Assembly (NCBI GenBank): GCA_030704615.1 | Contig: CM060733.1 | Location: forward strand, 48,298,001-48,362,000 | Source of the DNA: Takakia lepidozioides | Lineage: Eukaryota; Plantae; Bryophyta | Reading direction: 5' to 3' | DNA length: 64,000 bases | Shown: piece after piece, positions 1-64,000 of the stretch | Layout of the letters: every line of letters starts with the position of its first letter | Position numbering within the stretch: the first letter of the stretch is position 1 | The notes under the pieces: generated by a model | The model's input: the letters and a program-made list of their open reading frames with translations, nothing else | Database searches by the model: none | What the model was told of the DNA's origin: nothing | Made by a program: the position numbers and the translations under genes

Positions 1-97
1 AGATCAACTTATCTGTGCAATATTATTGGTTAATGATACTTAGCTGCGCTTATTGCAACTACTCACATTTACTTTCCATTTGAAACAATGAGTTCAG

Positions 98-997
98 GAA
101 CATCCCCAGTTTATGGCATAGGAACAGCTACGATGTCTGATGACGATGATGAAGAGGAATACGAAGGTGATGGTAGTGCATATGACCCAAACTTGGACCC
201 CCACCCAAACTTGGAATCCCCTGAATATGATGGGAGTTTGGGGCCAATTGTACCTACCGAGGAAGAGCGATGTACACTCCGCGAGTGCATACGAAAGGAG
301 CTAAAATCGGAGCTCAAGCAGGCAAACATCATCAGGACTACCTTTAGTGATGATGTGTTCTTCCATATTTGTCTAAATTTTGCTAGAGCTTTAGGCCTGC
401 ATGTTTTTAAACACTTGATGAAATTTGTAACTACATCTAGATCAGATGCATACATAAAGGAAGATACCCATCACTCCAAACGAAAATACTTATATACATT
501 TCTTCCACAGAAGACGTGCCACTCGAGGTGATTGTAATACATGTTTCAGATATCTCAGGGATACCGGAGAATAATTGGGGATGTTCGAGAGGAGATATTG
601 CGCAAGCGTCGGGCTGGGAAGTTGCCCCAAGGCACCACTGCAGTACTGAAGGCCTGGTGGTATGAGCACCGAGAATGGCCTTATCCAACGGTACACGCAC
701 GTATCCAACAGCTAATGTTACACACCTTGTAACTTTGTATTGCATTTACAGTGTATGTTACCATCGTAGGTAGGTAGAACTTCAAAACGCTATGAAGAAG
801 TTGACATTGTCTTGTTGAATTGCTTGATATCTTACTCTCTAATTATAGTGCGCGTACCTAAGCTGCAGGAGGAGCAGAAAGAAGAACTTGTCAAGGAGAC
901 TGGACTGGAACACAAGCAAGTCAACAACTGGTTTATCAACCAGCGGAAACGCAATTGGGAGCGTTTGATGAATATGGACCCGCCATCCTCTTCATAA
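98..997 (+). CDS. Class II KNOX (KNAT3/MKN1-like) TALE homeobox gene, copy A; last three coding exons 98-321, 559-690, 869-997 (5' exons lie outside the window)
   Basis: Spliced translation: [19 protein letters not shown]...[10 protein letters not shown]...[10 protein letters not shown]|[34 protein letters not shown]...WPYPT|[30 protein letters not shown]. This is ELK plus a TALE homeodomain with class II intron positions; the donor at 322 is GC. Confidence 0.93.
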
Positions 998-1379
998 CTG
1001 AAAGATAAACCCTAGAACAAATAGGGACAGTGAGTATACATAGAGCTCACTTCTATCTCACTTCAATTTTCTCGTCTTGCTCAAGAGCTATTGAAATGGG
1101 CTGGTTCCTAAAGGTTCTCCTATCTCTCATTGGCTATCATTAGTCGTTTGACAACTTTTGGTTTTTGGCCCCCAGGGGAAATGGACGATGGAACTTTAGT
1201 TACCAGCTGAATTTATGCATTGTGAAACACGACATTTTAGTTACCAGCTGAAATTATGCATTGTGAAAAGTGACGAAAGAAGGATGGATAGGCAATCTAA
1301 TAGAACGTCCGCAGAAAGCTCAAAGAGCACATGGACAATTGTCTAAGAGTCCAAGCACTGTCAATCATTTCAGTTCCTC

Positions 1380-1612
1380 ATTGTGAATCTTGACCTCCGA
1401 GAGGGGTTGGAGTCTCAGAGAATAGAAATTTGATGTCACAGAAGGTGGACGCGTTGCCGAAGCAAGCGTAACTTATGGTGTCACTTGACCCAGCAGGGCT
1501 ACTGCCTTCCGGTAGGAAGGTGGACACCTTTGTAACAACCAACAGGGTGGTTTGAACCCACAACCACTCGTAAGAGGGTATATGCCCTTACCACTGGGCT
1601 ACATGTTGGTTG
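1380..1612 (-). mobile_element. tRNA-headed SINE-like element
   Basis: Minus strand has an A-box-like TAGCCCAGTGGTAA and a B-box-like GGTTCAAACC, enclosed by a 9-bp stem (1536-1544/1604-1612). Related copies occur at ~30440-30578, 47105-47260 and ~52095-52155. The 3' boundary is approximate. Confidence 0.55.
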
Positions 1613-1699
1613 TGATGTCACAGTAGTAGTAGAAATGACAGTGAAAGGAGAAATGTTCTTCACTTTCGAGTTCCCAGTTATTCCCAACGCAAACGGAAA

Positions 1700-1960
1700 T
1701 TAATGTCCCATGAAATTGTCCTCAAGTATGCCCTTCCTCGGGTCCTTATTGGCCTAACTCCATCCTTCCTTCCAGGGTGCAAACAACCCGTTGATCCATG
1801 GACAAGAATCGCCGCAGTTCCTCGACAAGTTCCCTACAAAACACCCAAAACTTTTGCATCGCTGATAACCTCCCCCCCCAAAACTGCATCGCTCATGATA
1901 GCCTCCACTGATCAACAGTCCCCCTCCTCAACCCTTGCAGGCCACTCCTTCACCTCAGTT
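1700..1960 (-). pseudogene. Degenerate inverted copy of the last exon (plus intron 6 end) of the GT4 gene at 38840-45764
   Basis: After the AG acceptor (exon top 1833) it reads GTCRGTAAILVHGSTGCLHPGRKDGVRP, versus GTAAGGTLEIVVNGTTGRLHPVGKDGVKP in the intact gene. Confidence 0.75.
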
Positions 1961-3242
1961 ATTGACATAATCTTGGACAAACCAACAAATCGAGAGAGAG
2001 GAGGAGTGACTCACAAGCCACAAAGCGCCCACAAGTCGATCCCTCAGTGGTATCCATGAAAAATTAGTGCATCTGCAACTTCTCTTGACTTTTTTGTTTA
2101 TAGCTTTTTTTCCAAAGGTTCTTGCTACATGTAAGTATGCCACCTTTTTACTGCGGGACAATTAGCCCCATTTGAACCCTAAGTTCCGTTGGCAATGAGT
2201 AGCCCGCAGTTTTAAATAGGTTCCATATGGGCAGAGTATATTAGAGTATTTTAGAGGTGCATCGCAATCAAGCAACCCGTCCGGTGGAGTGAAGAAAATC
2301 CCTACCTTTTCGGTGGACCATATTTTCTTTCTTGCAGGGCACTCAGCCGTGTTGCTCACCTAACAAAGGTGGATAGTATGTGAGAGGTACATGTCCGTCT
2401 GACAGTCGGTGCCTAATGTTAGCAATGGGGCCCATTGTGCGATTTGTTTGGGGGGGTGTAATGTAAGTAAGTATAGGAGGAAGTCACTGGGCAGAGGTAC
2501 TTCCCCCTTTTGAAGTTTGCGGAATGAGGCCGTAGCGTAGTAGTGAGGGACAGTGACTTAAGAGATTTTCCAACTTTTTTCTTTTCAGCTTATTTCTTTG
2601 TATTGATAGATAAGAGAAAGACTCAATCGTAAGAAGGAGAAAGGCAAGAAGTAAAGAAATTGAAAGATAAAGAAAAGAAAAGAAAAGAGCCCAGCCTTAT
2701 AGGGAGATCCCTGCGTAAGATATCTTGCTGGGAATTTCCCTATAAGACCCCGGATAGGGAATTTCTGCTCTAGAAAATCCCAAAGAAAAAAAAAGCTGGA
2801 AATCTTTGCGGAAACTCGGTGTCGTGAAGTTGCCCAAGCTGATATCTGGGTTCATTAGTGGAGTTCATCACTAAAACTTGGTAGCCCAAAAGTTATAGTT
2901 CATTTTGAATGAGGCTACACAATTCAGACTCATAATCTCCACATATACCCATAATATGAATAAAACTTTATGGTTTGGCATTTTTTCTCTAAGTATTTTT
3001 AGAATACAAAATGAGACAGGCCCGTTGCTCCCGGACGGTTCAAAAATAAACTCCTGTTCTGTAAATTGTTTAAAAAAAAGAAAACTAATGTCTATATCTA
3101 TCTATCTATATATGTAGTTATGGGTTCATCCCTCCCTGGGTAAGTGCCTTTACAGCCCTCTTGGGGGTTTTGATTATTTTCTCATTCAGTTTCCTAGAAT
3201 ATAGCCGGCATGATTCAACAGGTCTCATCAAAATGCAGACTG

Positions 3243-3368
3243 CACAAGGTGATCCTAGAACACGAGAATTAATAGTCTGAATATAATGTCTAAGAAACTT
3301 GCCAAAGATTTCTTACAAGCTTCTTACACGGTAGACTGTTAATTCTTATGTTCTAGGATTAGCTTGTG
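3243..3368. ncRNA. Imperfect hairpin (candidate MIR/hpRNA), paralogue of 59034-59307
   Basis: cacaaggtgatcctagaacacgagaattaatagtct pairs with agactgttaattcttatgttctaggattagcttgtg; inner stem taagaaacttg/caagcttctta. The hairpin is directly visible; RNA function is inferred. Confidence 0.45.
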
Positions 3369-3841
3369 GCAAATTTAAGTGGAGCTCGATCTGCTAAAGC
3401 GTCTCGGTCCAAGTGGCTGGAAAATGAGTTTGCCTTTCTTTTGGAGTAATTGACCATTTCTAGTTGGGGAAGGTGGCATGGGCTAGGGATGAACCCAGCA
3501 GTACTGGAAGATCGTTTCTTTAGGTGGTGTGATCCATCATAAGGCCATCTAGCTACAAAGGTATCCATGTTCCAGTGTGACCCCCTCATTTTCAAATTGA
3601 TCAGTTCATACAGAATAGTGCTTTTCGAGTCTAATGGAAAGACGATAGATCTGATGCTCATTAAATGTGGTGATTTTAAGCTATCCCTTCTGATGGAAGT
3701 ATGAAGTTCCAGCTAGTAGGAGGTTGATCCGCAAAATGACCTTTAGTCAAATGTTATGCAGCCCATGGACATAAAATCCAATGCACTAATTAATTACGCC
3801 TCCTGCAACTAGGAACCCTAGCATATTGTCAAGTTGTCTTA

Positions 3842-4275
3842 GGCTTCGGCCGCACCGCACTACTAACGTCTGTTAGGCTAGTGCCTAACTACTACTAACT
3901 ACAAAAATACGGCCGCACGGGCCTGCTTTAAATGTTTTAGCTCTAACTACTGCTATCTACTATTAACTAATCCTTTGTAGTTTACGACGACTTTTAGCAG
4001 TACCTCCCCCAGTGCTAAATCTAAGTTGGAGCGCCGTTTTCGGGCAGCTGCCCACGCCATTTCGCCGTTTCTAGGAAAAACGGCTAGCAAACGAGGTTGA
4101 GGGAAATCGGGCAGGGGCAGCGAACAATAGTTTATAACTAAAACTGCGCGTAACAACCGTTATGCTAACTTTTCAGTGCGGCAGCGATAAAGTTAATTGG
4201 AATAGCATTTAGGAAAGAGCGCCTGCTAAGATGTTAGCAGGCGTGCTATGCTAGCCGCGCCATGCGGCCGGGGCC
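3842..4275. mobile_element. Tourist-like (PIF/Harbinger) MITE
   Basis: TIRs ggcttcggccgca / tgcggccggggcc; TTA TSD at 3839-41 and 4276-78; the paralogous site at ~59511-59530 (tgtcaagttttcttagtgag) is empty. Confidence 0.88.
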
Positions 4276-4876
4276 TTACTAAGATTGCTCAAATCTACAT
4301 CTACCCTCTGGAAATTGAATGCTTATTATTGAAAGCTTAGCTACTATTTAAATAATGGGCTGGCTTGGACGCACGACATTTCAAGCCATGCAAGCTTATA
4401 GGGATGTCACATCACAGTGACAAGCCTAGAGAAGCTTGGAGGCCATACATCCCGTCGATCGAGGCCTGCCTCTCGTGCACGATCGAACACCTTTACTGGT
4501 AGGTTGTTGTGTGCACGATCAAACCTTACTAGTACCTATCGGATGCAAAATCTCTCTAAATTTCGTTGTCGCTCCAGTGCATCAACACTCTCTTGCCTTA
4601 TAGCTTTATTTGCAGGTAAGCTTCTAGTCCTACTCAAGTAACCTCATGATGCAGAAGCAGCATTTACTTCCAGCAATTCTACTAAAAGCAAGGAGCAGAT
4701 GAGGGATTCAGAGAATTATATATATATGCTTGTAAGTGAGAGCTAGAACCCAACATCAAATTGCAAGGAACTTATAATGCTCACTTATAACGCTTGATTA
4801 ATGCCTCATCAAAATCAATTGTGTTGTGATACTTACCTAGGGTGCTCCTACCATCAAAGAACCGGTGTACTGTTGG

Positions 4877-5273
4877 TGCAGAAAAGTTCACAATGTATTT
4901 GTTGGCCGATGACTATATTGCATGCGGGCGAGTCCAACACTTCATCTAATGAACGATCAGATCTATGCAGATTGGTTGTCAATGCAAGGTGCCATATTGC
5001 ACCCTCCTCAGAACCAAGGTGAGCTTGGAAGCTAAGTTCGTTTTCAGCATATAGTCCATAAAGTTCAGCTCTCTACTGGTCCATCCTGACAGAGGTCCAA
5101 TAGGCCTTGCTCTTGGATTATCACCAATCCCACCTCGGTTTGATGAGGTTGCAATATGGCGCCCTAGATTGGACAACCAATGTGCATCGATCTGATTGGC
5201 ATAAGGTGAAGTGCTGGACTCGCCCGAAGGCTGCATCACAATCCAGCAACTATAGTGTAATCTGCTTGCTGCA
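4877..5273. ncRNA. ~400-nt imperfect fold-back (candidate long MIR precursor/hpRNA)
   Basis: Arm 4925-5028 pairs with arm 5124-5226 over ~100 nt with scattered mismatches. A weaker outer stem joins 4877-4905 and 5243-5273. Confidence 0.5.
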
Positions 5274-8200
5274 CAAACAAGACATCACTTCTGTGTGGCA
5301 TCATGAGTATTGAAAATCTAAAACTGGGAGATAGGGAAAAGTGTACGATCACACCATGACAGGTTCAAAAGACTCAATGAAGGAGATCGATAGCAACAAT
5401 AGAGGAAAACGCGGAATAACCACTCTGGCAACTACTCATTTTGAGTGGGAAAAAACACCCAACCACTTTGGCATGTCTAGTGGTATAGAACCAGTGGATT
5501 TTGACTCAGCAGTGGTCAAAGACATGACGTGTCCGGAGTGGTTAACGACAATGGTTACGATCACTTGCCTCCGAGTCCAGCTGTTCGCTTACGTGTCACA
5601 GTGGTAAAATAACCAGTTGTGACGTGTCACAGTGGTAAACTAACCACTTCAGAACATAGTGATTCCAACCACTTCCACCGTATGCGACGTGGACGCATCT
5701 CCGTCGATCATACTTAGCAATGGACGGACACGTGTCCGTATCCATATGGACACGTGGACGAATCCGGTTGCACGGTTATGTTGACCACGATCTGAACACG
5801 TGGCAATGTTGCAAATTAGCACGTGCCCTATTTTAGGGATGCGCTGGAAAATGCAATGACTACACAAACAACTCTGTGAGTGAGCATTGAATAACAAGAA
5901 TAGTCATGAAACGAGAATAAACAATGTATATTATCACTTATTGAGTGGTTCTACCAGTGTTGCAATAGTGGTTAGGATGTGTGGTAAAACCATTGTCTGA
6001 GTGGTTCTAATAGTATTGAGGTAGTGGTTAGGTTGTGTGCTAAGACCACCTATTGAGTGGTTGTAGCATTATTGCAGTAGTGGTTACTTTGTGTGCTAAA
6101 ACCACGGACTGAGTGGTTGTACCAGTATTGATGTAGTGGTTAGGTTGTGTGCTGAAACCACTCACTGTGTCCGTAAGGGACCATATATTGGAATTATTAC
6201 TGCCAGAGTGGTATGTTAGTGGTTAGGGCTGCATCTGGAGGCATACAACCACTCTTGCCTACTGTGACAGTCTCACATATACCACTAACAGTGGACATTC
6301 TCATACATTTCCTATACATTCCAAGCGAATATGCATACCCAAATACTCTTGAAGATTCACCATTCAAAAAACACAATAGAATCCAAGAGAGAAAGTGCAG
6401 GAACAGAGTCAACAAAATCCAGCCATGAACAAGGTAATACATCTACACTACGTCTCTGCAAGCATGCTAAAAGCCATGAACTACTTTCCTGCCTTTTCCT
6501 CACTGCCAACAATGTTTATGCCCGGTTGAACCATACTTCTAACCCCTTCTCAGGTTCTTCTCTGGCCAAAGGGTGTTCCTACCAAGGACGTGGTCCAACT
6601 CGGTTTGCGGTGGGTCATCTTCCTCATTAGGATGAGGCAACACACAATGTGAAACATGGACATACTGGACCTCAACACGGTACATGCCTTCAGGAATAAC
6701 TCGATAGTGATATGTGTCTTTGCCAGGCACACCAGTGACAACTCCAGTGTCGACCCTATGTCGTGATGATAAATGATCATACAGGTGGACTTTGTCCTTC
6801 ATCTTAAACTGCACCCAACACCCACCACAAAATGCATATGAATCAACCCATGAAGACATACATGTACTGATGGTATTGAAAGCTAGAGAATGAGGAACGT
6901 CAACTGCAATTAAAAACCGAAAGAGTACTGTACTTTTGGTAGCATAAGTGGATCTGTGAGAGCGGCAGGGGGTTGAATTGTGGGGGTTGGCTTTGATGCA
7001 GGTGCAATTGGTGCAGTGCATATGGAAGTATGAAGAGCAGCTTTCTCAGCCTGCAAACATCACCCCCCAACACCCCTTAGAACTCTAAAGTCCTGTAAAT
7101 GTCACAGCCATGTACCCGACATGGCTAAATGACCACATTCTACAACAAACGTAGCCAACAGGGACGGCTTATGGGTGCTCACCTCTAGTACGGGGATTAC
7201 AGCAAGACCAGGTGCCTCCTCAAGGCCCACCTGATCCTTACTCCCGCTAGATGCTGGTGTTATGTCGCCAATTGCATCAGCCATTTTGAAAGTGTCTTTG
7301 GCAACAGTGGCTCTGGTCACACGTTCAGCTTTTCGTGTTTGTTTCTTTTCAGCTCCCTTCACGACGGCTGGGGCAGGCTCCTCAGCTTTTCTCCCCTATT
7401 TACATGCCAGAAACAACATGGTATAGTACATGAGTACTTACCAACATGTTCATAATGCATTCATGGCTGTATTGGTGTCACTCACACCATTAAATAAAAT
7501 ATACATGAGAGTAACAGATGACGGACAGTCTGCCCAAGAAAATGAAACAAGATAAAGTCTGGGAGGAGGTACCTCTTTCTGTGGGGAAGTTGTCTGGTGA
7601 GGAATATGTACATTCTTGTCTGCCAACACCCTATTGTCACCCTTACCAGCACTGTCAATGGAGCAGACGTCATCACCAGCAGCCAATGATGTCCCACTTG
7701 CACCTCCCTTCTTGCGTGGCAATTTTTCAGGAGCCCCCTTGCGCCCCACCCGTACAGTAGTGATTACAGTGTCCTCAACCACTAAATGTGGCTTTTCCCC
7801 AACTTGTGGAGCTTCTTCCTACACCTGAGCAAAACATACCACAGCAGCTCATCTCAAACTCAAGAAACACTTTAGGGACGCCAAAAAAAAAAAACGTGGG
7901 GTGAAGAATAATGTAACCCACCTCTTGCACAAAAGTGTTGCCTTCCAAGCCTGCGTCATCATCCACTGGTGCAATTAAAGGACATGTTGGGATAGCAATT
8001 GGAGGAGGGGCGGGTGTCGATATTCCCAGCATCATTGCCATCAATGCATCCAATTTTTGGGCATTGTCCTTGGAAGCCTTAGCCACTTCAGCTTTTACAG
8101 TGGCCAATGCGCCCTCAATCGTGAGGATCTGGGTTTCTGACAAGGCAACCACACTACCCTCAAGATGGGACAGTCGAGCCTGCATCGCACTCCCTCCTCC

Positions 8201-9410
8201 CTACAGACCCAAACAACATGGAGATAATGAGTTTGTATGGTCTGTCTGCTGATGCAAGAAATCTAGGTAGTGACAAAGTAAGGGCCGCACGACATTTACC
8301 TCTACGTCATGACATGACTGGGAGCCATATCCTTTGTCCACCTTTGCGGCATGTGCCAGCTCAATCAAGCTTGGACTGCTTGCTCGGTCTTTCTTCTACC
8401 AGTGCCACAACAAAAACAAGTAAGCCCCTACTCATGAAATCATTTCACTAGTACATATTAACGTTTTTATGACTATGGATATCACTGCATTTGCAGTGAT
8501 AAATGCTTCTATGACTACCTCACTCTGCAGTGACAAACACAAAGTCAGTTCTACCATGACTACGGAGTGATAAGTGCGAAGTCATGGTCGTCACTGAGGA
8601 CGTGGCATGGGATAGTGATGCAGGGTTTGGTGATGTAGTCATAACAAATATGACTACACGACTGAAAGTTATGACTGAGGTTACAACTATATCACTACAA
8701 CATTGCGCCTATATGGAGAGGCCTTTGCGTGACATGTGGGATCCTGGGGATTTGACATGTGTAATCATCGTCTGATGGTGCAATGGAGTAGTCATATCTT
8801 CATGACTACACGACTATGGGTATGACTATATCACTACAACATACAACACTACTAATGTCACGTGGTCTTGTTGGAGCAGGTGTGACTGACACGTGTTGAT
8901 CATGTAAATTTTACAATTTATTAAATATTATTTAATTTTAGATGACTAATTTAGATATTAAACTATATTAAATTAATATGAAATTTAATAAACCATGCGG
9001 TGGAGCTCTCATAAGGACAACAATTGGCAAAGAGGAAAGACCATCTATACCAAGACACAACCCCTCTGCAGGGAAAGAGAGCATGCATTAATCTTCTAAT
9101 GACCAAAGAATCGATCCCCAACCCTGCTGGCAATTGCAAAGAGTGGCAAAAAAAGATTCTACCACCAACCCTATTGCATAGACTGGCAGAAGCAACAATA
9201 TGATACAATATGAAAGACACAACTACAATCAAACATGTCATCCATAGAAACACCATAACACAACCTCAGAGGACATTGCACCTTCGAACGATATTGGATG
9301 TTAATACATCACACAGTGACATGGTGTTTGAACTAGTCTGCCTATATATATTCCCAAAATATACTTCATTCTTCAAGCACGATGTTGCTAAGCACTACCG
9401 CAACAATAAA

Positions 9411-10862
9411 TTGACCATCTACCCATGCAGGTTTCTTGTAGCTATCCTTCCACAGGCAATCATAGGTAATCTGGAGCTTGAAATCCGGCCCTCTTGGATG
9501 AATCTGGACCTACGCTCTATCCCTGCTCCTTCAGCTATCCATGCTTCTACACAAAAATCATGCATACATCCTTGCCTTGCTGCTAGCAGCTGACAATGAC
9601 AGCCTAGATTTTTTCTAGGAAACACCCAACTCAACTTATCACACTAGTTCCTATGCTCAATGGCATACGCTACTCTCTGTAATCCAGCAGGCATTCACCT
9701 TTTTGCATCGATAGTCCCACCATTGACTGGGGTCAGAAAGTATTCATTCCACAGCGTCTCCTCGTCTCTGTTACCTGTTTCTGGATACTTTCATATTGTC
9801 ACATTGGCAGTTTCATGTCAAAGTCACTCCAAACTAAATTCACTCAATTAGCTAACTTGCAGAATGCAACATGAAAATTTAGGGCCGATTCTGATAAGAG
9901 GGAAAAACAGGGTGAATTGTGTTGAAGAAGGTGCCTTGATTACCAGTGCCTAAATTTATCAATTGTGCCGCTGTTGCTGCGACTTCCAGTTGACCATCTA
10001 CCCATGCAGGTTTCTTGTAGCTACCCTTCCACATGAAATCATAGGTAATCTGGAGCTTGAAATCCAGCCCTCTTGGATGAATCTGGACCCACACTCTATC
10101 CCTGCTCCTTCAACTATCCATACCTCTGCACAAATCATGAATACATCCTTGCATTGCTGCTAGCAGCTGACAATGACAGCCTAGAATTGTTCCAGCAAAC
10201 ACCCCAACCCTACTTATCACACTAGTTCCTATGCTTAATAGCATATGCTACTCTCTGTAATCCAACAGGCATTCACCTTTTTGCCTCGATTGTCCCACCA
10301 TTGACTGGGGCAGAAAGTATTCATTCCACAGTTTCTCCTCGTCTTTGTTACCTGTTTGTGGATACTTTCCTGTTGTTACATTGGCAGTATCATGTCAAAG
10401 TCACTCCAAACTATCAAAGGTTCACTCAACCAGCTAACGTGAAGAATTCAACATCTAGGGCCGATTCTGATAAGAGGGAAAAACAGGGTGAAATGTGTTG
10501 AAGAAGGTGCCTTGATTAGCAGTGCCTGAGATTATCAATTGTGCCGCTGCTGCTGCTGCTTCTAGTTGACCATCTACCCGTGCTGCTTCCACAGGGAATC
10601 ATAGATAATCTTGTGCTTGAAATCCGGCCCTCTTTGATGCTGGACCCACACTCTATCCCTGCTCCTTCAGCTATCCATGCCTCTGCACAGATTATTTATA
10701 CATCCTTGCCTTACTGCTAGCAGCTGACAATGACAGCCTATATTTGTTCTAGCAAACACCCAACTCCAGTTATCACCCTATGCTCAATGGCATCTCCTAC
10801 TCTCTGTAATCCAACAGGCATTCACCTTTTTGCCTCTATTGTCCCACCATTGACTGGGGTCA
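9411..10862. repeat. ~578-bp tandem repeat, ~2.5 units
   Basis: ttgaccatctaccc recurs at ~9411, 9990 and 10566 with alignable units; the same unit occurs at 48050-48806. Confidence 0.9.
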
Positions 10863-12021
10863 AAAAGAAGCTTTTTGGACTTCCCCTCTCTACTTCTCCT
10901 CTGCATATGAGCAAGCAGACCAGAACATCCAAACTCAATTGCAAGACTGAGTAGAACATCTCAACCGGCAACCGGCAACTGAACTGCTCAGAAACACATT
11001 CAAATTGAAGTTGGAACACGGAGGGAGACAACCTAGGATGGAAACATAACGGAACCCTTAAAGTCAATGATACATGGAACATACAGTACTAACATTCAAC
11101 ATGTCAGACAAAAGCTCCATGGGTTGCCTTCGAACATAAGACCGAGAAACATGAATGGCCAACACTCCATTTGCTTGCTCCTTTTCTTCTGTGTAAAATT
11201 GCATGTGAACCTGCACACCTACATATACAAAGAAACCATCACTGTCATAACAACATATCACGAGCTCAAACTAATTATAGCTGCTTTGTGTCCCAACTCA
11301 ATGTAGTCTTAGGTGAATAAGCACCTTGATACTTTTCTAGCTGCTTTACGTTTGAACATGCAGTGTTTGCCAAAACATGGCGTTGAGTGCTGCCTATAGG
11401 TCAGGAATTCCATTTGGTGTACTTGCAAGACATCATCCATGAAACAGTCTGCTGGAAAGGTGGAGTCTTGGTGATGAACATGTGGTAGGACCTCATAAGA
11501 AAAAACAGCAATGGATATCTACCTCTGGTAATAGCTGTGATCCCAAGAAGCACTTTATCAAGGTCATTACTGTCCAGCATATCCTTGAATGTAGGATACC
11601 AATCTGTGGCCTGCAACATAACAGAACGTACAACACTCACCACATACTTACCAGATACTCACCACATACTTACCACATACTTACCACATAAAAATGGCTC
11701 AACCTATTTCTATTTGGTCTTGGGGGTACCGCGGAGAACAAGGCCCGGACGACCATATTGCCCAAGACGGTGACGAGGTGGAAAAACATGAACTTGTAGC
11801 AACAATGTTTCATTTACCAACCAAAATCATACTGCCTGGATCTAATTGGAAGAATCCAGCCCAATTGTGTTTCTTGTAAACAACAAGATGTGAGTATGTA
11901 CATACACGATGTCTTCTACAATTGAGAAAACAAATCCATAGCAACATCGGACAAATATAGAGAGCACCACAGGGTACACCTGAGGAAAAATGAAAACTGA
12001 GAACAGTGAGGAAGGGAGTGA

Positions 12022-13340
12022 CCTTGGTGACATCACCACCCACACACTCAATGGCCGCATAGGCCAAGTCACCTCCTGTTATTTCCTTCACACGCTCCCT
12101 AACATCTTCCTTACGATAATTGATCACCTTGTCTGCTCCAAGGGCTTTAAGTTCTTCTATCTGCTCACTGCAGCGTACCAAATTTATCGTCTGCGATCCA
12201 CCCCCACCCTGTTATGTCACTTTGCAGTTGCTCTCATCCATATCATTTTTTAATATAGCTGATCCCACATACTGCAAACCCAGTCAGGAAACTCTTTTAG
12301 CCTTCTGTAAGATGAGCTCGGTTCCGAGAATGTATGAGGGGAGGAGTAGAATTCAGCCAGGTGTGCAGTTTACGTTGGAAGTGCTCATTGCAGGCCAGCA
12401 ATTTCAACCATAATCACACAGAAGGAGCAGCAGACTGCAATCATGTGGCTTACTAAGGAATAAACCTTACCTTAATTCCTTGGTGGCGTGCCAGTTGAAT
12501 AACCATGCGTCCAAGAACAGATCCTGCAGCTGACTGCAACAGGTACTTGCCCTTTGGCACCTTCAACTCTTCCAGCATTGCGTAAGCTGCCTTCAATCCC
12601 GACATTTACAAATTGAATACTTCACACCATAAATCTTACCAACATGAAGAAACGCACCATTTACAAGCATCGGTTCAATAATTCCTCCAGTCTGGGAGAA
12701 CTAATGTCTGCACATCTAACAATAGCCAATATATAACCCCTGCAATAGACAGATATTAACATAAAGGTGAATTGATTGAAAACTTTTCAACCACCCAAAC
12801 CCCAGTGGCGAATGCCAGACAAGTTGGTCTTGGGGATTGATTTGTTTCCAATATTTGTGAGCTGCAATGTTTCTGAATAAGGTACAAAGGCTCCTTTTGT
12901 TTTGAGAAGAGCAGACATGCCCTATCTGCGGTAATGTTCTACAGTTTCAAAAACCTTTAGGGGATTGTTCTCAAATACCGCTTGCAACAAGCACTCAAGT
13001 AAACAGAAATTTGGGTGCGTAGAGCTGCTCACTATCCATCTAGCATGGCAAGTCTGCATTGGACAGAATCCAGCACTGCAATTTCCCCCAGAGAGAATGT
13101 ACCCCTGCCTGGGATACAGAGAGACAAACCTGTCCAGGGGTTGATTAAGAATTGCGATGCAGTCTCATTAGAGATGGAGTCGGGAATGGGGAAGACGGCC
13201 TGGGCAGGCACCACAATGTATTCTTGCCAAGTTCCTTCCCCTGTCTAAGCGGACTCAGTCAGCGGGAACACACGCTGGCCCACCTCCAAGTGGGTCACAT
13301 TTTCCCCGACTTGCAACCTCACCATCTTCTGGTTACAGTG
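12022..13340 (-). pseudogene. Captured 3-exon fragment of an MDR / enoyl-reductase-like (zinc-independent) oxidoreductase
   Basis: LEVGQRVFPL..*TGEGTWQEYIVVPAQAVFPIPDSISNETASQFLINPWT | AYAMLEELKVPKGKYLLQSAAGSVLGRMVIQLARHQGIK | TINLVRCSEQIEELKALGADKVINYRKEDV...AIECVGG. Introns are retained, there is an in-frame stop, and both ends are missing. Confidence 0.85.
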
Positions 13341-13964
13341 TGAGGGGGGCTAGGATGTGTGTAACTTTATCCACTATTGAAGTCTTGCATGTATGATACG
13401 GTTACACTCCTTCACCCTCAAAGTAACTGAAACTGCAATGGAGTTCAGCACAACCTGTAAACCGCAAACCTTGCAGACGAGACTAGAGGGAGTAGTTGCC
13501 AATATCTGTCACTGTCTGTTTTTATGTGTCTTTATACAAACTCAGTAAAAGAACAAGGAAGACACTTATTATATCCAGGGATAGAGAAAGAAAAAAAATG
13601 ATATTTAGACATTGCTTGCCCCAGTAGTCTTCAAGCCAAGTTAATGCTTGTACCAATTTTTGAAAGAGCAGAAAAGACTAAAAGATGGGACAGCAGCAAA
13701 AACAAAGAGGCCCACTACCATAGTGGAAGGGGCCACGAATCCCAAGAATGAAATTTAACCCTGGTGCATTCTAGCATTTCTTTCTCAAAGAAGCCCTTTA
13801 CCATGACTTGATGACATCCATCTGCTGTGACTATGCATACAGAAATGCGGGTGTAAAGAAGGGGGAAGAGTACAATTGCAGGCACCATAACTTGCAGAAT
13901 TCAACCTGAAAATTTAGGGACGACTCTGATAACAGGGAAAACAGGCTGAAATGTGTTGAGGAAG

Positions 13965-15015
13965 GTGCTCATAGGTCTCCAAGGCCTCCATCTCGCGCCC
14001 TTGCTGTGCATATCCTGCAATCATCGCACTCCACGACACCACATCTCATTCAGCCATACTTTTGAACACTCCCTTTGCATCCTTGATGCACCCACATTTT
14101 GCATACATATCCACGAGAGTACTATTCAGAATGACATCGTGTACAATTCCAGCTCTGACAATGTCACCATGGACCTCTTTGCCCTTTTCCAGGGCTTCCA
14201 GCCTTGCACATGATCACCCCTTCTGCCATCATTTGATCATAGGTCTCCAAAGCCTCCTTCCCGCGGCCTTGCTGTGCATACCCCGCAAGCATCATTCAGC
14301 CATAGTTGCAAACTCCCTTCGCATCCGCGATGCACCCACATTTCGCATACATGTCCACGAGGGTATTGTTCAGAATGACGTCGGGTACAATTCCAGCTCT
14401 GATGATGTCACCATGAACCTCTTTGCCCTTTTCCAGGGCTGCCATGCTCGCACACGCGTTGCATATACAAACGAACGTGGCCAGGTCTATGTGACCAGGT
14501 CTGGCTTTACCCCTTCCTGCATCATCGCATCATTTGCTCATAGGTCTCCAATGCCTCTATCCCGCATCCATGTTGGAGAATATCCCGCCATCATCACACT
14601 CCAGGACACGACATTTCGTTCAGCCATATTCTCAAACACTCCCTTTGTATCTCAATACTGTCACATTTGGCATACATGCCCACGAGGGTATTGTTCAAAA
14701 TGACATCGGGTACAATTTCAAATTTGACAATGGCACCATGGACCTTTTACCCTTCTCCAGGGGTGCCAGGCTCGCACACGTATTGCAAACACACACACGA
14801 ACGTGATCCGGTCTGGCTTCACCCCTTCCCGCATTATTTGCTCATATGTCTCCGAAGCCTCTATACCATGCCCCTGCTGTGCATATCCTTGCCCTTCCTG
14901 CATCATTTGCTCAAGAATAAGCTCAAGAAAGCTGCATGAGTTGCTCAAGAATAGGTCGCAAAGCCTCAATCCCACGCCCCTGCATTGCATATCCTGCGAT
15001 TGTCGCGTTCCATGA
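13965..15015 (-). pseudogene. Degenerate PLS-type PPR gene fragment
   Basis: Repeated motifs GYAQQG..EA.ETYEQ.M.EGVKPD and DVILNNTLVDMYAKCG, with many frameshifts. Confidence 0.85.
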
Positions 15016-17289
15016 CACAAGTTCTTATTGCTAGGGCTCGATACTAAGAAAACAAATGGTAGCGTGGGAGACAAAAGAGGCTAAGTCCCAGCCCTCTGTG
15101 TTCACGGCTGAACGCGGGCAACCTTAAAGCAATTTTTAAAAAAAATTAACCTTTGCACTTTGTGTCATTCCATTGACGCAAGTTCTTAGATGGATGAGGT
15201 CATCCAATAGATGAACCCATTCATGTATATGCCTTAAGATGCCCACGTGTAGTGATGTAGTCATATAAACATAGCCGTGAAACCTCATGTAGTCATGTAG
15301 TCACAAGCTTCTATGGCATGTCATCAATGTGTAGTAATGGTGTAGTCATTTAGTCATACACTCATATGAACGTGTTTGACGTGTAGTAGTGCGTATGACT
15401 ACTAGTTATATAAACCAAGCCTGTGTTCTTGGTCAACAATGTTTGACCGTAGCTCCTAGTCATGTAGTAATATGTATGACTTCATTAGATTAAAATATAC
15501 TAAAATGCGCCCAACAACGGGTTTCATCACTTTGTAGTCACATATATAGTCATGGTTACCAGGTTTATATCACCCGTAGTCATAAAAACGACAATCTGTA
15601 GTAGTGTTTCCAAGTTTACAGAGTCAAGACTGTACCACCACTTTGCAACAAACTCACAGGGCGCCTCTACTGTCCTACTCCATGCACATAGACCATGTAA
15701 ATATGCATACACATATACATATACTAATACATGTGGTGCAGGTATTCATATTACCAAGCGCCTTGCCAGTCCAGCCATCCCTGCTCTTCCAACCCTCGAT
15801 GGGTTGGTAACACTGGATCGTGCTCTCTTCATGTTCTCACTCTCTTTCTGCCCCTTGGGGGACTCCCAATACTTCACCAATGCATCCCAATGGGTGGACT
15901 CTACACTCGGAGGGCATGAACCTCCAGCCTTCCACCCCAACTTCAGTTTTTGGCGGTACACTTTTACAATCCTCCCACATGCTGCATGGAATTTGGATAC
16001 GCTCATAGGTTGAGGATTGTACTCAAATCCTCGTCCATGGCTTCCTTAACCTTGGCCATGTCACTGGGTTCTTGCTTGTCTGCTAGCAAAATGCTAGGAT
16101 CAAGATATCTGATGCACAATCCCCGCATCGAGCTCTGCCAGTAATCCTTCCCCTCACACCCCTGGTCTACTGCCCCCTTAGAGTTTAGTTGTACCTTGTG
16201 CACCTTCAGCCCAGTGGCCTTTCGGGATTTGGCATTAGTGTCTTGTGCCTTTGAAGCCTGCCTCTTTGCACGTTTTTGTCTGCAGCCTCAGAATGCACAT
16301 CCCCTTGCTGTGTGGAATCGTGATCATCACCATGAGGGGGTGTGAATGGAGGAGGACCACCATTAAAAGGGGGGCCTGCCTGCCCACCAGCAGTGGGACA
16401 AGGAGGTGCCCAAGTTTGGGCAGCTCTTTGTACCCTTGCTCCATTACCTCCGGAATTGGACCCACCTAGTATCCATGACCATGAATTGGTTGTGGGTAGT
16501 GGGGCAGTGGGCTACTGCCAGGTAGGCGGTCCTTGCTGCAGCGTTTGCCCACCTATGGACTGTACCCATGGCCCATTCGGGGCTTGTTGCACCCATGTCG
16601 TAGGTGGACCAGCAGCAGGAGCCACAGCCTGAGGTCCCCCTTCCTTTGCACGCTTTGATGCAGCCTAACACAAGCCCCTCCACCCCACAGAGTTGGAACT
16701 TAAGGAAGAAAGGAAGTGGCATGGCAAAAGTTCAACCTGCATGCTAGCAATGAATGCATACAGACCTTGGCCCAATGTGCTTTAAAATGTTTGGCATCCG
16801 ATGTTGTGAATGCATGGAACGTCATGCTCTGGCAACCTTGCAATGACCCACATCCATTTCCATATTACAAAATGTACACTGCCCATTCCAAAATACCCTC
16901 CCTCATGCATTCAGGGCCGAGTCTGATGAGAGGGCAAAGTAGACTGAATTTAAACTCAGTGGGGGTAAGCCTATCTGTACCCATTGTTGTAATTGAAAAA
17001 CCTCTGACAAAACCAAGCTGTATTGCAGCTGACTCCCTCCCTCTCTCTGAAAATCTAAACTATCCGGGGTTTTCTAAGCAGACAGACCCTCTCGTCAAAT
17101 CTACCAAGGGAATTCTACCTGTACCTTTGTTGACCAAACAATGTGGGCGCAGGGTCAATGGGCACGGCAAACAACGGCAAACAACATCTTGGGAGTACAC
17201 TCATTCTTACAGGTACAATTTAATGTTGATAGATCTGACAAGAAAGTCTCGCTGCTTAAAAAAACCCCTTTCATTATTCAATAAGTTGA

Positions 17290-18589
17290 AGAGGAAGGTG
17301 CTATCACCACCACCCAACATGTTAACTTCCACAAATTCAACATGCAGTTGACAGGGCCGAGTCTGATGAGAGGGCAAAACAGGCTGCAATACGTCAAAGA
17401 AGAAGGTGCCCTCACAACCACCCAACCTGCTAACTTGCAGAATTCAACATGCATTCAGGGCCAAGTCTCATGACAGGGCAAAACAGGTGGCAATAGGTAG
17501 AAGAAGAAGGTGCCCTCACCATCATCCAGCCAGCTACCTTATAGAATTCAACATGCATTCAGGGCCGAGTCTGATGACAGGGAAAAACAAGCTGCAATAC
17601 GACAAGGAAGAAGGTACCACCACCCAACCAGCTAACTTACAGAATTCAACATGCATTCAGGGCCGAGTCTGATGACAGGGCAAGACAGGCTTCAATAGGT
17701 CAACGAAGAAGGTGCCCTCACCACCACCCAGCCAGCTAACTTGTAGAATTCAACATGCATTTGATAGGGCCGAGTTTGATGATAGGGCAAAACATAACGC
17801 AAGTACGTCAAAGAAGAAGGTGCCCTCACCACCACCCAACCAGCTAACTTTAGGGTTTAACATGCATTCAGGGCTGAGTCTGATGAGAGGGCAAACCATG
17901 CAACAGTAGGTCAAAGAATAAGGTGCCCTCACCACCACGGAACCAGCTAACTTCAGAATGGCAACATGCATTCAGGGCCGAGTCTGATGAGAGGGCAAAA
18001 TAGGCTGCAAATAGGTCAAAGAAGAAGCTGCCCCCACCACCACCCAACCTGCTAACTTGTAGAATTCAACATGCACTCAAGGCTGAGTCTGATGAGAGGG
18101 AAAAAAAGTGTCTGGCCGTCAAAGAAGAAGGTGCCCTCACCACCACCCAACCACCTAACTCCAAAATTCATCTTGCGTTCACGGCCGAGTCTGATGAGAG
18201 GGCAAAACAGGCTGCAATAGGTTGAAGAAGAAGGTGCCCTCACCACCACCCAACCAGCTAACTTATAGAATTCATCATGCATTCAGGGACAAGTTTGATG
18301 ACAGGGCAAAACATGTTGCAATAGATCAAAGAAGAAGGTGCCCTCACCACCACCCAACCAGCTAACTTTAGGGTTTAACATGCATTCACGGCTGAGTCTG
18401 ATGAGAGGGCAAAACAGGCTGCAATAGGTCAAAGAAGAAGGTGCCCTCATCACCACCCAATCAGCTAACTTTAGGGTTTAACATACATTCACGGCTAAGT
18501 CTGATGAGAGGGCAAAACATGCTGCAATAGGTTGAAGAAGAAGGTGCCCTCACCACCACCCAACCAGCGTACTTACAAAATTAAACATG
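17290..18589. repeat. ~104-bp tandem satellite, ~12.5 copies
   Basis: Unit aattcaacatgcattcagggccgagtctgatgagagggcaaaacaggctgcaataggtcaaagaagaaggtgccctcaccaccacccaaccagctaacttgcag at 96-109 bp spacing; a detached partial unit lies at ~16905-16940. Confidence 0.95.
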
Positions 18590-18647
18590 GTCAAAAACTA
18601 GGTTTGTAAGACTCGTACGAAAGGTAATGTGACTTACCTTGGAAGAG

Positions 18648-18650
<3 letters not shown>

Positions 18651-18688
<38 letters not shown>
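18651..18688. repeat. (TA)n microsatellite
   Basis: Directly visible. Confidence 0.95.
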
Positions 18689-18691
<3 letters not shown>

Positions 18692-20588
18692 TAGCGAGAG
18701 GTCTTAGGGATCCCACCGCCATCTTGTTAGCCTCCTTAGTGGGGGTGACAGTCCTAGGCCACTTGGCAGGAGTCATTTGTGGACGAGCTGGCTCAAGCTT
18801 GTTAGCACTGTCCACGTCCTCCTCCTCCACGTTCTCGCTCTCTAGTGAGTAGTCTGCACTACGCGTTGCAGCACTATCCTCCTCCGAGTTCTTCTCCAAG
18901 TCGCTCGACTCCTTCTCCCCCACCCCTATGTGAACATGAGTATTTGCACTCAAACGACTACTTCTTCGCAATGGGCCATTCCACACAAAATGGGCTTTTC
19001 TCGAGGCGCACTCTTTCTCTCTACAGTAGGAACTCGGAGAACATTAACAAGAGAGGGAGTCAGCAGTGTGTAAAGCTCCTTATGCATAAAACGCGAGAGA
19101 CTGTGTGTGTGAGTAGAAAAAAAGTGAGAGACCTGTCGCGACGTTGTCCATGTCTCGGGTTGCATCGGACGGTCCACATCCATCCAGTGGTGGAGATGGG
19201 ATGTGGACACGTCGTTTTTTTTCATAATAAAAACCAGGGTATAAAGTAACCAGTACCTTAGTGTCCATAACAACTGCTGATTGCTGACATGGCAGTCAGT
19301 GAGGGGCTATTGTAATCTAGGGACGTCGTTTATGTAACACCAGCGAGTTTGGCGGATGGCAACGCAGGGGAGGCTACGTTGGGCCACGAACGAGGGGGAG
19401 CGCAATGCAAGTGTTACTTGAGCAAATGAGGAGCTGAGAATGTGAGCCAAACAATGAAGAAGGAGGGGAGCACTGCATGTAGAGTAGTGGAGCGTAGAGA
19501 CTGCATTGACTTACCCAGGACTGCCCTTCTGTTGCCATTGTAACAACCAGGCTTTGTTCTCGGCTATTCTTTGGGCACGGAAGGCTTCGTATGCGAGCAT
19601 CCCATCCTCTTCTCCTGGGGTAAGTGACTCCTCTTCTCCCCCACCATTAGCTTCAGCAACGACTCTTGCCAAATCGCCTCCAGTGTAATCGTCATTCTTG
19701 TGTTTTGGGCTGCGTTCGCTATCTGCCATAGAAGGACTCTCGGCCTTTTGCAAAAATGGGAAGAGAGAGTATAGTACTACACCCTACAATGTCAACATTC
19801 ACTGCTGATTGATGGCTTAGGCTGTAGATACAAGCACATGACAACAAATGGGCTGACGCTTGATGCCAAGAAGAGATGCAACGAATAGGCTGGGCTGTTG
19901 CTCACCACCTTAAGGATATCCAATCTTAAAGCAATATACATTGTAGCTAGAAGTAGGGTCTGCTAGCTCATTAAATGAGTGGTTAAATCCGCTCCAAATA
20001 TTACTAGGAAAGTGGTTTGTAGATGACAACAGTAATGTTTTTCTATTTTCTGCACTGTCACAGTCATACTCACTCTTAGTGTAGTTGTAAAGTAGAATGA
20101 TGACCTCTGAAACAACCACTCACAAAGTGGGTTTTTACAAGTCTGTGAGTAGTGACAGTAGGTTGCTGTAAGTCCTTCTTAGGGACTTAGTCTATTAATC
20201 CTGATTCTCCCCCTCATACCAGGCAAGGAATTCCTTAGCATCATGGAGCCTGACAGAGCGGCTGCCCACCTGCTCCGGTGTCGAGAGCGTGACGATGCTC
20301 TTGTGGTTATAGACACCTCAGTAATGGGAAGTGGTTGAAACCACTTGCTACTCCACGTGTAATAATTCATATTTTATTTGTGATTTATGATTTGGAAATA
20401 TATTTTAATTAATAAATATAATATTCCACGTGGACGGGGACAGTGTACACATTGATCTTGAGTGGTTAAAGACACCTCATTGATTTGTACCACTTTGACA
20501 GTGGTGGAGAGTGGGTGGTGAAAGATACTGCAGTAATTGGAACCACTATTCTAGTGGTTGCTCATGAGTGGTTGCCTACACAACAGTG

Positions 20589-21545
20589 ATTGGTAAGTAG
20601 CATCAATGTGTTTCCAAGCCTTTGAATCAGCTGCATGGCGCACAAGGCCATCGTTGCTTGCATTCCGATTGTGCCAGGTCATTAATTCTGCAATAGAAGA
20701 GCATCTATACATACGCAAAATGCGTGGTATCAATGGAAAATGTCGAAGCACCTTAACAGGTACCTTGGATCTCCCCACATTTTTGAATCGTGCGCTTTGA
20801 CACTTGGGGCAACTCTCTAAAGTTTTCAAATCCCCCCTAAATAACACACATCCCTTTGGGAAAGCATCGATCTTTTCATAAGCAAGCCCAAGCTTGCTCA
20901 CCATGGTCTTTGCATGGTAGAAAGATGTGGGTAGTACGTTTGGTTGTGGCAACAAGGTTTTTTGCAGCAAAGAGAACATTTCCTCCGCAAAACCATTTGT
21001 AACCCCATGTGTTGCGCATAGATTCATTATAAGCATGGTGGCTGCAAGCTTAGAGGATTTAAACCTTCATATAAATGTAGACATGCCTCTTCCAATGAGA
21101 TGGGATCATCAGTGCGAGAGTCCCCACCCGCAACCGGGTCATGGGCTTCTTCTGGGGTGTTCGTGTCACATTGAACATCTATATCATCTAACTCCACTTT
21201 TGGCCCATTTGCAACTTCAGGTGTGTCTATGATCTGAAAGGTCTCTTGGATCATGCGCTGCACCTCAACATTCATGTCCAGTTGTCCATGTGTCCGGTGA
21301 GGCTGTCCTGCGATTCCGGCAACACGATCTCGATTAATCCCTCCATTTGCTGAAGCTACGTCCTGACCGACCTCCATGGCCTCCTCTTCCCATTCATCGT
21401 CAGAAGCATGCCTCCTTGCTCCTCTCCAGGATCTGAACGCAGGGGATCTGCCGTTGTCCATTAGATGTTTTCTCACTCTGTCTAACTTGACAGGTCGTCC
21501 TCCACCCTTACACTTCCTGCAAGGGCATGTGCACTTGTTGATACC
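20589..21545 (-). pseudogene. CACTA Tnp2/TnpD transposase N-terminal fragment
   Basis: CTCPCRKC...VRKHLMDNG (transposase-associated domain), YEKIDAFPKGCVLFRG...CPKC, and VLRHFPLIPRILRMY...MTWH...RHAADSKAWKHID; frameshifted near 21030 and truncated at 20589. Confidence 0.88.
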
Positions 21546-21548
21546 ATA

Positions 21549-24500
21549 CTACAAATTCAAAATGCTATTGCTTAGAGACTGCCACCTGTGTGACGGTTTG
21601 ATGGACTGCACTGTCACCTGTCAGTACTAGGTCCCTGCCCTGAGTTTCAATTTCAATCTAGTGCCGAGAGTGGGTAGACCCTTGAGGTCATCCAAGATGT
21701 CTTCCCCCATGTCACTGACTGGAAACAAGTTCAAGGAAGTTTTTTGCCTAACTTCATTTTCATCAGATAATCTCATGGCAACAGACATGGTTGGATACTA
21801 CAACCTCTAAGTCAGATTTATCCAGCAGGGTGAAGACTTGCGGTTCCAGGTCCTTGAGAATCTCTTCTACTGTCTTCTGCTAGGACTTAGCCTGTTTGAC
21901 AGGTCGGTGGGTGGTCCTGTTTCCAAGATATAGAGTCGATTAACTTAGGATATCTGGTGTTGGACATATGCTGCAGCTGACCCCACCATCTGACCTCCCC
22001 CCCCCCACCCAACCCATTTTTTTTTCATTGTTGCCCCCTCTCTCCCTCTCTCTCCCTCTCTCCCTCTCCCTCTATAACTCTTTGGATTTCATCTGGCCTT
22101 AACCTTTTGAGGTTATTTAGTTTTTCATCCCAACCTTTTTCATCCAAATCTAGATGATATTATTATAGGATGATGAAACTTAATGTACAGAAAGCTTGGT
22201 TTACCATCTATTTCTTTTATCTAAACTGGATGAACTACATGAATAATGGTTACCTATTTTAAAATCCAAGAGATAATAAAACTACCATCATAAATGATGG
22301 CAGTTATTAAACCTAAACCTATACCATAACCCTAACAGATACATCTCTATGGGATGTCATCCAGTGACAAAATGCCTATCTTGGTAAAATGTGATATTTC
22401 ATCCATCCTGGATGAAAAATCGGGCAGTTTTGCCCTAAGCAGGCCGACACACTTCAAGCACTGAACTCGTGCTTCAGTGAACTTTGATGATGCACCGTAT
22501 AAACCTGCTCCCCTGCTGCTACATGGTGCTCGTGATTGCTGGCTCTTGGGATGCGCAATGGTGGTTAAACAGATTCTTCTATGGCAGACGACAAAGCCGT
22601 GATTGCTCTGATCAGGAACTCATGGTTCTTTATTTTGCAGCGGCGCTTTTACTCCTTGTTGGGAAGTACTCTATCCCTATTTATCTACAGATTACTTGTT
22701 GCTCTCTGTTTGTGTATGAGCCACTCTCTAGCTGTGAACGCTTCTACTCTAACTGCGTTCTGTTGGAGACAATCTGTTGGACGCCATGGCACAAGGCATA
22801 CCACAAACACTCAAGGTTTTTTTGAGTTTACCATTGCTTGAACTGTGATCTGTACTTGCTTTAGAATTCAACACTGACATGGATAGCAACTGTGAAGACC
22901 TGCCACTTACCTGCTGCATCCTCACTAACACACATCGCTATGTGGTGGTTTTTGGGACGGGCACAGGTGAGGGTCTTCACTTGTCTTGATTTCTTGAAGC
23001 TTGCAGTTCCTGTTCTTGCAAGTGTGGATACTGCTGCTGCCTAAGCTGCTGATGCCATCAGCTGTTTTGAACTACCACCATGCCACTTCAGACCTGCGCC
23101 AAGATTGCTCCAATGAGGATCTGCTTCTCTCCTTACCCCTGTTTATGGTTTTTTACAACCACATTTGCATGTGTAGGAGTTTAGCTATGAAGGATACAAA
23201 GATACAAAAAAACATTTATTACTCTGACTGCCTTGATACTTGGCAAATGAGAACTCTTGGTATGACTCTGATGGATCAAAAGGATAGGCTTTGATAGATA
23301 ACACACATTCTTCAAGGCCCTCATATCATTTTGGTTTCATGGCTTGATAACAAACTAGTGCTCTTTCACCTTGGCAGAACTACTTTATGTGGCCTTAAAA
23401 TACCATTTTAGGCCTATACCTGCTTAAGGGGGCTCTACACTGATGTTTCTTCTTCCTTTTTAAGAATCTTGCTTATATCTTGGTTCTAAAACATCATCTT
23501 CAAACCAAACCTGCAATCTGGTTTTTGAAATGAGTTTATAATGGATTCTTGAGACGATGATGTGTACTATGGTGCTTTCATGATATGATTGACCTGGAAT
23601 CCCACCCTCCCGCCCTGTTTTTTCAAAGACCCTGAAATGTAATTGGGTATTCAAATGAGATTGTAAACATGAAAGAGAATGTTAGATGGTGCCCTGTAAA
23701 GGGATGTTTTGTCTTTCAATGACAATGACCTTAGCAGTCTTGTCCATGTCTTGACATGACATGTATATCTTCCCACTCTCTCCCTCACTCTTATTGACTT
23801 TTTCTACCCCCTCTTTCCCTCTGTGGTTTTTTTTTTTGGTGAGCAACACGAAAGAGAGGAAAGAGAGAGAGGGAGAGGGAGAGGGAGAGAGGGAGAGAGA
23901 GGGAGAGAGAGAGGGAGTGAGAGGGAGAGATCAGGAAACAAAAAGAAAAAGAGGAAGGTGGGGGGGGGGGGGAGTGATTGAGTAGCAACTGCTCAGTCAC
24001 TCCCCCCCCCCCCCGCCTCTCTACTTGGTGTCACTACTTGGTGGACTGCCACCTGTGACGATGACTAATGTACAGTCTATTTCAACACTCCCACTTTACT
24101 GTAGAATAGTCACTGATAATAGCTACTCAACCTCCCACTTCAGGGACTAATCACTACGGTAAAGCAACAGGGACAAGATTGAGAAGGCTACGGAAATGTA
24201 AGAACTTCTCAGCAGTGAGTCCTTTTGTGAAAATGTCAGCGATTTGATCTCGTGTACTGACGTATGTCATTGTAATCTCCCCGCGTTCTTGAAATTCACG
24301 TAACATATGAAATTGTATGTCAACGTGCTTAGTACGCCGTTGAAACTCTGGATTCCGCACCAGCCGAATCATACTCTGATTATCACTATGAAGAATGGTA
24401 GGCTTGGTCTGTGTAAACCCCAATTCATGAAGTAAATGGCGTAGCCATACCACCTCTTTCGATACCAAACAAGCTGCAATGTACTCAGATTCTGTAATCG

Positions 24501-24560
24501 ATCCTACAGTACAGGTCTGTTTCCGAGACATCCAAGTAATCGGTCCAGAGTCAAAGGAAT
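21549..24560 (-). mobile_element. 3' half of a Ty1/copia element (RNase H, PPT, 3' LTR split by a ~2.4-kb insert)
   Basis: RNase H at 24154-24550 (SRKQ..SITESEY..SDNQS..RTKHVDI..DQIADIFTKGL); PPT aagtgggag at 24088-96; LTR pieces 24087-24020 and 21633-21549 match the LTR at 24675. Confidence 0.85.
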
Positions 24561-24674
24561 ATGGACATTTTCTTGCAGCCTAGAGCAGGAATCCAACGTC
24601 AAACAATGAACTCCAGCTTGGTTCATGAGTAAGGCTTCATTAATGACTCACGTCATGTTACTCAAGGTGCTCAT

Positions 24675-27600
24675 TGTTGAAATAGATTACTGTAGATTAG
24701 TCATAGTCACAGGTGACAGTCCACCAAGTAGTGACACCAAGTAGAGACCTAGTACTGACAGGTGACAGTGCAGTCCATCGAACCGTCACACAGGTGGCAG
24801 TCTCTAAGCAATAGCATTTTGAATTTGTAGTTGGTTAGATCTCCCACTCTCGGCCTGTATTTAGATGCAGATGACAGACCGCGTTTCTTCTTCTCTTTGA
24901 CAGTATGTGTGCGACATACACTATATTGTGTTTGCTATCGATCTCCTTCATTGTCTTTTGAACCTGTCATGGTGTGATTGTATACTTTTCACTATCTCCC
25001 AGTTTTAGATCTTCAATAGGTTATGGGCCCACACAGAGCTTTAGTGTTGCGTGATTAAAGTCTAGCAAAGATGAGTACTAATGAGAACCGAGATCGAGAG
25101 ACGCCAGGGATAGAAAAGTTCACGGGAGAGAGTTTCCATTTATGGAAATTTCAGATGGGATTTATACTCAAGGGTAAGGGGTTGTGGAATATTGTGAATG
25201 GCAAGGAAACAAGGAGTGACGCTGCAGATCAAGAAGACGGGCATAGCAAAGATTGCCGAGCGGTGATGTTGTTGTTCAGTGCAGTAGACAAACATCACAT
25301 GGAGCAATTGTTGAATTAAACCACGTCAGCAGAAATGTGGAACATGCTCAAGAGTGTGCATGAGCAGTTGCAGAAGATAATGTAACTCATCTGTAGGAGA
25401 AATTCTTTAGATGCCAAATGAAAGAGAGTGATTTTATTAGTACGTTTGTGAGTACTATGTTTGCTCTTAGACGTCAGTTGTGCGATCTTGGTGAAGTAGT
25501 AAGCGAGAGACAATTGATGACAAAAATTAAGGTAGGCCTCCCTCCAAGTTATGAGCCTTTCTTACTAGCGTGGGATAGTGTACCCCAAACAGAGCAAACC
25601 TTCCAGGCTTTTCAGGCAAGGTTCTTAAAGCGAGAGTCGTCATTGAAACTGAAGAGCGGGTTGACTGATGTTGAAGGAGATAAAGCGTTCTTTGCAGGAC
25701 GAACAAGTGGGGTAGCTGGTCAGAAGAGAGAATTGTCAACAGAACAAGGAGCAGAGAGAGCTCAAAGACTTATTGATCTCAAGAAGAGAGCTTCCTGTCA
25801 TAACTGTGGTAGGCCTGGACATTGGTCGATGGAGTGTCCATATCCCAAGAAATCAGAAGATAACTGGAGTGGAAAGAGTCAGGCACATATAGTTGAGGCC
25901 GATGCCTTTGTAACTATAAGATGAGATCGTCACTCAAGAGAATCTTCATGGCGAGACAATTGAGAATGAAAGAATTGTCAGTGAAGTCTCATATGTTCAT
26001 ATCAACAATGAGGAAGCATGGTATGCATACATTACAGCTACTCAGCATATGACTGATAAGAAACATTGGTTTCATACAATGAGGAAAATACAACGGGAGT
26101 AAGAGTGGCCAACGATTGCCTAATCTGGGTGGCAGGAGTGGGAGACATAAAGATAATGTCACTTGTCAATGGTTCTTGGCAAAACGGAGTGATAAAGAAG
26201 GCCTTATATGTGCCAGAGCTTTGGAAGAATTTGTTGTCCGTAGGAGAAATGACGGAGAAAGGCATAATAGCGGTGATTGACAAAACGAGTTGCAAACTTT
26301 ACACTAAGAGTGCAGAAGGCAGATTGATGATGACTGGGGTAAAGGAAGGCCAATTGTGGCATATGCTGATCAAAGTTGTACTTCATACATGTGAGGCAAA
26401 TGCTATTGAAAGCAATGATCTGTCACCAGCCGTTTCATCTATGACTCCAAGCTGTAATGCAGATTCTGCTTCTGAAGAAAAATCATCCAAGGCTGTATTG
26501 AATTTATAGCAATGGCATAATCGCCTTGGTCATGTCAGTCTTGATACCATCAAGAAAATAGGGAGAGAAGGGATTGTCATTGGTCTACAAGTGACAATAA
26601 AAGACACAGAGCCTGTGGTTTGCGCTGGGTGGTAAGAACAGTAGAAAGAGTTTTCCAATTCATGAAGAGAGGGAGAGAGTTAAGGAACTTGGGAAATTCT
26701 ATCATGCATACATTGTGGTCCCATGATTGTGTCGTCTCTAGGGGGAGTGTTGGAGTGTCAAGGTTATAGGATTCTTTATTGCATTAAGTCAAAGAGTGAT
26801 GCTTTTGAGTCCTTCCAGAAATGTGAGTTGGCAACGATATAGTTAAGTTCCGGACAGATAGGGGCGGAGAGTTTACAAGCAAAATGTTTAAGGAATATCT
26901 AGCAGAGGCTGGAATTCGTCATGAACTCACGACACCTTATACGCTTGAGCAAAACGGGGTGTCTGAGAGAGATAACCGGACTATTGTTGAGTGTGCTAGA
27001 TCTATGTTGCATGCAAAAGGTTTAGGTCTGCATTTCTGGGGAGAGGCTGTATCCACAGCCGTTTACATTCTGAACCGAGTAGGAACAACTGTTTAGAAAA
27101 AACAGACACCTTTATAAGCATGGTGTGGACGTGTTCCTGATTTGAGTCATCTAAGAGTTTTTGGAAGCCTAGCTTATGTCTATATTCCTAAGGAGCTTCG
27201 CAAAAAGATGGACTCAAAGAGTTTGGTCTGTACGTTTGTTGGATATTGTGCCAAGTCAAAGGCATATAGACTCTGGAGTCAAGACAAAAAGAGAATCATT
27301 ATCAGCCGTGACGTGATATTTGATGAGGGTGACAATCTCATGAGTCTGCCAATTGACGTCGCAAAGGAGGAGACAGATCAGAGCTGTCTTTTTATTCCAT
27401 TAGTCGGAGATTCTACAATATCTCAACCTGCACAATTTGTTGCACTAGTGGAAGACAATCTTGAAGCGGATGGGAGATGTACCACAACCAGTGGGAGTAC
27501 CCCAAGAAATGGGAGATGTGCAAGAAGCAGTGGGAGTTGCAAACCCTATTGCATCAAAGCCCGGAGTTAATATTCATGTTGACCTTGGAATTGATACAGA

Positions 27601-28370
27601 AGAGAATCATAACCAAGGAGCATCTGGTGTTGAAACAATGCTGCAAGAACAACAAACGCGAAGAGCACCACGACACTATGGTGATTGGGCTACAGATAAA
27701 GGGACACACTCTTCATTTGTGTTTCTTACCGAATCTATCATGCAGGTCCATGGTGAACCAGAGACTTATGAAGAAGCTGTTAAATCAGAATATCATGCGG
27801 AATGGACAGCTGCGATGCATGAAGAATACAATTCACTGCTAAAGAATGGCACAAGGAATTTGGTTGACTTACCGCCCAATCGCAAACCTGTCAATGTAAA
27901 TGGGTGTATAAAATCAAACCCAATCAGGATGGATCAATTCAGCTGTTCAAGGCCAGGGTCGTTGCCAAAGGTTTTACGCAAGAGCATGGAATTGATTATA
28001 GTGAGACTTTTGCGCCAGTCGTTAAGTTTGAGTCTATTCGACCTGTCTTGGCCATAGCAGCGGAGGAGGATATGGAGTTGCTACAGTTCGACATTAAGAC
28101 TGCCTTTCTACATGGGGAACTAAATGAAGAGATATACATGATCCAGCCCAAAGGTTTCGAGCATAAAGGAGCTGAGCACAAGGTCTGCAGATTACTAAAG
28201 AGTATCTATGGTCTCAAGCAGGCTTCCCGCCAATGGAACTTCAAGTTGCATCAATTCTTGGTGAAATATGATCTCAAAGCATGTTCAGCAGATCATTGTG
28301 TATATTATAGTCAAACATCACCGAAGCTGTTTGTCACTATCTTCGTTGATGATGGACTAGCAGGGGCATG
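24675..28370 (+). mobile_element. 5' half of a degenerate Ty1/copia element: LTR 24675-25018, PBS, gag, PR, INT, RT truncated after VDDG
   Basis: LTR TGTTGAA...TTCAATA; gag KFTGESFHLWKFQM and zinc knuckle CHNCGRPGHWSMEC; INT EQNGVSERDNRTIVE; RT FKARVVAKGFTQEHGIDYSETFAPVVK and LYG-type IYGLKQASR; many stops and frameshifts. Confidence 0.92.
25019..25030 (+). other. Primer-binding site of the half-tRNA(iMet) type
   Basis: GGTTATGGGCCC immediately after the LTR, as in Drosophila copia, rather than TGGTATCAGAGC. Confidence 0.8.
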
Positions 28371-29997
28371 ACGAGCAATATTACGAGATAGAGCGCTGTA
28401 GGAGCATTGTTGGAATCTAGTTCACGCTTTCGAGTACAACGACCAACCCATGAATCAACACTGAGTGTCCGGTAAACCAGTTGCTGTCGGCTGTGTGAAA
28501 ACGTCACGGAACTGCCAGCCTGAGTCTCGGATACCCGGGGAGCTGACACCAACAACCTCTTCTTACTGGGTTATGTCCTTTGACAAATTTTCCCTTAATG
28601 AGTGTGCCATATTGACTATTTGCAGGGATGGTCAATGAGTACATCCTGGTCCCTTGCTCTGGATTTCTCTTTGAGTCGATTTTAACCTCACAAATCTGAG
28701 GTTAAGTGGGTGGTAGTTTAACACTTAGGACATGATCCGCAGACTACACTCTCTCCTACCCCGTCATTTTTTCTGCCCCTTGAAGATGTGGAAGCCAAGT
28801 GCTTGTGGGACTAGTAAGTGGGATACTGTCATTTAGAATGACTTTATATGCCTGGGAGACAAACTCTTCTGTGCAGAGTAATCCCAGCATTATTTCACGT
28901 GCAGACAATGTCACACAGACAAAGAAACACCGTAACCTGTAGGGTATTAGCTTTGCGTTTGCTCGGAAGTGCAATAACCAGTGTGACAAAATTGGATCAA
29001 AACTGAGCAGTTCCCCTCTTGGGTTGTCCAGTTTTAGGGATGTGGAGACACAGGCAGAGCTCGCAGTGCAAGACAAGACCTCTCTGTTGGAGTGGTGGGT
29101 ACAAGTGTTTTGGGTGCACGCTTGAGTTTGTGACCAACAAATCACAAGAGAAGGCTCCCAAGTTTGCAGAGGGTTTGGAGGTCGAATTGGAGGAAATTTA
29201 CGCTATCAGCTGGACATGAGGACATTTGATGAGCTTTCTGATGAAGAGGGTCGTTTTGAAGACTCAGATTAACTCCAATCTGGAAGCCATCGTCAACAAG
29301 CTCTAGTTACATGTGGGGTTGACTAAGCTGATTTTGTGTCAGGTGCTTCACAAAGACTAGAAAGTAACTACTTGTTACGAAGTTAGACCTGTGTTCAAGT
29401 GGGTTTATCTCTTCAATGACATATCTGGTGGTGGAAATTGTTAGCTTGTGGCCTTTAGTACACACTTTTCTGCTACGGAGTCAGATATGGCAGACTCTGG
29501 AATCAGGTCTCTGTTCTCATCCACGGGAGTTGCTCAATTCAATGCCTCCTCAACACAAGCGATTCACCTCTCTGTTAGTCTGCAGGTAGTGACAGCTGCG
29601 CCTGGGTCTCCGTTTTTTCATGATATCGTTGGACACCGAAAGTTTTGACTAGGTAGCTCAAGGGTAGAAACGGGATTAGGTTTTGGATTGAAGCTTCTTT
29701 TGCTTAATGTATTAAGCCATACATTCTCAAACTCACTCCAGTGCTATGATACGATCCTTACGTTCCTTTGTTGCAAGATTGAAAGTAAATAAAACCATCT
29801 GTGACTAAGGACTCAGCCCTTAGTTGGTCCTTCAGCGGCACAGAGTGTTGAGTGTTGGTATTTGGCAGTGCATTGAGGTTTCTGGTGTTATTAACATGCT
29901 CTTCTGCCTTCCTATGTCTTCGTCGGCACAGACTGAAGTTGCACCCTGATCTGTATAGGACTCGGGTGTTTCTAGATACATATGCAGGCAATGATTG

Positions 29998-30087
29998 GAT
30001 ATATCAATATATGAAGCATTGACAGGAGATATATCAATATATGAAGCATTGACAGGAGATATATCAATATATGAAGCCTTGATAGGA
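29998..30087. repeat. 30-bp tandem repeat x3
   Basis: gatatatcaatatatgaagcattgacagga repeated three times. Confidence 0.9.
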
Positions 30088-30439
30088 GACGCACTTGGAT
30101 ACATAGGAGATTGCACTTGCACTTAGATGACATTGGACACTTGGGCCACGGACCGACAGGAGAATTATGGAAATATGAACAATTTTGGTCGCTGAAAATT
30201 CAACTAAATTACAAAATTAAATGTTAGAATGACCCTGGAGGGCGCACTTCGGCCTCTGCATAGGAGAAGCACTTGGATACAGGGAAGATAGGGCCTTAAT
30301 ATAGGAGATGCACTTGGATACATAGAAGATTGCACTTAGTCTTAGATCAATTCTTCATAATGAAACAAGCAGTGAGGCTTGATTTTTCGAAGGACTGCCC
30401 GCATGGGGTTTGGTTCGGGTCACTTTACACTAGGATATC

Positions 30440-30578
30440 TACATAATATATATCTAATTCGCCTTCTAAAGGAAGCATAAATTATGGTGTCTCTTGACCC
30501 CGTCCGGCTAGGTGGCCGGCTAGGTGGGAAGCGGGACTCACTTGTGACTTCAATCAGTGGATTGAACCCACAACCACA
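30440..30578 (-). mobile_element. 5'-truncated copy of the tRNA-headed SINE-like family
   Basis: Minus strand gtggttgtgggttcaatccac ... gggtcaagagacaccataatt matches the 1380-1612 copy. Confidence 0.5.
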
Positions 30579-31239
30579 TTGCAGACCAATTGCAGACCTC
30601 CATTTCTTCTGTTGCAAGAGAACTGAAGGCAAGACTTCAAAGTATGGAAGCAGGTCACTCCATATCTTACATTGGAATTATTAGACTGACGTCAAACGGT
30701 AGGATCACTTTTGATCCTAACTTCCACCACTACATCTCTAGCTCACCCATGCACAGCAATCATTGCTGTACAAAGGGAGACTTCAGTAACTTAAGCAGTA
30801 GGAGGACAGATTATCTGTTAAATCCTCATTTTGAAAAAACAGGCCCATCGCTTAAAAGAGGGGAAGGTGAAACTAAGCGCCAGAAGACGGTAGTGGCTTG
30901 AAGGCCAATGTGGAAACCATTTATTGGACTAAGATGGACCACTGGGGCTATCCTAGAAACCCAAGCACTTTTAACTTTGAAAGCCTTGGGGATTAAGACA
31001 AACAAACATAGACACCCACTCACTCTTATTTACCGTCACCCTTGCCTACCAAAGAACGGAAGTGTGTGTGACTGACCAGGTAGCACCACTTGAGCTAAAC
31101 AAACAATAATCCTAGGACATTGAAATCCCCCCCTGTTTTTGGCCTCATCAATGAGGCCCATCTTTGAGAGCCTGCCCAGCCAAGCACATCTAACTTAGGT
31201 GAAATTTCTCAATGTTTTTGCACGTGGCTCCTTCTTCTA

Positions 31240-34200
31240 TTAACTTGAAGGGTTTGAATTGTTGCTTCCAGGCAATGAGACTTCGGCACTGCATACTGGA
31301 CAAACCTGCAGAGATACAACAGCCAACAGACCACAGAAACATCACTTGTCAGTGGACAAGAAGCCCGGTACAGCCCTATTCCATTGTGCCTCTGGTTCCC
31401 ACTGTCAACCTTGCCAATAGTACCCTGACAATCTCACAAACTTACCCACCTTGTTTATTTGTAGCCATTGTTGGATGCAGTCAGAGTGGTACTGATGCTT
31501 GCAAGGAAGCGTCAGCATTGAGTCTCCTTCTTCATATTCGTGCCGACAGATCACACACCTGCATTGAGCAGTGATAAGATTTTCTACAGACTTGAGAACA
31601 GATATTGACTTCTATAATCGGGTTCTCTAATGCATGCTATTTGATACAGAAGTTTGTATGTGCTTTAACTTTTTCTATTTTATTTGTATTCATACGGTGA
31701 TTAGCCTTGGTTTTGTAACCTTGTGCATACTAAACTCAAATGTACAATCGAACATTCAACAATCAAACGCCACAGTAAGAGTTTCCATGGCACTGCCATT
31801 TGATGTGCATGGGGCAGGAGGCCTCTCAAAACAGAGCAGCTAACAAACAATTGCTCCTACTTCAATGCCTACATCAGTCATGTACACCGTTCAAATCTAA
31901 CAGCCTGCAACAGAACTAACGGTATTATATCAGAGACAGGACAAGACCATCTTTTACAGCCTCTTTCCATGAACTGGACGAACTGAGTCCCTGATCGAGC
32001 ATAGGTTCTGGGTCCACATGAACAGGAACGGGTCATCAGGCTCAAGAAAACTACTAATATAATCACCACTGGAAGAGGGAGAGGGGAGGCTTCTCACTGC
32101 TCTTGGCCACAAGTGCTTTCTTGATGATCAGGCACATATGAGGATCCTGGGAGAGCAGCAATTGCTTGAGCAGACAATCCTTTGCTCTCTGTTCCCACTG
32201 CCTCTCCCAATGCCATCAGCTCCTGCATTCAAAGCAAATGGAAGTTTCAGGACAAAAACCCCATGGAAAATGGAACTGTTCCTCCTTTCAGACTGCTAAG
32301 CAAGGAAGAGGTTCAATCATATGGGATAAGCAGAGAGCATAACTTGTGTAAAACCAATCTGTAATAAAATACACAGATCATCTAGACTATGTCTCCATTC
32401 TCAGTGTCCTCTTCTATAACTAGATATCACTCATTAATAGGAAAACCTCAAAACAATGAGCAAATCGGCAACCTCCTGCAACATTCTGTAGATAATTGGT
32501 TTGACCCTCCAATTTTGTAAAAGTCCCACCAAATTATGCAGTCCCTGGTTGCTTGGTTTAGTAACTGCTGACCTCATATGACATGTTATCCGGGTCCACA
32601 TCCTGCCACATGTCCTGCACATCAGAGCAAAGAATCAATTTTGCTTTCAAGAGTCATCATTCTGGCAACCTTCCAAAGAAATACGCTTCCCTCACGTTAA
32701 TGACAATTCATTTCTTGCAAGCATCTTCCGGTCATTTAAAATATACACCGAGTGAGAAGGATCTACAAACACCCCATGACAGCCCCAGGTTCAGAAGTTG
32801 GGGTTGATGGAGAAGTGGATGATGCAGCTGTAGAATGCAGGTGTAATTGGACTAAAACCAACATGGTCTGTAGTGTATCATATATACCTCAATTACTCTG
32901 ATCTTAGACTGGAGATACTAGACTCAAACTAATCCAAATAGACCACCAGCATCTCCTTAACGATGTAAGAAACAGGAGATAGTGAGTGGGGTTAAATCCT
33001 GAGCTATTTCCACTTAACTTTGAAGATAGGATAAAAAGTATTACCTGAGAATCATTGCTGTCACTCTCATAATCTCCTTCAACTGGACACAGGGACAGAA
33101 GACAGTGACTTCAGTGCCAACCTTAAAAAGCAGACTACCACCCCAATCTCTTTTTCTCTCTCAAAACCCCAATACGCAGGGAAACCAAGCAACACGAGAC
33201 AGAAAAAGCAACACCCTGAATTGAAGTGATGTCAGGAATTTAAATAATCACAATGTTCACTCTGAACATGCACATAAAAATACACTACTCACAGTCATGG
33301 ATACCCGCAAGGGCCATCAATTGCGCGGTGGTGTCACGATCCTCCTTGTCTTGCAGTGCCCGTGCAAATGCCTCATCACTATCAAACAGGGATCCATCAA
33401 TGTCTCCCTCTGTGTTGACCCTTCTCTCCACAAGCTCTACTTCCTCTGCATTGTCCTCCTCTTCTTCTTCTTCTTCTTCTTCTTCTTCGCCTTCATCTGC
33501 TTCGTCTTCATCCTCGTCACCAGGTGCCTCAAGGCCATCACCATCATAGTCGTACCTGCCAGAGCCGCTGCCGGAGCTCTCAAACTCACTACCCTCACTG
33601 CCCATGCGCAAGAGCATGTAAGCTCTCTCCTGCAGAGAACAACAAACAAAGATATCCCACATGAATCCTGAATCTGTTTTCAAGTCAAAATCGTCCCCAT
33701 CCGATCCATCCAACCATAAGCTAATTTAACTTCAACAATGCCGCAAAGAATCAACAATCCAATAATCTCCTCTCTCCCTGTGTGTGTATGTGCCCTGCAA
33801 ATCCATTATCTAGCAAACTGACTGTCACATATTAGAAGGTCAGCAAAGCTGCTAACTGACCACCTATTACATGTAAAACCAACTATTCCTTCCAGTGTGT
33901 ACACAATCCAGTGCATGGGTACATGCCACTCAATAAATTGGCATTTTTCATGTAGACAACCATAGACAGCCTGAACTCCTAGTGACATGTTTTCAGACTT
34001 CAGTTTCCATCCATCCATCTATAATGTCCTCCACCCCATATGAGGCCAATACCAATGACTCAAGATCCCTACTCCATTATTTCGCAAATGGCTGTTGTAT
34101 ATTTCAAAGCTGCTCACTGACAAAGCATTCTGACAAAAACTATCAGCATGACCGCTCTTTCTTGTGTGAATACAATCTTATGTTTGTGTTACCCGTCCTT

Positions 34201-35420
34201 CAGCCATTTAATATTCCTCCGGGGAAAAGTTGTTTTACATCACACCTCTTTCAAAGAAGAAGAAAGATACAGCAAGGGATACTTCTACACAATGACAATG
34301 TCACTGTGCCATTGCAATTACAATAGGAGCATAATTTCAATATCCTCTCATACATGACAGAACCTAGGTACTAGAAATGCAAGCCAGGCTACGATGATAT
34401 GTGACAATGGAAAGAGGGAAAAAAATGGATATCATTTAATACACATAGAAAAACCATGGACTCATGCATCTGCTTGCTAAGTTCCCACGCTGCCTTGCTT
34501 TTGGGTATAGTGAGCCTTAAGCTGAAGCAACTACTAGATTACACAAGAACAACTCGTGTGTAACTGACACATGGGTACTCTCTCAGCTAAGTCAAGCCAA
34601 ATCTACAGTCCTGGTTGCTGTTTAAAAGAAAACCCACATTGAAATCGTTAGAGGTCAATGTGTATCCTTCAGAACAGATTGTGAGAATTCCAGAGGTGTC
34701 AACTATGTAAACCATGAGAGGACAAATCCTAGATACGCAAGGCTTCACAGATTCGACTTTGGTACCAAAGAGTTGACCCTACCTCAAATTTGGAAGTTGA
34801 GATATACACATCCTAGAATTTGGATGGATGAAACGACAGAGGAAGAGAGGGAAACCTGTTCCTGAAGGGCTTGTGCAAGGGCAAGGTCAGCAACAACTTC
34901 ACTGCGGCTCATAAACGGTGTCCATTTGCAAGGCCCGGTCCATGGTGATTAGGGTCTTAATCAAAAAACCATTTCGTCTCAAGGGTTAGAAAAGGAGGGA
35001 GGGTCACACATAGAAAGTGCCCAGTATGCCAGGGATCGACATATGGACAGCAAAGAAACAGGTACTCCACAAGTGTAAAACGCTTTCGATTTCCACCCAC
35101 ATCGCAGCCAAGGGCAAATCCAATGCCCAACGAAGACAATGCAACAAGAGATTTGAGACACTTTGGAAAGTGATGTGTGCATTGTAAAGTGAGAGAGAGA
35201 CCTGGTCCTGTAGGGCTTGGGCTAAAGCCAGGTCAGCATCAACTTGATTGAGACTCGTGAAGGGTGTTCGTTTCCCACTAGCAGGGCTGGGATCAGTTGC
35301 TGGAATCTCACTGTTTTCACGGCTATTCCCCCCTACTAATCCATTCTCTGGACTCTCTGTCTGCTCCTTGTTGTTGGTGGCATCCGCACCTGGCACAGGG
35401 TCTGCTGCCTTCTTGTCCAT
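31240..35420 (-). CDS. BBR: BIG BROTHER-related RING-H2 E3 ubiquitin ligase, 311 aa; exons 35420-35202, 33629-33293, 33082-33045, 32614-32573, 32222-32098, 31558-31450, 31305-31240
   Basis: RTPFTSLNQVDADLALAQALQDQERAY, SDEAFARALQ, DVDPDNMSYEELMALGEAVGTESKGLS, and RING CVICRHEYEEGDSMLTLPCKHQYHSDCIQQWLQINKVCPVC. All introns are GT-AG and phases are consistent (936 nt). Confidence 0.93.
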
Positions 35421-38400
35421 TGTGTTTCCTCTTTACTCCACCTAACTTCCCCTAATGAAAAGTTTTGTAGAGGTCTGACAAGAAGACTGCCTATTCTTGT
35501 ATTACGATTGTGCCCGGGCACCCTTCTTTCCTGCACTTTCTTCCTGCTGCTTTTTCTCTTTATAGCCGAGTCGTCCTTCAATTTCTCTAATGCTTTGACC
35601 CTTGATATAGTCCCTGGCATGAGAAGCAATTTGAGCAGCTGACGTAAGGAAATAGCAAATCAAATGGAATATTGATGCAACAGAGGTCGGCAACAAGTGC
35701 GGGCTAGAAGGATTAAGAAACAATCCTATCCCTAATTCTCAGCCTTGCATTTGTGTGATAAACAGGCCACCAATCCCTGATCTGTTCTGCAGAGCTCTCT
35801 GTTTAGTCGTTGAATTGGTGCCAATATTCACAGTCTTATTAAGATAGCGCGTTCGATCACCTCTCACTGCAAACCCGCATCCCCCAATACCTGCTCCGTG
35901 GATCACTCCCCTGATAGCGCATCTAGCAGCATATCAATTTCATGATCCAGTCGCAGATGACAGACATGGAATTACATGCTCCGCAGCAAGACCCTACTTA
36001 TAATTACCCTCCCTACGGCAGGCGGTCATTACTCTAGAGAGAGGGAGATGAAGTGTGAAACTATGCAAGCTCGAATTCAGACAAGATAGAGAACCTTCAG
36101 ACCAAAATAAGGAAGCACCTGATGCGGGCCCCTCTAGCATACACCCAATGATATCTGCAACTGTCAAACGCCCAGATTGCCCATACGAAAGAAAAACTCT
36201 CACTCAAGCCAAAACAACACAAACACGCACGGGGAGGCACCCAGCCACCGACAAGGAGAGGGAAAACCAACAGCCGCAAACCCAAACGCACAAAGACGTT
36301 GAGGTCGGCGCTCAGAAGTGAGGTCCAAAAAGAGGACCTTTGTCGTTCTGTACCCTACCTTTTCTTCTCTCTCCAATCGCTCGCAGGCCGCTATCGTTCT
36401 CGTCACCTACAGTACCGTTCTCAACAGCTCTCAAAACCCTCGCAAATCTGCTATGGCGGAAGCTTGCTCTCTCTCTGTCTGTCTCTCTCGGATCGAGCGA
36501 GAACGCCTGGGCTCTCACCGATCTTGCGCTCTTCTCTTCTGCCTCTCCCACACAGTGAGCACGCCTCTGCACCGACGGAAACTTACCACCCTCACCCAAC
36601 TCACTACTCCAGGTTAATCTATCATTAATTACGCTTTACCCCACCCTACCATTACTTACTCTGGTCATCCAGTCGCCGGAATCGCAGTCCCGCAGGACTT
36701 CATCCGCATCTTTCTCATCCTTTTCATTACTAGAGTTTAATATTAAGCATGATAGCCAATCACAAATCCGAGCGGAATGTCGTAAGTAAATTACTTCCTT
36801 AGAGTAGTTCTTAAAAATAATTTTAATCTAAAATTTAACAAATTGCGTTGAAAAATACAAATTGCATTAAGTCCCTTTCTAAAAATTGTTTTGAAATTTG
36901 AACACGTTTGATGATCATACGAAGTTAAGGGACGGTTCATTTCTGAGATTTACTAATAATAAAAATAAAAAATTCTGTTGAAAATGGATGAATGCGGGTA
37001 ATGTTGGATGACTTCTTCAATGACTAATGGATGGATGACGATGAGGAAGTACGGTGATAAAGAAAGGGTGGCATCACGGGCCTCCACGTGTCGCTTTATA
37101 ACTAATATCATAAACAAGAGAAAAGTCATATTAAAATTGAAATGCAAATTTAAAAAAAAGAAGAAAATTCGAGTGTGGAGGAGACGATGGCAGAGGACGA
37201 TGAGGACCAGGGTGCAGCCTCGCTGCAAGACCGAGGACCTTCGAGTCTTGGTCAATCCCAGGGACTCATACTCCATGCTCCAAACTTTCATGGATGGTTT
37301 TTGGATGTTGGATTCCCAGTGGTATCTAGGGAGCGAGAGCTGACAAAGGATTTCGGAAGTCTCTCCGAAGTCTGACCTGCCAATGAATGCATGTGCACTT
37401 GTCTTTCGAACAAACACCTGGAGGCTGGAAGACTTATGTAAGAAAGACATTGCAGCCTGCAGGCAGACCAGCAAACACAAAAAATATGTACGAGTTATGC
37501 TGGGTTTAAGGTTAGACCTGGGTTTGAAGGAGCTGCCCTAATGACACAGATTTGGTGTAGGCATGAGCAACAATCATTGGACATTCAGAGAAACACTTTG
37601 TTAAGTTAGCCTAACCAGAGTAGAAATTGAGAATGATTATTAGCAGTAGGCAATGGCAGGTAGAGTACCAACAACTCTATTATGTATCAAACTGGCCAAG
37701 TACATCGGGACAGATGATGTTGCCAGCAAGTATTATTGCTTGGGCAACTGCAAGAACAAAGGATTGAAAAACAATGAAGACGTGTACCTCTGGCATAACT
37801 CAAATGTCTGTACTGGGCTCCCAGCATAACTCTGCAATGGAACAATGGGTTGATGCTGGGAATGTTTTCCGAGGAAGGGTAGGTACTGGTGCAGACTGCT
37901 TCCTGAGAGCTGAAAATGAAAAAGAATTGAATGGTATTGTGGGAGTGAACATCTGGCAAGTCAATAGGGCACAAATTCCCGGGCTGCAGAGTAAAGGAAG
38001 ATCGGATGTGGTCGGGGAATCAGACCGCGACAAACCGGGCATTCTATTGCTGTAACAGATACCTTCCCCGAAACCTGTAACTGATAACCTTCGGATCCCT
38101 CCCATGCATGTGCCCATCGCCTATTATAACGTACTCTTCTCTCCCAGCTGTGACGCAACGACGTTTTCGACCACCTCTTCGTCCATGCCAGGAGTGACAA
38201 TCTGCGCTTGGAAGTGACGGGAATAACGTAAAGAGCAGGTGAAGACCACGCTTTCATCAACCTTCTTCACATTCTTGCATAGAAAACTAGATAAGAAGCG
38301 GTAAGATTTGTGTCTGGCAATGAGATTGTTCCAGTTACCTCAGACCCAACACAGCTTTGCAGGGGACAGACGTCACAGACATTCTTGGGTGGTTCTGCTT

Positions 38401-38839
38401 GTAATCAACTTTGGTTGGGCGGACATTGCTGTGTTGCATTACAGTCTTCTACCCTTAAATCGTGAAGAGCGGGAATGAGAGACACAGAGAGACGGATAGA
38501 GATCGATGTGTGTAGGCAGATCCGTCGCTGTACGTGAGAAAATGTCGTTTGGTCAGCATGGTGGGAATATCTTTAGGGGTGGAGCTGTAGAGTTAGTGTC
38601 TTATCCTAGAGGTTTTGCCTTGTTGCCGACTGGCTTTCGAAGTGATGATCATCTTCATTGTCTTCAGAAGCAGGAGTGATATCTTCCCCACAATAAGACG
38701 CGGATTTCACAGGATGAGTCTTTCTCCCTGTGACAACATCCATTACCCACCGATGTCTGCACTATTACGCAATTGTTCGTGCAAAGACGAAGGCAGAGAT
38801 CAATATTTCTTTCTCGGAGAATATTAGACATATGAAGAC

Positions 38840-41800
38840 ATGAGGCACCAGCGGGCAGCTTCCCTATTTGGGGCTGATGCCAGCAGACAAGACACCACGA
38901 AGTTAAGCTTAGGGAGCTCCATGTGGAAGTTTCCAACCACAGCATGCCGGCATGCTCTTATGATGGTGTGTCTGTTTCTTCTGGCCTTCCTTCTGCTATG
39001 GACGCTGTTGAAGCCCTCTATGAATTCATGTATACCTCTTCTGGTCCAGCCTGTATCAGCTGTGCGATTGCCGGTCCCTGCAAACGGTGAAACTGCAAAT
39101 ATCCCTCCTCGTGGCCTGGAGTTAATGGAGGGGAAGCGCGTCCTCTTGGTGTCTCATGAGCTTTCTCTCTCTGGTGCGTTGATATGAGATTGTTCCGCTT
39201 TTAGAATTTTTGAGCTACACCTAGTTAACTGGGTGCCAACTGACTGGTGTTTCCAGGTAGTAGTATCCCGCAAATGTAATTCTTTGATGTCAACGGCATG
39301 CACTAAGGTGGTCAACTTAGGCTTCGCTCTACAGAATGCGAAAACTAGTTCAGATGCCCGGAAAATGAATGCAAGGCAAACCTGTCTCCGTTCAGAATCT
39401 GGAAGTTCTATGTTATCAACAGTTGCATTGGATGGACCGCAGGGGGTCCATTGCTTCTCATGGAACTTGCGGTGTTATTGCGGAACAGTGGGTCGCACGT
39501 TCAGTGGCTCACCAACAACCAAAAGAAAGGGGCTAGGGACGAAGTCACAGACAGTCTGGAGGCAAAGCTAGTGAGGAACGAAATACAGGTACCTTCCTTT
39601 TTCCCCCTCCCCTCGATGTCTCTATGCATTTTGTCTCCAGCCTTGATGGAAGGCCCTCTGAATGTTTTCAAGAAACTCTGAGCACTTGGAAGGCTTCATT
39701 TGTATTTGTTTGCATGTGTCTCTGTAGGTCTCTCTCCCTTGTGCTTGGTACCCATCTCTCTTGTAACTTGTAACTCCCTTCCCTTTTTCTTATGGGCCCA
39801 GGGATTCATGGCCACAACCCTCCAGCAATTGTGGTCTCACACATACTTCCTCTTTCACTTTCTCAGATTTTGCCAGCAAGGGGAGAGCAAACAGTGAGGG
39901 CAGCTCTGGATGCAGACCTGGTGGTGTTGAACACAGCTGTTGCTGGAAAATGGATTGACACGGTTTTGAAAACTGACGCAACTAAAGTGTTTTCCAAGAT
40001 TTTGTGGTGGATACATGAGATGCGGGGTCACTATTTCATACGTGATTTTGTACAGCACCTTCCCAGTGTAGCAGGGGTCATGATCGACTCTCATGCAACT
40101 GCAAAATATTGGGAAGCTCGAATGACTGAACAACTGAGGTTAGATTCCCATGTAGCTTTTGTCCTAATTGTGAATCCTGTTATTGTGGACATGCCATTGT
40201 CACTGTTATTGACGTCACCTGCTATGGCAGATTCTTCTTCTGGGGTCCCAGAGATGAGTCTCATTGAAAAAGATTATGTCAGTGCACATTGTGGTTTGAA
40301 AGCTCTGGGAAGCGAAGTTGTTGTGTGTGGCTTCCCTCTTCCTCTTTGTCTTCTCGTGTTCTACTAACATTCAGGCCTTATCAGGATGACCATGCCTAAG
40401 ACGTACGTAGTGCACTTAGGCAACAGCAAAGAGCTTGCTGAGGCTGCTGAGGATCCCCTTGCCAGAAGATTACTGAGGCAGAATGTGCGCGAATCGCTTC
40501 GAATTCATGATGACGACACAGTCTTCTCAATCATCAACAGTGTGTTTCAAGCACCTCTTTCTTTTGCAGAAGGGCAGTTAGTAAATTTTAGTCTCTCAAT
40601 CTCCCAGAAAACTATCAACCTTGCTTGCAATGGCCATCAAGCATCCATGGATAGTGCATGTTGTTAGATCAGGAGAGGAGATGTCAGTCTATGGTTCAAC
40701 CTTTCCTCGAAATGAGCTTATCCATTTACGCAACGTCACATCTGGAACTTACCACGGAACCAGGAAAATTATCCTTATCATTTGCAGCAAACCGTCCTTG
40801 GCAGTTGACGGGAGTTATATGGACGTGTTGTTTTAGGAAGAATCTATCTATTGTGAATATCAAACTGCACTAAGACCAGTTTAAGTATAACCACTCTCAC
40901 CTCCGACCTGTTGTCAGTTTGGGCACTGCAGGGAGGGGCAAGGGGAGATGGCAGGACCGAAATTTCGTACTGCTGGAGTCTAGCTGCAGATTGACATAAT
41001 GAGGGGAAAACAGGGAGACCAAAATGGAAAGAGCAAATATGTTTTTACCAAGCAGACCATGAGAGCTTGGAATTCTGTTGCCAGGTGTTTCCCGAGGCAA
41101 AGGCCAGGACCTTTTCGTGAAGGCATTTGCTGAGGCCAATGATCTTCTCAAACAGCAACTAAACCCACATCAGATGCATGCCTTGGTGGTAGGGAGTGAT
41201 TGGGCAGCCCCAAAGTACGAGACTTCATTGCGTGAGCTTGTGAGAGAAACGGGACTTGAAGGGCGCGTTCATTTTGTGAACAAAACAATGAATGTGGTCC
41301 CGTTCCTGGCAGCCACAGATGTTTTTGTCCAGAATTCTCAGGTAAGACTGAATCTCTCTTACAATCAGGGTTTATGCCCACAAAGCTATGGCAAACAATG
41401 AGTACCTTCTATTGCAATCGGGGCATGTTTCTTTGGTTTGCTTTGCCAAGTAGATTTGCTGATGAAGCCGGAACTCATTGAGTGAACATACTGCAGATCT
41501 TCCACAGTAGGTTTACATGTCTTTGTATTAGATATCAGCTTGCCTCAGAATGTGTCCCCCCTTTAAATGTCCTCTTAAATCCCTGCAGGCGCGGGGTGAA
41601 TGCTTTGGACGAATTACGATTGAGGCCATGGCTTTTGGACTGCCAGTCCTGGTTAGTCCTCCTCTCTCCATTTGTTAATTTGTTAAAAGATTTTGTGGAT
41701 GGCTCAGTGAAGGTGGCATATTTGTTTTAAGAATGACAACTGGTGTCAAATGAAGGGTCTGGCCTTAGGAGTGGGTTGATTAGTCCCTTCTGCAAGAATG

Positions 41801-44800
41801 GCTGTCAGTGAGCAGTGTAATGAAATGAGAGCATTCAGATTAGAGAGAGAGAGAGAATCTTTTGTATATTATAGAGTAACCCTTTTAATAATGTTTTCTC
41901 CTTAGGTTCTATACTAAGGAAGATGACTCTTCATAAGGAAGAGTCACATCTGTTCAGATGTATCAATACGTTGATACCACATGCGAGAGGACTGTTTGAG
42001 TCCATAGATGGACCGGTGTAACTTGCAAGCTCGTTGGAGATCCCCGGCACCTTCAAGGCCATTGGGAATCTGCACATAAATGTCTTCGTCCAATATCCCA
42101 TTAAGGAATACAGTTTTGACATCTAACTGGTGGACATGAAGATCATATTGAGCCGCAAGTGCGAGGATAACCCGAATGGAAGCAATCTTCACCACAGGAG
42201 AGAATGTCTCATGGTAGTCAACCCCGTAGGATTGTGTAAACCCCTTGGCCACTAACCTTGCTTTGTGCGTGCAATGGAGCCGTCGGGATTCATCTTCAGC
42301 TTGTAAACCCATTTGCAGCCTATGGCTTGGTGTCCAGAAGGAAGAGCTGGTCCAAGTATGATTGCGCTCCATAGAGAGAAGCTCATCTTGCATAGCAGCT
42401 TGCCATTGAGGGGCATCGGGTCTGGAAAGGGCTTGCTTGTAAGTTGTGGGCTCAGTGAGGTCAACAGAGTGATTGAAGAAAGCTTGCTTCCTAGGTGTGA
42501 TAGGTCGAGCTAGACTGGATGGGGGGAATAGGGTGTGGTAGTATCCTGATTCTGGTACTTCTTCGAGGGGGAAGAGGAGATGGAGGACGAGAGCTGGGAG
42601 GAGAGGTGGATCCAGTAGCTTGGGTAGTAGAAGTAGGCCGTCTAGAATAACCTGAGGAGGTGTGCTAGGAGGGGTAGGCAAGATGGGAGGAGGTCCTGCT
42701 CCCACTGGAGGTGGAGGGTAGGGTGGTGGAACAACCGTATTAGGATAAGGTTGAAAGAAAGTCAGCTCTTGTTGCAATTCTTCATCTATGAGGCCATCTA
42801 CAGTGAGAGGTTCGGGGTTGACAGGAGATGAAGGAATGTCTTCAAGAAATTGGACGTCACGAGAGATAATGACCCGGCGATCAGACTTGCGCTTGTAAGC
42901 TTTAGAGGATTCACTATATCCTAGGAAGCGGCATTCTGTACTCCTGGGATCTAGCTTAGTACAATTCTGTTCATGGACATGGGCAAAAGCAGTGCAGCCA
43001 AATACTCTCATATGAGATATGTCAGGTTTAGAATTATGCCATAGCTCATAAGGAGTTTTGTCGGGCGGTAAAGCCGCGGTTGGGATACGATTGTTGACGT
43101 AATTGGTTGTAATCATGGCCTCTCCCCAATATGACTTGGAGAGATGAGCATGAAATAAGATAGATCGCACCATCTTCATGAGGGTTTGGTTCATGCCCTC
43201 TGCAACATCATTATGTTGAGGGGTATGAGGAACTGTCAACTGCCTATGTATGCCATGCCGAGCACAGAAGTCGGTAAAGGCTTGAGAAACATATTCTCCT
43301 CCATTGTCAGTACGGAGAACCTGAACTGTTTCTTGACGTTGATTTTCAGCATAGCTTTTCCACTCTTTGAAAGTGTGGAGGGCATGAGACTTCTTGCGTA
43401 ATAAATACACCATAGTGTAACGAGAGTAGTCATCGATTAAAGTCATAAAGTAACGGAAACCGGAATGGGTTGCAGGTGAGAGAGCTCCACAGATGTCTGA
43501 GTGAACCAGACCTAGAATCTTAGTAGCACGACTGGCAGCATCCTTAGGGAAGGGCTTACGATTGTGTTGGCCTTGGATACAAGAAACACAGGGGGAAAGT
43601 TTGTTGAGAATCATAGGGGCAATGCCACGAACCATGTTGCCATTGAACAGTTGGTGAAGTCGAGCTTGGCCAATATGGCCAAGACGTCGATGCCACACTT
43701 CAGCAGGTGTGGCAATAGATGCTGGGATGGCAACAATGGGAGGGGGAGGACAGGACTCACGAAGTTTGTCAAGGTCGTTTACTTGGGAACATTTGGCAAT
43801 ATGCTGACCTTGGGAGTCTGTAAGGGAACAAATTCCCCGGCATAAAAGCATCTCACCATTTGAAGAATCAAGATGTTTGATGGAATAGAGGTTCTTGGTA
43901 AGGCCAGGAACATGATGAACATTAGATATAATGATGGGCTCGCCATGAGGAAGGGTAACGTACACATCTCCTATGCCAACAATAGATTGAGTCGAGTTGT
44001 CTCCTAAATAGACAACTTGAGCAGGATCTAGAGAAGTGTAGGTATGAAAGTGACTCCTATCATGGGCCATGTGGTCTCTGGCACCGGTATCAATGTACCA
44101 ACTAGTATCCCTGGCAGAGTAGGAGACAAAGCTGTGACCAGCAAACGTCTAACACTCTTTCGTCTGTCCAGACTTTGAGCAGCTCTCTTTTCTGCAGCAA
44201 CGCGCTTGCGACAGTCCTTAATAACATGGTTGGTCATCTTGCAGTAAAAGCACTTTAAAGGACGCTTGCCGTTAGAGCTAGGGGGCTGACTGGCAGACAT
44301 GACAGGGGGTACACTCAAGGTAGAAGGTCGACCTCCTCCTTGAGGTTTGAACCCCCGCTTTTGGGTGTACAGTAAAGTGTTCAGGATCATCATGTTTCAT
44401 CATGGTCTCCTCCTGTAGAAGATAAGTGATCAGTTGTGTAATGGTAAGAGCCTGATTTCCTCTTAAGGCTGTTAAGAAATTACGATATGAAGGTGGCATG
44501 CTACGCATCAAAGATATAACAGCCTCCTCATTAGGTACCCTTGAACCAGCAGAGCTAAGTTGATCTAACAAAGCTTGAAAAGCATGAATATTTTTAGTAA
44601 GGCTGCCTCCCTCCTTCAACTTTAGAGTGACAAGCTGATCCTTAAGATACATCTTGGTCATCGTGACTTGCGCTTCATATAGATTGTTAAGTGCTGTCCA
44701 TGCTTCTTGAGCGACGGTAAAAGCAGTAACATGATTTATCTGGCTATTATCCAGGCAATTAAGAAGATAGGATAACGCACTGTTATTCTGGTTATCCCAT

Positions 44801-45764
44801 TCCATCTTGCTGCCAGCGCCAGTAACAGGAGTATGCACAACTGCTCCTCCTAAAGCTGGGATGGGTGTGGCACTGTGCCATCAATAACACCTTGCATTCT
44901 CTCAGCTCTTAGAAATATTAGGAACCTATGTTTCCACACATGGAAATAAGTTCCATCGAATTTGGGAAGGTCAGTGACCTTTAAGCCTGACATCTTCCCA
45001 ACGATCTGTTGACTTCACAATGAAATCAACAGATCTGTTTTAGAACTAATACGAACCTGTCTATGCGGATCTTAAAGTGCTTATGTTTCAAAGCAGCTTA
45101 CTCGAATTATATTTTGTTTTGTTGTGCTTCTGGCAAGCATCTAATAGAGTTTGATATTTCTTTATTTCTGTGCTTCAAACAAGCACCTAAAAAATGAATA
45201 AGTGAGATCCTATGGTTCGAGGCGTCCCCTGTTCCGCAGGAGTCGAGGCGTCCCTCGACTACTGTGGATCCCACTGGACAACTTTAGTTGGCTCTGATAC
45301 CATGTAATGAAATGAGAGCATTCAGATTAGAGAGAATCTTTTGTATATCATAAAGTAACACTTTTTAATAGTGTTTTCTCCTTAGGTTCTATACTAAGGA
45401 AGATGACTCTTCATAAGGAACAGTCACATCTGTTCAGATGTGAAGTGTCACAACTGTAGGGATGATTGCTTCCTAATCTAAATTAGGTCTAACAAGCAGG
45501 AAGTTTTCTGTACTTTGGCAGGGAACTGCAGCGGGAGGCACACTGGAGATTGTTGTCAATGGAACCACAGGTCGTTTGCATCCTGTAGGAAAGGATGGAG
45601 TTAAGCCACTTGCTGCTAACATGAGGGACCTGTTTGAGAACAAATTGTTGAGGACAGGCATGGGAGGAAGTGGGTATCAGAGAGTCAGAGAGTTTTTTAT
45701 GGAACATCACATGTCTGAGAGACTTGGCCTGGTGTTCAAAGAGGTGTTGGCCCGGGGCACTTGA
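38840..45764 (+). CDS. GT4/Glycos_transf_1 glycosyltransferase (At1g75420/At1g19710-like), 489 aa; exons 38840-39173, 39443-39588, 39867-40138, 40385-40539, 41085-41341, 41589-41651, 45522-45764
   Basis: N-terminal TM helix; VLLVSHELSLSGGPLLLMELA, ADLVVLNTAVAGKW, WWIHEMRGHYF, INSVSRGKGQDLF and QNSQARGECFGRITIEAMAFGLPVLGTAAGGT. Phases are consistent (1470 nt). Confidence 0.93.
41816..45494 (-). mobile_element. Internally deleted Ty1/copia element, antisense in GT intron 6
   Basis: 5-bp TSD AGCAG (41811-15, 45495-99); 5' LTR 45303-45494; PBS TGGTATCAGAGC (45291-45302, minus); gag-PR-INT-RT order with frameshifts. RT is fused directly to a truncated 3' LTR (41816-41961); RNase H and PPT are missing. 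Confidence 0.95.
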
Positions 45765-46753
45765 TTAACACAGCTGGAAAATGGCAAGGAGACTGATTTT
45801 TTTAATGGCTATGTTATCCATGGTCATCCATTCATGTAATACTTGAGCCAAGCTCCATGCAGAGATGCTGACCATGAATTACCTCAATGGTCAATCTAGA
45901 AGCACATTCAGGGAATCCCCAATGGTCATATCACATCCTCATCTTTGTTTATGATTTGTGCGCTAGTCCAAAATCTAGTCCTGGTACTTACTCAAGTCAA
46001 CTGAAGAGGTAAAGCCTTGCATCCCCAGACCTTACCAACCTATAGAAGTCATAGAGATGTGGTGAACAACATGGGGCAAGGACAAATCGAAATAGATTGA
46101 CTAAACCCCTTGGTTTCACTATGTGACACCAAGAAGAGCCCGCATAAATGTTGAGGATTGTTGATAATGTTGAGGATTGTTGTTATCAAAACAAGCGGCT
46201 AGTCGCATAATGGCTCCACCATAAAACTCTCAAGTACAAGATTCCCTTAAAATGTTACATTAAAATTAAATTAATCACATATTTAAACTACATTTTAAAC
46301 TTGTTTTGCATATGAGAAAAAATTATTTAGTTATTTCTTCATAAAGCTGGGGATAGAGGCTATGGTAGAACTTATTGATGTATGAATTAAATATTGATGT
46401 ATGATATTACAAAATTGATCTTCGGATTTACTACTCATTAAAGTATTAAAATGCTTGTTGAAATACTAACTGAATATTAAAATACTTGTTGAAGAACTAG
46501 CTGAGATACTGAAATACTTACTGAAAAATTCGCTGAAATACTTGCTGAAATACTGAAATATTGCACTTCACATGCACGGCAACAGACAAGGGGAAACAGG
46601 AACAGGGGAGAATGGGCACTCACATTACCAAAATCTTCATCCTGTGGCTTACCAGGAATAGTAAAAAGGCAAGAACAACAATTCTATATTGTCACTGGAA
46701 GATCCAAGCACTTAGGGGATGAAAAACAAGGCAGAAAACAAGGGGGTGCCAAC

Positions 46754-47731
46754 CAGTGTTGTGCGGGTCCGGGTTTTGAAGTCGGGTACCCCACGGGTTA
46801 GGATCCAGGTTACCCGGACCCGCACCTAGATCCAGGTTACCCGGACCCGCACCTAGATCCGTGCTATCACAAAAAACCCGAACCCTGACCCGGTTCATTT
46901 CTAAAATGAAAAATGAACCCCGGACCCGACCCGGATCCGCCTACTGGGTCCAGAACCCGTTAGACCCGCTACCCGCTGGCCAATGTAGCGGGTCAGGGTC
47001 CCGGTCTTAATTTTAGATGGGACATGCGGGGTCCACCTTAGATCTGGTAGGTTTTGTCATATGTGTGGAGGGGACGAGCAGCAATAGGCCGCAGCAGCCA
47101 GCCCCACCACGTTGTAGCCCAGTGGTAATGGCCACATACCACCTCAAAAGCGGTTGTGGGTTCAATCCACGGAGTGGTGTCACAAAGTTGTGCCCTATGG
47201 GACCATAATTTACACCTCCCAAAGGAGGTGTCATATATCATTATTAGGCCAGATCCCACACATCCATGCTATAGTGATCTATCCGTGAGGCATATTACTA
47301 TTCTTAACATGTTTAAGGAATTGATATTGAAAAATAGAAAATGGAACTCAAACTTATATTTTATTTCTTATGTTAAATGAGCAATACATATTGATGGTAT
47401 ATTTTGAAGGAATGCCTCTTAAAATCAAATTCATTATTAGGATTTAAAGTTTTTTCCAGCCAAAAATAATTTTATCCCTAGTTAATCTTATTTTTTATAA
47501 TTTATTTAATCAATTAATTAGGACCCGGATCCAAACCGGTGAACCCGCTAATATTTCCCAACAACTACCCGGACCCTAACCCGAATCCATGTTGACAAAC
47601 CCGGACCCATACCCGGACCCGGATTTTCCAAATTTCAAAGACCCGGATCCAGACCCGGATTTGGCTAAAAAAAAAAAACCCGAACCCGGACCCGGCGGAT
47701 TCCTTAAAAAGGCAGAACCCACACAACAGTG
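46754..47731. mobile_element. Non-autonomous hAT element/MITE (978 bp)
   Basis: 8-bp TSD GTGCCAAC (46746-53, 47732-39); TIRs cagtgttgtg / cacaacagtg; dense ACCCG subterminal motifs. Confidence 0.92.
47105..47260 (+). mobile_element. tRNA-headed SINE-like sequence inside the hAT MITE
   Basis: caccacgttgTAGCCCAGTGGTAAtggc...gtgGGTTCAATCCacggagtggtg, followed by accataatt and a hairpin. Confidence 0.55.
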
Positions 47732-48049
47732 GTGCCAACCATCAGCAAGAGATTAATTCAAAACTTGATAAATAGGTAGGAAGCCCAAATGGACCAAACA
47801 TGTTACCGACAGACACTCCTCGATCACTACCGGGCAATTTCGACACAAATTATAATATTTCAAAGATTGTTGAAAATTTTAGAAATTGATTTTGTGAAAT
47901 TAAATAACTTTGTGAATGATAATAAAGCATCTTTGGAAATATTCTATATATTGAAATGAAATTCTCAAATAAAATAAATATTCGACAGATGATTGTTGAA
48001 CTTGCCAAGGTACTACGGTATGTATCTTGTTGCCTGATTTTATGAACTG

Positions 48050-48806
48050 TGCCGCTGCAGCACCTGCCTTTAGTTAACCATCTACCCATGTAGGTTTCTT
48101 GTAGCTATTGATCCACAAGGAATCATAGGTAATCTTATCTTTTGAAATCTGGCCCTTTTGGATGAATCTGGACACACTCTATCCCTGCCCTTCAGCTATC
48201 ACTGCCTCTGCAAAAATCATGCATAAATCCTTGTCTTGCAACTGATAATGACAGCCTAGATTTGTTCTAGGAAACACCCAACTCAGCTTATCGCACTAGT
48301 TCCTATGCTGAATTTCGTCTGCTACTCTCTATAATCTAATAGGCATTCAACTTTTTGCCTTGGTTGTCCCACCATTGACTACGATCAGAAAAGTATTCAT
48401 TCCATAGCTACTCCTCATCTCTGTTACGTATTTTTGGATACTTTTCTGTCGTCACGTTGGCAATATCATATCAAAGTCACTCTAAACTATCAAAGATTCA
48501 CTCAACCAGCTAACTTGCAAAACTCAACATGGAATTTTAGGGCCGATTCTAATAAGAGGGAAAAACAGAGTGAAATGTGTTGAAGAATGTACTTTCATTA
48601 GGAATGCCTGATTTTATCAATTGTGCCGCTGCTTTTGCGGCTTCCAATTGACCATATACCCATGCAGTTTTCTTGCAGCAATGGATCCACAGGGAATCAT
48701 AGGTAATCTTGAGCTTGAAATCCGGCCCTCTTAGATGAATCTGGACCCAAACTCTACCCCTGCTCCTTAAGCTATCCATGGTCTACACAAAATCATGCAT
48801 ACATCC
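48050..48806. repeat. Dispersed ~1.3-unit copy of the ~575-bp repeat of 9411-10862
   Basis: Alignable throughout; the unit anchor recurs at ~48074 and ~48648. Confidence 0.88.
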
Positions 48807-50314
48807 CAAAGCTTCTAGCTCTACCCACTCCCTCTCCCGCAGTCCTTCTCCTTGCTTCCCCGCTGTTCGTCTCCTCGACATTCTAGGGTATTGAACGCCA
48901 CGGATGATGTCCATTTAATGAACTTCATCAGTACAAGGGATTTCATCATCCATTTCAACACGTGTCCTTCTGTCCAAAAATAGATGCAAATATGCATTAA
49001 ACATCCAATATTTAGTACTTATGCCAACTTTTTGTGGTTTCATCCCTCTCCGCAGCCACCTTTTCGTCCTCCTGCTGCCACTTTTTTCATTTACAAGGAA
49101 CTTTTTCATCCAGTCCATCATAACATTCTAAAAATTCTCTATTTGAGTCTACTCAAAGATTTGACCCTTCCCCACCTTTGCAATTATGGCACAACCATCA
49201 TACCACCAAACTATAACCTACTCTTGTAAAAAGGTGAGTAATTGTTTTTATTGATGTTTATATTTGTTTTGTATACATATGAATAGCTCTAATCACATGC
49301 TCTCAACTCAACTCATTTCACTCAAATTTATTATGACGTTATTATTCGCATTTTTTTGGGCTGCTTCAAGTCTTTAACCAGGATTAAAAAATGTGACTGC
49401 ACCAAATTAATATTACAGATAAAATCCAAAAACTATATAGTAAATAATAATAATAATAATTCCTCTGAAAACAAATTATTGTAAATATTATGAAACATTG
49501 AGTTATATTTGGAGGTTCCTCTTTTATTTTAATATTAAGTCATATATTTATACATTCTACTATACATGCCTATTGCATTTTAAAGGAAACCTGGGAGTGA
49601 CAGCCCCGTATATACTATATACTATATACCCTTCATTTATGGGTCTTCTTTACGAATATTTTACACATGTAAGATTCACTTACGGGTCTTATCTAATCAA
49701 GGTCAATGCAAGTTAGTATTTAAGTGGGGGATTATGTGCTTCATGTAGGTACTATCTAGTGGAGGTATATCGGGATCTTACTCATTTTTGGCACCAATGC
49801 GTGGTCTCTCCCTTATAAACAACCAGTAAACAAGTAATTAATACTTCCATCTCTCTGTCACTTCCCCTGATGTTCATTGAACCGGATTCGGTCTGAAGCG
49901 TCCTGTGGCCCTCAGTGAGCTTCTGTTATGGTCTATTGTCTCTTGGGGGCTTGGTGCCGTTGTTAGACATGGGCATATTCACTGTCTGCTGGGCTGGTCT
50001 TGTGCCTTGATTTTTCTTTACCTGGCACTGGCATGCTCTTTGTTGTTTTGGAGGTGTCAGTAAAGGATCCACATCAACTAATAACAACAGTGTCAAGTAG
50101 TGCAGAAAGGCAATCAGGACAAAGTCGACTTTGGGTCGACATGTATGTACACATACTTCAGTTAGCTATTTGCTCAAGTGTCATTCTTGAAATAGTGCAA
50201 CGTACCCATCATGAACATCCAGTCCAGTAACAAATGAATCTGCCTACATCTGCATGAATCACATCCCAGTGATCATATGACATTTCAGTCTTAGCTGGAC
50301 CAGTATCAGCAGCA

Positions 50315-52627
50315 CTAATCATTCTTTCTATCAATCTTCACTGAGGGCATCGATGAAGAGAACCACCGGTCTTGCACCCAAGAAGGTGCATAGTGTAGCC
50401 ACCAGTATACATGAGAGAGATAGCCAAAGGTGAAGTAAGATGGGACCCGACTTGAGGTTATAGCTGCAACTGCCTTCTTGGCAAATTCATCAGTGGGTGT
50501 AGCCTTCGGATTCTTAGATACACCTGCAACCCGCTTGATCAGTGCCCCTTCGTAAGGCTTGTACAATTTGAGGGCCGAATCGGCAACATAGCCAGTCACA
50601 ACATTGCGGGCCTTCATACCGAATCCAGAAACAATGACCCCAGGGACAATGACGATGACATCGATCCCAAAAGGCTTCACCTCCTGCCTGACAAGTTGGG
50701 ATCCAAATCAAATGCTCAGATTGTACCACTGGAGTTGATCCTATAGAACCATTCAGCAAAGCCACCACCTACCTTTGTCTCTAGAGTTTCCTTTTGTGCT
50801 GGCATACACACTACTACGCACGTGATCTTCATTTCATAGACTATCCTAAGTAGCCCTGCATGGTTGAATGCAGACCTGAAATTTTAAAACTTGTGTTGTT
50901 TGAAATACAATAGCAGGGGATAGAGAGCCAGCCAGAGAAATGACAAATGCTAGCTACGTAGACATCTTAAGAGGGTCATCTCATTAACAAGCTATAGGAG
51001 TGGAGACTGCAAGCATTCTACTTCGCACACCCAGCATGCTGAACTCATGATTTTTCTCGAGTGGCTGTAGCACTTGACATTCTTTTGATCTATATGTACC
51101 TTCTGAAACTGTCCATAATTCGTCTCTGTATTATCCGGTCACTTGAGAGCAATTGTATGTCTACTAACCCAACGACTAGTATTGTCCATGGCTACCTAGT
51201 ATTCAAATTCGAAACGGCAAGAATGAGGCTGTATACAATGTCTTGCAATTCTGATCTCGCGGAATCAGGAAAGAGAACACGTACGTAATAATCCCTCACC
51301 CCTCTGAATTACTCTGCTGAGCCACTGGGACTTCCTGTGTATGAATTGCTGAGCACCCCTTTCTGTTTGACTGATACCTTCATGCTCTCTTTAATGCCAT
51401 TGCTGCCTTTAAAAAATCTCTCTCCCTGTCCTATGGGCCCTCGTGGCCTTACATCATGAAGTTTCTTTATTCCTTTCTTTCTTGCTTTCTCTTGTCCCAT
51501 AAGCTCTTTGAGCTTTTCGAGGACATTATGTCATTCTTTTCATTTCTCTAGCTGTCTCTCTCTCTATATTCCCAGTGGAAGGAGGGGAAAGAAGGATCTG
51601 GTGTTATACACTACATGCTGTTGTTGGAGTCGGTGGTGAATATTATGGAATTATGGACTGGTTTTCTTTAGACTTCTTCTTACACTTAAAGATACTTACC
51701 GAAGCGCATCACTCAGAGCATGAAAAGCTGCTTTCGAGCTGGCGTAGATGCCACCCCACGGACCCGCGACACATGCAGAAATGCTGCCTACATTGGCAAT
51801 TACACCCTTCCCTCGTGCAGCCATGTGTGGCACAACTGCTTGAATTAACAAAAGTGGACCTGCAAAATCCATCATTTCATCCAGGGCTTCAAACTATTCA
51901 GTACATGAAAACCAGCACACATAAGAATATGCATTGAGCTCATGCAGACGAGCTTCTCTTCTTCCGCCACAGTGGATGACAGTCGGCATTTTGTGGGCGT
52001 GGGCGAGATGATGGAGTTTTCTCCAAATCATCGATATGAATTCAGAGACTTCCAAGCATATAAGTTGCTCAAGTTCATTGCTCTCAGATTTGAGTTCACA
52101 ACAGGGTGGGATTGAACCCAAGCAGTGAACTGTGACATTTACCAGACCAATTGTGAATAGATATTGCAACATTCCATTTGTTACTGGTCAGGCGGATTCT
52201 TCATGAAAATTGCAGAACTAGATTTCACGCGTTACCGTGCAACAGAAGTGAATTTCAAAACCAAGTTCATACCAAAAAGATTGGTCTGGAAGGTCCTCTC
52301 CACAAGGGAGGAATGGGTCTCAACAATAGGATCCAAGGCAGGAACGCCAGCGTTGTTGACCAAAATATCAATGTGGTCGTACTTTGCCATGACGCTGTCC
52401 ACCGCATCGCGAATGGTAGCCTCGACAGTGACATCAATAGCAAGGGTTTCAACATACGGATGTTCCTGCAGCTTTTTCATGGTGTCCAACGACCTCGATG
52501 TGGCCACAACACTGTAGCCCGCGTCACTAAATGCCAAGGCAAGACTAGTGCCTATACCGCCATCCGAGCAGCCCGTGATGAGAACTACTTCATCTCGCCT
52601 CCCGGTTGCTCCAGGTCCACCCCCCAT
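50315..52627 (-). CDS. Short-chain dehydrogenase/reductase (Ayr1/At5g10050-like), 295 aa; exons 52627-52273, 51859-51700, 50687-50315
   Basis: [25 protein letters not shown], catalytic YASSK and [12 protein letters not shown]. Introns are GT-AG and in frame (888 nt). Confidence 0.93.
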
Positions 52628-53519
52628 CTGTTGCTAGTGCAATGCAATTCCTCACAATACCCTCTGCAAGCGACCTGCAAACAATTTCACCAGTATTGAA
52701 TCCCCCTGCAACTAGAATCCTCACTTCTGCTGAGTTTGCTCAGTTCATAGCTTTGCTTGTCTCAAACACATGAGAGGCGGACCGGCATCAGATCTAGTAT
52801 TTAATCTAGCGCGTAGGTGACCATTCGCGTCTAATCGCTACTGAACTGGATTTCCCTCAGGTTAGAATGATTGCGGAGCTGCAGCAGTTTTTCGGCTTTT
52901 CGGACACAGAAAATGCAAATCTGCAGAGATCGGACTACCAGGTACCACTACTAAAAATGTTTTTCCATCCAGCTTGAGATGGTCATATCCTCTTTACAAT
53001 AGTACCCTAGAAACGAAAGTGTGATAGCTGATACTGTCTTCAACTCGACAATGTTGTAGATTTTTTACCTGTTTTTCTGACCTTTCAAAAACCACCTCAT
53101 TTCCTAGCTACATATTGGGGTACTACATGTGGTGTATTGATCATTTTCCTGACATGGATGTTGAGAATTTACACTGGCATAGTGTTATTCAAGTAGATTA
53201 ATCTCAGTATTAGTGTTAGTGTTTACTCCCTGATATATGTCCAGGCTGTCCAAGTAGATGACTTAGCTAGTGACACTTGTCTTTTACTTGGACCACCTAT
53301 TTTGAACGGGCATTTTTCCCTCCATGCTATGCTGTGGGGATCTACATAGTTTGTAGATTAGCGTAGTGATGTTGTCTTCTTGTTGAACATGTAATGCACT
53401 AGTGTGCTTCTACGATTGATCTTAAGCAAAAGACAAAGCTCCTGCATATGAGTGCATTATTTGTTAATCGTTTTTGTAGCATTTCAACAATGGATGCAAT
53501 TTAAATTGGGTGATCAATC

Positions 53520-55790
53520 ATGCAGACTGACTGGGTCGACAACGAGCTTCGGGAAGAAATAGACTGGGAAACTGAGAAACAGAAAGAAAAAATTGTAGCA
53601 CACTCCTTATATCCAGACCTGATGGCAGCCCATGTGGCTTGTCAACGGGTCGTGACACCTATGGATCAGACCCCATACCTTGACTGGCAGTTGGCGCAGG
53701 CTCAAGCTGAAGCAACCAATAAGTATTGTGTTGTGTACCGTGATGAGCTCGATACCAGCCCAGAAGAGAAGGCGGAGCTTGATGAATTCATGGTAAGGAA
53801 CCCCTAATAAATAGAAGATGGGATTCCAGTACCTAGATCAGTCGCCAAGGTTCCATTTATGGGAGAGTAGGCTTTAGAGTCAGTCACCTACTGGAAAGCT
53901 CAACAGTGTTCTTTCCTTGAAAACTACAAAGTCATATATATGTGGCATGAACTATATGATAGAGCCTACGTGTACCTCAAAGGGCAAGTATCCACAAGAG
54001 GACCAGGCTTAATATTATTTAGGCCAACTTTGCGGTCAGGGTCATCTTTTCTTAGTGTGTACATGGCATCATATGGCCGAGATTTAATGCTACTGAAGAG
54101 CTAAGCGACGATTCAATTCTCGGTACATCTATTCCAGGTGTACAGAGCATCTGACTCTGTTCTTGGCCGAGCTGCTATCTAGATGGACAACTTCATTTCA
54201 GATTCTTGCTTGTTAGCATACATTGACATCTGTCTTTATGCTGCAAATGGCGCTGCTCCTAGATAGGTTGATTTATGAAGCACTTGTCGTTTGGATTTTG
54301 GATTTTGCAGGTCCACGATATTATGCTAATCACTGCCTACAAGGATCAGCTGCAGCAACGTCTTAACGGGGCTGTGAGAGAAGCTATGATGTTCTGCTGG
54401 AACACAGAGCAGGAACTCTACAAACTGACAGGTAAGGAGAACTTGGTGCATGTATGTGTTAGTACGTACTGCAAGATAGGGTAGCCGCGGATTGGAGACA
54501 CCTGATCCAGGAAATTCAGCTCAAGCCATTGTACTTCCTTTAGCCTAGCTAGAGGATGTTAAAGGGTCTAACGCCCGAGCTGCGTTGCCTGGTTTATATA
54601 AGTTGTACAGAGGTAACTAATTTGGAAGGGCACTATGAACGTCCAGTTATCTGCAAGTTTAAATACTTGGCTGCTCTTATTACAACTGTTCTTGGAAATG
54701 TACTTACCCTTGGAAATTAACAATGCGTGGACTCTGCAGGAGCATCCCCTGTTTATGGCAAAGGAGCAGCTACTGTGTCTGATAAAGGTGAAAAATTCAA
54801 GGGCAAATTCAGTGCAGGTGACCCAAACTTGGATTATACTAGGGGTTTCGGGCCAGTACAGCGACCTACTGAGACAGACCATTATACAAACGTGGAACGC
54901 TTACGTCAGGAGCTCATGCCCGACCTCAAGGAGGCAAGCACTCATGATTCTGCCTTCACTTTCTTAATGATAGACCTCATACTTGTCTGAACCTTGCTAG
55001 TGCTGTAGCTAGCTAGCTTGCGAGTTTAATTCTATCACCAACCATTACAGTTTTGAGCAGTGTCTTAATACAAACAAACTGAGTGCTCAATTTCGATGCT
55101 CTGAAGATGTTAAGCAATCTGTGGAGCAAGCTTTCGGGTAGCATGCTAAAGATTTTGATCATGATGTTAGCTCGATCGATGGTTGTTGACCTCTCTTGCC
55201 TGATTGCTGCAGCCATATATTGTGGATGGTGTACTGTAGTAGAAAACGCGTACACATGCATAGAAGACTTGTGGGCCACTGGAAGTGATTGTAGTACAAA
55301 TTTCACAAGTCATGTGCAGGCATACAGGAAAAACTCTTTGCGATTCGAGAGGAGATATTGCGCACGGGACGGGTTGGTGAATTGCCGGAAGGCTCCACGA
55401 CCGTATTGAGGGCCTGGTGGCGTGCGCACATCGAATGGCCTTATCCCACGGTAAACACGCCCGTATCCAACCAGATAATGAGCCAGCGAGTATACAGACT
55501 TCTAATGTAACTTCGTATTGCATTTGTATACTTTACCATCCTAGATCATCACAATATGAAAAACGAGTCATCATTTTGTTGGATTACTTGTATGTACCTT
55601 AATATAATTGTTGTACGCCTGTATCTAAGCTGCAGGAGGACGAGAAGGAGAGGTTCAGCCGACAGACAGGGCTGCCACTGAAGTTGGTGAACAACTGGTT
55701 CATCAACCAACGGAAACGAAACTGGCACGGTATTAATCATCATTTCGCGGCATCCTCTTCAGAACGAATCACAAAACAAAAGCTCAGCTG
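53520..55790 (+). CDS. Divergent class II KNOX copy B; exons 53520-53792, 54311-54431, 54740-54933, 55320 (or 55328)-55450, 55636-55790 (or unspliced to the stop at 55974); frameshifted if the ancestral acceptor is used
   Basis: KNOX1 ([20 protein letters not shown]), KNOX2 (ELDEFM...[18 protein letters not shown]), ELK ([13 protein letters not shown]), HD ([24 protein letters not shown]). Exon 4 is 131 nt versus 132 nt in copy A. Functional status is uncertain. Confidence 0.85.
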
Positions 55791-57120
55791 GTACGTGAGA
55801 GTACCCAATTTCTCTGATAGGAAACGGTTCTCGACCTATATGTCTCTCGAAGGCCAATTCAATCCATCACAGAACTCACGATCGTCCACAAATACAGACG
55901 ATCGTTCAGTCCAGAAACTCTTAACCATATTTTCAAGACAGATTTCAAAACCAGTCCCAGAAGCTTTTGACTAGCTATCCCTCCATATCTGCAAGTGTCA
56001 ATGGATCAGGCCATCTCCATATCCGACTGCACTATAGAATAGTGGCAGCCAAAGAGGCTAGCGGATATCAAGTTTGGGGCCTTAACTCTACATTTAAGTA
56101 GAAGTCTTGACCGTTCCAGACATTGGTTTGTTTGGGGCCCGCATTTTCCCCTTGTTCGGCTCAATGGCTCAGGCAGTTTGTAGGGAATTCAGATTCCTTG
56201 AAACATGAGCGAGAGAAGTTCTCTCGAGAGAGACTATTAAGTACTGCAAATTAAAGCATTTGTAAACTCAGATAGGCCAAACCAAGGATGGCATGATGTG
56301 ATAACATTGCATGCATTGCTCCTGCATGCATGCAGTAGCATTATCTGGATTCAAACAAGGGGCCGCATGGAACTATTAGAGAGGCTAGATAAGATAGGTA
56401 ACACAACGAAGAGTCTAAAGCCTTATAGGTACTCCAAAGAAGTTTTTCCCTCTTTTGGTCACGTTTGGGCTTACTAACTTCTGCTTCTGTTTTTTTTTGT
56501 AGTGAATTTCACGTGGAGTCTGGCCTCGGGTCTGCTGGGCCGAGTAACTTACAGCCCATGGCTACCGCTAATTGGCCGAGCTCCAGTTATAGTTACAATC
56601 TGCGCCCGGAAGAACAGTGGCCACAGGACTTCAATTGATTAAATATCATCATAAGAGGTATACAGTTCGTCCAATCTTAACCAAGCATCTTAAGCAGACT
56701 CTATTACCGAGAAAGTTGCCAAGAAAGACTTTGCCCGGTGACCAAACCAAATTCACTTCACTTTTGTAGTAACATTGATCATAACTGTTGTAGATTTCAG
56801 TGTAACTACACTAAGAGTACCTGCATGCCTAGAATATGACTCAGGCTAACTAAATAGGTTGGAAGTTCATGCATACCCCGGGATGGGAGGATTTACCTCT
56901 TCAGTGGACTTGAATAAGTACCGGGACTAGATTTTGGACTTGTGCCCATTGTGACTAGTAACAGCATATCTCCATGGAGTTTGATCCTAGAATGAACATC
57001 AACAGATCACTCGTTATATTGGGCGAAATGACCTACATAGAATCACACTCTCCACTGCAGTGTTCCGCTAGTTGTCAGCTGTGAGCGGTAATCAAATGCT
57101 GAGCAAATGCTCGGGGAAAG

Positions 57121-57440
57121 ACATCTTTGAGGACCAGGTCAAATCTCTGGGACATGTGGTGTACCATAAAATACTCTCCGACCCTCAGGTACCTGTCCTC
57201 AACAGTCTGTCCCAAGTAGGTCCTTCCTGGGGTCCTTAGGAGGTCCTTCGCGCTCTAGTAGCTGCCAGTACTGGCGTAACTGCACCCTTCCTCACTGGGT
57301 GCAAAGTACCCTCTGATCCATGGACGAGAATCACCAATGTCCTCCCGCCGCAGTTCCCTGAAAAGGTTTTGCATCGCTGTCAATGCAGATCAAGGGACCG
57401 CTAGCCCCTCCTCAACCCCTGCAGGCCAGACCTTCACCTC
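57121..57440 (-). pseudogene. Inverted relic of the GT4 last exon and intron 6 end
   Basis: Exon top 57357: GTAAG(fs)TLVILVHGSEGTLHPVRKGAVTP ... LRVGEYFMVHHMSQRFDLVLKDV, versus QRVREFFMEHHMSERLGLVFKEV in the intact gene. Confidence 0.85.
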
Positions 57441-58368
57441 AGTCATCAACATAATCTTTGAACGAACTAAGAAATCGAGAGAGACGAGGAGTGACTACAC
57501 TACACTTGTGCTTCGCTTCTCTCTCTCTCTCTCCTTCGCTCTCTCTCACCCGGCTATACATCGGTTGCACACACGCCGGGTTGACGCCCATCCCTGCCCC
57601 CTTCAATTTGCCCGCTGTGCTACTACCGTAATTCCACCTTTGCATTTTGCACCCGTTCTTGAGCCTTTTTTTCTTTTTCTTTTTTTTAAAAAAAGAGGGA
57701 AACACCATGAAGCGACAACTCACAAATTTTTCTTTTTACAAAATATAAAATATAAAATATAAAATATTTTTCTTTTCATAAAAAGAAAACAGGGGACAGA
57801 GGCCCTGGCGGAGCCATTCTTTTTACAAAATATTGTTCACTGCTTGTTAAATATATGATTATATATATTCTAATTGATCCCTGAAGCTGACAGTTAACCA
57901 CCCTAAGAGGAACCCCTGGAGAAAAACAGCTTTCTCTTCAGTTGTGAGCTGTTCAGAAGGATTTGAGCCCAGGATCACATATTAATCTCATCCAACTAGG
58001 CTACCTACAAATATGATAAAATTATAATGTCTTACAAATATCTTGAGAGTATCTTTTCATGTGACCTGTCCATTTCCGCGGCCCAATGATGGTAGGTAGT
58101 CTGTGCAACCCAACTAAGCTACCGAAACAAACATACATTAAAAAAACCAAGTGCGGGGAAGCCCAAAGCAAAACCTGCTGAGCACGTTTGTGGTCCCTCA
58201 CCGCTGGCCCACCCTTTGCTTTTTACCTCCCCAAGACCTACCGAGGCGGGCTTGTCTGTGCCTGCCTGGCCCCGCCCCAAGACCTGATGGGTATTGAGAG
58301 TGAGGGAAAGGAGGGCCAAGTTTGTGAGCCAAGTTGGTGATGGCAAGTGATAGTCAGCGAAATGAAGG

Positions 58369-58480
58369 CACATATGGGGAGGCACACGAGTCATTGGATG
58401 ATGGAATGAGGGTTTCATAGATAACACATATGGGGAGGCACATGAGTCATTGGATGATGGAATGAGGGTTTCATAGATAA
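58369..58480. repeat. 56-bp tandem duplication
   Basis: cacatatggggaggcaca(c/t)gagtcattggatgatggaatgagggtttcatagataa twice. Confidence 0.95.
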
Positions 58481-59033
58481 TATTCGTGACCTGCCCTTAG
58501 ACATGACCGGCGGGCTTCTATAAGAAGAAACCGTTTATAGCCATGTCCAGCAAGGGAAAAACGAGTATAGATTATGTATGTGCGTTGGGCAACCAAAATC
58601 TTTGTTTCCTCACAAGCCCGGCATGGTGTGCTTTTAATGTGTTTTCACATTGACGGGTCCGGCCCCTAGGTCATGTCCTCAGTGATATAACCGCCCAACA
58701 CTCGTTAGCACCACAAGTCCTTTGGTTGGTATCCTTGAACAATACGAGCAATCCTATGCAGCTTGTTTTATTTTTGTATTTCGCCTTTTTCCCTAAGGTT
58801 CTTGCTACATGTAAGTGTGTCATCCTTATCACTGGATAATGTTGTGGCCAGATTTGAACCCAGGTTTCATGGGCAATGAATTGCCTGCAATTTTAAAGGC
58901 GTTCCATAAGGGTAGAATATTTTAGAGTATTTAGAGGTGCCTCCCAATCAATCATGAGATGTCTACCAAGTTGAGATAGAATAGATTCTTCATGTACTAG
59001 CTACTAGTGATTCAACCTGGTCAAAGTATAAAC

Positions 59034-59307
59034 AGACTGCTTTAGCGGACCAAGATCGACTTTGATTTGATACCTAGTTGTAGCTTAGACTGCACAAGCT
59101 GATCCTAAGATATGTATGAACTAATAGTCTAATAAGGTCCATGAAACTTGCAAGAAATAGAGTTGCAGCTGGTAGCTATAACTCGGTTTCTTGAAAGTTT
59201 CTTTGCCAGTATTAGAGTATCACTTCATATATTTCAGGATCAGCTTGTGCAGTCTAAGCTACAACTAGATATGAAATCAAAGCTTATCTCGGTCCGCTAA
59301 AGCGTCT
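59034..59307. ncRNA. ~270-nt hairpin (candidate MIR/hpRNA)
   Basis: Perfect 33-bp core ctagttgtagcttagactgcacaagctgatcct / aggatcagcttgtgcagtctaagctacaactag; pairing extends out to gctttagcggacc/ggtccgctaaagc and in to a ~5-nt loop at ~59170. Confidence 0.55.
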
Positions 59308-60868
59308 CAAGCTTGGGAAGGGGAAGGTGGCGTAGGCCAGGATGAACCTAGCAGTATTGCAAGATCGTTTCATTAGGTGTTGTGATCTAAATTAGTTCAT
59401 CCAGCTAATAGGAGGTTGATCAGCAAAATGACCTTTAGTTATTATGCAGCCTATGTACATAGAACCCAATGCACTGATTACACCTAGTGTAATCACTAAC
59501 CGCAACATATTGTCAAGTTTTCTTAGTGAGATATTAATGAATTAATTCATGACAGCTTACGGCTAAAATCTACATTCACCCACTCCAAAATTGAATAATA
59601 GATATCGAATCTTAGCTAGGACTAAAATAATGGATTGTCTTCGGCACGCGGCGGGACATTTCACATCACAGTGACAAGCAACGCAAGCTTTTGGAGGATG
59701 TCACATCGCAGTGACAACCCAAGCAAAGCTTAGAGGCCCTACATCCCGCCTGCGGAGGCCTACCTCTCGTTGCCTTAAACCTTATCTGTACCTAGAGGGT
59801 GCAAAATCTCTTTAAATTCCATTGTTGATCCCATGCATAAGTGCTCTCTCTCTTTGTAGCTTTTCTTTGCAGGTAAGCCTTGACGTCGTGATCAAGTCAC
59901 CTCATATGTTTGTGGTGACCTGACCTCCTTTCGTCTTGTTAGCAAATCTTAGGCTAGTCTTGAGGGATTTTCATTTCATCAATCTCCTCTGTTGCATGTG
60001 GTGTCTCTTCGCTTGGACCTCTATCAGGAAAAATTGCATCACAGATTGACCACAGCCACATTGTCATTTATTATTTGCATCCACCTATAGGTGCTTTCCA
60101 AAAACCTGCCCAGTGGTTGGCATTTTCGTTGTTGTCATTGATATACACTCTGATAGACTAAAGTGTGACTAAATTGTGACTAAAGTATGAAATCTCTTTC
60201 ATTTGTTTCCTATAGATACATGAGTGTCATGTGGCCTTGCAGTTTTGCTTTTAAAGACGGAATTCAAGATGTTTGTACATATTATAAGCTCCTGCAACCG
60301 ATGTCTCTACCTAATTAATGTAATGTGTGTTCTTGGCTGTGTCCTAAGGTGCTCTTGCCTCATGTATCACACATGTACTGAGGGTTGAAATATTCTATCT
60401 CGGTTGTGCTAGCCTACAAGACAAGCCTCTACATTTATGTACTGAACACTTACATTTGTTTTCTGTAAACTTGCAGTATGTCTCATCCTTTCAGAGGTAC
60501 AAATCTGCTCTCAGGTGAGCCTCTAGGACCTTCTCATATGATGTGCAGTGAGGTAGTTGGTAGTAGATCTGAGCCATGTCTAGGTAGGGAAGGCATTCTT
60601 GTTCAATTAATTCCTCAGGTTGCAGTAAATGATTTCTCTATAGGCCAAGTTTTCAAGAACATGTTATCGAGATGTGATTTTACATATTAATTCTAGACAC
60701 AACTTAACAAACTTGAATGACAATGATTTATTCCACGTTTCCAAATTGGTAGAACAAGATTGATCATAGGCTTGTTTCGGATGGTTTCAAGATTTTCTTG
60801 CTTCCAACTGATATCGTATCCTAACTGTAGGATAAGTGCAGACTACACTGGCCCAAAAGCAGTAGATG

Positions 60869-63800
60869 CAGCGTAGCTACGGCGTGAGCCCAGCCCCGTG
60901 AGCCTGGGAGCTGAGCTCACGTTCAAGCTTTGAAGCGTGAGCTGAGCTCACGCTTCAGGGAAGCGTGAGCGGCATGAATCTGCTGGAGAAGCAGGTCCTA
61001 TAGGCGAGGATTGCAGGAAGAGGGCCTATTACCGTGGACAAAACAAAGGAGGCCACCATGCACCATGTCTGCAATGCGTGCCAAAAAAGAGGAATATGTA
61101 AACATGTCAGATTTGAGCTCAGAATGATTGACACAGTTTATTTCAATTCACAGAGAGACGCTTACAATGAATCGCAAGTGCATTTGCCCTCACAAGTGAA
61201 CGAAATGTATATGTTTGTCATAAAATGAAAAGTCTTCACACGGCAACCTGGAAACCAGCATGGGAAGCGGGCATGGCTCGTATGTGTTCAAAGAGAAGTT
61301 GGCGGAGCTCTACGCGAGGTGTCCCGCTGCAGAAGGGTGATGACTTCTCCGTAGCCTAGTGTGGCTTGGTGAATGAATTGGTCTCTCTTACCGTCGCAAC
61401 ACATAATTACAAGGTATATGTAATATTGATGCTTGCAGGGGACCCACTTCCCTCTCATGCCGAGAGCGCCCTCACGCATCGTTACAAAATCCGGACAAGT
61501 GCACGATGGGAAATTCCCAATGGTAACTTGATATTCTTTGGCATGAAGAACTGAGCCAATTGACAGCACTGTGTAAATCCGTCCATACCCCGGGGAAGGG
61601 ACTTCGGTGATACGAGCCACCGTAGCCTGCAAAATTCTAGCCGATTCCATCTTGCATTCGTGATCTGCACCCGAAGCAACACGGCGCACTGTTTTTCCAT
61701 CTCTTTTTGTTGGGTGGGAGTTGGCACCGGGTGGAGGCATTGTCGGAGCATGTGGCACATCTGTGCCGACAGTGCATAAGGGCACCACCCGGGACCGTGC
61801 AAGACAAAACCCTCCCTCCTCCAGCATGCTTATCTCGGTTGAGGACAGCGATGTCCCAATTTGCACAGGCCAAATTGCGGGGGGAGGGGGCTTCATTATC
61901 ACGGAAGGACGAACTGTTCCCTTCACGCATCGTGCCATATCGTCTGGGCAGAACCAAAACTTGTGCTCTTTTGACTCCCCACTATGATAAGGTCGGAACA
62001 ACCCTGTGAATGTTGGAGCTGGAGTCCCCCTGGAGCCTTTGCATATTTTTGATTTGCATTTCTTGAAAGAGGGGGTCCGAATTGCCATGCAAGCCACTCT
62101 AGATCCTGGTGGGGTGCGTTCTATATGCCAGTCACTATCAATGCAATCAGATTCCTGCACCATGGCCACCACCTCCTCCAATGGGATTTCCGCTGCTATG
62201 CTTGCATGTTCCGCACCTGCTCCACAGGAGGAGGACCCACCTGGGAAGGGGCCGGCACAGGACTTAGTCTGCACTGGAGACACCTTTGGCACAGAGAAAT
62301 TGACCCTGTCTGGCCTATGGGAATCTCCATCTGACCCTGGAAGAGTGTTTAATTTCCTTTTGCATGATCCAAATCTTTCCTCGCCTTCCAAATGGGGAGC
62401 CTGGATTGCAGAGGGGAACCTTCAGTGCACCTGTTTAGAGCTCTGGCCATCTTTGACGGGTCTCCGGACCTACTCGCAGCCCTTAGCATCAACAAAGTCG
62501 AATCGGGGCCCTTCCCTCCACCCCGTCCCATCAGAAAATTGCGGTACCTGGTTTGTTGTGTAAGTGCCCGCACCATGTCATCAGCAGTGGCCACATACAA
62601 GTCACGACCTGCTTTGGTAGACTGTTGCATCCAGGCGTTGTGAACAGTCTCTGCCAAATTACACGATGGCATGTCGGCCAAGTCCTCCAAGGACATGTCC
62701 TGCAGGAGGCATTGCATGGAAATGTGAGGAAGGAAAAGAAATGGTAGAGGTTATTCAAGTGACAATCGAACAACCCCAAATGAACAGGCACGATGCAAAG
62801 TGCAATTTGTGTTTAAGGAAAACTTGTGAGGCTTACCGTCGTCATGAAAGCTCCCCACTGTCTGTACCTGAAGTGCCAGAAAACCAACCAGTCCTCCAAC
62901 TCCTTCAGGTGGATACCTGTAGCAGCACCAGCGGAGAACCACCAAGCCCGGATTGCCTGGTAAGTGCTCTCTGCTTCTCCCATTGAGGTGGCATTCTTGT
63001 ACTTCAGACAGAGCCTTCTATGCTCCAACTGAAGGTCAGGGCGAATGCAGCGCTTTGTATGACGTGCCAGAGATTGACTCCAATGGAAGAGGCATGTGCG
63101 CTCCCTATTTTCCATGGGGACCTTAGGATCCCCAGAACCAAACACGCGCCGCACTGCATTGAAATTTGCCTGTGCACTATCAGCCATGAAGCCCGCAAAG
63201 TTTGTGTTCTGTATTCCATTGCGCTGCATGACGGTCAGGAGGGACTTCCACATGAGCATCTGGGATTCAGTGTCCTCCGACTGCATATCACAAATTGCTA
63301 TGGAGAGCACACGCTGGTACGCTGGATCATACACATGGACACGCCATGGTTGTCCAACCCTTCACCCGTTTGCAGTGATCAAACATTAACCAACATTTAG
63401 CCAAATCTCCTCCAGGTTGCATTCGGCGGACAATGCTCACACCACTGCCTTGGCCCACAGCGGACATCTTGAACAAATACACTTTGGACGAGCCCTGGCC
63501 AGGGAACATACTGTTTTGAATGAATTCATAGCGACTCCTCCGTTTGAGGTCCATAATGTTGTCCATGAATCCAGCAGTGCCTGTGCCCATTCTGAGTGCA
63601 TTCACCTGGTTTCGAATATTGGGAGAGCTCAACACGGAGAAATGGTCCATGACTGCCTCAAGGGAATCTGCATCCAGCATTGGCTGTGTCGAATCCCCTT
63701 CACCCAGTATGTGTTTTTCCAGGAATGCCTTGCTAGCTGCAAGCGCTATAGCAGAAGGTGTTGCAGAAGGGGCATTATGGAACTCTTGCTTCAGTAGATT

Positions 63801-64000
63801 TCTAGCGATGTCCACGCTATCCCTGCAACTCCCTTTGGACACAGGATGCTCGTGTGCACCCATATGAATGCAGGCACGAGTCATTGTCTTGCATCGATGT
63901 GCCACCTGATACATACGAGCGTGGCAAACAGAAACACAGGACGGGGAAAGTTTGCAGAACCTGCACACAAAAGTATTGGTATTGGGAGGTGCAAGCCCTG
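60869..64000 (-). mobile_element. Mutator-like (MULE) element with an intron-containing DDE transposase and SWIM finger (coding 61288 to >64000), frameshifted
   Basis: FDHCKRVKGWTTMA, FMADSAQANFNAV, CLFHW (CxxH), NLAETVHNAW and SWIM CTCPDF...CKHQYY. Intron ~62700-62836; frameshifts at ~63340 and ~62395; GC-rich CGTGAGC terminal repeats at 60880-60970. Confidence 0.78.

What the first reader, a model, noticed from the sequence alone, without database searches (positions are those of the whole stretch)
55311..55450. KNOX-B: one missing base both frameshifts the homeodomain exon and creates an in-frame rescue acceptor
Seen: the exon starts gtgCAG|gcataCAG|gaaaaactc. The ancestral acceptor (55320) gives a 131-nt exon (132 in copy A) reading AYRKNSLRF...PY*, a 225-aa KNOX1-KNOX2-partial ELK protein with no homeodomain. 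The lesion is most simply TAC AAG GAA AAA (YKEK, as in KNAT3 GYKEK) losing one A. That creates a second CAG 8 nt downstream; its use (55328, 123 nt) restores the frame ([12 protein letters not shown]...WPYPT) at a cost of 3 codons. Known: homeodomain-less KNOX proteins (KNATM/PETROSELINUM) sequester BELL partners. Inference: this could be an independent class II origin of such a decoy, switchable by tandem 3' splice-site choice. A simple pseudogene or an assembly indel are real alternatives, and the early stop could trigger NMD if the donor at 55791 is used.
Basis: partly seen in the sequence, partly recalled or inferred. Interest (0 to 1): 0.8.

Follow-up and report, generated by a model that had tools for sequence, protein, structure and literature searches.

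The report
Frameshifted class II KNOX gene copy
One of two neighbouring copies of a moss developmental regulator gene (class II KNOX) lacks a single base in its homeodomain exon. The nearby "rescue" splice site is an old feature of these genes, not a product of the deletion, and the copy looks more like a decaying duplicate than a newly evolved decoy-and-switch gene.

Summary
The sequence facts hold. KNOX-B exon 4 (55320-55450) is 131 nt. It is 132 nt in copy A, in Physcomitrium mRNA, in a moss gene on JGI contigs, and in all 80 KNOX2 loci sampled from metagenome contigs. From the conserved acceptor, reading stops at TGA 55407-09, giving a 225-aa MEINOX-only protein. From the CAG at 55325-27 the homeodomain frame is restored, three codons shorter.

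The deletion did not create that CAG. Moss KNOX2 exon 4 normally starts GGA TAC AGA (Gly-Tyr-Arg), so TACAG is ancestral. The missing base lies just after it, within 55327-55334.

In-frame AGs near an acceptor are common by chance, and five stop-free ones exist here.

B is the most divergent KNOX2 seen: 47 of 143 near-invariant residues are changed, evenly across the MEINOX and homeodomain parts. The DNA-recognition helix is untouched, so the homeodomain was translated for most of B's history.

This argues against an established decoy. It fits a recent lesion in a relaxed duplicate, an assembly error, or splice rescue.

No orthologue or transcript-derived protein of B was found. An earlier scan note reports a separate homeodomain-less class I KNOX gene in this genome.

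The parts
53520..53792 (+). KNOX-B exon 1 (ATG at 53520, in-frame TGA 9 nt upstream). It holds the KNOX1 domain and lacks the ~240-aa N-terminal region of other moss KNOX2 proteins.
   Evidence: Pfam PF03790 E=5.1e-14. tblastn of full-length moss KNOX2 proteins finds no N-terminal homology upstream. 8 of 30 near-invariant positions changed.
54311..54431 (+). KNOX-B exon 2 (121 nt, ends in phase 1); KNOX2 domain.
   Evidence: Pfam PF03791 E=1.3e-7. AG|...|GT boundaries. 8 of 23 near-invariant positions changed.
54740..54933 (+). KNOX-B exon 3 (194 nt, ends in phase 0): linker plus the first half of ELK. It is followed by a GC donor (54934-35, GAG|gcaagc).
   Evidence: Copy A has the same GC donor (CAG|gcaaac at 322-323). 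The JGI moss gene has GT here. 12 of 30 near-invariant positions changed.
55320..55450 (+). KNOX-B exon 4 from the conserved acceptor (AG 55318-19): 131 nt instead of the invariant 132. It holds the ELK end, the homeodomain N-arm, helix 1 and the WPYP loop.
55325..55327 (+). CAG inside the ancestral Tyr-Arg codons (TAC AGR). If used as an acceptor, the exon starts at 55328 (123 nt) and the frame is restored with 3 codons lost.
   Evidence: TACAGA stands at the same place in Physcomitrium mRNA and in JGI moss contigs L003-5, L010, L012, L016, L017.
55327..55334 (+). Zone where the base is missing. It is either the third base of the Arg codon or a base of the A run 55329-33.
   Evidence: Gap-placement scan against copy A: minimum mismatches at 55330/55333, a near-flat plateau over 55325-55346. 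Comparison with moss and GYREKL-type exon starts.
55407..55409 (+). Premature TGA reached from the conserved acceptor, 41 nt before the exon 4/5 junction.
55636..55974 (+). KNOX-B exon 5: homeodomain helices 2-3 (recognition helix intact) plus tail. TAC at 55792-94 aligns with the TAA stop of Physcomitrium, so the ORF runs 61 codons further to TAG 55972-74. A possible donor lies at 55791.
   Evidence: Pfam PF05920 E=4e-9.
98..321 (+). Copy A exon 3. The 5' part of gene A lies outside the window.
559..690 (+). Copy A exon 4: 132 nt, reading [23 protein letters not shown]...WPYPT.
869..997 (+). Copy A exon 5 with TAA stop 995-997. That stop sits at a codon that is GAA in B and in Physcomitrium.
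55451..55545 (+). Start of intron 4, 82-93% identical between copies A and B, which is more conserved than the exons.

Best explanation
KNOX-B is a fast-evolving tandem paralogue (about 54 kb downstream, same strand) of a class II KNOX gene in a moss. After a long period as an intact homeodomain gene under relaxed constraint, it lost one base just after the ancestral Tyr-Arg codons at the start of exon 4.

Splicing at the conserved acceptor (55320) then gives an mRNA that stops after 29 out-of-frame codons. That mRNA would encode a 225-aa MEINOX-only protein with a long 3' UTR, which probably exposes it to nonsense-mediated decay (inferred).

The CAG 8 nt downstream is an inherited codon feature that happens to fall in frame. 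It may yield a minor frame-restoring isoform, as is common after indels in plants. Nothing indicates that it, or the truncated product, has been selected. In short, the copy is a duplicate at an early stage of loss, not an evolved decoy or switch.

Shown: gene structure, exon lengths, ancestry of the CAG, elevated and evenly spread divergence, intact recognition helix.
Inferred: the deletion is real, which acceptor dominates, and the fate of the mRNA.
For: Exon 4 is 131 nt here and 132 nt everywhere else. TACAG is ancestral in mosses.

B has 47 of 143 near-invariant KNOX2 positions changed, against 12/88 for copy A and 9-21/147 for other moss KNOX2 proteins. The changes are spread evenly over exons 1-5: 8/30, 8/23, 12/30, 9/29, 10/31. 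The relative-rate test gives 22-27 B-unique against 11-12 A-unique changes, depending on outgroup (chi2 3.7-6.7).

Other signs of relaxation: 3 of 5 basic residues of the homeodomain N-arm are lost and the acidic linker stretch is replaced; there is no N-terminal region; the codon aligned with the Physcomitrium stop is TAC.

The lesion must be young relative to the duplication. It is the only frame-breaking defect in five exons, and all splice sites are intact. The recognition helix has 0 of 14 residues changed against 15 of 66 in the whole homeodomain (P=0.017), with 5 synonymous and 0 non-synonymous A-B differences there. A neutrally drifting 91-codon homeodomain would stay free of stops with P=0.27 at 0.1 and 0.03 at 0.5 substitutions per site.

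The upstream acceptor is still a perfect CAG|G. The only branch-point-like motif (TTCAC, A at 55305) lies 14 nt before it and 22 nt before the second AG. Frame-restoring isoforms after indels are common in rice but mostly of low abundance (PMC8893660).
Against: No read evidence, so the missing base could be an assembly error.

A single lesion in an otherwise open 290-codon gene is also what constitutive splice rescue or a consensus error would leave behind.

The dN/dS estimate is ambiguous. It is 0.25 for the homeodomain using synonymous sites (pS 0.56), but close to 1 if intron 4 (23% divergence) is taken as the neutral yardstick.

No orthologue was available to date the lesion or to measure constraint on the B lineage alone.
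Confidence: 0.45

Rival explanations
1. Assembly or consensus error: the real gene has a 132-nt exon 4 (for example A6 instead of A5 at 55329-33, or AGR GAA instead of AGGAA), and KNOX-B is an intact, fast-evolving class II KNOX gene.
For: It is the only frame-breaking defect in five exons with intact splice sites. The homeodomain frame is open and its recognition helix is perfectly kept. One candidate position is a homopolymer run, which is prone to consensus error.
Against: A5/A6 is a short run that polished assemblies usually get right. B shows several other signs of relaxed constraint, so a real lesion is not surprising. No direct evidence either way.
Confidence: 0.17
2. Real deletion, functionally rescued: the +8 CAG (exon start 55328) is the main acceptor, and B makes a homeodomain protein with an ELK region three residues shorter (349 aa if exon 5 is read to 55974).
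For: CAG|G context; frame restored with no stop. The homeodomain is open and helix 3 conserved. Losing 3 residues is close to one helical turn of the ELK helix (inference). Such organism-level rescue is documented in rice (PMC8893660).
Against: The upstream AG is intact, in an equally good CAG|G context, and comes first after the candidate branch point. The same +8 CAG exists in normal moss KNOX2 genes, where using it would be frame-breaking. The Physcomitrium transcript contigs L006 and L007 both encode the full 534-aa protein, which requires the conserved junction (checked at base level in L006). The rice study finds frame-restoring isoforms mostly of low abundance. There is no sign of adaptation such as a weakened first AG.
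Confidence: 0.2
3. One reading: B is a newly evolved class II source of a MEINOX-only BELL decoy (KNATM-like), with regulated choice between the two acceptors giving decoy or homeodomain protein.
For: The conserved acceptor gives a KNOX1+KNOX2 protein without a homeodomain. Homeodomain-less KNOX proteins are thought to sequester BELL partners in angiosperms and liverworts (PMC8476127; PMC4617109). The stop lies only 41 nt before the last known junction, so junction-dependent decay might be avoided (inference).
Against: The MEINOX part, which a decoy needs, is as degraded as the homeodomain (16/53 against 19/60 near-invariant positions). This includes HPLY->HSLY, CLR->CQR and DQLP->DQTP. The rescue CAG is ancestral and expected fairly often by chance. 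No orthologue with the same architecture was found. There is no expression evidence.
Confidence: 0.1
4. Programmed -1 ribosomal frameshifting on G_AAA_AAC (55328-34) restores a 44-codon exon reading during translation.
For: A -1 slip there would read AYRKN then [10 protein letters not shown], matching the length of copy A exactly (reading).
Against: The heptamer is not canonical, since its first base is G. The 96 nt downstream fold no better than shuffles (z = -0.41). From my own knowledge, programmed -1 frameshifting is little documented for plant nuclear cellular genes; I did not check this in the literature.
Confidence: 0.01

Closest known systems
Class II KNOX (KNOX2) TALE homeodomain genes: Arabidopsis KNAT3/4/5/7, the Physcomitrium and Ceratodon KNOX2 genes (P0154, P0345, P0006, P0151)
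   Same: KNOX1, KNOX2, ELK and TALE homeodomain exons occur in the same order with the same intron positions. The best database hits are KNOX2 proteins. Two adjacently numbered KNOX2 genes also occur in Ceratodon (locus tags M758_3G077700/800).
   Different: Exon 4 is one base short. About a third of near-invariant residues are changed. There is no long N-terminal region. Intron 3 has a GC donor. The basic N-arm and the acidic linker are degraded.
Homeodomain-less KNOX proteins: KNATM/PETROSELINUM (eudicots) and MpKNOX1A/B (liverworts)
   Same: The product from the conserved acceptor would be MEINOX-only, like these proposed BELL-sequestering proteins (PMC8476127; PMC4617109).
   Different: The Marchantia HD-less genes are KNOX1-related (PMC8476127), and KNATM forms a clade of its own restricted to eudicots (PMC4617109). 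Each is described as a lineage-wide gene family. B is class II and keeps open, conserved homeodomain exons. Its MEINOX part is degraded, and no orthologue shares the truncation.
Frame-restoring splice isoforms after non-3n indels (rice CRISPR study, PMC8893660) and tandem alternative 3' splice sites
   Same: A non-3n indel lies next to an alternative AG whose use restores the frame.
   Different: Here usage is only predicted. The study finds such isoforms frequent but mostly of low abundance and rarely rescuing.
Young duplicated (non-processed) pseudogene
   Same: A tandem duplicate with an accelerated rate, a frameshift, and a changed codon where Physcomitrium has its stop.
   Different: There is only one frame-breaking lesion, all splice sites are intact, and the recognition helix is perfectly kept. 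If it is a pseudogene, it is a very recent one.

Membership tests
Class II KNOX (KNOX2) genes | KNOX1 and KNOX2 (MEINOX) domains | tested here: met
   PF03790 E=5.1e-14 and PF03791 E=1.3e-7, both above the gathering scores.
Class II KNOX (KNOX2) genes | ELK plus TALE homeodomain (WPYP loop, [10 protein letters not shown] helix) in one reading frame with MEINOX | tested here: not met
   With the conserved acceptor the frame breaks and stops at 55407-09. It is continuous only from the +8 acceptor. The homeodomain sequence itself is present (PF05920 E=4e-9).
Class II KNOX (KNOX2) genes | Conserved exon structure: a 44-codon (132-nt) exon 4 bounded by phase-0 introns | tested here: not met
   The intron positions are the same, but the exon is 131 nt. 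It is 132 nt in copy A, L003-5, L006 and 80/80 sampled loci.
Class II KNOX (KNOX2) genes | Closest relatives are class II rather than class I proteins | tested here: met
Exon 4 aligns with the GY[KR]..I.D[VI]REEILR type.
Homeodomain-less KNOX decoys (KNATM/PTS, MpKNOX1A/B) | Gene structure that ends before ELK/homeodomain | tested here: not met
   Both homeodomain exons are present, open and recognisable downstream of the stop.
Homeodomain-less KNOX decoys (KNATM/PTS, MpKNOX1A/B) | Truncated architecture conserved in other species | tested here: inconclusive
   No orthologue of B was found at all. The best exon-1 hit is 52% identical. Metagenome scans and an exon-5 search found none.
Homeodomain-less KNOX decoys (KNATM/PTS, MpKNOX1A/B) | MEINOX kept under constraint while the homeodomain is dispensable | tested here: not met
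   The same fraction of near-invariant positions is changed in exons 1-2 (16/53) and exons 4-5 (19/60). Helix 3 is intact.
Homeodomain-less KNOX decoys (KNATM/PTS, MpKNOX1A/B) | Binds and sequesters BELL partners; is expressed | not testable with these tools
   This needs RNA and protein assays.
Tandem alternative 3' splice sites | Two competent AGs a few nucleotides apart | tested here: met
   CAG|G at 55317-20 and CAG|G at 55325-28.
Tandem alternative 3' splice sites | Both junctions observed in RNA | not testable with these tools
No transcript-derived protein of B is in the collections.
Duplicated pseudogene | Disabling lesion plus relaxed constraint | tested here: inconclusive
   A frameshift is present in the assembly, the rate is about 2.2 times that of copy A, and 33% of near-invariant sites are changed. 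But there is only one frame-breaking lesion and a conserved recognition helix.

The most novel reading that the evidence does not exclude
KNOX-B is a transcribed class II KNOX gene that makes two products from one pre-mRNA. The conserved acceptor gives a MEINOX-only protein that ties up BELL partners, and the inherited +8 CAG gives a homeodomain protein. The ratio is set by tissue or life-cycle generation. That would be the first class II, and the first splice-switchable, homeodomain-less KNOX.
Probability: 0.07. Interest if true: 0.7.

Novelty: new member of a known kind. Interest (0 to 1): 0.3.

Why it matters
Class II KNOX genes help control the haploid-to-diploid body-plan switch in land plants, and homeodomain-less KNOX proteins are thought to damp KNOX/BELL activity. 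A class II gene caught turning into such a decoy, with a splice switch, would show how these inhibitors arise.

The evidence here points instead to an ordinary outcome of tandem duplication: a relaxed copy that has just acquired, or only appears to have, a one-base deletion. The useful results are three.
- The 132-nt exon is invariant across land-plant KNOX2 genes.
- The 'rescue' CAG is an ancestral Tyr-Arg codon feature of moss KNOX2.
- The case can be settled by a handful of DNA and RNA reads.

Tried and rejected

2. Exact look-up of ten genomic ORFs around the site, meant to find independent assemblies, found none in the collection.

3. A profile search with B and A exon pieces aligned to moss KNOX2 proteins (A4) was swamped by canonical KNOX2 proteins. 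A divergent B-like protein would rank below the 120 listed, so that result is uninformative about B. A first alignment (A3) misaligned the pieces and was discarded.

4. The B-only searches were as follows.
- Exon 1 against 1.84 billion representatives: best hit 52% identical.
- Exon 1 and an exon-4 alignment against metagenome contigs: no B-like locus, best 69%.
- Exon 5 word search: only generic homeodomain fragments.

5. ENA contig L001 and Logan contig L002, which carry the best exon-1 hits, do not reach exon 4. The Ceratodon locus was not on record.

6. dN/dS was left ambiguous, because synonymous divergence (pS 0.56) and intron-4 divergence (0.23) disagree.

7. Ribosomal frameshifting was rejected for lack of a downstream structure.

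8. A weak KNOX-like tblastn hit at 62855-63286 (-) is a transposase-like ORF, not a third KNOX gene.

Full report
**What is there**

The window holds two class II KNOX (KNOX2) gene copies on the + strand.

Copy A sits at the window start. Only its exons 3-5 are inside the window: 98-321, 559-690 and 869-997.

Copy B lies about 54 kb downstream and has five exons:
- 53520-53792 (KNOX1 domain, Pfam E=5.1e-14)
- 54311-54431 (KNOX2 domain, E=1.3e-7)
- 54740-54933
- 55320-55450
- 55636 onward (Homeobox_KN, E=4e-9)

Introns 3 and 4 of the two copies still align, with intron 4 at 77% identity over aligned columns. Neither intron matches the corresponding gene region of another moss (L003). So A and B are fairly recent tandem duplicates.

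Earlier notes of this scan call the genome an early-branching moss. I did not verify the species, but the nearest full-length relatives of B are Ceratodon and Physcomitrium KNOX2 proteins.

**Checking the observation**

- The exon 4 start reads gtgCAG|GCATACAG|GAAAAACTC.
- The exon from 55320 is 131 nt, against 132 nt in copy A.
- From 55320 it reads AYRKNSLRF...PY and stops at TGA 55407-09. With the 196 codons of exons 1-3 that gives 225 aa.
- From 55328 it reads [12 protein letters not shown]...WPYPT, in frame with exon 5.

The deficit is unique to B. Exon 4 has 44 intact codons in Physcomitrium mRNA (L006) and in a moss gene on three JGI contigs (L003-5). It also does in all 80 KNOX2 loci fetched from metagenome contigs: 67 genomic AG|132 nt|GT and 13 spliced.

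**Where the base is missing, and the origin of the CAG**

The outgroups say otherwise. Physcomitrium and three distinct moss exon-4 sequences in the JGI contigs start exon 4 with GGN TAC AGA GCR ARR ATY (G-Y-R-A-K/R-I). Copy A has TAC CGG. So Tyr-Arg, and with it the string TACAG, is ancestral, and B simply kept it.

The missing base lies just after it. One possibility is the third base of the Arg codon: TAC AGR GAA AAA CTC, reading YREKL, a pattern found in several plant loci (L040, L074, L084). The other is a base of the A run: AGG AAA AAR CTC. Both cost fewer substitutions than the YKEK model: 5 or 6 against 7 relative to the moss consensus, and 6 to 8 against 8 relative to copy A.

The paralogue alone cannot fix the position. 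Mismatch counts are nearly flat over 55325-55346.

It follows that normal moss KNOX2 genes carry the same CAG 8 nt inside exon 4, where using it would break the frame. The Physcomitrium transcript contigs L006 and L007 both encode the full 534-aa protein, which requires the conserved junction; I checked the junction at base level in L006.

**Is the in-frame acceptor more than chance?**

Hardly. Among all AG or CAG sites of this window:
- 17-20% have another AG in the rescuing phase within 8 nt.
- 3% have a CAG there.
- 41-46% have an AG in phase within +-14 nt.

Around this acceptor there are five stop-free in-frame alternatives: 55295, 55310, 55328, 55352 and 55355. There are also three frame-compensating alternative donors for exon 3. 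Exon-4 skipping is in frame as well, because exon 3 ends and exon 5 starts in phase 0.

**How B has evolved**

I aligned B against 186 full-length KNOX2 proteins. B differs at 47 of 143 near-invariant positions. Copy A differs at 12 of 88, and other moss KNOX2 proteins at 9-21 of 147.

The changes are spread evenly:

| Exon | Near-invariant positions changed |
|---|---|
| 1 | 8/30 |
| 2 | 8/23 |
| 3 | 12/30 |
| 4 | 9/29 |
| 5 | 10/31 |

The MEINOX part (16/53) is therefore no better kept than the homeodomain part (19/60). Motifs that are near-invariant (kept in at least 95% of the 186 proteins) are hit: HPLY->HSLY, CLR->CQR and DQLP->DQTP.

A relative-rate test over exons 3-5 gives 22-27 B-unique against 11-12 A-unique replacements, depending on the outgroup (chi2 3.7-6.7). 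B has also lost 3 of 5 basic residues of the homeodomain N-arm and the acidic linker stretch. It has no counterpart of the ~240-aa N-terminal region. It has TAC where Physcomitrium has its TAA stop, which extends the ORF by 61 codons.

Against long-standing decay:
- The frameshift is the only frame-breaking lesion.
- All splice sites are intact.
- The recognition helix [14 protein letters not shown] is untouched. That is 0 of 14 residues changed against 15 of 66 in the whole homeodomain (P=0.017). The A-B differences there are 5 synonymous and 0 non-synonymous.

In a simple simulation, a neutrally drifting homeodomain would stay stop-free with P=0.27 at 0.1 and P=0.03 at 0.5 substitutions per site. 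So the homeodomain was translated for most of B's history. Either the lesion is recent, or it is not real, or it is bypassed.

The pairwise dN/dS is ambiguous. It is 0.25 with synonymous sites (pS 0.56), but close to 1 if intron 4 divergence (0.23) is the neutral yardstick.

An established KNATM-like decoy should have three things: a conserved MEINOX part, a dispensable or decayed homeodomain, and relatives that share the architecture. None of these is seen.

Known homeodomain-less KNOX genes differ from B. The Marchantia ones are KNOX1-related (PMC8476127). KNATM forms its own eudicot-restricted clade (PMC4617109). Each is described as a lineage-wide gene family rather than a single locus.

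No orthologue of B, and no transcript-derived or annotated protein of B, turned up. The best exon-1 hit among 1.84 billion representatives is 52% identical. Exact ORF look-ups were blank. The metagenome scans and the exon-5 search found nothing B-like.

The splice switch is mechanistically possible, because both sites are CAG|G. But the first AG is intact and comes first after the only branch-point-like motif. That motif, TTCAC with its A at 55305, lies 14 nt before the first AG and 22 nt before the second. In rice, frame-restoring isoforms after indels are common but usually of low abundance and seldom rescuing (PMC8893660).

From the conserved acceptor, the stop lies 41 nt before the exon 4/5 junction and leaves a 3' UTR of more than 380 nt. 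By general knowledge of plant nonsense-mediated decay, a long 3' UTR tends to trigger decay. This is an inference.

**What could not be done**

The decisive test is DNA reads over the site and RNA junction counts. 

Exons were searched one by one by reference.

**Verdict**

| Reading | Probability |
|---|---|
| Recent real deletion in a relaxed tandem duplicate, with at most a minor frame-restoring isoform | 0.45 |
| Constitutive splice rescue | 0.20 |
| Assembly error | 0.17 |
| Regulated decoy/switch | 0.10 |
| Ribosomal frameshifting (no supporting structure) | about 0.01 |

Noticed in passing
window 54934-54935 and 322-323: Intron 3 of both KNOX copies has a GC donor (GAG|gcaagc, CAG|gcaaac), while the JGI moss KNOX2 gene has GT at the same place. 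A liverwort (Calypogeia) annotation, P0036, reads through into the intron at this very junction, which may mean a non-GT donor there too.
   Followed up: partly
window 55270-55300 and 55451-55545 (copy A 505-535 and 691-770): Intronic blocks flanking exon 4 are 80-93% identical between copies A and B. That is more conserved than the exons (about 73%) and far more than the first 27 nt of exon 4 (43%). Possible causes are splicing-control elements or a gene-conversion tract. They do not match the corresponding gene region of another moss (L003).
   Followed up: partly
window 995-997 and 55792-55794: The C-terminal ends differ. Copy A has TAA at a codon that is GAA in B and Physcomitrium, an early stop. 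B has TAC where Physcomitrium has its TAA stop, which adds 61 codons.
   Followed up: partly
Copy A may therefore have a large insertion in intron 2, or be 5'-truncated.
   Followed up: no
window 41944-44838 (-), 25418-28371 (+), 61288-63968 (-): Long ORFs with retrotransposon-polyprotein-like or transposase-like translations lie between and beyond the two KNOX copies; I judged this from the translations and did not run a family scan. The ORF at 62813-63334 (-) gave spurious weak hits to KNOX queries.
   Followed up: partly
P0006 / P0151 (Ceratodon purpureus M758_3G077800 / M758_3G077700): Ceratodon has two KNOX2 genes with consecutive locus tags, 73% identical and sharing GYKSKIEDV. This looks like an independent tandem duplication of KNOX2 in another moss.
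   Followed up: no
L001 6001-6351 (ENA contig ctg131246): A KNOX1-domain ORF with a short N-terminus, 51-52% identical to B exon 1, has no detectable KNOX2, ELK or homeodomain exons within 6 kb downstream. It may be a solitary MEINOX fragment or a gene with very long introns.
   Followed up: partly
window 52232-52627 (-): A 131-aa ORF whose translation resembles a short-chain dehydrogenase/reductase exon lies just upstream of KNOX-B; I did not check this with a family scan. It appears to be the only other ordinary host gene piece near the locus.
   Followed up: no
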